Assembly: GCA_031373745.1 (NCBI GenBank)
Contig: JANMNH010000116.1
Coordinates: forward strand, 5,728-69,727
Source of the DNA: Hyphomicrobium sp.
Lineage (GTDB): Bacteria; Pseudomonadota; Alphaproteobacteria; Rhizobiales; Hyphomicrobiaceae
Direction: 5' to 3'
DNA: 64,000 bases
The position numbers and the translations under genes are program-made. Of this stretch, positions 1 through 64,000 are shown in pieces (the stretch's first letter is position 1; the number at the start of each line of letters is the position of its first letter). The notes beneath the pieces are model-generated. The model did no database searches, had not been told where the DNA came from, and saw nothing but the letters and a program-made list of their open reading frames with translations.

Positions 1-438
1 GCGGGGTTTGCGGCCGGCGGCTTTGTCTATGCGGCGCTCGTTGGTAAGATGTTGCCGCGCATCGGTGTCTATCATTTGATGCGCACAGGCTCGCTGCTGA
101 CGGCGCTAGGATTTTTCTTGCTCTCGCCGGAGTGGTCTTGGCCGGTCGAAATGGCGCTTTTCGTTCTGATCGGCGCAGGCTTTTACATGCTGCACAATTC
201 ACTGCAGACCGAAGCGACCGAGCTGGCACCCGACAACCGCGCCTCCGCCGTTGCCGCGCACGCATTTTTCTTTTTTCTGGGGCAAGCGGCCGGGCCGCTT
301 ATTTATGCGTTCGCGCTTGAACGTTTCGGCGCGCAGGTTTCGCTTATTTGTGCGGGCATCGTGTTCGCCCTGGCCGGGCTTGTCACCGCCGCGGGGCTTA
401 AAGCGCGGACAGGCGTGCCTAGCGGATCGGAGCCCTGA
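1..438 (+). CDS. MFS transporter, C-terminal part (5'-truncated by window edge)
   Basis: Frame is open from base 1 (AGFAAGGFVYAALVGKMLPR...). Multiple hydrophobic helices and MFS-like C-terminal motif 'TELAPDNRASAVAAHAFFFFLGQAAGP'. Confidence 0.8.
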   Translation, partial: AGFAAGGFVYAALVGKMLPRIGVYHLMRTGSLLTALGFFLLSPEWSWPVEMALFVLIGAGFYMLHNSLQTEATELAPDNRASAVAAHAFFFFLGQAAGPLIYAFALERFGAQVSLICAGIVFALAGLVTAAGLKARTGVPSGSEP

Positions 439-769
439 ACACGAAAAAAGCGCCTGCACATATGAGCGCGAAGCCGATGCCGTGATTGATGGTGATTTTC
501 TCGCCAAGGTACAAAACCGAAAACCCGGCGAAGACCAGTAGCGTGATGACTTCCTGCATGGTCTTCAATTCGGCGGTCGAGTAGACCGCCGAGCCCCAGC
601 GGTTCGCCGGCACCGCAAGGCAATATTCAAGGCCGGCTATCATCCAGCTTGCGAAGATCGCGAGCCATAAGGGGCTCGATTGGTACTTTAAGTGGCCGTA
701 CCAGGCGAACGTCATGAACACGTTCGAGGCGAGCAGCATCAAGACGGGAAGCAAATGTGATGTGGTCAT
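419..769 (-). CDS. DMT-superfamily small membrane protein (DUF486)
   Basis: 116 aa, four hydrophobic segments; motifs 'SNVFMTFAWYGHLK', 'EYCLAVPANRWG', 'LKTMQEVITL' are typical of DUF486. Confidence 0.85.
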   Translation of the reverse strand: MTTSHLLPVLMLLASNVFMTFAWYGHLKYQSSPLWLAIFASWMIAGLEYCLAVPANRWGSAVYSTAELKTMQEVITLLVFAGFSVLYLGEKITINHGIGFALICAGAFFVFRAPIR

Positions 770-862
770 TCAAGCCTCGGTAGTCGGCGTGCCCGGCGCG
801 GCCCTAACGGCTTAGCGCGATTCGAGAAAACAGTGCATCGTGCCTGCCGGGGAATTAGGCAT

Positions 863-883
863 TCTGCCAAACGATGATGCAGA
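863..883 (+). promoter_or_regulatory. Candidate NtrC-type enhancer-binding-protein site
   Basis: TCTGC-N11-GCAGA inverted repeat (TGC-N11-GCA core; TGCCAAACGATGATGCA resembles NtrC consensus TGCACCANNNTGGTGCA), about 55-70 bp upstream of a -24/-12 element. GATGCAGA recurs 21 bp later (897-904). Confidence 0.45.
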
Positions 884-934
884 GATAGTCGTTGGCGATG
901 CAGAATCCGTCGGATTTGCTGACGGCCCGCAGGT

Positions 935-950
935 TGGCCCGCGCCTTGCT
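935..950 (+). promoter_or_regulatory. Sigma54 (-24/-12) promoter of the Anbu operon
   Basis: TGGCCC-GCGCC-TTGCT with invariant GG (936-937) and GC (948-949) separated by exactly 10 nt, just upstream of the ATP-grasp gene. Confidence 0.7.
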
Positions 951-976
951 CTAGTGAACGATGGTCCAACGGAAGG

Positions 977-2401
977 ATGATTTGCTTGACGGCGGCGTTT
1001 GACGAAATGAGCGCTTTCGGCGGCGGAGTCCGGGAGCCGTACCGCGCGCTCGCCGAGTGGCTTGGCGGTCAGCGCATCGAGACCTTGCAGCAGAAGACTT
1101 CCGAAGCCGAAGCACTATTCCGCCGGTCTGGCATCACGTTTGCCGTTTACGGTGCCGACGATACGAGCGAAAGGCTCATCCCCTTCGATATTCTGCCGCG
1201 CATAATTTCGAGCGAAGAGTGGCGCCGCTTGGAAGCGGGCATCGAACAGCGCGTACGTGCGCTCAACGCATTCATGTTCGACATCTACCATCGTCAGGAA
1301 ATTTTAAAGGCTGGCTGTATTCCCGAGGCATTGATCGTTCAGAATAAGGCCTTCGTGCCAGAAATGATCGGTGTCGACCCGCCGCGCGGTATCTATAGCC
1401 ACATCATCGGAATCGATCTCGTGCGCACGAGTGAAAACGACTTCATGGTGCTCGAAGACAATACGCGCACGCCCTCCGGCGTTTCGTATATGCTGGAGAA
1501 CCGGGAAACGATGCTGCATCTCTTTCCTGATCTCTTTTCGCGCAATCGCGTCCGCCCGGTTGAGAATTATCCCGAGAAACTGCGCCAGACGCTGGAAAGC
1601 GTCGCGCCGTCCAATCTCGATGCCGAGCCGACGATAGCCCTTTTGACGCCGGGTCCCTACAATAGCGCGTATTTCGAGCATTCGTTTCTTGCCGATCAAA
1701 TGGGCATCGAACTGGTCGAAGGGCCGGACTTGATCGTCATCGACGGCGAACTGCTTATGAAGACAACGCAAGGACTGAAGCGCGTCGATGTGCTGTACCG
1801 GCGCATCGATGACGAATTCCTTGACCCGCTCGTATTTCATCCGGTCTCGATGCTTGGCGTGCCAGGCATTTTCGACGTCTATCGCGCCGGCCGCGTTACC
1901 ATCGCCAATGCGCCCGGGGCGGGCATCGCCGACGACAAAGCGATCTACAGCTATATTCCGGCAATCATCGAGTTTTATACCGGCCGCGCGCCGATATTGG
2001 CAAACGTTGAAACTCACAATTGCCGGGAACCGGAGGCGCTTAAGTATGCGCTCGCCAATCTAGAGAAGCTCGTCGTTAAGGAAGTGCACGGTTCGGGCGG
2101 TTACGGCATGCTCGTCGGACCCGCTGCGACGGCCGCTGAGATTGAAGCATTCCGCGCCAAACTCAAGGCGAACCCATCGAACTATATCGCACAGCCAACG
2201 CTCGCGCTGTCTACCTGCCCGACGCTCGTTAATTCGGGTGTCGCGCCGCGCCATCTCGATCTCCGGCCTTTTGTTCTGGTTGGCGACGAAGTGCGCGTGG
2301 TGCCGGGCGGCTTAACGCGCGTAGCGCTGAAACAAGGTTCGCTCGTCGTCAATTCAAGCCAAGGCGGGGGCACTAAGGACACTTGGGTGCTGCAGGATTA
2401 A
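977..2401 (+). CDS. Circularly permuted type 2 ATP-grasp protein (DUF404/407 family)
   Basis: Motifs 'GITFAVYG...ERLIPFDILPRII', 'VLEDNTRTPSGVSYMLENR', 'DVLYRRIDDEFLDP', 'VVNSSQGGGTKDTWV'. The true start may be TTG at 986 (MTAAFDEM), given SD GGAAGG at 971-976. Confidence 0.92.
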   Translation: MICLTAAFDEMSAFGGGVREPYRALAEWLGGQRIETLQQKTSEAEALFRRSGITFAVYGADDTSERLIPFDILPRIISSEEWRRLEAGIEQRVRALNAFMFDIYHRQEILKAGCIPEALIVQNKAFVPEMIGVDPPRGIYSHIIGIDLVRTSENDFMVLEDNTRTPSGVSYMLENRETMLHLFPDLFSRNRVRPVENYPEKLRQTLESVAPSNLDAEPTIALLTPGPYNSAYFEHSFLADQMGIELVEGPDLIVIDGELLMKTTQGLKRVDVLYRRIDDEFLDPLVFHPVSMLGVPGIFDVYRAGRVTIANAPGAGIADDKAIYSYIPAIIEFYTGRAPILANVETHNCREPEALKYALANLEKLVVKEVHGSGGYGMLVGPAATAAEIEAFRAKLKANPSNYIAQPTLALSTCPTLVNSGVAPRHLDLRPFVLVGDEVRVVPGGLTRVALKQGSLVVNSSQGGGTKDTWVLQD

Positions 2402-2407
2402 CGAAAC

Positions 2408-3355
2408 ATGCTCGGACGCGCCGCAAACGATCTCTATTGGCTATCCCGCTCGATCGAGCGGGCAGAAAACATGGCCAGACTCGTTGAGGTCGGCTACCGC
2501 ATCGTGTTGCTTCCGAGGGAAGGCGAAGGATTTCACGCGGAATGGCAATCGACGCTGGAAAGCGCGGGATGTCTCGATGGATACTTGCAGCGCTACGGGG
2601 AGTATGAGACGTCGAACGTCATAAATTACATGCTTTTCGATGCCGAAAACCCTTCGAGCATCGCTTCGTGCTTGAGTGGCGCCCGGCGCAACGGGCGAGC
2701 GCAGCGAACCGCCTTGACCCGCGAGATGTGGGAAAGCCTGAATAGCGCGTGGCTTGAGTTCTCGGCAATTAAACCGGAATCGGTGACGTCGAATTCTCTA
2801 CCCGGCCTCCTCGATTGGGTGCGCTCGCGGTCCGCGCTTTACCGGGGCGCGCTGATGAATACTATTCTCCGCAACGATACCTTCTACTTCAGCCAACTCG
2901 GGACCTTCATCGAGCGGGCCGACAGCACGTCGCGGATTCTCGATGTCAAATATTACCATCTGCTGCCGTCGAGCGAGATGGTCGGAAGCGGAAAAGACAA
3001 TTTCCAGTGGACGGCTATTCTCAGGTCCGTCTCGGCGCATCGCAGTTACCGGTGGGTCTTCAAGGATGCTTACAGACCTTGGAAAATCGCAGACTATCTC
3101 ATTCTCAACCGGCAGATGCCGCGTTCGTTTCGCTCCTGTTACGACGAACTGACACAAGCTCTCAACGACCTCGGCACGCTTTACGGCGAGCGGCATGAGT
3201 GCCATGCGACAGTCAATGCGACGCGCGACGTGCTTCTGGACGGCGACATCCAGAAGATATTCCAAACAGGTCTGCATGAGTTCGTTCAGGATTTCATCAG
3301 CCGCAACAACAAACTCGGCAGCGACATCTCGCGCGCTTACCACTTCACAGGGTGA
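2408..3355 (+). CDS. Alpha-E domain protein (DUF403)
   Basis: Two ER motifs ('LSRSIERAENMARL', 'LGTFIERADSTSRILDVKY'); sits between ATP-grasp and transglutaminase genes. Confidence 0.92.
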   Translation: MLGRAANDLYWLSRSIERAENMARLVEVGYRIVLLPREGEGFHAEWQSTLESAGCLDGYLQRYGEYETSNVINYMLFDAENPSSIASCLSGARRNGRAQRTALTREMWESLNSAWLEFSAIKPESVTSNSLPGLLDWVRSRSALYRGALMNTILRNDTFYFSQLGTFIERADSTSRILDVKYYHLLPSSEMVGSGKDNFQWTAILRSVSAHRSYRWVFKDAYRPWKIADYLILNRQMPRSFRSCYDELTQALNDLGTLYGERHECHATVNATRDVLLDGDIQKIFQTGLHEFVQDFISRNNKLGSDISRAYHFTG

Positions 3356-3367
3356 GGAGAGTACGGC

Positions 3368-4177
3368 ATGCGCATTTCGATTGGTCACGTCTCGCGCTAT
3401 ACCTACGGCGAGGCTGCGGCATACTCCATTCAGACGCTGCGCTTGACGCCTCCTAATTTTGCAGGTCAGCGCGTCGTCGATTGGACGATCAGTGCGCCGG
3501 GCATTGAGAGGGCCACGCATTTTCGCGATGGTTATGGCAACGCGGCGCATCTCGTTACGTACTCGGGCAGCCATAGCGAAAGCCTAGTCATCGCAAAAGG
3601 TGTTGTCGAAACGGAAGATCGCGCGGGCGTGGTGCAAGGACTGCAAGAGACCGCGCCCTTGCGCATCTATCTGCGGCAGACGGCGGCGACTGCTCCCGGC
3701 CTGCGCGTTCATGATCTTGCGCAGGCGGCCGGAACGGACCCGGGAGTCGCGCGATTTCATAAATTGATGCAACTCGTGCGCGAAGCTGTCGCCTACCAGA
3801 TCGGCGTCACGAACGAGCACACAAGTGCCGAACAAGCTCTCGAACAGGGCCGCGGCGTGTGCCAGGACCATGCGCACGTGTTCATTGCAGCAGCGCGCTT
3901 GCTCGGTGTTCCAGCCCGCTACGTCAACGGCTACTTCTTTGCAGAAACCGATGAACCCTCTGAAGCCCACCACGCCTGGGCGGAAGTTTGGGTTGACGCG
4001 ATCGGATGGGTCGGCTTCGACCCCGCGAACGGCATTTGCCCGACCGAACGCTATGTGCGCCTTGCTGTTGGACTTGATTCGGCATCCGCCGCCCCCATTC
4101 GCGGCACGCGGCGGGGAGGCACCAACGAAGCACTTGACGTTGTCGTCGAAGTTCAGCAGGCAAGCACCCAGCAATAG
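3368..4177 (+). CDS. Transglutaminase-like protein (Bact_transglu_N + Transglut_core)
   Basis: Cys-His-Asp triad motifs 'GVCQDHAH', 'HHAWAEVW', 'GFDPAN'; N-terminal 'ISIGHVSRYTY...LRLTP'. Confidence 0.92.
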   Translation: MRISIGHVSRYTYGEAAAYSIQTLRLTPPNFAGQRVVDWTISAPGIERATHFRDGYGNAAHLVTYSGSHSESLVIAKGVVETEDRAGVVQGLQETAPLRIYLRQTAATAPGLRVHDLAQAAGTDPGVARFHKLMQLVREAVAYQIGVTNEHTSAEQALEQGRGVCQDHAHVFIAAARLLGVPARYVNGYFFAETDEPSEAHHAWAEVWVDAIGWVGFDPANGICPTERYVRLAVGLDSASAAPIRGTRRGGTNEALDVVVEVQQASTQQ

Positions 4178-4206
4178 CCGCTGAACATAGGGACGAGGAG
4201 ACGGCA

Positions 4207-4938
4207 ATGACTTACGGTGTGGCGCTGCGCCTGGAGCGCGGCTTGGTGTTTGCGGCCGATACGCGTACCAATGCAGGCGTCGATAACATTGCGCAGTACC
4301 GCAAACTGCAGTTCTGGCGCAAGCCGGGCGACCGGGTTGTTGTGCTGCTGTCAGCCGGCAACTTGGGCGTCACGCAATCTGTCCTCAGTCTGTTGAACGA
4401 ACAGCTGACGCTGGAAACGCCCGATGAAACGCACCTGTTCAACGCGCCCAACATGTTTCGTGCCGCGCGCGTCGTCGGCGACGCGGTGCGCGAATGCCGG
4501 CGCGTTGACGGCCAGGCGCTGGAATCCAGCAAGGCGGGGTTTGCCGCCTCGTTCATATTCGGCGGCCAGATTGGCACCGAGCGCCCGCGCCTGTTTCAGA
4601 TCTACTCCGAAGGTAATTTCATCGAGGCGACCGACGACACGCCGTTCCTTCAGATCGGCGAGCACAAATACGGCAAGCCGATCCTCGACCGCGTTGCGCG
4701 TGCGGACATGCGGCTCGGCGAAGCAGCGAAATTGATGCTTTTGTCGTTCGATTCTACGCTGCGCTCGAACCTGTCGGTGGGAATGCCGATCGATATCTTG
4801 GTCTATGAGCGCGATTCTCTCGACGTGCGGCGCGAAAAGCGCATCGAAGCCGATGACGAGTATTTCAAAAGTCTTTCGTCGGCGTGGTCGGATGCGCTGC
4901 GGCACGCCTTCGCAAAAATAGACGAGTTCAAGGTCTAG
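4207..4938 (+). CDS. anbu: Anbu proteasome-related Ntn-hydrolase
   Basis: N-terminal Thr1 with Asp17 and Lys32 ('TYGVALRLERGLVFAADTRTNAGVDNIAQYRKL'), 'QIGEHKYGKPILDR', 'SFDSTLRSNLSVGMPID'. Confidence 0.92.
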   Translation: MTYGVALRLERGLVFAADTRTNAGVDNIAQYRKLQFWRKPGDRVVVLLSAGNLGVTQSVLSLLNEQLTLETPDETHLFNAPNMFRAARVVGDAVRECRRVDGQALESSKAGFAASFIFGGQIGTERPRLFQIYSEGNFIEATDDTPFLQIGEHKYGKPILDRVARADMRLGEAAKLMLLSFDSTLRSNLSVGMPIDILVYERDSLDVRREKRIEADDEYFKSLSSAWSDALRHAFAKIDEFKV

Positions 4939-5078
4939 GGTCAGCCTCGCAGCGGCGCGCGATGATGTGCAGCGGCAAGTCGAAAACGCGGGTGCGATCC
5001 GATTGAGAACCCATTGCCGCCGTCGCGCGCATCAGATAGCGCTTTGCACCAGGACAGCATCGCCCTGGGGATCGACCC

Positions 5079-6380
5079 ATGAAAATCTGCATGATCGGCG
5101 CGGGATATGTGGGGCTCGTCTCTGCGGCCTGCTTTTCGGAATTCGGCTGGCACGTCGTCTGCGTCGATAAGGACAAAGAGCGCTTGGCCGAGCTCAATGC
5201 CGGGCGCTCGCCGATCTATGAGCCGGGTCTCGACGACCTCATGCAGCGCAATATGCGCGCCGGCCGCCTGATCTTCACGGGCGATTTAACGGATGCCGTT
5301 AAAGGGGCCGACGTCGTCTTCCTTGCGGTCGGAACGCCCATGCGGCGCGGCGACGGATATGCGGACTTGTCGTATGTCTACGCAGCTGTAGACGAAATCA
5401 CGCCGCATCTCGAGGGGTTCACGGTAGTAACGACGAAATCGACGGTGCCCGTCGGCACCAGCCGCGAAATCGAAGCGCGCATCCGCAATTTGCGGCCGGA
5501 TGCCAACATTGCGGTTTGTTCAAACCCGGAATTCCTGCGCGAGGGCTCGGCCATTCAGGACTTCACGCATCCTGACCGCGTGCTTGTCGGCACCGATAGC
5601 AAAGCAGCTCAAGAAGTCATGGACCAGCTTTACAAACCGCTTTCGCTGCGCGGCTCTCCGGTCATGTTCGTATCGCGCGAATCCGCCGAACTTGCGAAGT
5701 ACGCGGCCAACGCGTTTCTCGCGCTCAAGATCAGCTTCATCAACGAAGTGGCGGATCTTTGCGAGCAAGTCGGCGCCGACGTGCAGCAGGTGGCAAGCGC
5801 CATCGGCAAAGACAAACGTATTGGCGACAAGTTCTTGCATCCCGGTCCCGGCTATGGCGGCTCATGCTTTCCGAAGGACGTAGAGGCCTTGATCCGCACG
5901 GGGCGCGAAAATAAAGCGCCGCTTTCGCTCATCGAACAGGTCGAGCGCGTCAACCGCGAGCGCAAGATCGCCATGACGGGCCGCATTGAAGACGCGCTGG
6001 GCGGGGCCTTGCGCGGCAAGACGATTGGCATTCTTGGCGTGACGTTCAAGCCCAACACCGACGACATGCGGGACGCGCCGAGCCTTGTCATTTTACCGAT
6101 GCTGATGGATCGCGGCGCAATCGTCAAAGCGTTCGACCCGCAGGGCCGGAAGCACGCGGCACTCTTGCTGCCAGGCGTCAAATGGTGCGATAGCGCGCTT
6201 GAGACGGCTGATGGCGCCGATGTTTTGGTCGTTCTGACGGAATGGAACGAGTTCCGCGCCCTCGATCTCAAGGACGTGCGCAAGCGTATGAAGGGCACAA
6301 AGCTCGTGGACTTGCGCAACATATTCGTGCCGCGCACCGCCCTTGAAGCGGGATTGCATTACAAGGGCATTGGCCGCTGA
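5079..6380 (+). CDS. ugd: UDP-glucose 6-dehydrogenase
   Basis: 'MIGAGYVGL' Rossmann motif, 'NPEFLREG', 'GPGYGGSCFPKD', 'FKPNTDDMR'. Confidence 0.93.
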   Translation: MKICMIGAGYVGLVSAACFSEFGWHVVCVDKDKERLAELNAGRSPIYEPGLDDLMQRNMRAGRLIFTGDLTDAVKGADVVFLAVGTPMRRGDGYADLSYVYAAVDEITPHLEGFTVVTTKSTVPVGTSREIEARIRNLRPDANIAVCSNPEFLREGSAIQDFTHPDRVLVGTDSKAAQEVMDQLYKPLSLRGSPVMFVSRESAELAKYAANAFLALKISFINEVADLCEQVGADVQQVASAIGKDKRIGDKFLHPGPGYGGSCFPKDVEALIRTGRENKAPLSLIEQVERVNRERKIAMTGRIEDALGGALRGKTIGILGVTFKPNTDDMRDAPSLVILPMLMDRGAIVKAFDPQGRKHAALLLPGVKWCDSALETADGADVLVVLTEWNEFRALDLKDVRKRMKGTKLVDLRNIFVPRTALEAGLHYKGIGR

Positions 6381-6395
6381 GACCAGTGATGGCTC

Positions 6396-7751
6396 TCAGC
6401 GCTCCTTGAACGCCTTGGCGAACTGGTCCTCGATCGGTCTCGTCAGGTAAGAAAGCGCTGTGCGCGCGGTCGTCACGATTTGCACGTCCGCCGGCATGCC
6501 GGGCACGAGTTTCAAACCGTCGAGCTTCTGCATTTCAGAATCTGGAATTTCAATTCGGGCGACATAGTACGAAATGTTGTTGTGCTGATCGTGCGTCAGA
6601 TCGGCCGCGACATTGATTACCTTGCCGGAAACGGTCGGTGTCGTGCGCTGGTTGAATGCCGTTAGACGAATCGTTGCTTCCTCGTGAGATCGCGCCTGAT
6701 CGATATCTTGCGGCGCGATCCGTGCTTCGACGAGCAGGCGGTCGCCTTCGGGAACGATCAGCATTAAAGGATCGGCAGGATTGATGACGCCGCCGACCGT
6801 AAAGACGGTCAGTTGATGCACGAGGCCGTCTACCGGGCTTTTCAAATCGATGCGGCGCAACTGGTCTTCGGCCGCTATGCGCCGTTCGCCAAGTTCCGAA
6901 AATTTGCCTTCCGCTTCGCGCAATTCCTTGACGACGTCGCTCTTGGCTTCCTGGTCGATGCCGATGCGTTGCATTTCAATTTCGGCGATCTTGCCCCGGC
7001 TGGTTCCGGCTGCGGCCTGTAAGTGCGCCTTTTCGCCATCGAGGCGCGCGCCCTCGCGCCGCAAGTTATTGATCTTCGTCGTCGGCACAAGCTGCTTGGC
7101 TTCGAGCGTCTCGAGGCCCGTGAGTTCCTTGGCGATTAAGTCGATCTCGCGGGTCTTTGCGGCCGCTTGAGAGACGAGACCCGATATCTCTTCCTCAAGT
7201 CCGGAAATTCTTTCGCCCAATTGGTTTTTTTGAGATGCTCGCGTGCCGACGCGCGATTCAAAGTGCGTTTTTTCGCCAGCCAGAATTTGCCCGATGGCCG
7301 GGTCATCGGCGCGCTTCAGAAGTTCTTCCGGAAAGGTAACGACCGCTGTTTCGTCGCGCTCGGCGCGCAAGCGCGCAATGCGGCCCATGAGTTGGTCCAT
7401 TTGCCGGGTTATGACCTGGAGGCTTGCTCGCGTCATGGTCTCGTCGAGGCGCACAAGCACGTCGCCGACTTTCACATGGTCGCCGTTTTTGACGAAAATC
7501 TGCCCGACAACTCCGCCGGTTGGGTGCTGAATTTTCTTGACGTTGCTGGCGACAACGACGGTGCCGGGCGCAAGAACGGCGCCGGCAAGATCGGTCGTGG
7601 CCGCCCAGCCTCCCATGCCGCCGACCAGGAGAACAAGCGTCGCAAATCCGAGCGCCACATAATTCTTGACCGAAGTCAGTTTGTGGTCGAGGCGAACAGG
7701 AGCTTGGCGCAGTTTTGCGCTCTCTGAGGCGGCTACAATCTCTTTGCTCAT
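6396..7751 (-). CDS. Type I secretion membrane-fusion protein, HlyD/PrtE/PrsE family
   Basis: N-terminal TM, 'IQHPTGGVVGQIFVKNGDHVKVGDVLVRLD', long coiled coil, 'LVPGMPADVQI', 'SYLTRPI'. Confidence 0.92.
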   Translation of the reverse strand: MSKEIVAASESAKLRQAPVRLDHKLTSVKNYVALGFATLVLLVGGMGGWAATTDLAGAVLAPGTVVVASNVKKIQHPTGGVVGQIFVKNGDHVKVGDVLVRLDETMTRASLQVITRQMDQLMGRIARLRAERDETAVVTFPEELLKRADDPAIGQILAGEKTHFESRVGTRASQKNQLGERISGLEEEISGLVSQAAAKTREIDLIAKELTGLETLEAKQLVPTTKINNLRREGARLDGEKAHLQAAAGTSRGKIAEIEMQRIGIDQEAKSDVVKELREAEGKFSELGERRIAAEDQLRRIDLKSPVDGLVHQLTVFTVGGVINPADPLMLIVPEGDRLLVEARIAPQDIDQARSHEEATIRLTAFNQRTTPTVSGKVINVAADLTHDQHNNISYYVARIEIPDSEMQKLDGLKLVPGMPADVQIVTTARTALSYLTRPIEDQFAKAFKER

Positions 7752-9541
7752 GCCGAATCCTTCGCGTGCATTGGGAGATGCTGTTCGTGGCCTTCGATGC
7801 GCGCCGGTGCGCTTTCGTTTCCTTGCGGCACAGTCTGCAGGATATTGCGCAAAACTTCGTCCTTGGGACCGAAGGCGCGGGTCTGGCCGTTGGCCAGGAC
7901 GAGGACCTTGCTGACGGCCGCGAGAGCGGACGGGCGGTGCGCGATCACGATGGCTATGCCGCCGCGGCGGCGCACGGAAAGTATGGCTTCGGTCAATGCG
8001 GCGTCACCTGCAGCGTCAAGGCTGGCGTTTGGTTCGTCCAGCACGACGAGGAAAGGATTGCCATAAAGAGCGCGCGCAAGGGCAACACGCTGGCGTTCGC
8101 CGCCGGAGAGCGATCGGCCGCTTTCGCCTATGCGGGTTTGGTAGCCTTGTTGCAGGCGGACGATGAGGTCGTGAGATCCGGCAGCTTTTGCGGCGGCGAT
8201 GACGGCTTCGCTGGTCGCGTCTGGATCGAAGCGCGCGATATTCTCCGCGATTGTCCCATCGAAGAGTTCGACGTCTTGCGGCATGTAACCAATATGCTTG
8301 CCGAGTTTTTCGGGCGTCCATTGATCGAGCGCTGCGCCATCGAGACGAATGGAACTCGCCGGATTGAGCGGCAGCCAGACTCCAACGAGCGCGCGCGCAA
8401 GGGAAGATTTGCCCGAGCCGCTTGGCCCGATGACGCCGAGCGCGTCGCCCTTCTCTAGGCCGAAGCCGACGTTCTTGATAATGGCTTCGTGCTGGCCCGG
8501 CGGGCCGACGAAGAGAGCTTCAACCGCAAGCTGACGCTTGGGAGCGGGGAGATCGACGACCTCGCGGTCGAGCGTGCCGGCGGCGGTCAAGAGTTCGCCC
8601 AAACGTTTTGCGCTCATGCGGGCGGAGATAAAACTTTTCCAATGGGCGATGGCGGATTCGATGGGGGCCAGCGCGCGCGACACGGTAATCGATGCCGCAA
8701 TAATTGCGCCGGCCGACAGTTCCTGGTGGATGACGAGATAAGCGCCAAAGCCGAGAACGGCGGACTGGAGCACCATGCGGATGACTTTGGTCAAGTTGCC
8801 GATGCCGCCGGCGGCGTCGGAAGCCTTAAGCTGATAGGCGAGATACTCGCTATTCAACGCGTCGAATCGTTTGCCGATGTGACCGCCGAGGCCCATGGCG
8901 AAAATGGCTTCTGCATTGCGCCGCGCCGATTCGGCGAGTGCTATTCTCTGGCCGCCTGCTTGGGACGCAGCCTTCATTGGCTTGGAGCTGCGTACTTCCG
9001 TGAGGACAGTAAGTGCGATCAGGGTCAGTGCACCTAGGACGGCGATCAGCGCGAGGGACGGGTGCAACATGTAAACGAAGAAAAGGTAGATCGGCATCCA
9101 AGGGAGATCGAAGAGGGCCGTCAAGCCAAGTCCGCCCATGAAGGAGCGAATCTGGTCGAGGTCGCGAATGGGCTGCATGCCGTCGCCGCCGCCGCGTGTT
9201 CTGAGCGGCAGGATCTGAACCGCTGCAAAAACTTTAGGGCTCAAGTTCTTGTCGATGCGCACGCCGACGCGGCTCATGATGCGCGCGCGAATGAACTCGA
9301 GTATGCCGTTTATGGCGTAGAGCCCAACCATCAAAACAGAAAGGCCGATGAGTGTCGGCACGGACTGAGACGGGAGCACCCGGTCGTAGACCTGGAGCAT
9401 GTAGAACGATCCGGCCAGCGCCAAAAAGTTGATCACGCCCGAGAACAGCGCAACGCTTGTGAGGATCGGGCTGTACTTCAGGAGCAGCGATGCAACCGGG
9501 TGCTTTTGCGCGTGCGTTGCGGCTTGTCGATTAATTGCCAT
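7748..9541 (-). CDS. Type I secretion ABC permease/ATPase, PrtD/AprD/PrsD family (no C39-like domain)
   Basis: 'YMLQVYDRVLPSQSVPTL', 'LFDLPWMP', Walker A 'GPSGSGKSS', signature 'LSGGERQR', Walker B 'VVLDEPNA'. 597 aa with no N-terminal peptidase-like domain. Confidence 0.93.
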   Translation of the reverse strand: MAINRQAATHAQKHPVASLLLKYSPILTSVALFSGVINFLALAGSFYMLQVYDRVLPSQSVPTLIGLSVLMVGLYAINGILEFIRARIMSRVGVRIDKNLSPKVFAAVQILPLRTRGGGDGMQPIRDLDQIRSFMGGLGLTALFDLPWMPIYLFFVYMLHPSLALIAVLGALTLIALTVLTEVRSSKPMKAASQAGGQRIALAESARRNAEAIFAMGLGGHIGKRFDALNSEYLAYQLKASDAAGGIGNLTKVIRMVLQSAVLGFGAYLVIHQELSAGAIIAASITVSRALAPIESAIAHWKSFISARMSAKRLGELLTAAGTLDREVVDLPAPKRQLAVEALFVGPPGQHEAIIKNVGFGLEKGDALGVIGPSGSGKSSLARALVGVWLPLNPASSIRLDGAALDQWTPEKLGKHIGYMPQDVELFDGTIAENIARFDPDATSEAVIAAAKAAGSHDLIVRLQQGYQTRIGESGRSLSGGERQRVALARALYGNPFLVVLDEPNASLDAAGDAALTEAILSVRRRGGIAIVIAHRPSALAAVSKVLVLANGQTRAFGPKDEVLRNILQTVPQGNESAPARIEGHEQHLPMHAKDSA

Positions 9542-9674
9542 TTTGCCTTCGGCATTCCGTCTCTGTTGAGCCTGTCGTCGCGAGAAGTCGTGTTGTGTTT
9601 TTGAGCGCGTCTTAATCTACGTCACATGCTGATCGAACTTGCCGATGGAACTCATGAAGGCTACGCAGGATTTT

Positions 9675-10244
9675 CTAGGCTTCTTTGGGCTTGATGAAGC
9701 CGACGGCCATGCGGCCATCCGGCATCGCAGCTCGAATTTTTGCCGGCATCGCCTTGAACGTTCTTTCGGCGAGTTTCTTGAGAAGCTCGCCGACGATTTT
9801 AGGATCGCCGACCGTGTCGATAACCCAGGGCTGGCTGCCGCTCTTCCAATCCTTGCCTTCGACATGGAGGAATTCGCTGGTGCTCTCCGAAAGCCGCTTA
9901 TCGACTTCGGGCGAGACCAACGCCCACCAGACCACGGCCGCGACGGCCATTGGCCCGCCCTGCTGTTGCTGCGCGCCGACAATGGCAAACTGGCCAAGGG
10001 CGATTGCGGGCGTCACGTAGGTGTTGAGTTCTCTAAGACTTAGTTTGCTATGGCGATTGGAGGCCGACATGATGGCCATGATCCGGCCAAACGCCGCTGC
10101 GCGCTGTTCGCTCGCTTCGCCGGCTTTTCGGGCCACTTCCGGCGACATAGGGGGCCCGGCCGCCGGTGTACCCGATTGCGGTTTCGGTGTTTCCGCAGAT
10201 TCTGGCGCGGCACCCGGAAGGACTTGCGATTTTGTGCTGAACAT
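9675..10244 (-). CDS. Toxin-activating lysine acyltransferase (HlyC/TAAT family)
   Basis: S-x-x-H motif 'MSASNRH', 'PAIALGQF', 'WALVSPEVDKRL', 'DWKSG..PWVID' all match HlyC/CyaC family features; Pro/Ala-rich N-terminal extension. Confidence 0.8.
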   Translation of the reverse strand: MFSTKSQVLPGAAPESAETPKPQSGTPAAGPPMSPEVARKAGEASEQRAAAFGRIMAIMSASNRHSKLSLRELNTYVTPAIALGQFAIVGAQQQQGGPMAVAAVVWWALVSPEVDKRLSESTSEFLHVEGKDWKSGSQPWVIDTVGDPKIVGELLKKLAERTFKAMPAKIRAAMPDGRMAVGFIKPKEA

Positions 10245-10502
10245 GGCGCAACATTCCTCTGAAAATCTAACGAATTAACTAACATGCGTCCCGATTTATA
10301 GCAGCCGCCGGGAGCGGCGACTATCCGCAGGCCAACATTTCGCGCTCCTTCAAAGGCTTGTCTATGCACCATACCCTTTGACGCAGCCCGAGAAGTTATC
10401 TCGCGTCTACGACAGAAGTTAGAATAAGCTTGGGCGATGTCCGGGCAGGCCGGACGCGGGCAGATGCCCGAGTGTAGGCACACCGAAACGGAGAAAGCCG
10501 AC

Positions 10503-11558
10503 GTGGATCAAGGCGCTGGGGCCGTTACGCTGAACCAGTTCCTGGCCGACTGGGGGCTAGAGCTTGCCACCCGCAAGGCAATATCGTCGACCGTCGCCGC
10601 CTTGGCCGGTGCCGGCGCCATGATGGCGCACAGGGTATCGAAGGGCGCTATTCCTGGGCGGCTTGGCCGTGTGACAGCCCGGGCCGGCGAATTCGACGAG
10701 CAAAAAGAAATCGACGTCCTTGCCAACAATGAAATCATAGAAGCGCTTCGGGCCGCACCTGTTGCCGCACTGGCCTCCGAAGAACTTGAAGAGCCGGTCG
10801 TTCTCGACGCCCAAGCGCCGCTGCTGGTGGCGGTCGATCCGCTTGACGGATCGTCGAACGTCGAAGCCAATGTTTCATTCGGAATGATTTTCTCGATTCT
10901 GCCGAGCCACCCCACATCGACCGGCGCCGCCGCATTTCTGCGCCCCGGCTCGCACCAGCTTGCGGCGGGCATGATCATCTATGGACCGGCGACCGTGTTT
11001 GCGCTGACGGTCGGGTCGGGCACACACGTCTTCACGCTCGATCACGCCACGGGAACGTTCTTGCTAACGCAAAAGAATGTTGCGATCCCGCCGACCGCAA
11101 ACGAGTACGCGATCAATTCGTCGAACGCGCGCTATTGGGAAGAGCCGATCCGAATCTATGTGCATGATTGCGAAAATGGAGCGGGCGGTCCGAGGGGGCG
11201 TGACTACAACATGCGCTGGACAGGATCGCCGGTGGCAGACGTTTACCGGATTCTGTCGCGTGGCGGCATTTATCTTTATCCGGCCGATAGCCGCAAAGGT
11301 TTTCAGCAAGGGCGCATCCGCTTGATTTATGAAGCCGGCCCCATCGCCTGGCTGGTTGAACAGGCGGGCGGGCGGGCGACGACGGGGCGCGAGCGCATCT
11401 TGGATGTCGTGCCCATAACGCTGCATCAGAAATCGCCGCTGATTTGCGGTTCGCGCGAAGAAGTCGATCACGTCGTGCGGCTCTATAGCGGCGAAAACCT
11501 GAAGGGGCAAAGCTCGCCGCTGTTCGGGCGGCGGGGCTTGTTTCGCGCTTGGAGTTGA
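10503..11558 (+). CDS. fbp: Fructose-1,6-bisphosphatase class 1 (CbbF type)
   Basis: 'VDPLDGSSN', 'YGPAT', 'EYAINSSN', 'RGGIYLYP', 'RLIYEAGP'. Start placed at GTG 10503 after a GGAG SD (the ORF is open from 10437). Confidence 0.9.
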   Translation: MDQGAGAVTLNQFLADWGLELATRKAISSTVAALAGAGAMMAHRVSKGAIPGRLGRVTARAGEFDEQKEIDVLANNEIIEALRAAPVAALASEELEEPVVLDAQAPLLVAVDPLDGSSNVEANVSFGMIFSILPSHPTSTGAAAFLRPGSHQLAAGMIIYGPATVFALTVGSGTHVFTLDHATGTFLLTQKNVAIPPTANEYAINSSNARYWEEPIRIYVHDCENGAGGPRGRDYNMRWTGSPVADVYRILSRGGIYLYPADSRKGFQQGRIRLIYEAGPIAWLVEQAGGRATTGRERILDVVPITLHQKSPLICGSREEVDHVVRLYSGENLKGQSSPLFGRRGLFRAWS

Positions 11559-11597
11559 GGAAGTTTTCTTTATAGCAAGAGGTCCGGGTACCGCACG

Positions 11598-12473
11598 ATG
11601 TCGATTAAGTTTCCCATCATTTCCGTGACAGGATCCTCAGGCGCGGGGACGACGTCGGTCCGTCACACGTTCGAGTACATTTTCCGGCGCGAGAATGTGA
11701 ATGCCGCCTTCGTGCAAGGCGATGCCTTCCACCGCTACAATCGTGCCGAAATGGACAAGGCCATGAGCGCCGCGGAAAAGAAGGGCAACCGCAACTTCAG
11801 CCACTTCGGCGAGGAAGCAAACCTTCTTGAAGATCTCGAAGGATTGTTCCGTACTTATGCCGAAACGGGCGGGGGGCGCACGCGCGCTTATGCTCACGAC
11901 GATGAAGAATCCAAACAATTTGGCGTGCCCGTCGGCGCCTTCGCGCCCTGGAGCGATATCGAGCCCGGCTCCGATCTGCTGCTCTACGAAGGCCTTCACG
12001 GCGCCGTCATCACCGAGAAGGTCAACATCGCCCAGCATGCGGACTTGAAGATTGGTGTCGTGCCGGTCATCAATCTCGAATGGATCCAGAAGATCGATCG
12101 CGACCGCACGTTGCGCGGCTACACGACGGAAGAAGTGACCAACGCCATTTTGCGGCGCATGCCGGACTACATCAAATATATTTGCTCGCAGTTCACCGAG
12201 ACCGACATCAACTTTCAGCGCATTCCGACCGTCGATACCTCGAACCCGTTTGTCGCACGATGGATCCCGACGCCGGACGAATCGATGGTCGTGATTCGCT
12301 TTCGCGATCCGCGCGGGATCGATTTCGCATATCTCCTGTCCATGCTGCACGATAGCTTCATGTCGCGCGCCAATTCCATCGTAATTCCAGGCAGCAAACT
12401 CGATCTTGCCATGCAGCTTATCCTGACGCCGCTTATCCTGCAGCTGGTCGAGCGCAAACGCCGGTCGTGGTAG
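11598..12473 (+). CDS. prk: Phosphoribulokinase (proteobacterial class)
   Basis: 'VTGSSGAGTT', 'GDAFHRYNR', 'LLLYEGLHG', 'SQFTETDINFQRIPTVDTSNPF'. Confidence 0.95.
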   Translation: MSIKFPIISVTGSSGAGTTSVRHTFEYIFRRENVNAAFVQGDAFHRYNRAEMDKAMSAAEKKGNRNFSHFGEEANLLEDLEGLFRTYAETGGGRTRAYAHDDEESKQFGVPVGAFAPWSDIEPGSDLLLYEGLHGAVITEKVNIAQHADLKIGVVPVINLEWIQKIDRDRTLRGYTTEEVTNAILRRMPDYIKYICSQFTETDINFQRIPTVDTSNPFVARWIPTPDESMVVIRFRDPRGIDFAYLLSMLHDSFMSRANSIVIPGSKLDLAMQLILTPLILQLVERKRRSW

Positions 12474-12563
12474 CGGTCGGGCAAAGCTGGCGCCGCACAC
12501 GCGAATCCGGCTAGGGTGCGAGCGAACGCCAGTCTATTTAACTTCGAAAACCTGAGGTTCATC

Positions 12564-13238
12564 GTGCCGCGCCCCATGCTGATTGCTCCTTCAATCCTCT
12601 CCGCCGATTTCGGCCGGCTTGGCGACGAAATCCGCGCCATCGACGAGGCGGGCGCCGATTGGATTCATTGCGACGTGATGGACGGGCACTTCGTGCCAAA
12701 CATCACGTTCGGGCCACCGGTCATCAAGGCCGTGCGCGGGGCATCAAAAAAAATCTTCGACGTGCATTTGATGATCGCGCCCGCCGACCCTTATTTCGCG
12801 GCCTTTGCGGACGCGGGCGCCGACATCATCACGGTGCACGCGGAAGCAGGGCCCCATCTCGACCGTTCGCTGCAGGCGATCCGTGCGCTTGGCAAGAAAG
12901 CCGGTGTTTCGATCAATCCTGCGACGCCGGAAAGCGTCATCGAGCATGTGCTCGACCGGCTCGATTTGATTTTGCTGATGACGGTCAATCCGGGTTTTGG
13001 CGGGCAAGCGTTTATTACTTCTGTGGTCGACAAGATCGCGCGCGTCAAAAGAATGATTGGAACGCGGCCGATCGATATCGAAGTCGATGGCGGCGTGACG
13101 TCCGAGACGGCGCCGCTCGTCGCGAAAGCAGGCGCGAACGTTCTGGTCGCAGGTTCGGCTGTGTTCAAAGGCGGCACGCGCGAGTCTTACGCGAAAAATA
13201 TCGCGGGCATCCGCAAGGCCGCCGAAAACGCGCGTTAA
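12564..13238 (+). CDS. rpe: Ribulose-phosphate 3-epimerase
   Basis: '[10 protein letters not shown]', '[16 protein letters not shown]', '[10 protein letters not shown]', 'EVDGGV'. Start at GTG 12564 or ATG 12576. Confidence 0.95.
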
Positions 13239-14242
13239 ACCCGGTAGAATTCGCGGTACCACTGCACGAAGCGGTGAATGCCGTCTTCAATCGTTGTGGA
13301 TGGTTTGAAGCCGACGGCAGCAGTTAATGCATCGACGTCGGCATAGGTCCTCGGCACGTCGCCGGGCTGGGCAGGCAGCAGTTTGCGCTTGGCCGGGCGG
13401 CCCGTTTCTTTTTCAATGAGCGAGATGAAGTATTCGAGTTCTACCGGCGCGTTGTTGCCGATGTTGTAAAGCCGATACGGCGCGCTTGAGGTTGCGGGCG
13501 AGGGGGCATCGCTCGACCAATTGGGATCCGGCGCGGCTACTTGGTCCAGCGTGCGCACGACACCCTCGACGATATCGTCGATGTAGGTGAAATCGCGCGC
13601 GTGGTGACCGGCGCTGAAAACGTCGATCGGTTCGCCGGCGAGAATTTTCTTCGTAAAAATGAAGAGCGCCATATCCGGCCGGCCCCAGGGGCCGTAGACG
13701 GTGAAAAAGCGCAAGCCCGTCATCGGCGTACCGTATAGGCTGGCATATGAGTGCGCCATCAGTTCGTTGGCTTTCTTGGTGGCGGCGTAAAGGCTCAAGG
13801 GGTGATCGACGGGATCTTCGGTGCGAAACGGCATCGTTGTGTTGGCACCGTAGACGGAACTCGACGACGCGAACACGCAATGCTCGACGGCGTTTTGGCG
13901 GCAGCCCTCTAGAATGTTCAAGAAGCCCTGGATATTGGCATCGATATAAGCGTGCGGGTTTTCGAGCGAGTAACGCACGCCGGCTTGCGCGGCGAGATTG
14001 ATCACGCGGCCGAAGCGCTCTTCGGCAAATAGAGTTTGCATCGCGTTGCGATCGGCAATGTCGGCTTTGACAAAGCGAAAACCGTTGCGGCCTTCGAGGC
14101 GGGCGAGGCGCGCTTCCTTTAGGCGCACGTCGTAGTAGGCATTCATGTTGTCGAGGCCGACCACCTCGTCGCCGCGGTCGAGCAAGACTTTGCTGATGTG
14201 AGAGCCAATGAAACCGGCCGCGCCGGTGACGAGAATTTTCAT
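13235..14242 (-). CDS. UDP-glucuronate 4-epimerase (NAD-dependent epimerase, LpsL/Cap1I-like)
   Basis: 'TGAAGFIG', '[15 protein letters not shown]', '[11 protein letters not shown]', '[15 protein letters not shown]'. Confidence 0.88.
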
Positions 14243-14407
14243 AAGTCTTCCTGGTGTTTCTCGGGGCCGTGGACGCCCTCAATGGCCGGACGCGGCGATC
14301 ATGGTGCCGCATAACAGACATTTTGCGGGCATGCCAGGGGCGATAGCGTCATCCGCCCTTGCGGTGCGCACGCCGCCTGGACTATCAGCGGCGTGAAGGA
14401 TCGCGCG

Positions 14408-16888
14408 ATGAAGTTTTCCACCCAACTGCCGATCGATACCGTGCTTGGCGCCGTGATGGCAGCACTGACGGACGCCGGCCGTGCCGTGCTTGTAGCGCCG
14501 CCCGGCGCGGGCAAGACCACGCGGGTGCCGCTGGCGCTGCTCGATGCGCCGTGGCTCGGCGCGGGCAAGATCGTCGTGCTGGAGCCGCGCCGTATAGCAG
14601 CGCGCGGAGCAGCCGAGTTCATGTCGGCCACGATGGGCGAGAAACTTGGCGGTATTGTCGGCTTGCGGGCCCGGTTGTCTTCCAAAGTTTCGGCAGCCAC
14701 GCGTGTCGAGGTTATCACCGAAGGCGTGTTCACGCGCATGATCCTCGACGATCCGGAATTGACGGGCATAGGCGCCGTACTGTTCGACGAGTTTCATGAG
14801 CGGTCGCTCGATGCCGACTTGGGGTTGGCGCTTGCACTTGAAGCACGCGCCGGATTGCGTCCGGATTTGAGATTGCTCGTCATGTCGGCAACGCTCGATG
14901 GGGCGCGTGTAGCAAGGCTGTTGAACGATGCCCCTGTGATCGAGAGCGAGGGCCGGGCGTTTCCGGTCGAAACGCGTTATTTAGGCCGCGCGTCGCAACG
15001 CATCGATGACGACATGGCGGCAGCTGTGCAAAAGGCGTTGCGCGACGAGACGGGATCGATCCTGGCGTTCTTGCCGGGGCAAGGCGAAATCCTGCGCGTG
15101 GCGGAACGCCTGCGCGAGCGCGTCAGCGACCCAGTAGTCGATATCGCGCCGCTCTATGGCGCGCTTGATATGGGCGCGCAGGATCTCGCCGTGTCGCCGG
15201 CAAGGCCAGGGCGGCGCAAAGTCGTGCTGGCGACATCGATTGCCGAAACTTCGATTACGATCGAGGGCGTACGCGTTGTGATCGATAGCGGGCTTGCGCG
15301 CGTTCCGAGATTCGAGTCTGACGTGGGCGTCACACGATTAGAGACCGTGCGCGTGTCGCGCGCCTCGGCCGATCAGCGCCGCGGGCGTGCGGGGCGAACG
15401 CAAGCCGGCATTTGTTACCGGTTGTGGGATGAGCCTGAAACGCAAGGCCTCGTGCCATTTGCGGAACCGGAAATCAAGTCGGCCGATTTGTCGAGCTTGC
15501 TGCTCGACTGCGCCGAATGGGGCGCACCCGATCCTAGAACCCTATCGTGGCTCGATCCGCCGTCCGAAGGCGTCATCGCGGCGACGCGCGAAGAGTTGCA
15601 GGACATCGGCGCGCTTGACGACACAGGGCGCATTACCGCCGAGGGGCGCCGGCTTAGAGCCTTGCCGTTGCCGCCGCGCTTGGCGCGCATGCTGGTTGCA
15701 TCGGTTGCACATGGGGCGGAACTGCGCGCGGCGATGATAGCGGCCGTCCTCGTCGAGCGCGGTATGGGCGGCAACGATATCGATTTGGGGCTTCGGCTCG
15801 AAAGTTTTGCGCGCGATAGATCGCGGCGCGCGGAAGATATGCGGAGACTCGCGTTTGGTTGGGCGAAAGCGGCTGGTTCCGGATCGGCGCGGGTACAGGA
15901 TGACGGGATATCGACAGCGGGACTGCTGGCGCTCGCCTATCCCGATCGAATTGCTAAATCGCGCGGCGCGCCCGGACAATTTCTACTGGCTAATGGACGT
16001 GCCGGAAACATCGACGTCAAAGAGCTGTTGGCGCGCGCGCCGTATCTTGTTGTTGCGGAAATGCAAGGCAAGGCGGCGGCGACGCGTATCGTTCTGGCCG
16101 TTGCGGCGGACGAAGCGGACGTGATGAACTTTGCATCCGCTCGGATCGAGGAGAACGACGAATTAAGTTTCGACGCGGCCTCCGGTTCCGTGCGTGCGAA
16201 ACGCACGCGAAGGCTAAGTGCGATTACGTTCTCAAGCGCGCCGCGGCCGCTGCAGAAGGACGACAATGTTTCCGTTGTTCTGGCGGCCGGCATTGCGCGG
16301 CTTGGAGCAGGGAAACTGCCTTGGACAAAAGCGCAAGCGCAGTTACGCGAGCGCGTGGCTTTCTTGACCAAGGCGGGCTTGACCAAGGCAGGCGGCGAAT
16401 GGCCCGATCTCTCGGACGAAGGCTTAAGCGCGAACAATTGCGCGTGGCTGCAACCCTACCTCGTTGGCAAATCGCGCGTTGGCGACATCGCGGCGGATGA
16501 TTTAGGTAGCGCGCTCGATGCCCTGTTGCCTTGGAACATGCGGCAGCGATTGGAGACGGAAGCGCCGACGCATTTCGAAGCCCCGACGGGCAATCGCCAC
16601 GCACTCGATTACGAAGGACCGGGCGCACCGGCGTTGCACATTCGCGTGCAGGAATTGTTCGGGCTCAAGCAGCATCCCGCAATTGCCGGCGGGCGCTTGC
16701 CGTTGACGCTGAATTTGTTGTCGCCCGCGCACAGGCCAATTCAGATCACGCGCGATCTGCCGGGCTTCTGGGCAGGGTCATGGGCGGCGGTGAAAGCCGA
16801 TATGCGCGGGCGCTATCCAAGGCACGTCTGGCCCGACGATCCGGCGAATGCCGTCCCGACAGCGCGTGCGAAGCCGAGGGGGACGTGA
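14408..16888 (+). CDS. hrpB: ATP-dependent RNA helicase HrpB
   Basis: 'APPGAGKTTRVP', 'DEFHERSL', 'MSATLD', 'ATSIAETSITI', 'QRRGRAGR', C-terminal 'DLPGFWAGSWAAVKADMRGRYPRHVWPDDP'. Confidence 0.95.
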   Translation: MKFSTQLPIDTVLGAVMAALTDAGRAVLVAPPGAGKTTRVPLALLDAPWLGAGKIVVLEPRRIAARGAAEFMSATMGEKLGGIVGLRARLSSKVSAATRVEVITEGVFTRMILDDPELTGIGAVLFDEFHERSLDADLGLALALEARAGLRPDLRLLVMSATLDGARVARLLNDAPVIESEGRAFPVETRYLGRASQRIDDDMAAAVQKALRDETGSILAFLPGQGEILRVAERLRERVSDPVVDIAPLYGALDMGAQDLAVSPARPGRRKVVLATSIAETSITIEGVRVVIDSGLARVPRFESDVGVTRLETVRVSRASADQRRGRAGRTQAGICYRLWDEPETQGLVPFAEPEIKSADLSSLLLDCAEWGAPDPRTLSWLDPPSEGVIAATREELQDIGALDDTGRITAEGRRLRALPLPPRLARMLVASVAHGAELRAAMIAAVLVERGMGGNDIDLGLRLESFARDRSRRAEDMRRLAFGWAKAAGSGSARVQDDGISTAGLLALAYPDRIAKSRGAPGQFLLANGRAGNIDVKELLARAPYLVVAEMQGKAAATRIVLAVAADEADVMNFASARIEENDELSFDAASGSVRAKRTRRLSAITFSSAPRPLQKDDNVSVVLAAGIARLGAGKLPWTKAQAQLRERVAFLTKAGLTKAGGEWPDLSDEGLSANNCAWLQPYLVGKSRVGDIAADDLGSALDALLPWNMRQRLETEAPTHFEAPTGNRHALDYEGPGAPALHIRVQELFGLKQHPAIAGGRLPLTLNLLSPAHRPIQITRDLPGFWAGSWAAVKADMRGRYPRHVWPDDPANAVPTARAKPRGT

Positions 16889-16889
16889 G

Positions 16890-18011
16890 TTACGGCTCGC
16901 TATAAACCGCAAGTGTTTCGGCTACGATGCGCGAGAGAGTGAACTCGGCTTCGACGCGCGCGCGCCCGGCGGCGGCGAGCCGCGCGCAAAGAACTGGATC
17001 AGCGATCATGCGGTGCAGGGCAGCGGCAAGCGCGTGCGCGTTGCGGGCGGGAACGAGAAGGCCGTTGACATCGTGCTGGACGATTTCCCGGCAGCCGGGA
17101 ACGTCGGTTGTGACGATGGGACGGGCGGCCGCTGCAGCTTCCAAAAGGGCTTTGGGTAACCCCTCGCGGTACGAGGGCAGACAGACGATGGTTGCGTCAG
17201 TAAGGACGGCCGCCATGTCGTCGCGCCAGCCGAGCGCGGTGACGAGCCCTTCGCGCACATAGGCATCGATCTCAGATTGGGTGAGCGATCCGGGATTGAA
17301 AGGGTCCGGCGCACCGGCGAGAATGAATTCGGCGCTGATGCCGTTGCGTTTCAAGAGACGGGCAGCTTCGATGAATTCGATCACGCCCTTGTCGCGCAGC
17401 AGACGTGCCGGCAAGACGATGCGCGGGCGTCCGGCGGGCGGCGGGGTGACGTTGAAATCCGAGAGGTCGACACCCGAGCCGCGAATGAGGCGAATGCTCG
17501 CTGTCTTTGCGAGTTGCGAAGAAATGAGTTGCGCGCGGTCGTCGCGGTTTTGAACGATGACGCGCGAATGTTTCGACGATAGTGCAGTTCTGAGGGCGGC
17601 ACGCACGGCCGGACGCAGTATTCTTGCTTTGGTGCTCTCAGACGTGAAAACATAGCCAAGCCCCATGATGGCATTGACGACGCGAGGCACGCGGGCAATG
17701 CGCGCGGCAACGGAGCCGTAGAGCACGGGCTTCATGGCGACGTGATGCACCACGTCGGGCTTTTCGCGGCGGTAAATCGCCGTCAGCTTCGCGATTGTTG
17801 CGCCGTCGCGGAGCGGGTTGAGGCCGGAGCGGTCGAAATCTATCGGGATCAGTTTCAGGCCTGCGTTGGAGATGACAGCGCCGTGCTTCCCGAGTTTAGT
17901 TACGACGCTGACGTCGTAGCCGGCGTCGCGCGCGGCTTGGGCAAGCGCGAGGCGGTGCGAGACGAAATACCAGTCTTCGGTGACGAGATAGAGAAGTTTC
18001 TTTTTGGTCAT
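16890..18011 (-). CDS. Glycosyltransferase family 4
   Basis: 'VTEDWYFVSHRLALA', 'SYREGLPKALLEAAA', 'DVPGCREIV'. Start at 18011 gives an ATGA overlap with the upstream amidotransferase gene. Confidence 0.9.
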   Translation of the reverse strand: MTKKKLLYLVTEDWYFVSHRLALAQAARDAGYDVSVVTKLGKHGAVISNAGLKLIPIDFDRSGLNPLRDGATIAKLTAIYRREKPDVVHHVAMKPVLYGSVAARIARVPRVVNAIMGLGYVFTSESTKARILRPAVRAALRTALSSKHSRVIVQNRDDRAQLISSQLAKTASIRLIRGSGVDLSDFNVTPPPAGRPRIVLPARLLRDKGVIEFIEAARLLKRNGISAEFILAGAPDPFNPGSLTQSEIDAYVREGLVTALGWRDDMAAVLTDATIVCLPSYREGLPKALLEAAAAARPIVTTDVPGCREIVQHDVNGLLVPARNAHALAAALHRMIADPVLCARLAAAGRARVEAEFTLSRIVAETLAVYSEP

Positions 18012-19960
18012 GCGGCTCCCTGCCGTTCCCGGTCGAGCCAAGACTGGAACATGAGAATGACCCAAAGCGGATAGTGCATGTTGCGCGTGCCGTCGAGATG
18101 ATCGCTCCAAGCCTTGCGGATGGGTGCGGCGTGGAAGAAGCCGTCATTGGTCAGGCGCTTTTCGGCGAGCAGGTCTTCGGCCCAATCGCGCAAGGGGCCG
18201 CGCAGCCAAGCGTCGAGCGGAATGCCAAAGCCCATCTTCGGGCGCTCAATGAGGTGGCGCGGCACGTGGCGGAAGAGGATTTCGCGTAGCGGCCATTTGC
18301 TCTGGCCCTCGTGGCGTAGAATATTCAGCGGGAGTGATGCTGAAAATGAAACGAGGCGATGATCGAGGAGGGGCACGCGCGTTTCAAGGCTGACCGACAT
18401 GGCGGCTCGATCGACTTTGGCGAGGATGTCGTCCGGCAGATAGCGTACGAGATCGTCGTGCATCATGCGGCGCACGGGATCGAAATCGTGCGGCAGCCCG
18501 TTCGTGCGGCCAAGTTCCGGTTCATGCCCGCCAATGACGATGTCGCTCGGGCTTTGCCAGTGCGAAACGAGCACGCGATAAACGTCGTCCAGCGAGTTCA
18601 AGGCGGCAACGCTCGCGCCTTTAACAAGCCGGTCTCCCGGTCGCTCGATGCGATAGCGCTGCGGCAAGAGGTTTGTTGCAGGGCGGAGCATCCGGTTGAG
18701 TGCTTCAGGACCGGCCGCTGTAACGGCATTTGCGATCGTGCGCCGGAGCGGCGCCGGGATGCGGCGCAGCCGGTTCCAGGTCTTTTGTGCCAATGCGTAG
18801 CGCGTGTACCCGCAAAAAAGTTCGTCGCCGCCGTCGCCGGAAAGCGCGACCGTGACGTGGCGGTGCGCGAGTTCGGATACGAGAAGTGTTGGAATTTGTG
18901 AACTGTCGGCGAAGGGTTCCGAATAGACAGAGGCGAGACGCGGAACGGTAGCAAGTGCATCGGCCTCGGTGACATAGAGTTCCGTGTGGTCCGTGCCGAG
19001 GTGCCGGGCGACGGCTTTGGCATGGGGAGCTTCGTCATAGCCCTGTTCTCGAAAGCCGATTGAGAATGTTTTGACCGGCCGCGTACTCATCGTTTGCATG
19101 AGCGCGACGACGGCCGATGAGTCGATGCCGCCCGAGAGAAACGCGCCAAGGGGAACGTCGGAGATCATTTGGCCGGAGAGAGATTGGCGCAGCAAGCGTT
19201 CGGTTTCATCCGCTGCTCCTTTCGCGCTGCCGGTGAACGGACTGGAGGCCGCGTTGGCGATCTCGCGCGTCGCATCCCAAAAGCGCGCGTGGAGCGGTTC
19301 GCCGCCGCTTTTGATTTCGAGAATGCAGCCGGGCTCGAGCTTTTTGATGCCGCGATAAATGGAATGCGGCGCGGGGATGCTGTTGTAGCGGAGAAGAAGT
19401 GTGAGCGCGCAGCGATCAATTTCGCCTTGCCAGGATGGGTGCTGCTTCAGCGCCGCAAGATCGGAGCCAAACAGAAAGACGCCGCCTTGATTTCCGTAAT
19501 AGAGCGGCTTTTCGCCGAGCCGGTCGCGGGCAAGCGTGAGCGTTCGTGACTGGCGGTCGAAGACGGCAAGTGCGAACATGCCGGCGCAACGCATGAGTGC
19601 GGCACTCGTGCCCCAGGCTTCGATGGCCGCAAGCAAGACTTCGGTGTCGGAGTGCCCGCGCCACGTGGGGGCGAGGCCCGAGGCTTCGAGATCAGCGCGC
19701 ACGACTGCGAAATTGTAGATCTCGCCGTTAAAGGCGATGACGAAGCGCCCGCTTTGAGAGATCATAGGCTGATGGCCGGCGGGCGTAAGATCGATGATGG
19801 ACAAGCGGCGATGACCGAGCGCCAGACCGGATGCTTGGTCGACGAATGTGCCGCTGTCGTCCGGTCCGCGATGGCGAATGGCGTCCGACATGCGCTTGAC
19901 AATGGCTTCGCTGGCGGAGGCGGGCCCGCTCGATCCTAGAAAGCCCGCGAAACCGCACAT
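18008..19960 (-). CDS. asnB: Asparagine synthase-family glutamine amidotransferase (polysaccharide-associated AsnB/WbpS type)
   Basis: N-terminal 'MCGFAG', 'HRRLSIID', 'FLSGGIDSS', 'ALSGDGGDELF', 'KVDRAAMSVSLETRVPLLD'. Confidence 0.9.
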   Translation of the reverse strand: MCGFAGFLGSSGPASASEAIVKRMSDAIRHRGPDDSGTFVDQASGLALGHRRLSIIDLTPAGHQPMISQSGRFVIAFNGEIYNFAVVRADLEASGLAPTWRGHSDTEVLLAAIEAWGTSAALMRCAGMFALAVFDRQSRTLTLARDRLGEKPLYYGNQGGVFLFGSDLAALKQHPSWQGEIDRCALTLLLRYNSIPAPHSIYRGIKKLEPGCILEIKSGGEPLHARFWDATREIANAASSPFTGSAKGAADETERLLRQSLSGQMISDVPLGAFLSGGIDSSAVVALMQTMSTRPVKTFSIGFREQGYDEAPHAKAVARHLGTDHTELYVTEADALATVPRLASVYSEPFADSSQIPTLLVSELAHRHVTVALSGDGGDELFCGYTRYALAQKTWNRLRRIPAPLRRTIANAVTAAGPEALNRMLRPATNLLPQRYRIERPGDRLVKGASVAALNSLDDVYRVLVSHWQSPSDIVIGGHEPELGRTNGLPHDFDPVRRMMHDDLVRYLPDDILAKVDRAAMSVSLETRVPLLDHRLVSFSASLPLNILRHEGQSKWPLREILFRHVPRHLIERPKMGFGIPLDAWLRGPLRDWAEDLLAEKRLTNDGFFHAAPIRKAWSDHLDGTRNMHYPLWVILMFQSWLDRERQGAA

Positions 19961-19995
19961 TGCAGCAATGTCCTAAGCGATGTCTTGAATGCAGG

Positions 19996-21282
19996 TCAGA
20001 GCCGCCAGAGCCTTGCGCCCGTGGCGGTGACGGCAGCGGGATCGTAGGCGCATTTGACGTCGGCGAAAATACCCTTGGGATTGAGTTTGGACATGAGCTT
20101 GGCGGGCCCCATGTCGATGTAGGCCTTATGCGATACGGCGGCGACGATGGCGTCTGCTTTGGGAAGCTTGTCCCAGGGTGTGAGCGCGATGCCGTATTCG
20201 TGCTCGCACTCGCCGCTGTCGGCAATCGGATCGTGGGCGTGAACCGTGCAGCCGTAACTTTGTAATTCGCGCACCACGTCGATGACCTTGCTGTTGCGGA
20301 TGTCGCGGCAATCTTCTTTGAAGGTCATGCCGAGCACGATGACGTTGGCGCCTTTGATGGCGAAGTCCTGGGCGATCATTTGCTTGACCGTTTGCTCGGC
20401 AACAAACTGCCCCATGCCGTCGTTGATGCGCCGGCCGGCGAGAATGACTTGCGGGTGATAGCCGAGTTGCTCAGCCTTGTGCGTCAGATAGTAGGGATCG
20501 ACGCCGATGCAGTGACCGCCGACGAGGCCGGGACGAAAGGGCAGGAAGTTCCACTTAGTGCCGGCGGCTTTAAGAACTTCGAGCGTATCGATGCCGACTT
20601 TTTTGAAGATGACGGCAAGCTCGTTCATGAGGGCGATGTTCAAATCGCGCTGCGTGTTCTCGATGACTTTCGCGGCTTCGGCAACTTTGATGCTGCTTGC
20701 CGGGTAGACGCCGGCCTTAATGATGGCGCCATAAACTTCTGAAACTTTCTTGAGCGTTTCGGGCGTGTCGCCGGACACGACTTTGACGATTTTTGTAAGC
20801 GTGCGTTCTTTGTCGCCCGGGTTGATGCGCTCGGGCGAATATCCGGCGAAGAAATCTTTCTTCCACTTGAGGCCGGAGATGCGCTCGATGATGGGAATGC
20901 AGATTTCTTCCGTGGCGCCGGGGTAGACGGTAGATTCGAATACGACGATCGAACCCGGCTTGATGTATTTGCCGACGGTTTCCGAACTTTTGACCAGCGG
21001 CGTAAAATCGGGGTTGTTCACGCTATCTACGGGCGTCGGCACGGCAACGACAATAAAGTTTGCATTCGAAATGATTGCGGGATCGGTGGAGCAGACGAGA
21101 TGCTTCGCGGCCTTGAGTTCCTCGCTCGTCATTTCGCCGGCGGGATCGATATGCTTTTTGTAGGCCGCGACTTTTTCTGCCGAGAGATCGAAGCCATAGG
21201 TTTCGTAAGCTTTGCCGAACTCGATCGCGAGCGGCAGGCCGACATACCCCAGACCGATGACGGCAATTTTGTCAGTCGACAT
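19996..21282 (-). CDS. UDP-N-acetyl-hexosamine 6-dehydrogenase (WbpO/TviB family)
   Basis: 'IGLGYVGLPLA', 'YSPERINPGDK', 'AEAAKVIENTQRDLNIAL', 'GLVGGHCIGVDPYYL'. Confidence 0.9.
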   Translation of the reverse strand: MSTDKIAVIGLGYVGLPLAIEFGKAYETYGFDLSAEKVAAYKKHIDPAGEMTSEELKAAKHLVCSTDPAIISNANFIVVAVPTPVDSVNNPDFTPLVKSSETVGKYIKPGSIVVFESTVYPGATEEICIPIIERISGLKWKKDFFAGYSPERINPGDKERTLTKIVKVVSGDTPETLKKVSEVYGAIIKAGVYPASSIKVAEAAKVIENTQRDLNIALMNELAVIFKKVGIDTLEVLKAAGTKWNFLPFRPGLVGGHCIGVDPYYLTHKAEQLGYHPQVILAGRRINDGMGQFVAEQTVKQMIAQDFAIKGANVIVLGMTFKEDCRDIRNSKVIDVVRELQSYGCTVHAHDPIADSGECEHEYGIALTPWDKLPKADAIVAAVSHKAYIDMGPAKLMSKLNPKGIFADVKCAYDPAAVTATGARLWRL

Positions 21283-21595
21283 TTTCTCAATGGCTCCAGT
21301 TTCGGCGCAGGGGGTCGGAACAAGGGACAGGGTTAAAAAGCGGCCTTCAAGGTTAAAGGCAAAGATGAACGCCTACAGGGGCGGGCCTGGACGGTCAACA
21401 CTCGGGCTGCCGTAAGGGAGAGCTTTTATGTCGAAAAATGCCGTGTGCATGGCGATTCTTGTGACGGGCCGGCTGCGGCAAAACATGCTTAAGGCAGAAC
21501 CCCAAAAATAGAATTTTGGGGATTTTATCCCCGGTCACCCCGGAGCGCATATCCTGCCCGGCACTAGGGAGGAGGTATGAGCAGAAAGGCCGGCG

Positions 21596-24178
21596 ATGGT
21601 TGATACGCCAAATCTTGGGTTGTCCTATATTCTGGCGGCCCAGTCACAAAAACACGTTCCCCACAACGAAGCGATACGGGCGCTCGATGCCGTTGTGCAG
21701 CTGTCGGTGCTCGACCGGAGCTTGACGGCGCCGCCTGCGACGCCGGCGGAAGGCAATCGCTATATCGTCGCCAGTTCGCCAACCGGCGCGTGGCTGGGGC
21801 AGGCTGAAAAAATTGCGGCCTACCAGGATGGCGCCTGGATCTTCTACATGCCGAGAGAGGGCTGGATCTCGTGGGTCGCAGATGAAGATATTGCCGTGGC
21901 ATTCGATGGCGCTGCATGGACGGCACTTTCGACCGGTGGCGGTGGGGGCGGCGTGACCGACCACGGGCTCTTGACGGGCCTTGGCGATGACGATCATGTG
22001 CAGTATCTCAACAACGCGCGCGGCGACGCGCGCTATACGCCGCTCAATCCCCCGACGCTCGGCATCAACGCGACCGCCGACACGACCAACCGTTTGGCGG
22101 TTGGGTCGGCTGCATCGCTGTTCTCGCATACCGGCACCGGCGGCCATCAGATCAAGGTCAACAAGGCCGCCGCGGCGGACACCGCGAGCTTCCTGTTTCA
22201 AGATAACTTCTCCGGGCGTGCCGAAATCGGGCTCACCGGAGACGACGATTTCCATTTCAAGGTCAGCGCCAACGGCACCACGTTCAACGAAGCCATCATC
22301 ATCAACCGCGCGACCGGCGCGTGCGCATTTCCGAACACGTCATTTGGCGTCGCCGACGGCGACAAAGGCGATGTCACGGTCACAGGCTCTGGCGCAACGT
22401 GGACGGTTGACGCCGATGCGGTGACGAATGCGAAACTCGCCGACGTGCCGACCGCGACGCTCAAAGGCCGCGTGACGGCGGCAACCGGGGACCCGGAAGA
22501 CCTGACGGTGGCGCAAGCGAAGGCGCTGCTCAATTTGACCGGCACGAACTCGGGCGATCAAACCTCGATTGTTGGCATTACCGGCACCATTGCTCAGTTC
22601 AACACAGCTTGCACGGACGCGGATTTCGCGACCGGCGGCGGCACGATAACCGGAACAAGCACCGGCACCAATACCGGCGATCAGACCATCACGCCGACCG
22701 GCGCAGTGACGGGGTCCGGTACGGGCTCGTTCGCAACAACGATTGCCGCGAATGCCGTCGATAATACCAAGCTCGCCGACGTTCCGACAGCGACGCTCAA
22801 AGGCCGCGTGACGGCGGCAACCGGGGACCCGGAAGACCTGACGGTGGCGCAAGCGAAGACGCTGCTCAATTTGACCGGCACGAACTCGGGCGATCAGACG
22901 TCCATCGTTGGTATTACCGGTACGCTCGCGCAATTCAACACGGCTTGCACCGACGCGGATTTCGCGACCGGCGGCGGAACGAGCACCGGCACGAACACTG
23001 GGGATAACGCGGTCAACACGCTCTACAGCGGACTTGTCACCAACGCGACGCACACGGGCGACGTAACCGGCGCCACTGCTCTTACGATTGCGAGCAACGC
23101 GGTGACGACGGCCAAGCTGGCCGACAACAACGTCACTCTGGCGAAGATCGAAGACGCCGCCGCTTTTACGCTTCTGCTGCGTAATTCTGCGACAACCGGC
23201 GACCCGGCCTACGTCAAAATCAGCGCCTTGACCGACCGCCTCGCGTTCGGCGCGGGCGACAAGATCATGATCGAGGAATCGACGGGAGAGCTGCGCAAGA
23301 TCGATTTTAGCGATCTTCCTGGCGCGAGCGGCGGCATCTCAAACGGCTATGCGACAATTACGGACGGGACCACGCCGGCCAGCGCCGTGGGTGCCGATAC
23401 CTTTAAGCTCCGGGCGGGTGCCGGTATCGCCGTTGCGACGCAAAACAACGACGCGACGCATGGCGATAACGCGTTAATTAGTTTGGACCCGCGCCGCAAT
23501 CCGTTCTTCTCTTGCGACTTCTGGAGCATTCAGCTGGCTCAGGGCGACTTCCAAATAGCTGCAATTTCGACAGGCGCGATCACAACGGCACCGGCGGCCG
23601 GTGTGATCGATGGTAGTCATCCGGGCGTGATCCTTGTCCGCTCGTCAACGACGGCCAACAGCGGCGTACAAGTGATGAGCGGGCAGACCGGCGCCGTGGC
23701 GGGCGCACTCCTCCGCATTGGCGGGGGCGAGCAATTCGATTGTGTCTTCCGCACGCCCGCGGCCTTAACAAACCTGACGTACCGGATGGGCTGGCTCGAT
23801 ACGGTGACGAGCGCCGACGCGGTGGACGGCATCTATTTCGAAATGCCTGCCTCCGGCGCTATTGTTGGCAAGACCTCAAGCAATTCGACGCGCACGACAT
23901 CGGGGACCATCGCCACCCTGGTCGCGAGCACCTGGTATCACGCCCGTGCCGTCGTGAACGCAGCTGCGACGGGCGTGGATTTCTTCATCTTTAGCGACGC
24001 CGGAACGCAGCTCGGCACGGTAAATATCGCGACCAACATCCCGACCGCTTCGGGCCGCGAGCTTGGTTGCGGCGGCGTGTTCACGAACAGCGGCACGTCG
24101 GCTGTCGATATTGTTAATCTCGATTACATGGCGTTTGGAACGCCGGGGCGGGTCTTGGTGAGAGGGGCGTTGAGTTAG
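21596..24178 (+). CDS. DUF2793-domain tail-fibre/adhesin-like protein with internal repeats
   Basis: N-terminus 'TPNLGLSYILAAQSQKHVPHNEAIRALDAVVQLSV...PAEGNRYIV...GAWIFYMPREGW' is DUF2793-like. Gly/Thr/Ala-rich repeated shaft follows, then a beta-rich C-terminal domain. Confidence 0.75.
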   Translation: MVDTPNLGLSYILAAQSQKHVPHNEAIRALDAVVQLSVLDRSLTAPPATPAEGNRYIVASSPTGAWLGQAEKIAAYQDGAWIFYMPREGWISWVADEDIAVAFDGAAWTALSTGGGGGGVTDHGLLTGLGDDDHVQYLNNARGDARYTPLNPPTLGINATADTTNRLAVGSAASLFSHTGTGGHQIKVNKAAAADTASFLFQDNFSGRAEIGLTGDDDFHFKVSANGTTFNEAIIINRATGACAFPNTSFGVADGDKGDVTVTGSGATWTVDADAVTNAKLADVPTATLKGRVTAATGDPEDLTVAQAKALLNLTGTNSGDQTSIVGITGTIAQFNTACTDADFATGGGTITGTSTGTNTGDQTITPTGAVTGSGTGSFATTIAANAVDNTKLADVPTATLKGRVTAATGDPEDLTVAQAKTLLNLTGTNSGDQTSIVGITGTLAQFNTACTDADFATGGGTSTGTNTGDNAVNTLYSGLVTNATHTGDVTGATALTIASNAVTTAKLADNNVTLAKIEDAAAFTLLLRNSATTGDPAYVKISALTDRLAFGAGDKIMIEESTGELRKIDFSDLPGASGGISNGYATITDGTTPASAVGADTFKLRAGAGIAVATQNNDATHGDNALISLDPRRNPFFSCDFWSIQLAQGDFQIAAISTGAITTAPAAGVIDGSHPGVILVRSSTTANSGVQVMSGQTGAVAGALLRIGGGEQFDCVFRTPAALTNLTYRMGWLDTVTSADAVDGIYFEMPASGAIVGKTSSNSTRTTSGTIATLVASTWYHARAVVNAAATGVDFFIFSDAGTQLGTVNIATNIPTASGRELGCGGVFTNSGTSAVDIVNLDYMAFGTPGRVLVRGALS
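22433..22981 (+). repeat. In-frame direct repeat: two ~213-nt copies (22433-22645, 22769-22981), 336-nt period
   Basis: Both copies encode KLADVPTATLKGRVTAATGDPEDLTVAQAKxLLNLTGTNSGDQTSIVGITGTxAQFNTACTDADFATGGGT. Confidence 0.95.
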
Positions 24179-24385
24179 GATCGGTCATTTGGCGCACGAC
24201 GATCAAATACTGGCAGTGCGGCTTTATCGTTCAGCCTGCTCGTAGGTCAAACACGGTTAATAGGATCTAAAGACATTCCTGGGAAAGTTTGGCCCGAGTG
24301 GTGTGCGGTTGCGGTCGTCGGGCGGCGTCCCGCGTACGGCCGCTACGTCAAGACTAGAAGTTCCCGCCCTGTTCAGTAGCGTCAA

Positions 24386-25462
24386 ATGAAGATTGTAGTC
24401 ACAGGTGGAGCCGGCTTTATCGGCTCGGCGGTTTGCCGGTTGCTGGTAAGGGATCTTGGCGTCGATGCCGTCAATATCGACTGTCTGACCTACGCCGCAA
24501 ACTTGACGTCTCTGGAGCCGATCGCGGACCGGCCCAACTATTCCTTCTACGAACTCAATATCTGCAATCAGAAATCCGTGACCGACATTCTGCGGCTCGA
24601 GCAGCCCGACGCCATCATGCACTTGGCGGCGGAAAGTCATGTCGATCGCTCTATTACGGGCTCGGCAGCGTTTATCGAGACGAATATCGTCGGCACTTAT
24701 TCCATGTTGGAGGCGGCTCGGAGTTACTGGGCGGAGTTGCCCAAACGGCGCAAAGAAGCTTTCCGGTTCCTTCACATCTCGACCGACGAAGTGTTCGGCA
24801 GTCTCGGTGACGAAGGCTACTTTAGCGAAACAACCGCCTACGATCCAAGCTCTCCGTACTCGGCAAGCAAGGCGGCGTCCGATCACTTGGCGCTCGCGTG
24901 GCACCGCACATACGGCTTGCCGGTCGTTCTAACGAACTGTTCGAATAATTACGGTCCCTACCACTTTCCGGAAAAGCTCATTCCTTTGATGATCACCAAC
25001 GCCATGATGGGACGCGAATTGCCGGTCTATGGCATGGGGACCAACGTGCGCGACTGGCTGCACGTCGAAGATCACGCGCGCGCTTTGTTTCTAGCTGTCA
25101 CTAAGGGCATTCCGGGCGAGCGCTATGCCGTCGGCGGCCGCAGCGAGAAAAGCAATTTGCAGGTCGTGCACAAAATCTGCGAAATGCTCGATGACTTGCG
25201 GCCGCGCGAGGACGGCACGTCGCACATGTCGGCGATCAATTTTGTCGAAGACCGCCCGGGACACGACTATCGCTATGCAATCGACTCGACGAAGATCGAG
25301 CGCGAACTCGGCTGGAGCGCAAAGGAAACTTTTGAGACGGGATTGCAGAAGACCGTCGAGTGGTACGCCGCGAACGAGATGTGGTGGATGCCGCTAAGGC
25401 TCAAAACATACAGCGGCGAGCGGCTGGGACTGATCAAGAAAAAGAAGACGGCAGCCGCCTAA
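24386..25462 (+). CDS. rfbB: dTDP-glucose 4,6-dehydratase
   Basis: 'TGGAGFIGS', '[12 protein letters not shown]', 'HISTDEVFG', 'YSASKA', '[12 protein letters not shown]'. Confidence 0.95.
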
Positions 25463-25486
25463 ACCGCGGCCCGATCGGGGACAAAC

Positions 25487-26359
25487 ATGAAAGCTATTAT
25501 TCTCGCCGGAGGCAGCGGCACGCGCCTCTACCCGATGACTCTTACGGTTTCCAAGCAAATTCTGCCCGTCTACGACAAGCCCCTCATCTATTATCCGTTA
25601 TCCATATTGATGCTGGGCGGCGTGCGCGACGTTTTGGTGATTTCAACCCCGCGCGATCTGCCGGGTTTTGCCGCGCTCCTCGGCGACGGCCGCCAATGGG
25701 GGCTAAATATCTCGTATGCCGAACAGCCGCGTCCCGATGGGCTGGCGCAAGCCTTCATCATCGGCGAGCGCTTCATCGGCAAGGATCCGTGCGCGCTCGT
25801 GCTCGGCGACAACATCTTCTTTGGGCATGGGCTGTCGGATGTCGTGCGCCAGGCCTTCGAGCCGAGGCGGGGGGCAACGATCTTTGCGCACCACGTATCG
25901 GATCCCGAGCGCTACGGCGTTGTTGCGTTCGATGCGCGGGGAGGGCCGTCGTCGATCGAAGAGAAGCCGGCGCAGCCGAAATCGAATTGGGCCGTTATCG
26001 GGCTCTATGCCTACGACAACGACGTGGTGCAAATTGCCAAGTCGCTGCGCCCGTCGCCACGCGGGGAACTTGAAATTACGAGCGTTAACGACGCCTATTT
26101 GAAACGCGGAGATCTGGCGGTCCAGAAAATGGGCCGGGGCTTCGCCTGGTTCGATACCGGCACGCCGGATAGCCTGCTGGAAGCCGCCAACTATGTTGCG
26201 ACAATTGAGAAACGCCAGGGGCTAAAGATTGCGAGCCCCGAAGAAATTGCCGTCCGGCAGGGCTTTATTACACCGGGTGATTTGGAGCGTTTGATTGCGC
26301 AACGCTACGCCAAAAACGATTATGGCAATTATCTCCGGGGCGTTCTGGCCGAATTTTGA
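25487..26359 (+). CDS. rfbA: Glucose-1-phosphate thymidylyltransferase
   Basis: '[12 protein letters not shown]', '[11 protein letters not shown]', 'GLAQAFIIG', 'RGELEIT', 'WFDTGT'. Confidence 0.95.
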
Positions 26360-26499
26360 GCCAGCCCATGAGTGACCCCTAGCGCGGACGATTTTGTGAG
26401 CCTATAGGGTGCTCCAGCAAATTGTGACAGGGCTTGGCGAATCCCAACTGTTTTAGTTGGGGAGCCCGATCACTTGTCCGATCATTTGGAGCTGCAAAC

Positions 26500-27186
26500 T
26501 TGCAAGGACCGGCGAATTTTCTGATCGTCGACGATCACCCGCTCTTTCTTGAGGCGCTCCAGCGCGCCATTGCCTCTGCGCTTCCGGATGCGTCGACCGT
26601 CGAAGCGGCGTCGATAGCTGAAGCCAAGACCGTGCTGCAGGGCCGGGCGCGCTTCGATGCCGTGCTACTCGATCTGTCGATGCCGGGCACGCGCGGCTTC
26701 GATGGGCTCTTAGAGTTGCGTGGTCTCCATCCCAAGACACCGATCGTAGTTGTGTCGGCGCTTGAGGACCCGAGGATCGTCCAAGAAGTGATGGGGTATG
26801 GAGCGGCTGGATTTATTGCGAAGTCTGCAAGCCGCGACGAAATTGCCTCGGCACTCAAAGCGGTTCTGGAAGGTTCCATTACGCTTCCGAAAGGCTATCA
26901 GCCGCCGGGAGCGGCGGTGAGCGCGCCGGGAAAATCTGATTTGGCGCAGCGCCTGACCGCATTGACGCCGAAGCAGTTGAGCGTGCTGCACATGCTGCGC
27001 CAGGGTTTGTTGAACAAGCAGATCGCGCATGAACTCAAGATCGAAGAGACGACCGTCAAGGCGCATGTCTCCGAGATCTTGCGCAAGCTCAACGTGGCAT
27101 CGCGCACGCAAGCCGTGATTGAAGTGCAGAAGATCGATTTCGATACAATTCTTGGAGCTTCTGCGGCCGACGGCGAAGCCGATTAG
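26500..27186 (+). CDS. LuxR/NarL-family response regulator (FlhR/ErbR(AgmR)-like)
   Basis: Receiver 'IVDDHPLF...LLDLSMPG', HTH 'LTPKQLSVL...GLLNKQIAHEL...TVKAHVSEILRKL..SRTQAVI'. Start placed at TTG 26500 after a GGAG SD (ORF open from 26434). Confidence 0.85.
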   Translation: MQGPANFLIVDDHPLFLEALQRAIASALPDASTVEAASIAEAKTVLQGRARFDAVLLDLSMPGTRGFDGLLELRGLHPKTPIVVVSALEDPRIVQEVMGYGAAGFIAKSASRDEIASALKAVLEGSITLPKGYQPPGAAVSAPGKSDLAQRLTALTPKQLSVLHMLRQGLLNKQIAHELKIEETTVKAHVSEILRKLNVASRTQAVIEVQKIDFDTILGASAADGEAD

Positions 27187-27197
27187 GCCCGCTTTTT

Positions 27198-28565
27198 CTA
27201 CGACAGCATGTGTTGCATCAAAGCGCGCAATTCTGCCGGTTTCACCGGCTTGTGAAGAACTTCGCAATTGTGCCGGCGGGCGGCGTTCGCCGTTTCAGGC
27301 GAATGATCGGCCGTTATCAAGATGGCCGGGATCGCTGCGCCGCGAGCCGCTCTGATCTGGGCGACGGCGTCGAGCCCCGATTGCCCGCCATCGAGATGGT
27401 AGTCGGCTAGAATGATCGCCGGGTTGAGTTTGCTGTCCGAGATCAATTCTGAAATGTCGTCGAGATCGCGGGCAAGGCGCACGTCCGCACCCCAGCGTAT
27501 GAGCAAGGATTGCATGGCTTCGAGCACAATGAGATCGTTGTCGATGACGATGACGGGAATGTCGAGACGGCCATAGGCCGGAACCGGCGGCGTGTCGGCG
27601 GCTGCGCGGTTTGTAAGGGTTGAAGGCGCAGCAGACGGCACCGTGATCGCGAAACGCGTGCCGTGCCCAACGCGGGAACAGAGTTCAAGCGGATGGCCGA
27701 GGGATTCCGCCATGCGTTTGACGATTGACAGACCAAGTCCGAAACCGATGCCGCCCGTCGTCTCGGATGCGGCGCCGCGCTGGAACTCTTCAAAAATTCT
27801 ATCCCGCTCGGCGGACGGAATGCCGGGACCCGTGTCCCACACCTCAATGCGCACCGATGGGCCGCGCTGACGCGAGGCAAGAAGCAAACGGCCTTTGCCG
27901 GTGTAATTGGTCGCGTTGGCGATCAGGTTTTGCAAGATCCGGCGCAGCATCAACGGATCCGACTTGACGATAGCGCCGGTCGCGCGCCACGTCAGGGCAA
28001 GGCCCTTTTTGCGAGCGAAGGGCTGGAATCCGGCAATCAATTGCTCGAACACGTCGCCGAGGGCGATGGGTTGAATGGCGGGTACGAAGACGCCGGCTTC
28101 GAGCTTTGAAATATCGAGAATGGAGCTGAGAAGATCCTCGATCGTGGACAAAGCGCGCGCGACGTTGCCGGCGAGGCGCTGATTGGCAAGCTGCTGCTGT
28201 GCGTCCGAGAGTTCGCCAAGCGACAACCGGGCCGCATGGAGCGGTTGAAGGAGATCGTGGCCGACAGCTGTGATGAAGCGCGTTTTGAAGCGATTGGCGC
28301 GATCGGCTGCGTCGCGTGCGCTCTTCAATTCCTGGTTGGCGCGCTCAAGATTGGAAAGAGCGTTCTTAAGTTCTTCGGTACGGGCATTGATCTGGTTTTC
28401 CAGGCCAATGGCCGTCTGGAACAAAGAATAGGCGTTGGCTTGGCGGTCGGTCGAGCGCTCGACGCGCTGCATGAGGGCATTGTTAATTTTCGTCAGCTTC
28501 TCGATGCGCCGCTCGGCATCGTCGCTGGAGGGAGACCGCGTTTGATGGGGAGGCAGTTCGGACAT
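27198..28565 (-). CDS. Cytoplasmic hybrid histidine kinase (NahK/ErcS/FlhS-like)
   Basis: N-terminal coiled coil 'KINNALMQRVERS...YSLFQTAIGLE', H-box 'GHDLLQPL', 'DTGPGI', 'GFGLGLSIV', C-terminal receiver domain; no TM or PAS domain seen. Confidence 0.88.
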   Translation of the reverse strand: MSELPPHQTRSPSSDDAERRIEKLTKINNALMQRVERSTDRQANAYSLFQTAIGLENQINARTEELKNALSNLERANQELKSARDAADRANRFKTRFITAVGHDLLQPLHAARLSLGELSDAQQQLANQRLAGNVARALSTIEDLLSSILDISKLEAGVFVPAIQPIALGDVFEQLIAGFQPFARKKGLALTWRATGAIVKSDPLMLRRILQNLIANATNYTGKGRLLLASRQRGPSVRIEVWDTGPGIPSAERDRIFEEFQRGAASETTGGIGFGLGLSIVKRMAESLGHPLELCSRVGHGTRFAITVPSAAPSTLTNRAAADTPPVPAYGRLDIPVIVIDNDLIVLEAMQSLLIRWGADVRLARDLDDISELISDSKLNPAIILADYHLDGGQSGLDAVAQIRAARGAAIPAILITADHSPETANAARRHNCEVLHKPVKPAELRALMQHMLS

Positions 28566-28569
28566 GAGG

Positions 28570-29742
28570 CTAAGTGCCCTCGCTGGTTTTGCCGAAGGCT
28601 ATGCCGGTTAGTGTTTGGTTCAAGTGCATGGCATTGAATTGTTCGCCGTAAGTGTGGAAGCCGACTACGCCGAAACGGCGGTATATTTCATCGACGCTGT
28701 GGCGGACCTGGCGGCTTTCGGCATCCAGCCGCCGCAGGATGCAATCGAAGCCGATGATGAGATCGGTGCCGCCGAGTTCCGTTTCGATGCCTTCGATCGT
28801 ATCAAGTGTCGAACGCACCATGTCGCGGGGGCGGGCGACTGTGAACACGAGGCCTTCGTCGATGGCGCAGAAAAAGGACAAGCTACCGTCCGGGTTCATA
28901 TTGCGGATCGAACGGCAGTAGTAATCGCCACCGACTTTGACGACGAGCGGATAGGACGCAAAGCTGAAGGGGCCAAGTTCATTGGGAAGAAGCCCGATTG
29001 CGGCGGCGTACTCGCGCGCGGCGGGTTCTGCGTTCAACTCGTAAACGATGCGGTTTTCGGTATCGGCGGCGGTGACGACAAGCTTGATCGGAGTCGGTTC
29101 GAAGTTCTGCGTTTTGAAGATGCGGAACGGGAACGCGCTTTCAATAACAAAGAGCAGCGCGCTGGCTTGCGCAATACTGCCGTTATGGACCAGTGCCGTG
29201 CGGCGGAAGGCGAGTCCGTCACCAGATGAGCCGCCGATCAGTTCTATGTCTCCCAAGCCCCAGTGCACCGCTGCGGTTAGGGCTTCTTCCTTGTTGGAAA
29301 GCCCGTCCACCAGCATCAAAGCGAATGTGTTGCCCATGGCGGACCCGTTGTGGCCATCGCCGATCTGGACCTTGAGGCGGCGAGCGATGTCGGTGGCGCG
29401 CTTCACACCCGGTTCGTCGGCGACGGAGATAACCTCGCTCAAGACGCGAAAACCGGTAACTGGGAAAGCAATGAGGACTAGGCCGCCTTGCATCATGCCG
29501 AGAGGGCCGACTTCGCCGGCCGTGGAACAGCCCGAAATAGGGACCTCGGGGAAAGCCGATTGGAGGGCGCCGACAAGAAGTTCGGGATCATGCTCGATCG
29601 AGAAGAAGGCGATGATGTGCTGGAAGCGTCCGCCGCCGAGTTCGGCCTTTGCAGCGGCGACGCTATCGCGGGTAGACGAGAGGGAACTTGCAAACACGCG
29701 GATTCCGCACGCGGCTAACGTCGACTTGCTGGTTGTAGACAC
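28570..29742 (-). CDS. FIST-domain sensory protein (NosP-like)
   Basis: 'GCSTAGEVG', 'LVDGLSNKEE', 'GGSSGDG', 'NAEPAAREYA', 'FCAIDEGLV', 'GFDCILRRL', 'GFHTYGEQ..HLNQTLTG'. Confidence 0.9.
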   Translation of the reverse strand: MSTTSKSTLAACGIRVFASSLSSTRDSVAAAKAELGGGRFQHIIAFFSIEHDPELLVGALQSAFPEVPISGCSTAGEVGPLGMMQGGLVLIAFPVTGFRVLSEVISVADEPGVKRATDIARRLKVQIGDGHNGSAMGNTFALMLVDGLSNKEEALTAAVHWGLGDIELIGGSSGDGLAFRRTALVHNGSIAQASALLFVIESAFPFRIFKTQNFEPTPIKLVVTAADTENRIVYELNAEPAAREYAAAIGLLPNELGPFSFASYPLVVKVGGDYYCRSIRNMNPDGSLSFFCAIDEGLVFTVARPRDMVRSTLDTIEGIETELGGTDLIIGFDCILRRLDAESRQVRHSVDEIYRRFGVVGFHTYGEQFNAMHLNQTLTGIAFGKTSEGT

Positions 29743-29847
29743 GGGAAACCTTGCTCCTTGGCACCCTGCATACCAGATAAAACCGGTAAGTGGGGTTGCA
29801 ACCCGAAGAGGCTGGCATAGGAGAGGTAGCCTGGCAATGTCGCGAGG

Positions 29848-30696
29848 TTAACCCCAAAGGAGGGGATCGTTCGGGGTCAAAGTGCGGTTCAGGCGGATAC
29901 CGGCGCGGCCCGCCTTGTACCAGGCGACGGTACCCGTAAAACGGCGGCCGGACGCGAGTTCGACCGATAAGACTTGGCCGGGATCGAATGACGGTACCTG
30001 CTCGAGACCGAAACCACCGGCCGAGACGTCGCGCACGTAGGCCTGAGTGATGCGCCCTGCGGCGGTTATGCGGGCGCTTTGACCGAGCATGCGGCGGGCG
30101 GCATTGCGCCGTTGGGGTAAAGGCGGGAGGAAAGGCTGGCCTTTAGCGTCGATGCAGGGCGTATCGCCAGAGGCAGCGGCGCCCAGAATGCGCCCTAGGA
30201 CGCCTGCGTTCAGCATATAGAGTTCGGGCAGCTCATGCTCTGTCTCGGAATTCAGGTGCCTGACGGCCGCCGCAGCGCTGCGGCACGTGCCGCGCCAGGC
30301 ACTCGTCAGGGTCATGTGGTGCAGTGCACCAGCGCGATCCATGCCAATTGCGTTGGCATCAGTGAAATAGCGCTGCATTTGGCGGCGGGCAGGCCCGAGA
30401 TCGGCAAAGAAGGCGGCCACCGACTCGGCCGCATTGACCGATATCCCGGCTTCAGCCGCCCAACGCCGGAATCCCGAAAGTACGGCGGGATCGCGGGGCA
30501 AATACATCTGAATTTCGGCCTGGGTGCGCACCGTGCCCGGCACATGCAGGGCGTTGGCGAAACTGGCGATGGTGGCCGTCAAGAGCGCAGCCGTGTGCGT
30601 GTCGGTGACGATCGTTATGAGCAGCGGATTTGGCTCGTCGTGCTGCTGGGAAATCCAGAAATGCGTGTCGCTTCGGAGTCTGGATCTGAGTTTCAT
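29848..30696 (-). CDS. PilZ-domain protein with an uncharacterised N-terminal region
   Basis: C-terminal RxxxR ('RRNAARR') and DxSxxG ('DVSAGG') motifs followed by a beta-barrel-like sequence. Start placed at ATG 30696 after AAAGGTGAG. Confidence 0.75.
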   Translation of the reverse strand: MKLRSRLRSDTHFWISQQHDEPNPLLITIVTDTHTAALLTATIASFANALHVPGTVRTQAEIQMYLPRDPAVLSGFRRWAAEAGISVNAAESVAAFFADLGPARRQMQRYFTDANAIGMDRAGALHHMTLTSAWRGTCRSAAAAVRHLNSETEHELPELYMLNAGVLGRILGAAASGDTPCIDAKGQPFLPPLPQRRNAARRMLGQSARITAAGRITQAYVRDVSAGGFGLEQVPSFDPGQVLSVELASGRRFTGTVAWYKAGRAGIRLNRTLTPNDPLLWG

Positions 30697-30832
30697 GGGT
30701 ACGCTCACCTTTGAAGAACACAATCAAAGGTAGTACAAAAACCCTAATTTGGGGTAACGATCCCCGAAACGATGATTGAAATAAGCTCATTTAATTGTTC
30801 AACAAAATCAACAGTGAGGATTTTTACTAAAG

Positions 30833-32563
30833 TTAGCGGGCATCTACAAGCCCGGAATCCATCAACCTGCGATGGAAACCGAGAATCTCGTCCTTTTGCG
30901 CGCATGTGAAGTAGCGGCCGGCGCAAAGACCGAGCAGTCTGAGGCGCTCTTTGTAGGCGTCCGACATGGGTAGCCGGGCGGCTTCAAGCAGGACTGCGCC
31001 GAGGTAGGGAACGTCGAGAGTTGGCACTTCGGGGAGCGGCGGCGGCGTGTAGTTGATTCCGTCGATGGCGTAATAGGTGATGAAGCCAGGAGAGTCGGGC
31101 GCGAGCTTCATGTCCTCGGAGGAAATGGATTTATCGAATCCGAGCATCGTGCGCGTGGCGACCGGCTGGTGGTCGCCGTATTGGACGATGAGGAATTTCT
31201 CGTTCGGAAAGCGGCGCACGAGCCCGGCGCGGAATTCGTCGTAGTCCATGCGGGCCATGCCGAGGCGGCGCAGGTATTCGTGCATCTCTGGGTCGGAGCC
31301 AGGGCCACCGCCTGGTACTTGAACATCCGCGTCGTAGGCGAATTGATAGGGGAGATGCGTTGCCGATGTCAGGATGAAGTTGAAGACAGGCTGGCGTGAC
31401 GAGGCGATGTGGTTCTCAATGTGGGTCAGCACGTTGTTATAATAGAATTTGTCGCGCTCGTTGTAGCGCTTGGCGTTCTGGGCTTTAAAGTCGAAGATCT
31501 CCGGCATGCCGACCGCCGTGTAGAAGCGGCCGTTACCGACGAAGTCCTTCGGCACGGGATAGAAGACGCTGTTACGATAACCGCAGCGGGCCAGGGATTC
31601 CGGCAGCGTGTCGTGGATTTTGCCCTGCATCAGCGATTGCACGAACGTGCGCATTCCGCCGAAAGAATAGGTCGAAACACCCGCCAGCACGGAGAATTCG
31701 GTCAACCAAGACGCGCCGCCGTAGGTTTCGGTGCGCAAGGGATAGAGCTTGCCGTCGAACGATTTGAAGAACGGGTCGAGTGACTTGTCGTAGCTGACCG
31801 TTGGGAAATACGACGGCGGCACAACGCTTTCCTGGTGGATCAGGATGATGTGCGGCGGCTTTTCCGCCGGATCGCACGTGGCCGGGATTTTAAAGAGCGG
31901 TTTCTTCTGTGCTGCGAGGGCTTCCAGAAGTTGACCGCGCATGAGCGTTTCAAGCGTCTCCGACCACGACGCATAAAACGACGCGATGTATTGGTTATCC
32001 CAATAAAAGAGCGTGTTGCGCCGTTCGCCTTTGGCGTAGGAAGCCCAGAGAGCGGTTGCAGCGAACACGAGCGTTAAAATGGCGCTGATATGCCGGGGGC
32101 AACGGGTGCAATCGGCGCGATAGAGGGTGCGGCCCAAAGCGATAGTGGCGGCAATGGCGGCGAGCAACGCCAAGAGGTAGGCGCTGTGATCGACCCAAAG
32201 AAAGCGGATGGTCGAGAAGGATGTGAGATAGAAGACGATATCATATGCGTGCAGTACCATTTCGATGTAGCGGCGCTTGATGTCGGAGGCGACGACGATC
32301 ATGGCAACCATCGCCGCAACGAGGGCGATCGAGAACAGGAGGCGGCGGGTGACGAAAGTCAACGCCGTTACCAGGGCGGCGGTAATAGCACTCGCGAAGA
32401 TGATGGTCTCGCGCCAGCCCTCGTATCGCCAGTGGTAGTAGGCGAGTGCTATGGCGATTGCGAACGCTGCGCCATAAGCAGCGGCGCGCGTCAATTCGCC
32501 CGTACCGGTGACAAAACGGGGGGCTGCGCGAAGTGAAATTTCAGAAGCTGGTTCGAGCGTCAT
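30833..32563 (-). CDS. LTA synthase/sulfatase-like membrane protein (alkaline-phosphatase superfamily)
   Basis: Several N-terminal TM helices; 'PHIILIHQES', 'YGGASWLTEF', 'YGDHQP' metal/nucleophile motifs. Confidence 0.75.
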   Translation of the reverse strand: MTLEPASEISLRAAPRFVTGTGELTRAAAYGAAFAIAIALAYYHWRYEGWRETIIFASAITAALVTALTFVTRRLLFSIALVAAMVAMIVVASDIKRRYIEMVLHAYDIVFYLTSFSTIRFLWVDHSAYLLALLAAIAATIALGRTLYRADCTRCPRHISAILTLVFAATALWASYAKGERRNTLFYWDNQYIASFYASWSETLETLMRGQLLEALAAQKKPLFKIPATCDPAEKPPHIILIHQESVVPPSYFPTVSYDKSLDPFFKSFDGKLYPLRTETYGGASWLTEFSVLAGVSTYSFGGMRTFVQSLMQGKIHDTLPESLARCGYRNSVFYPVPKDFVGNGRFYTAVGMPEIFDFKAQNAKRYNERDKFYYNNVLTHIENHIASSRQPVFNFILTSATHLPYQFAYDADVQVPGGGPGSDPEMHEYLRRLGMARMDYDEFRAGLVRRFPNEKFLIVQYGDHQPVATRTMLGFDKSISSEDMKLAPDSPGFITYYAIDGINYTPPPLPEVPTLDVPYLGAVLLEAARLPMSDAYKERLRLLGLCAGRYFTCAQKDEILGFHRRLMDSGLVDAR

Positions 32564-32653
32564 TCGTCCTGCGAGCGTTGTTCTAATCGCCAAGACAAAC
32601 GCCGAGGCGGCCGAGTGTTGTGCACGAGCCGTGCGGCAGGTCAATGGCGGGAT

Positions 32654-32757
32654 GGTGTGTGACCCTCCGGGTCTGACACCGCTGAAAGTCAGTGCTCTTG
32701 TGCCCGGGTGTCAGACCCTCGATACTTGCCTGCCTCCGGCGGGACGGGTCAGACACC
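32654..32757. repeat. Cluster of four REP-like 12-bp palindromic units
   Basis: GGTGTGTGACCC (32654-65), GGGTCTGACACC (32669-80), GGTGTCAGACCC (32707-18), GGGTCAGACACC (32746-57) in alternating orientation; units 2 and 3 are exact reverse complements. Confidence 0.75.
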
Positions 32758-32774
32758 GGGACGCCGGAGCACGA

Positions 32775-34082
32775 TCAGCAATCCAAAGTATTATCCCGTT
32801 CCCACTCCGTGAAGTGGGAGGTGTATGAGTTCCACTCCATGGTTTTGAGTTTGATGTAGGCGGAAGCGAATTCTTCGCCGAGCGCGGATTTGAGGGAGGT
32901 ATCCCGGTCGAACGCGCGCAATGCGTCGAGCAGGTTCAACGGCAGCTTGATGGCGTCTTTGACCGTGTGCCCGAGCTGGTACATGTCGATGTCGAGGCGC
33001 TTGCCGGGATCGGATTTCGAACGGATGCCGTCGAGGCCCGCAGCGATAATGACGGCTTGCAGGAGATAAGGATTTGCCGCGCCATCGGGAAGGCGGAGCT
33101 CAAAACGGCCCTTGCCCGGTACGCGCACCATGTGCGTGCGGTTGTTGCCGGTCCAGGTCACGGTGTTTGGCGACCACGTCGCGCCCGAGACAGTGCGCGG
33201 CGCGTTGATGCGCTTATACGAGTTGACGGTCGGATTGGTGATCGCGGCCAAGGCCTCGGCGTGTTTCATGATGCCGCCGAGGAAGTGATAGCCCTGTTGC
33301 GAGAGACCCATCTCTTCGGTCGGGTCATAGAACATGTTGACCTTGCCGGCCTTGTCCCAAACCGAGATGTGTGCGTGGCAGCCGGTGCCGGTAAGGCCTG
33401 CGAAGGGCTTGGGCATGAAAGTGGCTCGGAGCCCGTGTTTTTCGGCGACCGATCGCGCCATGAACTTGAAGAATGAATGACGGTCCGCGGTGACGAGGCT
33501 GTCGTCGAAGTTCCAATTCATTTCGAACTGGCCGTTGGCGTCCTCGTGGTCGTTTTGATAGGGCCCCCAGCCGAGTTCCAGCATGTAATCGCAGATCTCC
33601 GCGATGACGTCGTAGCGGCGCATCAAGGCCTGCTGATCGTAGCAGGGCTTGGAGGCCTTATCCTTGTCGTCGGAAATGGCCGTGCCGTCGGGGCTGATCA
33701 GGAAAAATTCGCATTCGACGCCGGTTTTGACGTGCAGCCCCATGCTGGCGGCTTCGGCGACGAGCTTTTTCAAGACGACGCGCGGCGATTGCGCGACGTG
33801 CTTGTCGTCCATGACGCAATCGCCCGCAACCCAGGCAACGTCCTTTTTCCACGGCAACTGGATGACGGCCGAGGCATCCGGCACGGCGAACATGTCGGGG
33901 TGGGCCGGCGTCATGTCGAGCCAAGTCGCAAAGCCCGCGAATCCGGCGCCGTCTTTTTGCATATCGGCGATGGCGGCTGCCGGAACCAGCTTGGCGCGCT
34001 GGGCTCCGAACAGATCCGTGAAAGAGATCATGAAGTAGCGGATGCCGCGTTCTTTTGCGAGTTGAGCTAGATCTTGAGCCAT
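32775..34082 (-). CDS. gmaS: Gamma-glutamylmethylamide synthetase (GlnT/type III GS-like)
   Basis: 'YFMISFTDLFGAQRAKLVP', 'GAGFAGFATWLD', 'QNDHEDANGQFEMNW', 'GNNRTHMVR'; immediately downstream of mgsABC. Confidence 0.9.
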   Translation of the reverse strand: MAQDLAQLAKERGIRYFMISFTDLFGAQRAKLVPAAAIADMQKDGAGFAGFATWLDMTPAHPDMFAVPDASAVIQLPWKKDVAWVAGDCVMDDKHVAQSPRVVLKKLVAEAASMGLHVKTGVECEFFLISPDGTAISDDKDKASKPCYDQQALMRRYDVIAEICDYMLELGWGPYQNDHEDANGQFEMNWNFDDSLVTADRHSFFKFMARSVAEKHGLRATFMPKPFAGLTGTGCHAHISVWDKAGKVNMFYDPTEEMGLSQQGYHFLGGIMKHAEALAAITNPTVNSYKRINAPRTVSGATWSPNTVTWTGNNRTHMVRVPGKGRFELRLPDGAANPYLLQAVIIAAGLDGIRSKSDPGKRLDIDMYQLGHTVKDAIKLPLNLLDALRAFDRDTSLKSALGEEFASAYIKLKTMEWNSYTSHFTEWERDNTLDC

Positions 34083-34153
34083 CGTCCGTTTCCTCGTTGT
34101 GCGGTTCTTGTTTTGCCGGCGCGCAATACGTTTTCAATATGAAATGAGCAGTC

Positions 34154-35491
34154 TCAAAGGCCGCCCGATCCCGTCACTCCTGGTATCCAATTTGTTCCTG
34201 CAAGAGGCACACGCGCCATGGCGGCCGCCTCTATTGTGAGCGCGCAGAGATCTTCGGGTTCGAGATTGTGAATGTGATTGTGGCCGGCGGCACGCGCGAC
34301 GGTCTGGATTTCGAGTGTCATGACTTTGAGATAGTTGGCGAGGCGGCGACCGGCACGCACGGGATCGAGGCGTTTGGAAAGTTCGGGATCTTGCGTTGTG
34401 ATGCCGGCCGGGTCGCGGCCTTCGTGCCAGTCGTCATAACAGCCGGCGGTCGTGCCAAGCTTTCTATATTCTTCTTCGTGTGCGGGATCGTTGTCGCCAA
34501 GCGCGGCAAGAGCCGCGATGCCGATTGAGACAGCGTCTGCACCAAGGGCGAGCGCCTTGGCGGCATCGGCGCCGGTACGAATGCCGCCCGAGACGATGAG
34601 CTGCACTTTGCGGTGCATGCCGAGATCTTGCAACGCCTGAACCGCAGGACGGATGCACGCGAGCGTCGGCAAGCCGACGTTTTCGATGAAGACCTCTTGC
34701 GTGGCCGCCGTGCCACCTTGCATTCCGTCAAGCACGATGACGTCTGCGCCGGCTTTGACGGCAAGCGCGACGTCGTAATAGGGACGAGTGCCGCCGATTT
34801 TCACATAGATTGGTTTTTCCCAATCGGTGATTTCGCGCAGTTCGAGAAGTTTGATCTCGAGATCGTCGGGGCCGGTCCAGTCCGGATGACGGCAAGCGGA
34901 GCGCTGGTCGATACCTTTCGGCAGGTTACGCATCTCGGCGACGCGATCAGAGATTTTTTGGCCCAAAAGCATACCGCCGCCGCCGGGCTTGGCGCCTTGG
35001 CCGACCACGACTTCGATGGCATCTGCCTTGCGAAGATCGTCGGGGTTCATGCCGTAGCGCGAAGGCAGGTATTGATAGACGAGGGTTTTAGATTGTCCGC
35101 GTTCTTCGGGCGTCATGCCGCCGTCGCCGGTTGTGGTCGAGGTACCGGCAATCGAAGCGCCGCGGCCCAAGGCTTCCTTGGCATTCGCTGAGAGTGCGCC
35201 GAAGCTCATGCCGGCGATGGTGATGGGGATTTTGAGTTCGATGGGCTTTTTCGCAAAGCGCGTGCCGAGCGTGACGGCGGTCGAGCATTTTTCGCGATAA
35301 CCTTCGAGCGGATAGCGAGAGATGGAGGCACCGAGGAATAAGAGATCGTCAAAGTGCGGAACCTTGCGCTTGGCGCCGCCGCCGCGAATGTCGTAGATGC
35401 CGGTTGCCGCCGCGCGCCGGATCTCCGAGAGCGTGTAATCGTCGAAAGTCCAAGATTTACGCGGTGTGGTCGGCGGGTTTTGATAGCTCAT
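34154..35491 (-). CDS. mgsC: N-methylglutamate synthase subunit C (FMN-binding glutamate synthase family, GlxD)
   Basis: 'IAGMSFGALS', 'TGDGG', 'VVGQGAKPGGGG', 'SACRHPDWTGPDDL', 'DGMQGGTAA'. Confidence 0.9.
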   Translation of the reverse strand: MSYQNPPTTPRKSWTFDDYTLSEIRRAAATGIYDIRGGGAKRKVPHFDDLLFLGASISRYPLEGYREKCSTAVTLGTRFAKKPIELKIPITIAGMSFGALSANAKEALGRGASIAGTSTTTGDGGMTPEERGQSKTLVYQYLPSRYGMNPDDLRKADAIEVVVGQGAKPGGGGMLLGQKISDRVAEMRNLPKGIDQRSACRHPDWTGPDDLEIKLLELREITDWEKPIYVKIGGTRPYYDVALAVKAGADVIVLDGMQGGTAATQEVFIENVGLPTLACIRPAVQALQDLGMHRKVQLIVSGGIRTGADAAKALALGADAVSIGIAALAALGDNDPAHEEEYRKLGTTAGCYDDWHEGRDPAGITTQDPELSKRLDPVRAGRRLANYLKVMTLEIQTVARAAGHNHIHNLEPEDLCALTIEAAAMARVPLAGTNWIPGVTGSGGL

Positions 35492-36177
35492 CAGTACGCA
35501 TCCGCGTTGTCGATGTTGAAGTTGTAGAGTTTGCGGGCAGAACCGTAGCGCTTGAATTCGCTTGTCTTGACGCCTTTCATGCCGGCTATTTCCAGAAGCT
35601 TGGTCAGCGCATCATGATGTTCGGGCCGCATTTCTTTCTCAACGCAGTCGGCGCCAAGGCTTTTGACGTTGCCGCGCACGAAGAGTTTGGCCTCATAAAT
35701 GCTGTCGCCGAGCGCGTCGCCGGCGTCCCCCAAAACGACGAGATGGCCCGATTGTGCCATGAAGGCCGACATGTGGCCGATGTTGCCTTTAACGACGATG
35801 TCGATGCCCTTCATCGAGATGCCGCAGCGCGAGGAGGCATTGCCTTCGATGACGAGGAGGCCGCCGCGCCCCGTTGCACCGGCGTATTGGCTGGCGTCGC
35901 CTTTGATAACGACGCGGCCGGACATCATGTTCTCGGCCACGCCGGGTCCGGCTGAGCCGTGGACCGTGACGGACGCCTTCTTGTTCATGCCGGCGCAGTA
36001 ATATCCGACGCTGCCACGCACATCGACATTGATGGGTGCATCCAGTCCGACGGCGACGGCGTGCGCGCCGCGCGGGTTAATGATTTCCCATTTGCCCTCG
36101 TTGGAACGGTCTGTTTGCTTGTGTAAATCGCTGTTCAGTTCGCGAAGAGGTGTGACCGATAAATCGAATGTCCGCAT
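35491..36177 (-). CDS. mgsB: N-methylglutamate synthase subunit B (GXGXG-repeat, GlxC)
   Basis: 'GSVGYYCAGMN', 'GVAENMMSG', 'RCGISMKG', 'GHMSAFMAQSG', 'RKLYNF'. Confidence 0.9.
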   Translation of the reverse strand: MRTFDLSVTPLRELNSDLHKQTDRSNEGKWEIINPRGAHAVAVGLDAPINVDVRGSVGYYCAGMNKKASVTVHGSAGPGVAENMMSGRVVIKGDASQYAGATGRGGLLVIEGNASSRCGISMKGIDIVVKGNIGHMSAFMAQSGHLVVLGDAGDALGDSIYEAKLFVRGNVKSLGADCVEKEMRPEHHDALTKLLEIAGMKGVKTSEFKRYGSARKLYNFNIDNADAY

Positions 36178-36200
36178 GTGAAGTGCCCTGTTGACCCGTC

Positions 36201-37100
36201 TTAGTTCTGCCGTTCCCAGAAGTACACCGTTGAAGGTTCCGGTTCCCAGACCTTGGCTTTATCGATGTTTGGCAGACTTGCGAGCGCCCGGTACTCCGAA
36301 CCGAAGGCCACGTAGTCGTCCGTTTCGGCCATGACGGCCGGTTTGCAGGCGATCGGATCGCGAATGACGCCGAAGCCATTTTTTGTGCCGACGACAAACG
36401 TGAAAAATCCGTCCAGATCGTCGAGGCTTTTTTCCAGCGCTTGTCCGAGATTGAGACCTTGCTTCATGCGCCACGTGAGATAAGCAGCGGCAACTTCGCT
36501 ATCGTTTTCGGTTTCGAACGTCATGCCGTCGCGTTTGAGATCGCGGCGCAGATTGTTGTGGTTGGAAAGCGAGCCGTTGTGCACGAGGCATTGGTCCTTC
36601 CCGGTCGAGAAGGGATGCGCGCCAGCCGTCGTGACCGCGCTTTCGGTCGCCAAGCGGGTGTGGCCGATGCCGTGCGTGCCGGACATTGTTTCGAGCGCGA
36701 AGCGTTTTGCGACGTCGGTCGGCATGCCAACTTCTTTGTAGAGTTCCATGTGTGTGCCGATGCCGACGATGGCAATTTCCGGCGCCACGCGACGTAGCTC
36801 GTCGCGCACATCGCTCTCGGCTGCAGCCGGAATGGAGAGTACGGCGTGTGTGGTGCGCGGCGTGATTGAGACGGGGCCCTTGGCGACACGCTCGAGTCTT
36901 TTGGCAAGTGCTTTGAAGTCGGTTTCTTCAGGCCCGCGCAGCGTGAGCTTGATCGCGTTCTTTGCGCCTTGGCCGTAGATTGCAAAGCCTGCGGAGTCGG
37001 GGCCGCGCTCGCACATGGTGCCAAGCATTTGCGACAACATGCTGCCGAGTTTCGGTTCAAGGGCTTTGTTTTTCAGAAAAAGTCCGACGATACCGCACAT
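36201..37100 (-). CDS. mgsA: N-methylglutamate synthase subunit A (class II glutamine amidotransferase, GlxB)
   Basis: Start 'MCGIVG' (catalytic Cys after Met), 'RGPDSAG', 'GHTRLATES', 'HNGSLSNHN', 'ENDSEV'. Confidence 0.9.
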   Translation of the reverse strand: MCGIVGLFLKNKALEPKLGSMLSQMLGTMCERGPDSAGFAIYGQGAKNAIKLTLRGPEETDFKALAKRLERVAKGPVSITPRTTHAVLSIPAAAESDVRDELRRVAPEIAIVGIGTHMELYKEVGMPTDVAKRFALETMSGTHGIGHTRLATESAVTTAGAHPFSTGKDQCLVHNGSLSNHNNLRRDLKRDGMTFETENDSEVAAAYLTWRMKQGLNLGQALEKSLDDLDGFFTFVVGTKNGFGVIRDPIACKPAVMAETDDYVAFGSEYRALASLPNIDKAKVWEPEPSTVYFWERQN

Positions 37101-37225
37101 AGTGACCTCGCCTAGGGCCGCCAAATTGTGTCAGCAAATTAGGCAACAAGCCTGGCAGTGTCAATTCAAGAGAATATAATATTCCTGGCAAGAAATATGG
37201 TCAGCGTCGCAATTCTGAATGATGT

Positions 37226-37879
37226 TCAGGTGCGCGGATAGATGATGATCGAGAGGTAAGTCATCGGTGTTTTGATCAACTTCTCGGGGCCGTGCGGCGC
37301 GGTGCTGTCGAACAGGATGGCGTCGCCGGGCTTCAGCCGGTAGCTGCGATCGGCATGGCCGTACTCAACTTCGCCAGTCAGCATGTAAATGAATTCGACG
37401 CCATTGTGCTGAAAGGCGGCGTAGGGAACCGCATCCTCGCTGAGCGTAATGAGATATGGCTCAACCACGACATCACCACCCAGTGCGTGTCCAAGCAACT
37501 GATATTGGTGGCCGACTTTTGTGCCGCGGCGGCGGATGACAACACCCTCGCCAGCCTTGACGTAGGAGCAATCGCGCCTCTGCTCGAAAGACGAAAACAG
37601 CATGGCTATCGGCAAATTGAGGGCCGAAGCAAGCGTTTGAAGTGTATTGAGAGAAGGCGAGATCTGACCGTTCTCGATCTTTGACAACATGCCGGGAGAA
37701 ATCTCGGCGGCAACTGCAAGCTCGGCGACAGTCAGGCCGGCATCCTTGCGGCTCTGGCGGACCTGCAAGCCAATAGCCTGTTCCAGCGTACGTTCTGACG
37801 CTCGGGGCGCGCCCGAACCGGTCGTGAGTGTACCGAGGTCGGCCGGTGCTCGAACAGGTTTGATGCGGGTTTCCGCCAT
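37226..37879 (-). CDS. XRE-family HTH + cupin transcriptional regulator
   Basis: 'IGLQVRQSRKDAGLTVAELA...ISPGMLSKIENGQISPSL' plus cupin 'HNGVEFIYMLTGEVEY'; embedded between mgd and mgs genes. Confidence 0.9.
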   Translation of the reverse strand: MAETRIKPVRAPADLGTLTTGSGAPRASERTLEQAIGLQVRQSRKDAGLTVAELAVAAEISPGMLSKIENGQISPSLNTLQTLASALNLPIAMLFSSFEQRRDCSYVKAGEGVVIRRRGTKVGHQYQLLGHALGGDVVVEPYLITLSEDAVPYAAFQHNGVEFIYMLTGEVEYGHADRSYRLKPGDAILFDSTAPHGPEKLIKTPMTYLSIIIYPRT

Positions 37880-38030
37880 ACGGGTGCCTTTGGTGGCCAT
37901 TGTCCGCCATCATAGCCAAGGCCATTGGATCTTTTCAAATTATCTCGTGCGGAATAGATGGCACTTTAGAGCATGATGGTACCGGCTGGTTGAGTTCCAA
38001 TCGGCCGCAATATCGGCATATCCGGCCTTG

Positions 38031-38618
38031 TCAGGAGACGGCTAAACCATGTTCAGCGGCCGCTTCCGTCAGCCAATGCCAGAAGCTGTCTGAATAAGAG
38101 CGCGAACATGCAAGCATGAAGCTATCGGAACCGATAGGCCGCCAGAGAATAACGCCAATGTGGGCCGCGTGGGTGACTGCAACTGCGCCTTCCGGCAAGG
38201 CACGTGGGTGCAAATCGATTGCGAGTCCCTTGGAGAGCGTGTCGCGCGCTTTGGCTCCAGAGACGCGGATGAGGGTTCGCGCGTCTGTCTGGTCGGCAAT
38301 CGAAGCAAGACCCTGAAGTTGCCCAGCGAGTTTGGACGCAGGGTCGTGGCTGTCTTTTGCCGGCGCGATGGCGAGCCACTGATCGGGGGCTATGCCTAAG
38401 AACTCGATGCCGCCGGTGGACGATGCCAATCTAGGGTTTAACGTCAGCGAGACGCCATAGAGCTCATTGACGCGCGCGACGAGTGCAGCCGTTTGCCCTT
38501 TTCGCGCCGCGATCCAGACGACGCTGATTCCATCGAGAACTTTAATTTCTACGTGAGACCGGCTTGCGGACTTTGCCGAGTCGAGAGCGGACCGGGGTTC
38601 GAGTTTTGTATTAGACAC
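38031..38618 (-). CDS. mgdD: N-methylglutamate dehydrogenase gamma subunit (SoxG-like)
   Basis: 'APDQWL', 'DQTDARTLIRVSG..ARDTLSKGLAIDLHP', 'RSYSDSFWHWL'. GTG start at 38618 overlaps the mgdC stop. Confidence 0.82.
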   Translation of the reverse strand: MSNTKLEPRSALDSAKSASRSHVEIKVLDGISVVWIAARKGQTAALVARVNELYGVSLTLNPRLASSTGGIEFLGIAPDQWLAIAPAKDSHDPASKLAGQLQGLASIADQTDARTLIRVSGAKARDTLSKGLAIDLHPRALPEGAVAVTHAAHIGVILWRPIGSDSFMLACSRSYSDSFWHWLTEAAAEHGLAVS

Positions 38619-41595
38619 GGAGACGCACTCCTTCTGTGTCGATGAAACAGGGCGCGACGACTTCGACAAGCGTGTCGCCGCCGCGAACCGGGTCGTAAGC
38701 ACGTATGATTTCGCCGTGACGTTGAGGCCCGTCCTGTAACAGGCCAAGTCCGATCCAATGCCCGGCCATTGGCGAAAAGGCGACCGATGTCAGATAACCG
38801 TGATCGTTCGCTGCCGTGGCGGCGGCATCCTTCTCTAGAAAATGTGCGCCAGCTCTGAGCCGGGCCGCGCGATTGACGGGACGGATACCGACGAGCGATG
38901 GGCGCTTAGAGTCCGCTAGTCCTTCGCGGCCTGCGAGTACGCGGCCGATGTAGTCTTTTTTGGCCGACATCATTTTGCCGAGACCGAGATCGGCTGCCGT
39001 CGTGGTGCCATTAATTTCGTTGCCGCCGACGTGGCCTTTTTCGATGCGCATCACTCCAAGTGCTTCCGTACCGTAAGGAATGGCGCCGTATTCGGCGCCC
39101 GCTTCCATGAGCCGGCGCATGAGCGCGTCGCCGAAGCGTGCCGGAACGCCAATTTCATAGGCAAGTTCGCCGGAGAATGAGAGCCGGTAGAGGCGCGACT
39201 TGATCCCGCTGCAAACCGTGAGTTCGGCAATCGCCATGTAGGGGAATGCTGCATTCGATATGTCGAAAGGCGGGTCCACGATTTTTGCGAGCAAGTCGCG
39301 CGCACGGGGACCGGCCACGGAATATTGCGCCCACTGGTCGGTGGCCGACATCATTTGCGCGTCGAGAGCCGGCCAAAGCCATTGATGGCAGAATTCGAGA
39401 TGTTGCATAACTTTGACGGCGTTAGCCGTTGTCGTGGTCATGAAAAAGCGGTCTGGGGCAAAGCGGGCGCATGTGCCGTCATCCATGACGAGACCATCAT
39501 CGCGCAACATGACTCCATAACGCGCGCGGCCAACGGGGAGCGATGAGAAAGCGTTGATGTAGACGCGGTCGAGTAACGTCGCCGCATCGTTGCCGTGAAC
39601 TTCAATTTTGCCGAGCGTCGAGACGTCGCAAACGCCAACTTTTTCTCGCGTTGTTTTCACCTCGCGATTGACGGTTTCGAGCCAATCGCTCTCGCCGGGA
39701 ACTGGGAAATACTGCGGCCGCAGCCAGAGGCCCGTTTCGACGAAGACCGCGCCTTTTTCTTTGGCCCAGTCATAGGAGGGCGGGAGGCGCGTTGGCTTGA
39801 AATACTTGCCACGGTGGTGCCCTGCGAGCGCGCCCATGGCCACGGGCGTGTAAGGCGGGCGGGCTGAGGTGCTACCTGTTTCAGAGATTGTTTTACCCGT
39901 AATTTCGGCAAGAATGGCAAGGCCAATGACGTTGCCGATTCGTCCTTGGTCGGTCGCCATGCCAAGCGTGGTGTAGCGCTTGACGTGTTCAACCGAGCGA
40001 TAGCCTTCGCGTTCGGCGAGCGCGATGTCGTCAGACGTGACATCATTCTGGAAGTCGATGAAGGCCTTGTGTTTTGCCTCTTTCACGCGCCATAGCGGAA
40101 CAATGTCGTAGCCTGTATCGGCGACCGTTGGGACGTAAGGAACGTCTGCCGGGTAGCCTGTGCTCGTGGCTGCACTTGCGCCCCAGCGGGCGCCCTCTGT
40201 CAGACATCGCGAGAGTGCGAAGCTGCCAGCTGCGGCACCGATGACGGTCATTCCTTTTGGAACGTCGCCGGGCACGAAGGCTGCAAGTGCGTTGTCCCAC
40301 TTTGCTTTGCCGTTGAGGTGCGTCGCGATCTGAACGTTGGGATTGAACCCGCCAGAGACCGCAATGAGATCGCATGGAAGTTCGATGGCCGAGCCGTTGT
40401 AAGGACGAATGCGCGCGCCTGAAACGGCGAGGCGGCCTTGTGCATCCGTTACGACGCCTGATATGAGCCGCGCGCCTGTTGCTTCTGCGATCTTGCGAAC
40501 CGCTGCACTGGGATCAGGCCGTGCATCGACGATAGCGGCAACCCGGGCACCGGCGGCGTGAAGATCAATCGCTGTTCGTGCGCCGTCGTCGTTAGTGGTG
40601 AAGACGACTGCATTTCGTCCAGGGGTGACGCCGAAGCGGTTGATATAGATTCTGACTGCACTCGCGAGCATGACACCCGGCAAATCGTTGTTGCCGAATA
40701 CGATGGGCCGTTCGGTGGCGCCGGTCGCGACGATGGTGCGTTGGGCGACAATGCGCCAAAGACGTTGGCGCGGCGTGTGAGGCGCTGGTTTTGGGACATG
40801 ATCGGCGACGCGTTCGATAGCGCTGAACGTGCCGCTGTCATAGGCGCCGGTGAGCGTTGTGCGCAGAAGAACGCGAACCTCGGGTAGAGTGCGCAATTCG
40901 GCTGCGGTTTGACGGACCCAGTCAAGCCCAGAGAGGCCATCCAGCTTTACCTCGTCGCCGAGGAGCCGCCCGCCTAATGCGAAGTTCTCGTCTACCAGGA
41001 TTACGCGCGCGCCGGAGCGGCCTGCGGCAAGGGCTGCGCTTAATCCTGCGGGGCCGGCGCCGATAATGAGAACGTCGCAAAAGGCAGAACATTTTTCATA
41101 GGTGTCGGGATCGGCGGCTTCAGCGGCGCGCCCCAAGCCAGCGGCGCGGCGGATGAGGGGCTCGTACAGCTTTTCCCAGAAGGAAGCCGGCCACATGAAG
41201 GTCTTGTAGTAAAATCCTGCGACAAATACGGGCGATAAGAGCCCGTTGATCGACAAGAGGTCGTATTTGAGTGACGGCCAGCGGTTTTGGCTTTGCGCTT
41301 CGAGGCCTTGATAGAGTTCGATCATCGTCGCCCGAGTGTTGGGTTCCCGGTGTGCGCCTGAGCGGAGTTCAACGAGCGCATTCGGTTCTTCCGAGCCCGC
41401 AGAAAGGATGCCGCGCGGGCGGTGATATTTAAAGGAGCGCCCCGTGAGCGTTACGCCGTTGGCAAGAAGTGCGGAGGCGAGTGTGTCGCCTTCGAAGCCG
41501 TGATAGGTTTCGCCGTCAAAGGTGAAACGAAGCGGCGCGCGGCGATCAATAAGGCCTTTGTTTGCGATGCGGTTTGGTTGGTTTGGAGTCGCCAT
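38611..41595 (-). CDS. mgdC: N-methylglutamate dehydrogenase alpha subunit (SoxA-like)
   Basis: 'GDTLASALLANG..GRSFKYHRPRG', 'KAFIDFQNDVT', 'HVKRYTTLGMATDQG', 'DVSTLGKI', 'LRIEKG'-like motif; 994 aa. Confidence 0.9.
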   Translation of the reverse strand: MATPNQPNRIANKGLIDRRAPLRFTFDGETYHGFEGDTLASALLANGVTLTGRSFKYHRPRGILSAGSEEPNALVELRSGAHREPNTRATMIELYQGLEAQSQNRWPSLKYDLLSINGLLSPVFVAGFYYKTFMWPASFWEKLYEPLIRRAAGLGRAAEAADPDTYEKCSAFCDVLIIGAGPAGLSAALAAGRSGARVILVDENFALGGRLLGDEVKLDGLSGLDWVRQTAAELRTLPEVRVLLRTTLTGAYDSGTFSAIERVADHVPKPAPHTPRQRLWRIVAQRTIVATGATERPIVFGNNDLPGVMLASAVRIYINRFGVTPGRNAVVFTTNDDGARTAIDLHAAGARVAAIVDARPDPSAAVRKIAEATGARLISGVVTDAQGRLAVSGARIRPYNGSAIELPCDLIAVSGGFNPNVQIATHLNGKAKWDNALAAFVPGDVPKGMTVIGAAAGSFALSRCLTEGARWGASAATSTGYPADVPYVPTVADTGYDIVPLWRVKEAKHKAFIDFQNDVTSDDIALAEREGYRSVEHVKRYTTLGMATDQGRIGNVIGLAILAEITGKTISETGSTSARPPYTPVAMGALAGHHRGKYFKPTRLPPSYDWAKEKGAVFVETGLWLRPQYFPVPGESDWLETVNREVKTTREKVGVCDVSTLGKIEVHGNDAATLLDRVYINAFSSLPVGRARYGVMLRDDGLVMDDGTCARFAPDRFFMTTTTANAVKVMQHLEFCHQWLWPALDAQMMSATDQWAQYSVAGPRARDLLAKIVDPPFDISNAAFPYMAIAELTVCSGIKSRLYRLSFSGELAYEIGVPARFGDALMRRLMEAGAEYGAIPYGTEALGVMRIEKGHVGGNEINGTTTAADLGLGKMMSAKKDYIGRVLAGREGLADSKRPSLVGIRPVNRAARLRAGAHFLEKDAAATAANDHGYLTSVAFSPMAGHWIGLGLLQDGPQRHGEIIRAYDPVRGGDTLVEVVAPCFIDTEGVRLRV

Positions 41596-41891
41596 TATAC
41601 TCCTCCCGTGGAGGCCTTAGCGCGAGCGAGGGCGACGTTTTTGGCGAGCGTTACTGAGGCAATCTCGTGACTGCGCGTGTCACGTGAAACGACGAGCCAA
41701 GCGTGGCATCCAGCGCTGTGATACCAGAGTTCTTTATGCGCTCCCGCGACGTTGGCGCGTTCGTAGCCGTAGGTGTAGAAAGCGGCAGCAGCATCCGGTG
41801 CGGCGGGATCTGGGCGTGTCAGGCTCGCGTCGCCTTGAATGACGAATTCGTCGAGGCTTCGTTCGCCGCAGAATGGACAGTTGATGCGCAT
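41595..41891 (-). CDS. mgdB: N-methylglutamate dehydrogenase delta subunit (SoxD-like)
   Basis: 'INCPFCGERSLDEF', 'ELWYHSAGCHAWLVVSRDTRSHEI' Zn-ligand motifs. Confidence 0.9.
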   Translation of the reverse strand: MRINCPFCGERSLDEFVIQGDASLTRPDPAAPDAAAAFYTYGYERANVAGAHKELWYHSAGCHAWLVVSRDTRSHEIASVTLAKNVALARAKASTGGV

Positions 41892-41904
41892 GGAAATGAG
41901 CCTC

Positions 41905-43164
41905 TCAGTGCAAGTTCGGCTGGTTGCCCATGCCTTTTTCGTCAATCATGTGTCCGGTGCGGAAGCGGTCGAGACGGTAGGCGCGTCCAACCTCGTGCGG
42001 TTCGTCGCGGGCGATCAGATGCGCGAAGCAGAGGCCTGATGCGGGCGTTGCCTTGAACCCGCCGTAACACCAGCCGGCATTGAGATAGAGGCCATCGATC
42101 TGGGTCTTGTCGATGATAGGCGAGCCATCCATGCTCATGTCCATGATGCCGCCCCAGGAGCGGAGAAGCCTCACACGCCCGATGCGCGGCATCAGGGCCA
42201 TTCCGCCTTCAAGCACATCTTCCACAACGGGGAGATTGCCGCGCTGGGCATAGGAATTGTAGCCGTCAATGTCGCCGCCGAAGACGAGCCCGCCTTTGTC
42301 GGATTGACTGACGTAGAAGTGTCCGGCGCCGAACGTGACGACTCCGTCGATGAAGGGTTTGATGCCTTCCGAGACAAAAGCTTGAAGCACGTGGCTCTCG
42401 ATCGGAAGTTTAAGGCCTGCCATGGAGGCGACGCGCGATGAGTTGCCGGCACAGGCGAGGCCGATTTTCTTGGCCAATATAGACCCGCGCGTCGTTTCGA
42501 CGCCAGTTGCGCGGCCATTCTCGATTTTGAAGCCGGTAACTTCCGCATTCTCGATGATATCGACGCCAAGCCGGTCGGCGGCGCGTGCATAGCCCCAGGC
42601 GACCGCATCATGGCGGACGGTGCCACCGCGCTTTTGCAACAAGCCGCCTTGGATCGGGAAGCGCGCGTCATCGTAGTTGAACCAGGGATACATGTCGCGC
42701 ACGGCGTCGCGGTCGAGGAGTTCGGAATTGACGCCGTGCAGGCGCATGGCGTTGCCGCGCCGCGCATACGCATCGCGCTGGGTGTCGGAATGATAAAGAT
42801 TGAGTACGCCGCGCTGGGAGACCATGGCATTGTAGTTGAGGTCTTGTTCCAAGCCTTCCCACAACTTCATGCTCGCTTCGTAGAAAGGGATGTTGCCGGG
42901 CAGCAGATAATTGGAGCGCACGATCGTGGTGTTGCGACCGACGTTGCCGGAGCCGATCCAGCCCTTTTCGACAACGGCGACGTTAGTGACGCCATAGCGC
43001 TTGGCGAGGTAGTAGGCAGTTGCCAAACCATGTCCGCCGCCGCCGACGATAATGGCGTCATAAGAGGGCTTTGGGGCAGCCGCACGCCATGCGGGCTTCC
43101 AGGTTTTGTGGCCTGTGAGGCTTTCGCGCAGAACGCTCCAAAGCGAGTAGTGGTCAGTTGCCAT
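41905..43164 (-). CDS. mgdA: N-methylglutamate dehydrogenase beta subunit (SoxB-like flavoprotein)
   Basis: 'IVGGGGHGLATAYYLA', 'GNVGRNTTIVRSNY', 'WCYGGFKATP', 'IDEKG'. Confidence 0.9.
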   Translation of the reverse strand: MATDHYSLWSVLRESLTGHKTWKPAWRAAAPKPSYDAIIVGGGGHGLATAYYLAKRYGVTNVAVVEKGWIGSGNVGRNTTIVRSNYLLPGNIPFYEASMKLWEGLEQDLNYNAMVSQRGVLNLYHSDTQRDAYARRGNAMRLHGVNSELLDRDAVRDMYPWFNYDDARFPIQGGLLQKRGGTVRHDAVAWGYARAADRLGVDIIENAEVTGFKIENGRATGVETTRGSILAKKIGLACAGNSSRVASMAGLKLPIESHVLQAFVSEGIKPFIDGVVTFGAGHFYVSQSDKGGLVFGGDIDGYNSYAQRGNLPVVEDVLEGGMALMPRIGRVRLLRSWGGIMDMSMDGSPIIDKTQIDGLYLNAGWCYGGFKATPASGLCFAHLIARDEPHEVGRAYRLDRFRTGHMIDEKGMGNQPNLH

Positions 43165-43250
43165 GCGTGGTGATCCTGGTCACAGATCGCGGAAAAACAG
43201 GGGCATTGCGACAGTTTCAACTAATACATGTGGCCTTTATTGCCGTTAAT

Positions 43251-43265
43251 ATAAGTTTCAGTTAT
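43251..43265. promoter_or_regulatory. LysR-type binding site (T-N11-A)
   Basis: ATAA-GTTTCAG-TTAT dyad in the divergent intergenic region between mgdA and the LysR gene. Confidence 0.55.
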
Positions 43266-43273
43266 AGTATGGC

Positions 43274-44248
43274 ATGGCGACAAAGCCCGACACATTGCCG
43301 TTCGATTTGCGTGGGCTCGAAATTTTCTTGGCCGTCTGCGAGGCGGGAGCAATGGCTCAAGCCGCGCGGGCATTGGGCTTGACGCAGCCCGCGATATCGC
43401 AGGCCATTGCCGAACTCGAAAAACGGACCGGGACGAGGCTGTTTGATCGCAGCGTCCGCCCGCTTGCACTGACGCCGGCGGGTGGGGTGATGCGGCAGCG
43501 TGCGTCTGCACTTCTTTCAGAGGCACGGCAAATCGGGCCGTTACTTAAAGAAACAGACCGCGGCAAACTATCTCTGGTTCGCATCGGTCTGGTCGATAGT
43601 CTCGTGCGGGCGTTAAGCGTGCCGGTCGCAACTTTTTTGGCAAAGCGCGCTGAGTCGGTGCAGGTGCAATCAGGTTTGACGGCCGCGCATGCCGGCGCGC
43701 TTCTCACACGCAATCTCGACCTTTTCATTGGTGTTGACGATATGGTGGAGATTGCAGGTCTCGAACGTTTTGAGTTGTTTAGCGAACCCTATGTTTTGTT
43801 GCTGTCGCGCGGAACGGAACGGCCTGAGACGCCGCAGGCTTTGGCGAAACTGGCTTCAAAACTCCCGCTCATCCGCTACAGCGCACGCTCGAAAACCGGC
43901 ATCGACATCGAGCGGCATTTGCGGCGGTTGGGTTTGGAACTTCCGTCAGGTCAGGAATTCGACACGCCCTTTGGGGTGACCGACATGGTGGTGCGCGGCC
44001 AGGGGTTTGCGATTTCGACGCCGCTTTGCCTCGCGGAAGCCGCTGTCACGCCCGGACTTGTCGAGGCGGTGCCGTTGCCAGGACCCAAGCTATCGCGAAC
44101 GCTCACATTGGTGGCCCGCCGGCAAGAGTTCGGCAGTTTGCCACGCGATTTGACGGCTGCCTGCAAAGTTGTGCTGGCGGGCGAGACGATGACGTTGCTG
44201 CATCGAACTATGCCGTGGCTCGGCACCCAGTTGAGCTGTTGTCCTTAA
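43274..44248 (+). CDS. LysR-family transcriptional regulator
   Basis: 'FDLRGLEIFLAVCEAGAMAQAARALGLTQPAISQAIAELEKRTGTRLFDRS' HTH. Confidence 0.92.
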   Translation: MATKPDTLPFDLRGLEIFLAVCEAGAMAQAARALGLTQPAISQAIAELEKRTGTRLFDRSVRPLALTPAGGVMRQRASALLSEARQIGPLLKETDRGKLSLVRIGLVDSLVRALSVPVATFLAKRAESVQVQSGLTAAHAGALLTRNLDLFIGVDDMVEIAGLERFELFSEPYVLLLSRGTERPETPQALAKLASKLPLIRYSARSKTGIDIERHLRRLGLELPSGQEFDTPFGVTDMVVRGQGFAISTPLCLAEAAVTPGLVEAVPLPGPKLSRTLTLVARRQEFGSLPRDLTAACKVVLAGETMTLLHRTMPWLGTQLSCCP

Positions 44249-44368
44249 GCGTGACGCGTATTCAAGCAGTCTGCGGTTTAACTATTTGAGCGGCCGATCA
44301 CGCATCAGTGTTGTGCGGCGTTCACGTCATTAGTTATAATGTAACAGTGATAGCTGAGTTCGTGACGA

Positions 44369-45733
44369 ATGACCCTGAGACACCGCCTTATCGCGCTTAT
44401 TGCACTGGTTCTGCCGTTGAGCCTGCTGGTTGGCGGGCTGCTGACGTATTGGCACGCGGTACGAAAGGTCGAAACCGAAATGGCCGGCGCGCTTGCGTTC
44501 GGAGAGAGTTCCGTTCGCGACGCTATTGCCTCGATGACGCCGTCGTCTGACCCCGGACAGCATCTAGCGCGCGTCGTTGCGTCATTCAACGGCGAGCGGC
44601 ACTTGAGAGTTAGCCACACCGGCAGTGACGGCACTATTGTCGTCTCGTCGCAAGTGAGCCGCCCGAATGTTCCGCCGCCCGCATGGCTTGTGCGCATGTT
44701 GGCCGGTCCGCAACATTCGGTCTCCGTAGCGCTTCCTGGCGACATGAAGAATTCCGGTAAACTTTTGATCATTGCTGATCCTTTGAACGAGGTCACGGAA
44801 GTCTGGGATGACGTCACGCTTAAGCTAACCATTGTCGCCCTATTCTTCGGTTTAGTTTTAGGGCTGGTGTATTGGGCGCTGGGCCGGGCGTTGAGACCGC
44901 TCGAAAATCTTTCGAAAGCGCTCGCTGAAGTCGGACACGGAAATTTTGCGGCGCACGTGCCCGAAAGCGGCCCGCAAGAACTGTCGGCGATCTACAAAGA
45001 ATTCAATCGCATGGCCGATCAACTGCAAGTAGCGGAGACACAAAACCGCAGGCTAAACGCCCAACTTTCAACCGTGCAGGAAGAAGAGCGCGCCGATATT
45101 GCCCGCGATCTGCACGATGAAATTGGCCCATTTCTTTTCGCCGTGGACGTCGATGCGCAGACGATACCGAACTACTTGGAGCGGGGCGCCGTGCAAGACG
45201 CAACGTCACGGGCTTCAGCGATCCGCCAGTCGGTCGCGCATATGCAGAGCCATATCCGGTCGATACTGAGCCGGCTGCGGCCTTCGATGCTGCTTGACCT
45301 CGGTCTTTCTCATGCCCTTGAGCAACTCGTTGCGTTCTGGCGCCAGCGGCATCCGGAAATTTCGTTCGATGTGAAGACGGAGCAGACGGGATTTAGCGCC
45401 AAGATCGACGAAGTAGCCTATCGCATTGTGCAAGAAGCAGTGAGTAACGCCGTCCGGCATGGGGACCCTTCGCGGATAGGCATTGTCATCGAGCCCGGCG
45501 ACTTAGGAATTTTGCAGATTTCGGTTTCAAACAACGGCCGGCAACTGACTGATAACGGCTCGCACGGCTTCGGCCTAGCCGGCATGCGCGAACGGATTGC
45601 GGCGCATGGCGGAACTTTGACCATCTCCAACCTCGAAGACGGTCGAGGCGTGGAATTGATCGCGGCCTTGCCATTATCGGTGGCCAAGTCACCTGGTAAC
45701 GAAAAAGCGGAAAGTGTAGCGCACGCAACATGA
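44369..45733 (+). CDS. Sensor histidine kinase (HAMP + HisKA_3), MxcQ-like
   Basis: Two TMs, HAMP, 'ERADIARDLHDEIGPFLFAV', 'EAVSNAVRHG', 'GFGLAGMRER'. N-terminus 'LTYWHAVRKVETEM' recalls methylotroph MxcQ. Confidence 0.82.
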   Translation: MTLRHRLIALIALVLPLSLLVGGLLTYWHAVRKVETEMAGALAFGESSVRDAIASMTPSSDPGQHLARVVASFNGERHLRVSHTGSDGTIVVSSQVSRPNVPPPAWLVRMLAGPQHSVSVALPGDMKNSGKLLIIADPLNEVTEVWDDVTLKLTIVALFFGLVLGLVYWALGRALRPLENLSKALAEVGHGNFAAHVPESGPQELSAIYKEFNRMADQLQVAETQNRRLNAQLSTVQEEERADIARDLHDEIGPFLFAVDVDAQTIPNYLERGAVQDATSRASAIRQSVAHMQSHIRSILSRLRPSMLLDLGLSHALEQLVAFWRQRHPEISFDVKTEQTGFSAKIDEVAYRIVQEAVSNAVRHGDPSRIGIVIEPGDLGILQISVSNNGRQLTDNGSHGFGLAGMRERIAAHGGTLTISNLEDGRGVELIAALPLSVAKSPGNEKAESVAHAT

Positions 45734-46347
45734 AGATATTGCTTGTCGAAGATCATGAAGTTGTCCGAGAGGGGGTCAGACGATTGCTCTCTATGCATTT
45801 CGACGCGACGGTATTCGAGGCTGAAACCGTTGTGCGGGCACTTGAGAGCTATCTTGTCAACAAACCCGGTCTTGTTGTTCTCGATCTGAACCTTGAAGGC
45901 GCGGGCGGGCTGGAATTCTTGCGGCGTGTGGTGTCTATCGACAGCGGTGCGCGGGTTATCATATTTTCGATGCATGCCGAGCCAGCGTTTGCCATACGTG
46001 CATTGAAGGCAGGTGCGCGCGGCTATGTGAGCAAGAGCGCGCCTGTTGACGAACTTGTTGCAGCGGTGCGCAAAGTCTCGGACGGCGGCGTCTATGTCGA
46101 TCGTGATATTGCGGCACTTATTGCTGCAAATCCTAGTGCAACCAACGATCCATTGCAGGCGCTCAATGCGCGCGAAGTAGAAATTCTGCGGTTGCTGGGC
46201 CAGGGAAAAAGCCTGACGGCGATCGCTGACTCGCTGGGAGTTGCCTACAAGACAGTGGCCAATAACTGCAGTCAGATGAAGGTAAAACTAGGCGTAGAGC
46301 GCACGGCGGACCTCATCCGACTCGGCTTTCAAAGCCTGCAGGCGTAA
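45730..46347 (+). CDS. NarL/LuxR response regulator, MxcE/MxaB-like
   Basis: 'LLVEDHEVVREG', 'FSMHAEP', 'REVEILRLL..GKS..IA..LGVAYKTVANNCSQMKVKLG'. Confidence 0.85.
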   Translation: MKILLVEDHEVVREGVRRLLSMHFDATVFEAETVVRALESYLVNKPGLVVLDLNLEGAGGLEFLRRVVSIDSGARVIIFSMHAEPAFAIRALKAGARGYVSKSAPVDELVAAVRKVSDGGVYVDRDIAALIAANPSATNDPLQALNAREVEILRLLGQGKSLTAIADSLGVAYKTVANNCSQMKVKLGVERTADLIRLGFQSLQA

Positions 46348-46356
46348 ACGTATCGG

Positions 46357-47757
46357 TCATACGCTCAGAAGCAAATGTTCGCGTTCCCACGGACTGATAA
46401 CCCGCATGAACTCCTCGAACTCGGAGCGCTTCAATTGCAGATAAAGATGCGCGAAGCGGGGTCCCAGAATGTTATGCAGCGCCTTGCTTTCTTCAAAGTC
46501 GGTCAGCGCTTCGAGAAGTCCGCGCGGCAGTTGATGCGAATTGCGATAGGCGTTTCCGACAACGGCTGGACGCGGCTCCAACTTGTTTTTCATGCCGAGA
46601 TACCCGCACGCAAGACTGGCCGCGATGGCCAGGTATGGATTTGAATCCGAGCCCGGCAACCGGTTTTCAACGCGGCGCGCAGTCTCCGGCGAGATCGGCA
46701 CCCGCAATCCGCAAGAACGATTGTCGTTGCCCCACTCGACGTTAATCGGTGCCGCCCCGTTGGGGACCAAGCGGCGGTAAGAGTTTACATACGGGGCAAG
46801 CAGACACATGGCGGCGGGCAGAAACTGCTGTTGACCGGCAAGAAACTGGTAGAACAGCGCCGTTGGCTGGCCGTCTGCATCCGAAAAAACATTCTTTCCC
46901 GTTTTGGCATCGACGATACTTTGGTGAATATGCATCGCACTGCCCGGCTCGTTTTCCAGGGGCTTGGCCATAAACGTGGCGTAGCAGCCGTGCGTGAATG
47001 CGGCTTCGCGGATGGTGCGCTTGAAAAAGAACACCTGATCGGCAAGGTCAATCGGATCGCCGTGCAGTAGATTGATTTCGAGCTGCGCCGCGCCGCCCTC
47101 CTGAATAATGGTATCGATTTTTAGATACTGGCGCTCGGCGAAATCATAAATGTCATCAACTATCTTATCGTATTCATCGACAGCGCCGAGGCTGTATGAC
47201 TGCCGGCCGGCGCCTTTGCGGCCCGAGCGGCCTGTTGGTGGTTCCAAGGGGTAATCGGGATCGGGGTTGGTCTTGGTTAGATAGAATTCGAGTTCTGGCG
47301 CAACGACCGGTACCCAGCCTTCCTTATGGTACAAAGCGACAATTCTTTTCAGCACGTTGCGCGGTGCGATTTCGACGGGCTCGCCATTCTGCCAAGTGGC
47401 ATCATGAATGACCTGGGCCGTTGGGCTTGAGGCCCACGGCGCCGGGCGGATCGTACCAAGATCTGGGACCATCATCAGGTCGCTCTCGGCATAGAGTGCC
47501 TGGCCATCGTCTTCAAAACCGACGTAATCTCCGGTAATTGTCTGGTGGAAGATGGAAATCGGCAGGTGCACTGCATCAAGTTTCACGAACTTTTCGGCCG
47601 GCATAGTCTTGCCGCGGGCCACACCAGCAATGTCAGGTACGGCGCAATCGATCTCTTCGATGCGGTGCTGCCGGAGCCAATCGCGTAATCCTTCGGGGGT
47701 TGAGCCCGCGCCATAGGCTTCGGCATCCACAGGCGGGGCTCCGGTATCGGCTGTCAT
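46357..47757 (-). CDS. Gamma-glutamyl-polyamine synthetase (PuuA/PauA-type GS-family ligase)
   Basis: 'PDIAGVARGKTMP', 'VVAPELEFYL', 'HEGG'-like 'IQEGGAAQLEINL', 'GSAMHIHQS', 'RVENRLPGSDSNPY'; divergent from a pot operon. Start placed at ATG 47757. Confidence 0.85.
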   Translation of the reverse strand: MTADTGAPPVDAEAYGAGSTPEGLRDWLRQHRIEEIDCAVPDIAGVARGKTMPAEKFVKLDAVHLPISIFHQTITGDYVGFEDDGQALYAESDLMMVPDLGTIRPAPWASSPTAQVIHDATWQNGEPVEIAPRNVLKRIVALYHKEGWVPVVAPELEFYLTKTNPDPDYPLEPPTGRSGRKGAGRQSYSLGAVDEYDKIVDDIYDFAERQYLKIDTIIQEGGAAQLEINLLHGDPIDLADQVFFFKRTIREAAFTHGCYATFMAKPLENEPGSAMHIHQSIVDAKTGKNVFSDADGQPTALFYQFLAGQQQFLPAAMCLLAPYVNSYRRLVPNGAAPINVEWGNDNRSCGLRVPISPETARRVENRLPGSDSNPYLAIAASLACGYLGMKNKLEPRPAVVGNAYRNSHQLPRGLLEALTDFEESKALHNILGPRFAHLYLQLKRSEFEEFMRVISPWEREHLLLSV

Positions 47758-48012
47758 GGTTTGCACCTGGTAATTTGCTTGAAACGGCCTACTCAGCATC
47801 CACATCGGGGAGCGGGTGCTGGATATTCGGCCAATCAATAATAACGATAGTATCTTGTACCCCGGAGAATTTGTGATCACAATGGAACGGTTAGGCAACA
47901 GTGCATGGCCCTTTCCGTTAAGGTCACTGAAGGCTCGCGATACGGCCCACGAACATGCGGGTGAAGCGCATTGGAGCGGGATAGTTAAGCATCTCCAAGG
48001 AGGTTAGAACCA

Positions 48013-49140
48013 ATGATCGGACAGATAAGCCGCCGCCGCATTGTTGCGACGAGCATCGCACTTGCAACCATGGCCTTAGGGCATGCGGTGCTTGCTGCAG
48101 ACAAAGAAGTGCGTGTCTACAACTGGTCCGACTATATCGACGAGGAAAACCTCAAGGCATTCACGGCCGAAACGGGGATAAAGGTCGTCTATGACGTATT
48201 CGATAGCAACGATATCCTCGAGACGAAGCTGTTAGCCGGCAAGACGGGGTACGACGTCGTCGTGCCAACCGGCAACTTCCTCTCCCGGCAAATTCAAGCC
48301 GGCGTCTTCCAGAAGCTCGATAAAACCAAGCTGACGAACTGGGAGCACCTCTGGCCGGAAGTCATGAACCGGCTCGCTAAATACGACCCCGGCAACGAAC
48401 ATGCCGTCAATTACATGTGGGGCACGACGGGCATCGGTTACAACGTCAAGAAGATCAAGGAACGGATGCCGGACGCCCCGCTGGACTCCTGGAAAATGGT
48501 CCTCGACCCCGATGTGATTTCGAAGTTCAAGGACTGCGGGGTTATGATGCTTGACGCGCCTGACGAGGTCACGGCCGCGACCATGAACTATCTCGGCCTC
48601 GATCCGAACTCCAAGAACCCGGACGACTTCAAGAAGGCGGCCGAGCACTTCAAGAAAATCCGGCCTTCTGTGCGCAAGTTCCATTCCTCGGAATACATCA
48701 ATGCTCTCGCTAACGGCGATGTCTGCATTGTGGTCGGCTGGTCGGGTGATATCGTCCAGGCGAAGACGCGCGCAGAGGAAAAGAACAAAAAAATTAAGGA
48801 CGAGAACAAGCACGTCGAAATTGCTTACACCGTTCCGAAAGAAGGGGCGCAGATGTGGTTCGACAACATGGCCATTCCGAAGGATGCAAAAAACGTCGAG
48901 GAAGCCCATGCCTTCATCAACTACATGATGAAGCCGGAAGTAGCAGCTAAGAACACCGAATTCATTGGTTACCCTAACCCCAATCTTTCTTCGCAGAAAC
49001 TAATCAAGAAAGAAATTTTCGAAGACCCGCAAATCTATCCATCTGCGGACACTATGGGCAAACTGTACATGGTGACGCCCAACGAAAAGGACGTGCAACG
49101 TATTCTCGTCAACAATTGGCGAGACATGAAGCGAAAGTAG
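48013..49140 (+). CDS. potF: Polyamine ABC transporter substrate-binding protein (PotF/SpuD)
   Basis: Signal peptide; 'VYNWSDYI', 'GYDVVVPT', 'YMWGTTGIGYN', 'YFHSS'-like 'KFHSSEYINALANGD', 'PKEGAQMWFD'. Confidence 0.9.
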   Translation: MIGQISRRRIVATSIALATMALGHAVLAADKEVRVYNWSDYIDEENLKAFTAETGIKVVYDVFDSNDILETKLLAGKTGYDVVVPTGNFLSRQIQAGVFQKLDKTKLTNWEHLWPEVMNRLAKYDPGNEHAVNYMWGTTGIGYNVKKIKERMPDAPLDSWKMVLDPDVISKFKDCGVMMLDAPDEVTAATMNYLGLDPNSKNPDDFKKAAEHFKKIRPSVRKFHSSEYINALANGDVCIVVGWSGDIVQAKTRAEEKNKKIKDENKHVEIAYTVPKEGAQMWFDNMAIPKDAKNVEEAHAFINYMMKPEVAAKNTEFIGYPNPNLSSQKLIKKEIFEDPQIYPSADTMGKLYMVTPNEKDVQRILVNNWRDMKRK

Positions 49141-49148
49141 GTTGAATA

Positions 49149-49181
49149 GGGGCCTCAGGCAGCCATACCTGCTGGGGCCCC
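49149..49181 (+). other. Intergenic stem-loop after the SBP gene (likely mRNA stabiliser/attenuator)
   Basis: GGGGCCTCAGGCAG-CCATAC-CTGCTGGGGCCCC folds into a 13-bp stem with one bulge and one G-U pair; no U-tract. Confidence 0.5.
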
Positions 49182-49265
49182 GGCTCGTTCAGCGTGATAG
49201 CGCTGCCGGCAAAGCCGATGTCCAATCCCCAAAATTCCTCTTCCCGGAAAATGCAGGAGTACCCG

Positions 49266-50420
49266 ATGGCGACTAAGACACTTGGCCCCGTGCGCCGGAA
49301 ATTTGCGCCCTGGGACGAGCCCGGCAAGGCGCCATTCATCGAGTTCAAGAATATCGTCAAGAAGTTCGGCGATTTCGTCGCCGTCGATGGAGTGAATCTA
49401 AGTATCTACGAACGCGAATTCTTCGCGCTGCTCGGTCCGTCCGGTTGCGGCAAAACCACATTGCTGCGCATGCTGGCCGGCTTTGAATTGCCAACATCGG
49501 GCGAAGTTATACTTGCTGGCGAAGATTTGTTGGATACTCCGCCGTACCAGCGTCCAATCAACATGATGTTCCAGTCTTACGCGCTTTTTCCTCATATGAC
49601 TGTTGAACAGAACATTGCCTTTGGCCCTACGCAGGATAGCACTCCAAAAGGGGAGATCGAGGCGCGAGTCCAGGAGATGCTGAAACTCGTCCAGCTCGAG
49701 CCTTTCGCAAAGCGCAAGCCGCACCAATTATCCGGCGGTCAGCGTCAGCGCGTGGCCTTGGCCCGTGCGCTTGCAAAGCGCCCCAAGCTGCTGTTGCTCG
49801 ACGAGCCGCTAGGAGCCTTAGACAAGAAGTTGCGCGAGGAGACGCAATACGAGCTGATGGACTTGCAGCAAACGCTCGGACTCACGTTCATCGTCGTCAC
49901 GCACGACCAAGAGGAGGCCATGACCGTCGCAGACCGTATTGCGGTTATGGACAAGGGTAAGCTTGTTCAGGTCTCGTCGCCGACCGAACTCTACGAGCAG
50001 CCGAACTGTAAATACGTTGCCGACTTTATCGGCGACATCAATCTCATTGAGGGCAATGTATCGGCGGTCGATGGCGCGGGAAATGTAAAACTTGAGGGTG
50101 CGGCGTTGACTTCGCCTATCGACATCCAAAGCGATGTCAAGGTCGCCAAAGGCGAGAAAGTTTGGCTGGCGCTTCGTCCCGAGAAGATCCGCGTTTCTCT
50201 GGATCCTCCCGCCAATGGCGCCGCCAACAGCATCGAGGGCTCGGTCTACGATATTGGCTATTTGGGTGATACGTCGGTTTATCACGTGAAGCTGCCGTCC
50301 GGCGCGACAATACGAACCCTCTCCGCCAACACCACCCGCCTCGTCGAAAGGCCGATAGGCTGGGATGACAAGGTTTGGCTGTCCTGGGGCCGCGATTCTG
50401 GCGTACTACTGACTAAGTAA
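49266..50420 (+). CDS. potG: Polyamine ABC transporter ATPase (PotG/PotA)
   Basis: 'GPSGCGKTT', 'LSGGQRQRVALARAL', 'LLDEPLGALDKKLRE'. Start at ATG 49266 after CAGGAG. Confidence 0.9.
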   Translation: MATKTLGPVRRKFAPWDEPGKAPFIEFKNIVKKFGDFVAVDGVNLSIYEREFFALLGPSGCGKTTLLRMLAGFELPTSGEVILAGEDLLDTPPYQRPINMMFQSYALFPHMTVEQNIAFGPTQDSTPKGEIEARVQEMLKLVQLEPFAKRKPHQLSGGQRQRVALARALAKRPKLLLLDEPLGALDKKLREETQYELMDLQQTLGLTFIVVTHDQEEAMTVADRIAVMDKGKLVQVSSPTELYEQPNCKYVADFIGDINLIEGNVSAVDGAGNVKLEGAALTSPIDIQSDVKVAKGEKVWLALRPEKIRVSLDPPANGAANSIEGSVYDIGYLGDTSVYHVKLPSGATIRTLSANTTRLVERPIGWDDKVWLSWGRDSGVLLTK

Positions 50421-50435
50421 GAAGGACGCGCAAGC

Positions 50436-51353
50436 ATGGCCGCCTCCCCGAATAATTCCTGGACCAAATGGTTGCCGGTTTTAATTCCTTACGGCTGGCT
50501 GCTGTTCTTTTTTCTTGTCCCCTTCTTGATCGTTGCGAAAATTTCAGTCTCAAGCACCGACACTGCTATCCCGCCCTATATACCGGTCTTCGATCCTATT
50601 GCCGATGGCTTGAGCGGCATTTGGGAGAAGGCGAAAGAATTCACATTCGACAATTACAAGCGGCTTATCGAGAGCGATCTCTACTACCGCGCTTATCTGT
50701 CGAGCCTCTGGATCGCGTTGGTGTCAACTTTCTTGACACTACTGATCGGTTATCCGATGGCCTATGCCATGGCGCGTGCGCCGGCGCACTGGCGGCCGCT
50801 CTTGCTTATGCTCGTGATCCTGCCGTTCTGGACGAGCTTCTTGATCCGGGTCTATGCCTGGATCGCAATTCTTTCGACTGAGGGGTTTCTCAACAATTTC
50901 CTGATGTACATAGGTGCCATCGACGCGCCGCTGTCGATCCTCGCCACAAACACCGCCGTCTATATCGGCATCGTCTATTCGTACCTGCCTTTCATGGTGC
51001 TGCCGCTCTACTCGGCATTGGAAAAAATGGACGACACGCTTCTGGAAGCGGCTTCCGACCTTGGCTGTCCGCCCCTGCAGGCGTTCTGGAAAATCACATT
51101 TCCGTTGTCGTTGCCGGGCGTCATTGCCGGCTGCTTCCTCGTCTTCATTCCCGTCGTTGGCGAATTCGTCATCCCCGATCTGCTCGGCGGCTCGGAAACG
51201 GAGATGATCGGCAAGGTGATGTGGGATGAATTTTTCAGTACGCGCGATTGGCCGGCTGCATCGGCCGCAGCCATTGTACTGTTGCTGATCCTCGTGGTTC
51301 CTATCGCCATTTATCAGAATCAGCAGGCCAAGGCTGCGGGAGCAACGAAATGA
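50436..51353 (+). CDS. potH: Polyamine ABC transporter permease (PotH/PotB)
   Basis: 'PFWTSFLIRVYAW', 'YSYLPFMVLPLY', EAA motif 'LLEAASDLG', 'IPDLLGG'. Confidence 0.9.
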   Translation: MAASPNNSWTKWLPVLIPYGWLLFFFLVPFLIVAKISVSSTDTAIPPYIPVFDPIADGLSGIWEKAKEFTFDNYKRLIESDLYYRAYLSSLWIALVSTFLTLLIGYPMAYAMARAPAHWRPLLLMLVILPFWTSFLIRVYAWIAILSTEGFLNNFLMYIGAIDAPLSILATNTAVYIGIVYSYLPFMVLPLYSALEKMDDTLLEAASDLGCPPLQAFWKITFPLSLPGVIAGCFLVFIPVVGEFVIPDLLGGSETEMIGKVMWDEFFSTRDWPAASAAAIVLLLILVVPIAIYQNQQAKAAGATK

Positions 51354-52165
51354 GAAAGCTATCGTGGTTCAACGCTATGTCTCTAACGTTGGCGTTCGCG
51401 TTTCTCTATATTCCGATCCTGTTGCTCGTCATTTTTTCGTTCAATCTTGGTCCCAACGTTGCGATTTGGACCGGATGGTCGACGAAGTGGTACAGCTCCG
51501 TGTTTCAGAACCAGCAGCTTATGGACGCTGCTTGGGTCACGTTTCAGATTGCACTTATTTCGGCGACTCTGGCTACAATACTCGGTACGCTCGCCGCCAT
51601 AACCTTGACCCGTTTCGGCCGCTATCGCGGATCGCTGCTGTTTAATGGCATGGTGTACGCACCGCTTGTGATGCCCGAGATTATTCTTGGTTTGGCTCTG
51701 TTGCTGCTTTATGTTGCGATCGGTTTTGAGCGAGGGTTCTGGACGATCGCTCTCGCCCATACCACGTTTACACTGTGTTTCGTCGCGGTGGTTGTTCAGT
51801 CCCGGCTCGTCACATTCGATAGAAGCCTCGAGGAGGCCGCGCTAGATCTAGGCTCGCCGCCGCTGAAGACCTTCTTTATTATCACCTTGCCGCTGATACT
51901 GCCGGCCGTTGTCTCCGGGTGGTTGCTGGCTTTCACGTTGTCGCTCGATGATTTGGTAATCGCTAGCTTCGCTACCGGTCCCGGGGCCACAACTCTTCCC
52001 ATGCGCATCTACTCGTCCGTTCGTCTCGGCGTGAAACCGGAAATCAATGCCATCTCGACCTTGCTGATTGCCGTCGTGAGCGTCGGCGTGATTTTGGCAT
52101 CGCTGATCTCCAAGCAGCAAGCCGTGCGCGATGAACAGGAGCGGCGTGCCGCCGGCAAGTCTTGA
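51350..52165 (+). CDS. potI: Polyamine ABC transporter permease (PotI/PotC)
   Basis: 'FLYIPILLLVIFSFN', 'PLVMPEIILG', 'LEEAALDLG', 'SLDDLVI', 'PEINAIST'; ATGA overlap with potH. Confidence 0.9.
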   Translation: MRKLSWFNAMSLTLAFAFLYIPILLLVIFSFNLGPNVAIWTGWSTKWYSSVFQNQQLMDAAWVTFQIALISATLATILGTLAAITLTRFGRYRGSLLFNGMVYAPLVMPEIILGLALLLLYVAIGFERGFWTIALAHTTFTLCFVAVVVQSRLVTFDRSLEEAALDLGSPPLKTFFIITLPLILPAVVSGWLLAFTLSLDDLVIASFATGPGATTLPMRIYSSVRLGVKPEINAISTLLIAVVSVGVILASLISKQQAVRDEQERRAAGKS

Positions 52166-52254
52166 GACATATTCGCGCTCGTATTGGCAATGCCGCACAA
52201 GCTATCGTGCCGGCGTGTCGCGGCTACAAACGCGTCCGCAGCTGAGCGATCGAC

Positions 52255-53529
52255 ATGGCAGAGCAGCACGTCAACTCCTATTACGCGGCGACAGTCAACG
52301 ACCGGACGCGCTATCCGCAGCTTCAGGGCCGCGTCAAAGCTGACTTTTGCGTCATTGGCGGCGGGTTCTCGGGCGTGGCCACCGCGCTCACGCTTGCCGA
52401 GCGCGGCTACTCGGTTGCGTTGCTTGAGGCAAACCGGATTGGCTGGGGCGCTTCTGGGCGCAACGGCGGTCAGATGATTGCCGGTATTAGCGGCGAACAC
52501 AACGTCAAGCGTCAGTTGGGCGAGGCTGGCATCAAGTTGCTGCGCGACATTCGCTATCGCGGACACGATATCATCGAAGACCGCGTGCGCCGCTATGGCA
52601 TCGAATGCGATCTAAAGCATGGATGGATGGAAGCGGCCGCACATCTCAGTCACATGAAAGGGTTGCGCGAATATGTCGAAGAACGCCTGGCCGAAGGCGA
52701 TGGCGATCAGCTGAAAATTGTCGAGCCGACCGAGATGCGGCAAGTTCTTGGAACATCTGTCTATCATGGCGGATTTATCGACCGGCGCAGCGGGCATCTG
52801 CATCCACTCAATCTTTGTATGGGCGAAGCGCGCGCAGCGGCGCAGCTCGGTGTGCAGTTGTTTGAAGAGTCTGCGGCGATTGAACTGAAGGGTGGAACAA
52901 AACCCTATGCACTCACGGCGTCCGGACGCGTCGATGCGACGGCGATCGTCCTTGCCGGGAGCACGGATCACGCCTTTCAGCGCGGGCCGCTTCGGGGGCT
53001 GACACTTCCAACGGGCAGCTACATCATCGCGACGGAACCTTTGACGGCGTCCCAAGCGAGCGAAATCAACCCGCAGGATCTCGCGGTGGCCGATAGCAAT
53101 ATCGTGCTCGATTACTTCCGGCTCTCGGCCGACCGGCGGATGTTGTTTGGGGGCAGGTGCAATTATTCAAACCGCGATCCCAAGGATTTGGCGACAGCTT
53201 TGAGGCCAAGGCTCGTTGAGATTTTCCCGCAGCTTGGTGGCAAGGCGATCGATTTCAGTTGGGGCGGGCGGATTGACATCGTTCTTACGCGGGTTCCAGC
53301 CATTGGCCGTATGGAACCCAATCTCTATTACTTGCAGGGATATTGCGGACATGGCGTGAACACAACGCATCTGGCGGCCGAAATCATTGCGGATGCGATT
53401 TGCGGGACGACAGAGAAATTCGATCTCTTCGAGCGAATTCGCCACATCCGTTTGCCCGTAGGCCGGTGGGCCGGAAATCAGATACTTGCTTTGGGGATGC
53501 TCTATTACCGGCTCAAGGATTTGCTATGA
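52255..53529 (+). CDS. puuB: FAD-dependent gamma-glutamylputrescine oxidase (PuuB/PauB family)
   Basis: 'VIGGGFSG', 'GWGASGRNGGQ', 'HLHPLNL', 'DYFRLSADRRMLFGG', 'GYCGHGV'. Confidence 0.85.
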   Translation: MAEQHVNSYYAATVNDRTRYPQLQGRVKADFCVIGGGFSGVATALTLAERGYSVALLEANRIGWGASGRNGGQMIAGISGEHNVKRQLGEAGIKLLRDIRYRGHDIIEDRVRRYGIECDLKHGWMEAAAHLSHMKGLREYVEERLAEGDGDQLKIVEPTEMRQVLGTSVYHGGFIDRRSGHLHPLNLCMGEARAAAQLGVQLFEESAAIELKGGTKPYALTASGRVDATAIVLAGSTDHAFQRGPLRGLTLPTGSYIIATEPLTASQASEINPQDLAVADSNIVLDYFRLSADRRMLFGGRCNYSNRDPKDLATALRPRLVEIFPQLGGKAIDFSWGGRIDIVLTRVPAIGRMEPNLYYLQGYCGHGVNTTHLAAEIIADAICGTTEKFDLFERIRHIRLPVGRWAGNQILALGMLYYRLKDLL

Positions 53530-53547
53530 GCGGCGGCGTCTGGGAAC

Positions 53548-53577
53548 AAAAAAACCGGAGCACGAGGCTCCGGTTTT
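53548..53577 (-). terminator. Rho-independent terminator (probably bidirectional)
   Basis: 11-bp stem AAAACCGGAGC/GCTCCGGTTTT with 5-nt loop; 7-U tail on the minus strand downstream of the TorF gene, between convergent genes. Confidence 0.8.
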
Positions 53578-53602
53578 GAAGTTTGACGGATAATTGTTCG
53601 CT

Positions 53603-54388
53603 TTATGGGAGCGCAACCTTTGCGCCGAATACGAAGCGATCGTCGGTGGATGTGATACCTGCCTGGTTAACATCTCTGTTGGAACCATAGTACCGCATGT
53701 CGAAGGTAATCTTTTCGACCGCGAGCGCAATGCCTGCATTCCAGTAGACGATGTCGTCAAAGTTTATGCCGTTGTTTTCCGTCGAGAATACATCTTCCAC
53801 GGTCTGGTAGCCAACCAATGCGCTGATAGTTGGAGTGAAGGGACCGATTTGGGGCAAACTATAAGCCAGAGAACCCTCGATGGAGTGTGAAGTGCCCGTT
53901 TCGAATGCATAGTCTGGCGAGTAGAAGTAGGTCACGGTACCGGTCAAGCTCTTGACGACTTCCGTGCTCGCGGAGGCCTTAAGTTCGATATAGTTGGCCG
54001 TCACATCGACGCCGCCGGTCAGATTGACGTTGTTCGAAAACTGGCTCGGATAATAATAATAGAGAACGCCGAAATCGAAATTCACGTTGCCCCACACCGG
54101 CTTGACGCCCGTATAGAAGTCTATCTCCTTGTTCGCGCCGCCCTGGAATTCTCTATCGACGTTCGATGCCCAGATACCGGCGTACCACATGCCGTACCCG
54201 ATATCGGCACCGCCTTGGATGACCGGCTTGTCGTCTCTCTGGGAGAATCCACGGAACATATAGTCTGAGAAACCGCCGATGTTGAAGCTGTAAGTGAACT
54301 CTGGAGCCTCATCTGCGGCACGGGCCGCACCGGTCAGTGTCATGCCCGCCATAGCCGCTGCGCCTGCGAGTTTCAGAAACTTCGTCAT
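53603..54388 (-). CDS. TorF-family putative outer-membrane porin (TIGR02001-like)
   Basis: Signal peptide; 'SDYMFRGFSQ..KPVIQGGAD', 'GIWASNVD', 'EIDFYTG', 'DFGVLYYYYP', 'DMRYYGS'. Confidence 0.85.
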   Translation of the reverse strand: MTKFLKLAGAAAMAGMTLTGAARAADEAPEFTYSFNIGGFSDYMFRGFSQRDDKPVIQGGADIGYGMWYAGIWASNVDREFQGGANKEIDFYTGVKPVWGNVNFDFGVLYYYYPSQFSNNVNLTGGVDVTANYIELKASASTEVVKSLTGTVTYFYSPDYAFETGTSHSIEGSLAYSLPQIGPFTPTISALVGYQTVEDVFSTENNGINFDDIVYWNAGIALAVEKITFDMRYYGSNRDVNQAGITSTDDRFVFGAKVALP

Positions 54389-54593
54389 GTCGTAGAACCC
54401 CCGTCCCAATCATCCAAGTGCAAACTAGAGAATTCGACTCTCGTTTTGCTGTTGACATCAGGAAACAGAAATGGCGCCAAACACTCAAGCAGTTCTTGGG
54501 TGTAGAGGCCATGTTGCTAGGGGTTGTTGCGAAAACGACACTTTGCTCAAGTTTTCTCCACAACAAGTGCGGCAGGTGATTAGAAAAAAGGCC

Positions 54594-55064
54594 TTAGAAC
54601 GCCAAGGCGCTCTCGGGAAGGGGTCGGCTCGTCACCTCGCGCAGCGAAAAGCTCGATTTGAGCCGCACGACGCCCGGGAGGCGGGAAAGCTGTTCTTTGT
54701 GAATACGTTCGAAATCTGCAAGATCGCGCGCCATTACGGTGATGAGGTAGTCGTTCTCACCAGACATGAGATGACAAGAGACGATGGATGGCGCTGCGAT
54801 AGCTGCTTTTTCGAATGACGCAAGTAGTTCTTCGTTTTGGCTTTTAAGCGCGATCTCGACGAAAATTGTCATCTGAATGCCAAGGGCTTGCCGGTTCACG
54901 CGGGCCTGATAGCCCTCAATCACTCCGGCCTCTTCTAGGGCTTTGATGCGGCGCGCGACGGCTGTGGGCGACAAGGGCACCCGCTCGGCAAGCTCCACTT
55001 GACTGAGGCGACCGTCTCGAACGAGAGCGCTCAATATGGCCTTATCTAGCGCATCAAGGTTCAT
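54594..55064 (-). CDS. Lrp/AsnC-family regulator (AldR-like)
   Basis: 'LDALDKAILSALVRDGRLSQVELAERVPLS...RRIKALEEAGVI', 'SCHLMSGENDY'; divergent from ald. Confidence 0.9.
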   Translation of the reverse strand: MNLDALDKAILSALVRDGRLSQVELAERVPLSPTAVARRIKALEEAGVIEGYQARVNRQALGIQMTIFVEIALKSQNEELLASFEKAAIAAPSIVSCHLMSGENDYLITVMARDLADFERIHKEQLSRLPGVVRLKSSFSLREVTSRPLPESALAF

Positions 55065-55211
55065 AAAAGATGGAATCCAGCTATTTTTAGAAAATTTGGA
55101 CGATATTATGCGTAATTGCGTTATTTTTCAACGATAAAATCCGAGTTATTCAAGAAATTTCGGAGCATGATGCACTCCAGATAACCGGAAAAGGCTTTTG
55201 GAGACAAAACC

Positions 55212-56336
55212 ATGCGGATCGGCGTTCCAACGGAGATTAAAAGCAACGAGTTCCGCGTCGGGCTCGTTCCAGGTTCGGTGCGCGAACTGGCGGCGCGCGG
55301 CCACGAAGTCCTCGTCCAGTCGGGCGCCGGTGCCGGCATTTCGGCAGACGATGCAACTTATGAGAAGGCCGGCGCGCGGATTGTTCCCGACGCAGCCGCC
55401 GTGTTTCGCGACGCCGAGATGATCGTCAAGGTCAAGGAACCGCAAAAGAGCGAATACACGCGGCTCGGCTCGGATCAGATCCTGTTTACCTACCTGCATT
55501 TGGCCCCCGATCCCGAACAGGCGCGCGGCCTCATGGCGTCCGGTTGCGCGGCGATTGCTTACGAGACGGTGACCGATGCGAGCGGCGGACTGCCCTTGTT
55601 GGCCCCAATGAGCGAAGTGGCCGGGCGCTTGTCGATTGAAGCGGCTGCAATGGGCCTTCGCCGGCCCACGGGCGGACGTGGCGTATTGATGGGCGGCGTT
55701 CCAGGCGTCCGGCCTGCGAAAGTTGTCATTCTTGGTGGCGGCGTGGTTGGCACGCATGCGGCGCGCATGGCAGTTGGACTTGGCGCCGACGTTACAATTC
55801 TTGATCGCTCGCTGCCGCGTCTGCGTCAGTTGGACGAATTGTTCGAAGGCCGGGTCAAAACACTGGCCTCGACGATGGATAGCGTCGAAACGGAAGTGCT
55901 TGGTGCTGACGCGGTGATTGGTGCCGTGCTGGTCGCCGGAGCAAGCGCACCGAAGCTCGTCACGCGGGCCATGTTGAAAGAAATGAAACGCGGCGCAGTG
56001 CTGGTTGACGTGTCGATCGATCAGGGCGGGTGTTTTGAGACATCGCGGCCAACGACCCATGCCGAGCCGACGTTTGAAGTTGACGGTATCATTCACTATT
56101 GCGTCGCTAACATGCCGGGCGCCGTTCCGGTGACAAGTGCGCAAGCGTTGAACAACGCAACGCTGCCGTTTGTGATCAAGCTCGCGGAGCGCGGACTAGC
56201 GGCGTTTGATCGCGACCCGCATCTTGCTGCGGGACTAAACGTCAAAAGTGGACGCATCATGCATGCGTCGGTTGCGTCGTCGCTTGGTTTCGACAGTCTG
56301 GATGGTTCGCGCTCCTTTCGCGTCGCGGCAGAGTAA
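55212..56336 (+). CDS. ald: Alanine dehydrogenase
   Basis: 'GVPTEIKSNEFRVGL', 'FTYLHLA', 'LLAPMSEVAGR', 'DVSIDQGGCFETS', 'HYCVANMPGAVP'. Confidence 0.95.
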   Translation: MRIGVPTEIKSNEFRVGLVPGSVRELAARGHEVLVQSGAGAGISADDATYEKAGARIVPDAAAVFRDAEMIVKVKEPQKSEYTRLGSDQILFTYLHLAPDPEQARGLMASGCAAIAYETVTDASGGLPLLAPMSEVAGRLSIEAAAMGLRRPTGGRGVLMGGVPGVRPAKVVILGGGVVGTHAARMAVGLGADVTILDRSLPRLRQLDELFEGRVKTLASTMDSVETEVLGADAVIGAVLVAGASAPKLVTRAMLKEMKRGAVLVDVSIDQGGCFETSRPTTHAEPTFEVDGIIHYCVANMPGAVPVTSAQALNNATLPFVIKLAERGLAAFDRDPHLAAGLNVKSGRIMHASVASSLGFDSLDGSRSFRVAAE

Positions 56337-56576
56337 GGTCAAATAGAACCCCCGTGCCGCCGGCCAACACGCGCCCGGCACTCGCAGAAGCGCCGGGTTG
56401 CAGGAAATTGCGGTCCGGCGTTTCGCTTTTCGAGTGCTTTGGAAACTTGTCCAGCGGTGTGAGTTGTATCTATGTGCGCCACAAGTCAATTGGCGCGCGA
56501 AGCCGGAGCCGGGCGCCGATCGGCGCTCCGCCTCTGACATTTCTGATGTTTTTGGAATTGAAATCCGTACGCTGGA

Positions 56577-56840
56577 TTAGCTACGGCTTGTCTTCCCGCC
56601 CTTGGCGACGCAAGCGGACTTCGACATCATCTTGACGCCCTGGCCTTTGCACGCGTTCTGGCCCTTGCAGCCATTTCCAGTAGACTTGCAGCTGCCTGTA
56701 CCCTTGCAAGCGTTCAGGCCGAAACATTTCACCTTATAGTCGGCTGCGTGGCCCGTTGTGGGTGCCGTGATCGAACCGGCGAGCATCATCGTGGCAGCGG
56801 CGGCGGCGAGTGTAGCGCCTGATGTTTTGGTTAGTTTCAT
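56577..56840 (-). CDS. Secreted Cys-rich peptide, BufA2 (bufferin type II precursor)-like
   Basis: 87 aa with strong SD (AGGAGG), signal peptide, six Cys in 'KCFGLNACKGTGSCKSTGNGCKGQNACKGQG...SAC..KGG'. Confidence 0.8.
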   Translation of the reverse strand: MKLTKTSGATLAAAAATMMLAGSITAPTTGHAADYKVKCFGLNACKGTGSCKSTGNGCKGQNACKGQGVKMMSKSACVAKGGKTSRS

Positions 56841-56928
56841 TGTCTTCCTCCTGATGTCGGCAATGGCATGCCGTGATTTAGGCGAACCCTGCTGATCGGC
56901 TCACTCAATGAGAGTTCAGCATCAGGGG

Positions 56929-56958
56929 AGGTACGCTAGCTGTTGGTGTAAAGTTTCA
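56929..56958 (-). promoter_or_regulatory. ECF-sigma-type promoter of the BufA2-like gene
   Basis: Minus strand TGAAAC-tttacaccaacagctag-CGTACCT (AAC...CGT with 17-nt spacer); near-copy at 58837-58866. Confidence 0.7.
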
Positions 56959-57007
56959 TATTTTCTTTATCGTGCCGGGGAATCTTGATGCTTGATCGAA
57001 ATATCAC

Positions 57008-58807
57008 TCAACGCCCGGAATTTGCGCTACGGCGCACAACCCTGTTAACGGTACCGGCCAGCTCCGCGGGATCAAACACTGGCAGCGAGCAAATGCGGTC
57101 GGTGCAGGCGAAGGCTGCGGGTTCATCCAATTCAGGATACTGCACATCGGGATTTGAGAGGGCGCCTTCGCGCTTGTCCCACCAGTCAATGCGCCGGTAA
57201 TGAGCGGGGTAGGCGAGTGCTGCAGCATGGAGAGCCGCCGATTTCGGGTCGTCTTTGTGCCCGACAATAGTTATGTGCGTCGGCTCTCGAGCAAGTTCTG
57301 CATCGATCAACAGTGCGCCCGAATGCACGCTTGGCCTCTCAAGGTGATTTTCAGAAAGGGCAAAGCGGGCGGCGTGTCCGGCAAGTTCAAAGTCGTTTTT
57401 GTCGCCGGTATAGCGATGCAGGAGATTAGAAAAGCGCGCGGTTTGGATTTGTTCTTCGAGTATTTTGGCGGGACTTGCAAACACGCCGATGTTTGCCTCC
57501 GATTGAACGGACGTCAAAAGCCCTCCGGAGGGATCTTGGAGTTTGCTTGTAATGAAATCACCTGCTTCACTAGCGACGCGCATCCATTTTCTATCGCCGG
57601 TCGCAGCATAGAGTTCGAGCGCTGCTTGCCCCATTGAAAGCGTATCGCCGAGAAACGGTCCGCCGCGATCGGCATCTCCATGAGTGTAGCCGCCTCCTTC
57701 GAGCCACCGGTTCTTCACGATCCATTCTGCGGCATTTTTCGCCGCGTCGAGAGCTGCCGTGTCGCCCGTTACTGCAAAATGTGCAGCAAGGCTGCGGATC
57801 GCCCAGCCGTTCTCACGGGTATAAATGTGTTGATCGATCTTAGGTTTTTTCGGGAGGGCGTTTCGCGCGGCTTGAGATAATGCGTAGTAGGCTTTGCCTG
57901 GCATTGTCTCATCAACATCGGCATCTTGGCTAGTGAAGAACGCTCCATTTGGAGCTCGAAGAACGTCCATAAGATACTTCTTGATTGTTGCCGCCGCCTC
58001 AAGAAATCGCGGATCGCGCCATTGGGCGTAGGCTTCCGAAAACTGCCGCAAACCATTTGCCTGGTACCACATAATCTTTTCGTAGTGCGGCGACTTCCAG
58101 TCCGCCGCGTCGGAATACTGGTAGAGCCCGCCCTCAACCGTATCGATGAGGTTGAGTGCGGCGGCGAATGTTTTTTGGGCCCTTGCTGCGGCTTCTTTAT
58201 CACCATTTGCCGCGAGCGAGAATTCCCAGTCCATGCGGTCGGCATCGATAAATTTATGTACCGTGCCCCAGCCGCCAAACTCAGTGTCGAAGGCATCGAT
58301 CGTGTTTGCGGCGAGTTCGGTTCGGCTCGCGGTCAAAAGCAAATGGGACTTTGCCGGTTCGGCAGGAGGCTCGACGACGACCGAGGGGCCCGGCGTCGGG
58401 TCGGCAATGACGGCCTCAAGGAGTGCTGTCATCGCTTTGGGCTCGATGTATCCGGCGCGCTTGACGATTTCGGTGCCGTCAGGCGCAAAAATGATTGTCG
58501 CAGGCCAGCCCCAATCGCCGTACCGGTTCGACAGATCGGGGTTAGCGTCCTGATCGACGCGAACGGTTATAAATTTGGATTTGAGGAGATAAGCGACGTC
58601 CGGATCTCGATAGGTCGTTTTTTCCATGACGTGGCACCAATGGCACCAGACGGCCTCGAGATCCAGAATGACGAGCCGGTTCTCGGCCTTCGCTTTCGCG
58701 AAAAGGTCTACAGACCAAGGTTGCCAATTTAGTTCTGCCCTGGCGCGCGGTATGGGCATCAAGACGAGACAGAATAGACTAAACGCCAGAATGCGCTTCA
58801 ACCACAT
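57008..58807 (-). CDS. Secreted thioredoxin-domain protein (DUF255/YyaL/SPATA20-like: thioredoxin + alpha/alpha toroid)
   Basis: Signal peptide ending 'ARA-E'; 'WCHWCHVM' CxxC, 'VDQDANPDLSNRY..GWPATI', 'GGLYQYS', 'HYEKIMWYQA', 'FFTSQDAD'. Start placed at ATG 58807 because the ORF-track start overlaps the -10 element. Confidence 0.8.
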   Translation of the reverse strand: MWLKRILAFSLFCLVLMPIPRARAELNWQPWSVDLFAKAKAENRLVILDLEAVWCHWCHVMEKTTYRDPDVAYLLKSKFITVRVDQDANPDLSNRYGDWGWPATIIFAPDGTEIVKRAGYIEPKAMTALLEAVIADPTPGPSVVVEPPAEPAKSHLLLTASRTELAANTIDAFDTEFGGWGTVHKFIDADRMDWEFSLAANGDKEAAARAQKTFAAALNLIDTVEGGLYQYSDAADWKSPHYEKIMWYQANGLRQFSEAYAQWRDPRFLEAAATIKKYLMDVLRAPNGAFFTSQDADVDETMPGKAYYALSQAARNALPKKPKIDQHIYTRENGWAIRSLAAHFAVTGDTAALDAAKNAAEWIVKNRWLEGGGYTHGDADRGGPFLGDTLSMGQAALELYAATGDRKWMRVASEAGDFITSKLQDPSGGLLTSVQSEANIGVFASPAKILEEQIQTARFSNLLHRYTGDKNDFELAGHAARFALSENHLERPSVHSGALLIDAELAREPTHITIVGHKDDPKSAALHAAALAYPAHYRRIDWWDKREGALSNPDVQYPELDEPAAFACTDRICSLPVFDPAELAGTVNRVVRRSANSGR

Positions 58808-58836
58808 GGCATGCTGCTCCCGGTTGTTCATCGGGA

Positions 58837-58866
58837 AGGTACGCACACGTCCGGCGTAGAGTTTCA
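58837..58866 (-). promoter_or_regulatory. ECF-sigma-type promoter of the thioredoxin/YyaL-like gene
   Basis: Minus strand TGAAAC-tctacgccggacgtgtg-CGTACCT; same -35, spacer length and -10 as 56929-56958. Confidence 0.7.
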
Positions 58867-58935
58867 GGGCCCGCGAAATTATTCTTGTCTCAAGATGTTG
58901 TCACGGCAATTTGGGTTAGCGGCTCTCTAGGAAGC

Positions 58936-60441
58936 CTATTTCAGGGTTGGAAAGTTGAATTCCGCGCCCTTGCGAATTCCGGTTGGCCAGCGTGCTGTGA
59001 TGGTTTTGATACGCGTGTAAAAGCGCACGCCTTCTGGGCCATAAATCGCGTGATCTCCAAACAACGAGCGCTTCCAGCCGCCGAAGGAGTGGTACGCCAC
59101 AGGCACGGGAAGCGGCACGTTGATGCCGACCATGCCAACTTGGATCTTGTCCGCAAAAGCGCGGGCCGCGTCTCCGTCGCGCGTGAAAATTGCGGTGCCG
59201 TTGCCATATTCGTGGCTATTGATGAGATGAGCGGCTTCGTCATAGCTCCCGGTGCGCACTATTGAAAGAACAGGCCCGAAAATTTCTTCCTTGTAGATTG
59301 TCATGTCTTTTGTGACGCGATCGAACAGCGAACCGCCGAGGAAGTAACCATTCTCATACCCCTGCAATTTAAAGCCGCGGCCATCGACGACAAGATCTGC
59401 ACCTTCGTCGACGCCGAGATCGATTAAACCCGAAATGCGCCGCTTGGCTTCTGCTGTCACCACGGGCCCCATCTCGGAATCGGGGTCGGTCGCTGGGCCA
59501 ACGCGAAGCGCGCGTACTTTCGGCGCCAAGGCTTCGACCAGCCGGTTGGCAGTTTTTTCGCCAACGGGTACGGCGACGGAAATCGCCATGCAGCGTTCGC
59601 CTGCAGAACCGTATCCAGCGCCCATGAGGGCATCGACTGCCTGATCCATATCGGCATCTGGCATAACGATCATGTGGTTCTTGGCGCCGCCTAAAGCTTG
59701 CACGCGTTTTCCGGCGGTTGAGCCGCGCCGGTAGACGTATTCGGCAATTGGCGTCGAGCCGACGAAGCTGACAGCTGCGATATCGGGGTGATCTAGGATG
59801 GCATCGACGGCAATTTTGTCTCCATGCACCACGTTGAGAACGCCGTCCGGGAACCCCGCTTCCTGAAATAATTCCCAGGCCAGCATGACTGCGGACGGAT
59901 CGCGCTCCGAAGGCTTCAAGATGAACGTGTTTCCGCAAGCAACGGCGACCGGATACATCCACATTGGCACCATGGCTGGGAAATTGAATGGCGTGATGCC
60001 GGCCACGACGCCCAATGGCTGGCGATCAGACCAGCTATCGATATCGGGGCCGACGTTGCGGCTAAATTCACCCTTCAAAAGATGTGGGATGCCGCACGCA
60101 AAATCGACAACGTCGATGCCGCGCTGGAGTTCACCAAGAGCGTCCGCGTGGGTTTTGCCATGTTCCTTTGAAATGGCCCGCGCGATGTCATTAGCATGGC
60201 GCTCAAGGAGTTCTTTGAATTTGAACATCGGCTTGACGCGTTTCATGGGCGTCGTCGTGCCCCATTCAACGGACGCTTGTTTGGCAGCAGCGACGGCAGC
60301 GTTGACTTCAGCGACCTCCGAGAGCGGGAGAACGGCCGACTTTTCGCCTGTTGCGGGATTGAAAACGGACGCCGTGCGCGTTGAGGCCGACGTGACCTTG
60401 CGGCCGCCGATTCCGTTTTGGATGGTCTCGAGTGACTGCAT
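58936..60441 (-). CDS. mmsA: CoA-acylating (methyl)malonate-semialdehyde dehydrogenase
   Basis: 'GITPFNFPAMVPMW', 'KPSERDPS', 'GGAKNHMIVMPDAD', 'GSAGERCMA', 'GINVPLPVPVAYHSFGGWK'. Confidence 0.92.
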   Translation of the reverse strand: MQSLETIQNGIGGRKVTSASTRTASVFNPATGEKSAVLPLSEVAEVNAAVAAAKQASVEWGTTTPMKRVKPMFKFKELLERHANDIARAISKEHGKTHADALGELQRGIDVVDFACGIPHLLKGEFSRNVGPDIDSWSDRQPLGVVAGITPFNFPAMVPMWMYPVAVACGNTFILKPSERDPSAVMLAWELFQEAGFPDGVLNVVHGDKIAVDAILDHPDIAAVSFVGSTPIAEYVYRRGSTAGKRVQALGGAKNHMIVMPDADMDQAVDALMGAGYGSAGERCMAISVAVPVGEKTANRLVEALAPKVRALRVGPATDPDSEMGPVVTAEAKRRISGLIDLGVDEGADLVVDGRGFKLQGYENGYFLGGSLFDRVTKDMTIYKEEIFGPVLSIVRTGSYDEAAHLINSHEYGNGTAIFTRDGDAARAFADKIQVGMVGINVPLPVPVAYHSFGGWKRSLFGDHAIYGPEGVRFYTRIKTITARWPTGIRKGAEFNFPTLK

Positions 60442-60485
60442 TGGGTTCCGTTCTTGGTAGTTGATCTGTCTCGTGCGTCGCGCTG

Positions 60486-61808
60486 TTAGTTTGTTGTTTT
60501 GAAAACCATGGTCAAAGTGTCGAACAATTGATCGATCTCAGCTTTCGAAATGATCAATGGCGGCGATAGCGCAATAATGTCGCCGGTTTGACGAATGAGA
60601 AGATTGTTCTCAAAGGCCTTAACGAAGCGATCATAAGCGCGCTTTCCCGGTTCGCCGGGAGAAGGGTCAAATTCGATGGCGCCGATGAGCCCGATATTGC
60701 GGATATCGATGATGTGCGGCATCCCCTTCAAGGTGTGCAGCCGTTCTTCCCAATAGGACGAAAGCTCTGTGGCCCGCGTGAGCAAGCCCTCATCGTAATA
60801 GGTGTCGAGCGTGCCGATGGATGCCGCGCAGGCCATCGGATGGCCCGAGTACGTGTAACCGTGGAAGAAGTCGATGACGTTGTCAGGGCCGTTCATAAAG
60901 GCATCGTGGATTTTAGATGTGACGAACACGGCGCCCATAGGGATGGTTCCGTTCGTTACGCCTTTGGCCGTTGTGATGATATCGGGAGCAACACCGAAAT
61001 AGTCGGTGCCGAAAGGCGTTCCGAGCCGTCCGAAGGCTGTGATAACTTCATCGAAAATGAGCAGGATGTCGTGTTTGGCGCAGATGGCCGCGAGCCGCTT
61101 TAAGTAACCTTTGGGCGGGATGATAACGCCGGTGGAGCAAGCCACGGGTTCTACTATACAGGCTGCGATTGTGGAGGCATCATGCAATGCGACTAGGCGC
61201 TCAAGGTCATCGGCAAGGTCTGCGCCGTGCTCGGGCTCGCCGCGCGTGAAGGCGTTCTTACCGATATCGTGCGTGTGACGAATGTGATCGACGCCTGAGA
61301 GAAGCGATCCGAACATTTTGCGGTTGTTGGAAATGCCGCCGACCGCCGTGCCACCGAAATTGACGCCATGATATCCGCGTTCGCGCCCGATGAGGCGCAC
61401 TTTGCCGGCGTTACCCTTTGCGCGGTGATAGGCGAGCGCCATCTTGAGGGCGGTTTCGACCGACTCGGAACCCGAATTGGTGAAGAATACGTGGTCGAAG
61501 CCTTTGGGTGCGATGTTGACCAGGCGCGACGCACACTCGAAAGCTTTTGCATGCCCCATCTGGAATGTGCCCGCGAAGTCGAGGGTCGCTGCCTGCTTTT
61601 GGATGGCTTCGACGATTTTTGGGCGGCAGTGGCCTGCATTGACGCACCACAGTCCCGAGGTGCCGTCGAGGACGCGACGGCCGTCGTCGGTGATGTAGTG
61701 CATTCGCTCCGCGCCGACAAAGATGCGCGGGTTCTTCTTGAATTGGCGATTGGCGGTAAACGGCATCCAGAACGCCGAAAGATCATTGGTCTTATGCTGG
61801 ATATTCAT
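60486..61808 (-). CDS. bauA: Omega-amino acid:pyruvate aminotransferase (beta-alanine-pyruvate transaminase, class III PLP)
   Basis: 'FWMPFTANRQFK', 'DGTSGLWCVNAGH', 'YHGVNFGG', 'IFDEVITAFGRLG', 'AKGVTNG', 'HGYTYSGHP'. Confidence 0.88.
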   Translation of the reverse strand: MNIQHKTNDLSAFWMPFTANRQFKKNPRIFVGAERMHYITDDGRRVLDGTSGLWCVNAGHCRPKIVEAIQKQAATLDFAGTFQMGHAKAFECASRLVNIAPKGFDHVFFTNSGSESVETALKMALAYHRAKGNAGKVRLIGRERGYHGVNFGGTAVGGISNNRKMFGSLLSGVDHIRHTHDIGKNAFTRGEPEHGADLADDLERLVALHDASTIAACIVEPVACSTGVIIPPKGYLKRLAAICAKHDILLIFDEVITAFGRLGTPFGTDYFGVAPDIITTAKGVTNGTIPMGAVFVTSKIHDAFMNGPDNVIDFFHGYTYSGHPMACAASIGTLDTYYDEGLLTRATELSSYWEERLHTLKGMPHIIDIRNIGLIGAIEFDPSPGEPGKRAYDRFVKAFENNLLIRQTGDIIALSPPLIISKAEIDQLFDTLTMVFKTTN

Positions 61809-61849
61809 GATCGTTCTCCGGAATCGGATTTAAAAGTTAGCTTGAAAAT

Positions 61850-63145
61850 CTAAGAAGCGTGGCTGACGGCTTCGACAAGGCTTTCTGAGAAAATGTCCAT
61901 GCCTTCCTCGACCAAGGCGTCACTCGCGGTCAAAGGCACGAGGAAGCGAATAACATTAGAATTCGTGCCGCATGACAATAGAATAAGCCCTTTTTCGTTG
62001 GCCGTCTTCAAGAGAGCAGAGGTCAGGGTGGCATCCGGCTCACCGCTGGCGGCATTTTTCACGAGTTCAAGGGCGCACATGGCGCCGAGGCCGCGGATGT
62101 CGCCTATACAGTTGAGATTTGTGCGATCTTTTAACCGGCCAAGGCGGTCTAGGATGATGTTGCCAATTTTGTTGGAGCGATCGCAGAGTTTTTCATCCTC
62201 GATAATGTCGAGGACGGCATGTGCGGCGGCGCAAGCAAGAGGGTTTCCGGCATATGTGCCGCCAAGGCCGCCGGGATTGGCGGCATCCATCACGTCTGCA
62301 CGGCCAACGATTGCCGCGAGCGGCAGCCCGCCTGCTAGCCCTTTTGCGAGGGTGACAATGTCGGCTTTGATTTCTGCGTGCTCGAGCGCGAACATTTTCC
62401 CTGTTCGAGCAAAGCCTGTTTGAATTTCGTCGGCAATGAGCAGAATGCCGTGCTCGTTGCACAGGGTTCGCAATGCGCGCAGGAACTCGACGGGCGCGAT
62501 ATTGAAGCCGCCTTCGCCCTGCACTGGTTCGATGATAATAGCCGAAACATTTGAGGGATCGATTGAGTGTTTGAAGAGGTGCTTCAGGCTTGCCATGCTC
62601 TCTTCATTGGAGACGCCGTGATAGGCGTTTGGGAATACGGCGTTGTAAATGTCCGGCGGAAACGGACCGAAGCCTTTTTTGTATGGAACGACCTTTCCGG
62701 TGAGCGCCATGCCCATGTGCGTGCGTCCATGAAAACCGCCGCCGAACGAGATGACGCCGGAACGGCCGGTAAAGGCGCGCGCGACCTTGACTGCGTTCTC
62801 GACGGCTTCCGCGCCCGTTGAAATCAGCATTGTTTTTGCCGGTCCCTGGACCGGGGCAATGGCGTTTAGCCGCTCGGCGAGCCGGACGTAGCTCTCGTAG
62901 GGCGTCACCTGGAAGCAGACGTGGCTGAAGGATTTGAGTTGTTCCTCGACTGCGGCGACAATCTTGGGGTGCTGGTGACCGGTGTTTACGACGGCGATAC
63001 CCGCCGCAAAATCGATGTAGCGCTTGCCCTCTTCGCTCCAAATTTCGGCGTTCTTGGCGCGCTTGGCATAGATTGCGGTTGCATGACCGACGCCCCTTGG
63101 GATTGCCGCCGCTCGCCTTGCGTGAAGTTCTGCTGAGGTTGGCAT
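61850..63145 (-). CDS. gabT: 4-aminobutyrate/5-aminovalerate:2-oxoglutarate aminotransferase
   Basis: 'IDFAAGIAVVNTGH', 'STGAEAVENAVKVAR', 'EPVQGEGG', 'DEIQTGFARTG', 'AKGLAGG'. Confidence 0.9.
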   Translation of the reverse strand: MPTSAELHARRAAAIPRGVGHATAIYAKRAKNAEIWSEEGKRYIDFAAGIAVVNTGHQHPKIVAAVEEQLKSFSHVCFQVTPYESYVRLAERLNAIAPVQGPAKTMLISTGAEAVENAVKVARAFTGRSGVISFGGGFHGRTHMGMALTGKVVPYKKGFGPFPPDIYNAVFPNAYHGVSNEESMASLKHLFKHSIDPSNVSAIIIEPVQGEGGFNIAPVEFLRALRTLCNEHGILLIADEIQTGFARTGKMFALEHAEIKADIVTLAKGLAGGLPLAAIVGRADVMDAANPGGLGGTYAGNPLACAAAHAVLDIIEDEKLCDRSNKIGNIILDRLGRLKDRTNLNCIGDIRGLGAMCALELVKNAASGEPDATLTSALLKTANEKGLILLSCGTNSNVIRFLVPLTASDALVEEGMDIFSESLVEAVSHAS

Positions 63146-63159
63146 GTCGAGACGTCTCC

Positions 63160-64000
63160 TCAAGAAAAGGCTTGGATGCCGGTCTGCGCGCGGCCTAAAA
63201 TCAAGGCGTGGATGTCGTGCGTGCCTTCATACGTGTTGACAGCTTCGAGATTCATCATGTGTCTGATTACGTGATACTCGTCGGAGATTCCGTTGCCGCC
63301 GTGAATGTCGCGAGCGGCGCGCGCAATATCGAGCGCCTTGCCGCAGCTATTGCGCTTAAGAAGCGATACTGCTTCGGGTGCAAGCTGGTTGCGGTCTTTG
63401 AGGCGCGCAGCATGCAGACAAGCATGAAGTGCAAGCGTGATCTCGGTCTGCATGTCGGCCAGCTTCTTCTGGATGAGCTGGTTGGCAGCCAACGGTTGTC
63501 CGAATTGCGTACGGTCGAGCGCGTATTGCCGCGCCGCGTGCCAGCAAAATTCCGCCGCTCCAAGCGCACCCCACGCGATACCGAAACGCGCGTTGTTGAG
63601 GCAGCCGAACGGGCCTTTCAATCCTTGCACGTTTGGAAGCATGTTTTGCGCCGGCACTACAACGTTTTCCATGACGATTTGTCCGGTGACGGACGCCCGC
63701 AACGCAAACTTCCCCTCTATCTTCGGAGTGTCGAGACCTTTCATGCCGCGTTCGAGGATAAAACCGCGAATGATGCCATCGTCCGTCTTGGCCCAGACGA
63801 CAAAGACATCGGCGATGGGCGCATTCGTGATCCAGGTTTTGGATCCCGTCAGCTCGTAAGCGCCATTGACGCTCTTGGCGCGCGTCGTGAGGGCGCCTGC
63901 ATCCGATCCGTGGTCAGGTTCGGTCAGTCCAAAACATCCGATCAATTCTCCGGTTGCTAGCCGTGGAAGATACTTTTGGCGTTGCGCATCGCTGCCATAG
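63160..64000 (-). CDS. gcdH: Glutaryl-CoA dehydrogenase (5'-truncated by window edge)
   Basis: '[33 protein letters not shown]', '[11 protein letters not shown]', '[29 protein letters not shown]'; frame stays open to base 64000. Confidence 0.9.

What the first reader, a model, noticed from the sequence alone, without database searches (positions are those of the whole stretch)
56929..58866. Two near-identical ECF-sigma promoters tie the peptide and thioredoxin genes into one regulon
Seen (minus strand): TGAAAC-TTTACACCaacagctag-CGTACCT before the peptide gene and TGAAAC-TCTACGCCggacgtgtg-CGTACCT before the DUF255 gene. They share the -35, the -10, a 17-nt spacer and a TyTACrCC extension. Established: AAC...CGT is the hallmark of ECF promoters, and characterised bufferin loci are under ECF sigma control. 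No ECF gene is in the window. The second promoter also implies that the DUF255 start is downstream of the ORF-track start (likely 58807). This independent evidence makes chance adjacency of the two genes unlikely.
Basis: partly seen in the sequence, partly recalled or inferred. Interest (0 to 1): 0.68.

Follow-up and report, generated by a model that had tools for sequence, protein, structure and literature searches.

The report
Shared ECF promoters: bufferin and thioredoxin genes
Two adjacent genes, a copper-binding "bufferin" peptide precursor and a periplasmic thioredoxin-like protein, each carry the same conserved alternative-sigma-factor promoter, so they are almost certainly switched on together, probably by a redox-sensing SigK-type sigma factor rather than the one known for bufferins.

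Summary
On the minus strand, TGAAAC-N17-CGTACCT lies at 58866-58837, before the DUF255 thioredoxin-like gene, and at 56958-56929, before an 87-aa BufA2-family bufferin precursor. The shared 30-nt pattern occurs twice against 0.01 expected.

In related loci the spacers have diverged while TGAAAC and CGTA[C/A/T] stay fixed. This holds before DUF255 in about 15 distinct Hyphomicrobiales lineages and before bufA2 in five (window, L009, L010, L006, L176). One of those bufA2 genes stands alone with no DUF255 nearby. The "TyTACrCC extension" is not conserved.

No ECF sigma, MNIO or DUF2063 gene is in the window. ATG 58807 is the supported DUF255 start.

- DUF255 is a recurrent, unreported neighbour of BufA2/MNIO/DUF2063/DoxX clusters across phyla (22 of 80 DUF255 loci).
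- The motif differs from the SigF-type bufferin promoter (GTAAC..CGAA) by one base in each element.
- In three loci DUF255 sits beside a SigK-like ECF/RskA pair. The same motif also precedes trx-ccdA or ccdA operons.
- CGAAAC-N17-CGTATC is embedded in SigK-like sigma ORFs with fixed synonymous codons (Arg CGT 64/64, p=1e-56).

Verdict: a real, co-regulated ECF promoter pair. Sigma identity is inferred and no transcription start data exist.

The parts
58837..58866 (-). ECF-type promoter of the DUF255 gene: -35 TGAAAC (58866-58861), 17-nt spacer, -10 CGTACCT (58843-58837). The transcription start is predicted near 58829-58832 (inferred).
   Evidence: The -35 and -10 blocks are invariant in alignment A3 with L009, L010 and L006 while the spacer diverges. 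The same motif precedes DUF255 in about 15 distinct lineages.
58817..58821 (-). Shine-Dalgarno GGGAG, 9 nt before ATG 58807.
   Evidence: Read. The GGG is invariant across all four sequences of A3, and GGGAG is conserved in the three closer ones.
57008..58807 (-). DUF255/YyaL-like periplasmic thioredoxin-domain protein, 599 aa from ATG 58807. It has a signal peptide MWLKRILAFSLFCLVLMPIPRARA, a CHWC active-site motif, an (alpha/alpha)6-like C-terminal part, and a conserved C-terminal Cys pair.
   Evidence: Pfam PF03190 at 6.4e-25, plus Thioredoxin_7 and Thioredoxin_2. The database copy P0001 is 599 aa. C55, C58, C568 and C573 are invariant in A1. PDB 7tkv and 3ira are the nearest solved relatives.
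56929..56958 (-). ECF-type promoter of the bufferin precursor gene: -35 TGAAAC (56958-56953), 17-nt spacer, -10 CGTACCT (56935-56929).
   Evidence: It is conserved before bufA2 in L009, L010 and L006 and before the stand-alone bufA2 of L176-L178.
56841..56928 (-). About 88-nt leader between the -10 element and the bufA2 ATG, with AGGAGG at 56852-56847. It is well conserved among close relatives, and a predicted hairpin has only weak covariation support.
   Evidence: Alignment A4. RNAalifold gives -9.45 kcal/mol, with 2 of 18 pairs showing compensatory changes.
56577..56840 (-). bufA2: an 87-aa BufA2 / Buf_6/12Cys bufferin precursor with a Sec signal peptide and a core of six Cys.
   Evidence: NCBIfam NF050166 Cu_RiPP_BufA2 at 83.7 bits against a cut-off of 60. 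There is no Pfam hit. Close relatives are transcribed in a metatranscriptome.

Best explanation
Both elements are working promoters for one extracytoplasmic-function (ECF) sigma factor that is encoded outside the window. RNA polymerase carrying this sigma would bind -35 (T/C)GAAAC and -10 CGTA(C/T/A), 17 nt apart.

It would start transcription a few bases downstream. One mRNA would have a short leader to ATG 58807 of the periplasmic thioredoxin-like DUF255 protein. The other would have a leader of about 88 nt to the BufA2 bufferin precursor. No terminator lies between the genes, so bufA2 probably also receives read-through from the DUF255 promoter.

The two genes are the local remnant of a widespread module: DUF255, bufA2, MNIO, DUF2063, and sometimes DoxX and CcdA. 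In this lineage the MNIO and DUF2063 modification genes are not nearby.

The cognate sigma is most likely a SigK-like ECF with an RskA-type membrane anti-sigma (ECF18/19 clade). It is probably not the SigF/NrsF pair that controls the characterised bufferins.

The inferred output is a periplasmic thiol and copper stress response. In it, a CcdA-fed thioredoxin-like protein and a Cys-rich metallophore are induced together.

Shown: the sequence, its conservation, the gene associations, and the embedded motif in sigma genes. Inferred: promoter activity, the transcription start sites, the sigma identity, the signal, and the biochemical role of DUF255.
For: 1. Two perfect copies against 0.01 expected.

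2. Footprint pattern. The -35 and -10 are invariant and the spacers diverge before DUF255 and before bufA2 in loci at 83%, 80% and 64% identity, including one with entirely different flanks.

3. The motif lies 50-110 nt before DUF255 in L008, L011, L016, L017, L019, L020, L022, L035, L041, L057 and L169. The chance rate of the core motif is roughly 1 per 50 kb.

4. A stand-alone bufA2 (72% identity) has TTGAAAC-N17-CGTACCT just after the terminator of the preceding gene.

5. No sigma-70-like promoter is found in 56300-59000.

6. DUF255 is linked to buf genes in 24 of 80 loci. Examples are bufA2-MNIO-DUF2063-DUF255 in L051 and DUF255-bufA2-MNIO-DUF2063 in L037 and L020.

7. Sigma identity.
- L016 and L169 have DUF255 divergent from a SigK-like sigma, an RskA_C anti-sigma and, in L016, a DoxX_2 gene. 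In L016 the two motif copies are back to back.
- In L019 the sigma-RskA pair is directly upstream of the motif and DUF255.
- The motif also precedes trx-ccdA in L169 and ccdA in Bradyrhizobium L012 and L015.
- CGAAAC-N17-CGTATC is embedded in SigK-like sigma ORFs with fixed synonymous codons: CGT 64/64 (p=1e-56), AAA 58/65, GCG 47/47 and TTG 42/56.
- Of 45 strict motif hits in 699 kb around such genes, 44 are that in-ORF site.

8. Literature.
- The published ECF18 -10 consensus is CGTAT (PMC13492112).
- Mycobacterial SigK-RskA controls dipZ, a CcdA-family protein with a thioredoxin-like domain (PMC9861118).
- ECF18/19 members are described as redox-sensing (PMC7826278).
Against: There is no transcription start or expression data for this organism. 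Only DNA metagenomes and one small metatranscriptome contig within the coding region were found.

The cognate sigma is not in the window, and the rest of the source genome could not be searched.

The published ECF18 -35 consensus (GCATCC) does not match GAAAC.

SigK-like sigma genes at 60-64% identity (L170-L172) have neither DUF255 nearby nor the motif upstream. The 78 distant homologues with enough upstream sequence lack an upstream copy, apart from one near-match. A conventional autoregulatory promoter is therefore seen clearly only in L016. That the in-ORF element is a promoter is itself an inference.

Characterised bufferin operons use SigF-type sigmas. A Deltaproteobacteria-labelled MAG (L060) has a SigF-type motif before DUF255.
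Confidence: 0.75

Rival explanations
1. The promoters are real, but they are read by a SigF/NrsF-type (ECF16) sigma, as in Caulobacter, Sinorhizobium and Brucella. On this view GAAAC..CGTA is a lineage-specific drift of GTAAC..CGAA.
For: Characterised bufferin operons are SigF- or RpoE7-dependent. The geometry is identical (a five-base -35 core, 17 nt, a four-base -10 core), with only one base different in each element. L060 has TGTAACC-N16-CGAAT before DUF255, and the Bradyrhizobium loci have GTAACA-N16-CGAA before doxX-DUF255-bufA2.
Against: The variant bases (A in -35, T in -10) are fixed across all Hyphomicrobiales instances. That argues for a distinct specificity rather than drift.

Both motif types co-exist at different promoters of the same Bradyrhizobium loci.

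No sigma paired with an NrsF-type anti-sigma turned up next to any GAAAC/CGTA promoter, whereas SigK-like/RskA pairs did in three loci.

The exact GAAAC-N17-CGTA is embedded in SigK-like genes under nucleotide-level selection.
Confidence: 0.17
2. The conserved bipartite motif is an operator for a DNA-binding regulator, or some other non-promoter element, and transcription starts elsewhere.
For: No transcription start data exist. The in-ORF copies inside sigma genes are an odd place for a promoter and could hint at another function.
Against: The motif has the canonical ECF architecture: AAC in the -35, CGT in the -10, and a spacing of 16-17 nt. It always faces the downstream gene at promoter-like distances of 25-120 nt. 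It is not palindromic. No alternative sigma-70-like promoter is detectable.
Confidence: 0.05
3. The similarity is chance, or a recent local duplication, with no regulatory meaning.
For: The shared 'TyTACrCC' spacer bases could suggest a duplicated segment in this genome.
Against: Two hits against 0.01 expected. Conservation holds across many genomes with diverged spacers.
Confidence: 0.02

Closest known systems
SigF/NrsF (ECF16)-controlled bufferin operons: Caulobacter buf1 and buf2, S. meliloti RpoE7 with SMb20530-27
   Same: An ECF sigma drives a signal-peptide-bearing Cys-rich bufferin precursor. The promoter geometry is the same (xGxAAC-N17-CGxA). The function is tied to copper and metal stress.
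   Different: The motif is GAAAC/CGTA, not GTAAC/CGAA. No MNIO, DUF2063, sigF or nrsF gene is nearby. The co-regulated partner is a DUF255 thioredoxin-like protein. The associated sigma is SigK-like with an RskA anti-sigma. The literature reports no sigma genes in Buf2 clusters and does not mention DUF255.
SigK-RskA regulon of mycobacteria (ECF18/19 clade)
   Same: The sigma genes next to DUF255 in L016, L019 and L169 score best against the SigK-type NCBIfam models and are followed by RskA_C anti-sigmas. The mycobacterial regulon includes dipZ, a CcdA-family protein with a thioredoxin-like domain. This parallels the trx-ccdA, ccdA and DUF255 targets here. The -10 CGTAT matches the ECF18 consensus.
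   Different: The -35 is GAAAC rather than GCATCC. The targets include a bufferin. The organisms are Alphaproteobacteria. All NCBIfam scores are below the family cut-offs, so group membership is not established.
BcrS/AbcS-bcrXQP of Brucella and other periplasmic oxidative-stress ECF regulons
   Same: A small ECF regulon made of a secreted small peptide plus periplasmic redox-repair proteins.
   Different: The Brucella motif is of the SigF type (TGTAACC..CGAA), and its effectors are of the MsrPQ type, not DUF255 and bufferin.

Membership tests
ECF sigma-dependent promoter | -35 containing AAC and -10 containing CGT, 16-18 nt apart, oriented toward a downstream gene. | tested here: met
   TGAAAC-N17-CGTACCT occurs twice, each upstream of and facing its gene.
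ECF sigma-dependent promoter | Conservation of the two boxes, but not the spacer, in orthologous upstream regions. | tested here: met
ECF sigma-dependent promoter | A transcription start a few nt downstream of the -10 that depends on the sigma. | not testable with these tools
   No RNA data with 5' ends are available for this or a near-identical organism.
SigF/NrsF (ECF16) regulon | Promoter GTAACC-N16-CGAA (PMC3511200). | tested here: not met
   Both window promoters have GAAAC and CGTA. The deviating bases are conserved in relatives.
SigF/NrsF (ECF16) regulon | sigF-nrsF genes linked to the target cluster. | tested here: not met
   No ECF gene is in the window. The ECF genes found next to GAAAC/CGTA promoters are paired with RskA_C anti-sigmas, not NrsF-type ones.
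SigK/RskA-type (ECF18/19 clade) regulon | A cognate SigK-like sigma with an RskA anti-sigma genetically linked to the targets. | tested here: inconclusive
   Linked in L016, L019 and L169 but absent from the window. L170-L172 have the sigma without DUF255.
SigK/RskA-type (ECF18/19 clade) regulon | Promoter matches the group consensus (ECF18: GCATCC / CGTAT). | tested here: inconclusive
   The -10 matches and the -35 does not. However, GAAAC-N17-CGTATC is embedded in 44 of 80 distant and 7 of 7 closer SigK-like genes under synonymous-site constraint.
BufA2 / Buf_6/12Cys bufferin precursor | Family profile match above the curated cut-off, a Sec signal peptide, and six conserved Cys. | tested here: met
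   NF050166 scores 83.7 bits against a cut-off of 60. The signal peptide and six Cys were read in the translation.
BufA2 / Buf_6/12Cys bufferin precursor | Genetic association with MNIO (DUF692) and DUF2063 modification genes. | tested here: not met
   None is in the 64-kb window or in L002, L006 or L009. They are present in related clusters L012-L015, L020, L037 and L051. The literature notes many precursors unlinked to MNIO.
DUF255 / YyaL (Thioredox_DsbH) family | A PF03190 thioredoxin-fold N-domain with a CxxC motif, plus an (alpha/alpha)6-like C-terminal part. | tested here: met
   PF03190 at 6.4e-25, with weak GH127/GH88-like hits. CHWC is invariant. PDB 7tkv and 3ira match.

The most novel reading that the evidence does not exclude
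A previously undescribed SigK/RskA-type redox ECF regulon couples a CcdA-fed periplasmic thioredoxin-like protein (DUF255, a hitherto unnoticed accessory of Buf2 bufferin clusters across phyla) to bufferin production. In addition, SigK-like sigma genes across phyla carry a copy of their own promoter inside their coding region (codons for AKLFGVxLRIL), maintained by selection on synonymous sites. This would be an in-ORF autoregulatory element, for example driving anti-sigma expression or causing transcriptional interference.
Probability: 0.4. Interest if true: 0.8.

Novelty: new variant of a known kind. Interest (0 to 1): 0.62.

Why it matters
Bufferins are a recently discovered and very large family of copper-binding RiPPs. 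Their regulation is known only for SigF-type sigmas, and published surveys report no sigma factors and no conserved accessory genes for Buf2 clusters.

This locus shows a second regulatory route through a distinct, conserved ECF promoter. It also points to a conserved partner, DUF255, a thioredoxin-like protein of unknown function that is found with CcdA and DoxX. That gives DUF255 a testable role in the thiol and redox handling of Cys-rich metallophores.

The promoter motif defined here can be used to mine regulons. The embedded copy inside SigK-like sigma genes, if functional, would be an unusual autoregulatory design in a widespread sigma family that includes mycobacterial SigK.

Tried and rejected
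- Exact-protein look-up of the window's DUF255 returned nothing. The peptide was found only on a 1.2-kb contig.
- RNA evidence was not informative. Only DNA metagenomes hold the locus. Two small RNA runs gave one 246-nt contig inside bufA2 and no 5' ends.
- The metagenome scan with the SigK-like sigma returned only distant relatives at 35-45% identity. These lacked the motif upstream, apart from one near-match. A dyad enumeration on their upstream regions gave nothing related.
- The Veyrier 2008 paper, wanted for the SigK consensus, is not held. The ECF classification supplements are not held either.
- The bufA2 leader hairpin has weak covariation support, so I make no claim about it.
- The 'TyTACrCC extension' is rejected as part of the element.
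- The ECF/zf-HC2 pair in L025 next to bufA2 was considered as the cognate sigma. It was set aside because the region before that bufA2 lacks the motif on direct reading. Only its DUF255 keeps a near-variant, TGAAAAC..CGTACCT.
Full report
**Observation**

On the minus strand, TGAAAC (58866-58861), a 17-nt spacer and CGTACCT (58843-58837) precede the long ORF 57008..58846. An identical -35, spacing and -10 (56958-56953 and 56935-56929) precede the 87-aa ORF 56577..56840.

The bare core GAAAC-N17-CGTA has no other perfect match in 64 kb. One-mismatch matches are at chance, 13 against 12.3. No sigma-70-like promoter and no terminator separates the genes.

**The genes**

The peptide scores 83.7 bits on NCBIfam NF050166, 'BufA2 family periplasmic bufferin-type metallophore', against a cut-off of 60. 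It has a signal peptide and six Cys.

The large protein has a PF03190 (DUF255/Thioredox_DsbH) thioredoxin domain with an invariant CHWC motif. Its C-terminal part is six-hairpin-like, and a second Cys pair is invariant.

The database version starts at ATG 58807. That ATG and a GGGAG 9 nt upstream are conserved in close relatives. The in-frame ATG at 58831 reads ATA in L010. The GTG at 58846 abuts the -10 element.

**Are the motifs functional?**

Related contigs at 83% (L002/L009), 80% (L003-5/L010) and 64% identity (L006/7, which have unrelated flanking genes) keep the DUF255 and 87-aa peptide pair. They keep TGAAAC-N17-CGTA[C/A][C/T]T before both genes, although the spacers differ at most positions. 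This is the footprint expected of a bipartite promoter. It also shows that the 'TyTACrCC extension' is not part of the element.

A scan of 185,579 species genomes with a DUF255 profile gave 80 loci. GAAAC-N16/17-CGTA lies 50-110 nt before the DUF255 start in:
- Hyphomicrobium
- Beijerinckiaceae
- Methyloceanibacter
- other Hyphomicrobiales or unclassified alphaproteobacterial MAGs

Counting the loci fetched by exact-protein look-up (L006, L008, L169), this is about 15 distinct lineages. The motif is absent before DUF255 outside this group.

A stand-alone bufA2 (72% identity, no DUF255 within 8 kb) has TTGAAAC-N17-CGTACCT directly after the terminator of the upstream gene. The element therefore travels with each gene independently. 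That is what a regulon predicts.

**The gene pair is part of a wider module**

A local BufA2 profile finds precursors within a few kb of DUF255 in 22 of the 80 loci. These come from:
- Bradyrhizobium
- Beijerinckiaceae
- Nevskia and other Gammaproteobacteria
- Acidobacteriota
- Verrucomicrobiota
- Planctomycetota

Pfam confirms operon-like arrangements:
- bufA2-MNIO-DUF2063-DUF255 in L051 (Granulicella)
- DUF255-bufA2-MNIO-DUF2063 in L037 and L020
- doxX-DUF255-bufA2-bufA2-MNIO-DUF2063 in L012-L015
- DUF2063-doxX-DUF255 in L076

The window lineage keeps only DUF255 and bufA2. No MNIO, DUF2063 or DoxX gene is in the window.

The two survey papers on bufferins and MNIO clusters do not mention DUF255 or thioredoxin. 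They state that sigma genes occur in Buf1 but not Buf2 clusters, and that other conserved genes are very rare. Their 10-bp intergenic criterion would have missed DUF255.

**Which sigma?**

Characterised bufferin operons use SigF-type sigmas:
- GTAACC-N16-CGAA in Caulobacter
- TGTAAC-N17-CGAAT for RpoE7 and SMb20530 in S. meliloti
- TGTAACC..CGAA for Brucella BcrS, which controls a non-bufferin operon

The window motif has the same geometry but differs by one base in each box. Those differences are fixed in every relative.

In the Bradyrhizobium loci both types co-exist. A SigF-type motif lies about 100 nt before doxX-DUF255-bufA2. GAAAC-N17-CGTAC lies about 45 nt before an upstream ccdA gene. 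The two motifs therefore look like two separate specificities.

ECF genes found beside GAAAC/CGTA promoters are SigK-like with RskA_C anti-sigmas:
- In L016 the sigma-rskA-doxX_2 operon is divergent from DUF255, with back-to-back TGAAAC-N17-CGTA[C/T] promoters.
- L169 (sigma 84% identical to that of L016) has the same divergent layout. It has the motif before DUF255 and again 40 nt before a thioredoxin-ccdA operon.
- In L019 the sigma-rskA pair sits directly upstream of the motif and DUF255.

**An unexpected link**

The codons for A-K-L-F/Y-G-V-x-L-R-I-L in region 2.1 of SigK-like sigmas spell CGAAAC-N17-CGTATCTTG.

In 65 unique genes (mean GC3 0.74), synonymous choices at the motif positions are nearly fixed while the spacer codons vary freely:
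- Arg is CGT in 64 of 64, against 11% elsewhere in the same genes (p=1e-56).
- Lys is AAA in 58 of 65, against 29% elsewhere (p=1.5e-20).
- The preceding Ala is GCG in 47 of 47 (p=3e-19).
- The following Leu is TTG in 42 of 56, against 16% elsewhere (p=7e-21).

Of 45 strict motif hits in 699 kb around these genes, 44 are this in-ORF site, where about 1.3 hits are expected by chance. The peptide patterns used to fetch these loci lie elsewhere in the protein, so the result is not a selection artefact.

This ties the GAAAC/CGTA motif to the SigK/RskA family. It also suggests an embedded autoregulatory element whose mechanism is open.

The literature fits:
- The ECF18 -10 consensus is CGTAT, although its -35 is GCATCC.
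- ECF18/19 sigmas with RskA are described as redox-sensing.
- Mycobacterial SigK controls dipZ, a CcdA-family protein with a thioredoxin-like domain.

**Limits**

- No transcription start or expression data exist for this organism.
- The sigma gene is not in the window, and the source genome could not be scanned.
- SigK-like genes at 60-64% identity lack nearby DUF255 or an upstream motif.
- Promoter function of the in-ORF element is inferred.

**Verdict**

The likely regulator is a SigK/RskA-type ECF (about 0.6) rather than SigF/NrsF (about 0.17). This is a new variant of ECF-controlled bufferin loci, with a newly recognised thioredoxin-like partner.

Noticed in passing
L016:9490-9530 (- strand), L019:8605-8645, L169:6380-6420, L170-L174, and 44 of L089-L168: SigK-like ECF sigma genes carry CGAAAC-N17-CGTATCTTG inside their ORF, in the codons for AKLFGVxLRIL. 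Synonymous codons at the motif positions are essentially fixed: CGT 64/64, AAA 58/65, GCG 47/47 and TTG 42/56. Of 45 strict motif hits in 699 kb around these genes, 44 are this site. It may be an in-ORF autoregulatory promoter.
   Followed up: partly
L012-L015, L020, L029, L034, L036, L037, L040, L051, L062, L076, L079 (within about 4 kb of the DUF255 gene): DUF255/YyaL-like thioredoxin proteins are recurrent members or neighbours of BufA2-MNIO-DUF2063(-DoxX) bufferin clusters in Alphaproteobacteria, Gammaproteobacteria, Acidobacteriota, Verrucomicrobiota and Planctomycetota. The bufferin and MNIO survey papers read here do not mention this.
   Followed up: partly
L012:8443-9300, L015:8424-9270, L013:9290-9410: Bradyrhizobium-type loci carry both ECF motif types. 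GAAAC-N17-CGTAC lies before a CcdA/DsbD-like gene. SigF-type GTAACA-N16-CGAA lies before doxX-DUF255-bufA2-bufA2-MNIO-DUF2063. In L013 the two appear in tandem.
   Followed up: partly
L025:7311-9199: A different ECF sigma (209 aa) and a zf-HC2 anti-sigma sit directly upstream of a bufA2 gene in a Hyphomicrobium MAG, with a different upstream sequence. This contrasts with the published statement that Buf2 clusters lack sigma genes.
   Followed up: no
window 56841-56928 (- strand): The leader of about 88 nt of bufA2 is well conserved among close relatives and can form a hairpin (CUGAUGCUG...CAGCAG, with an inner CUCUCA/UGAGUG stem). Covariation support is weak: 2 of 18 pairs.
   Followed up: partly
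window 56538-56764: A 246-nt contig from a small metatranscriptome run covers a near-identical bufA2 coding region (8 differences over 227 aligned nt). Close relatives of the peptide gene are therefore transcribed in the environment.
   Followed up: no
L060:9875-9905: A Deltaproteobacteria-labelled MAG has a canonical SigF-type promoter (TGTAACC-N16-CGAAT) 11 nt before the called DUF255 start. DUF255 seems to be ECF-controlled in distant lineages through different sigma types.
   Followed up: no
window 58936-63945 (- strand) and 55212-56336 (+): The pair is inserted between a conserved aldehyde dehydrogenase / two aminotransferase / acyl-CoA dehydrogenase cluster and a convergent alanine dehydrogenase with an AsnC-type regulator. 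In L006 the same pair sits in entirely different surroundings, so it behaves as a mobile two-gene unit.
   Followed up: no
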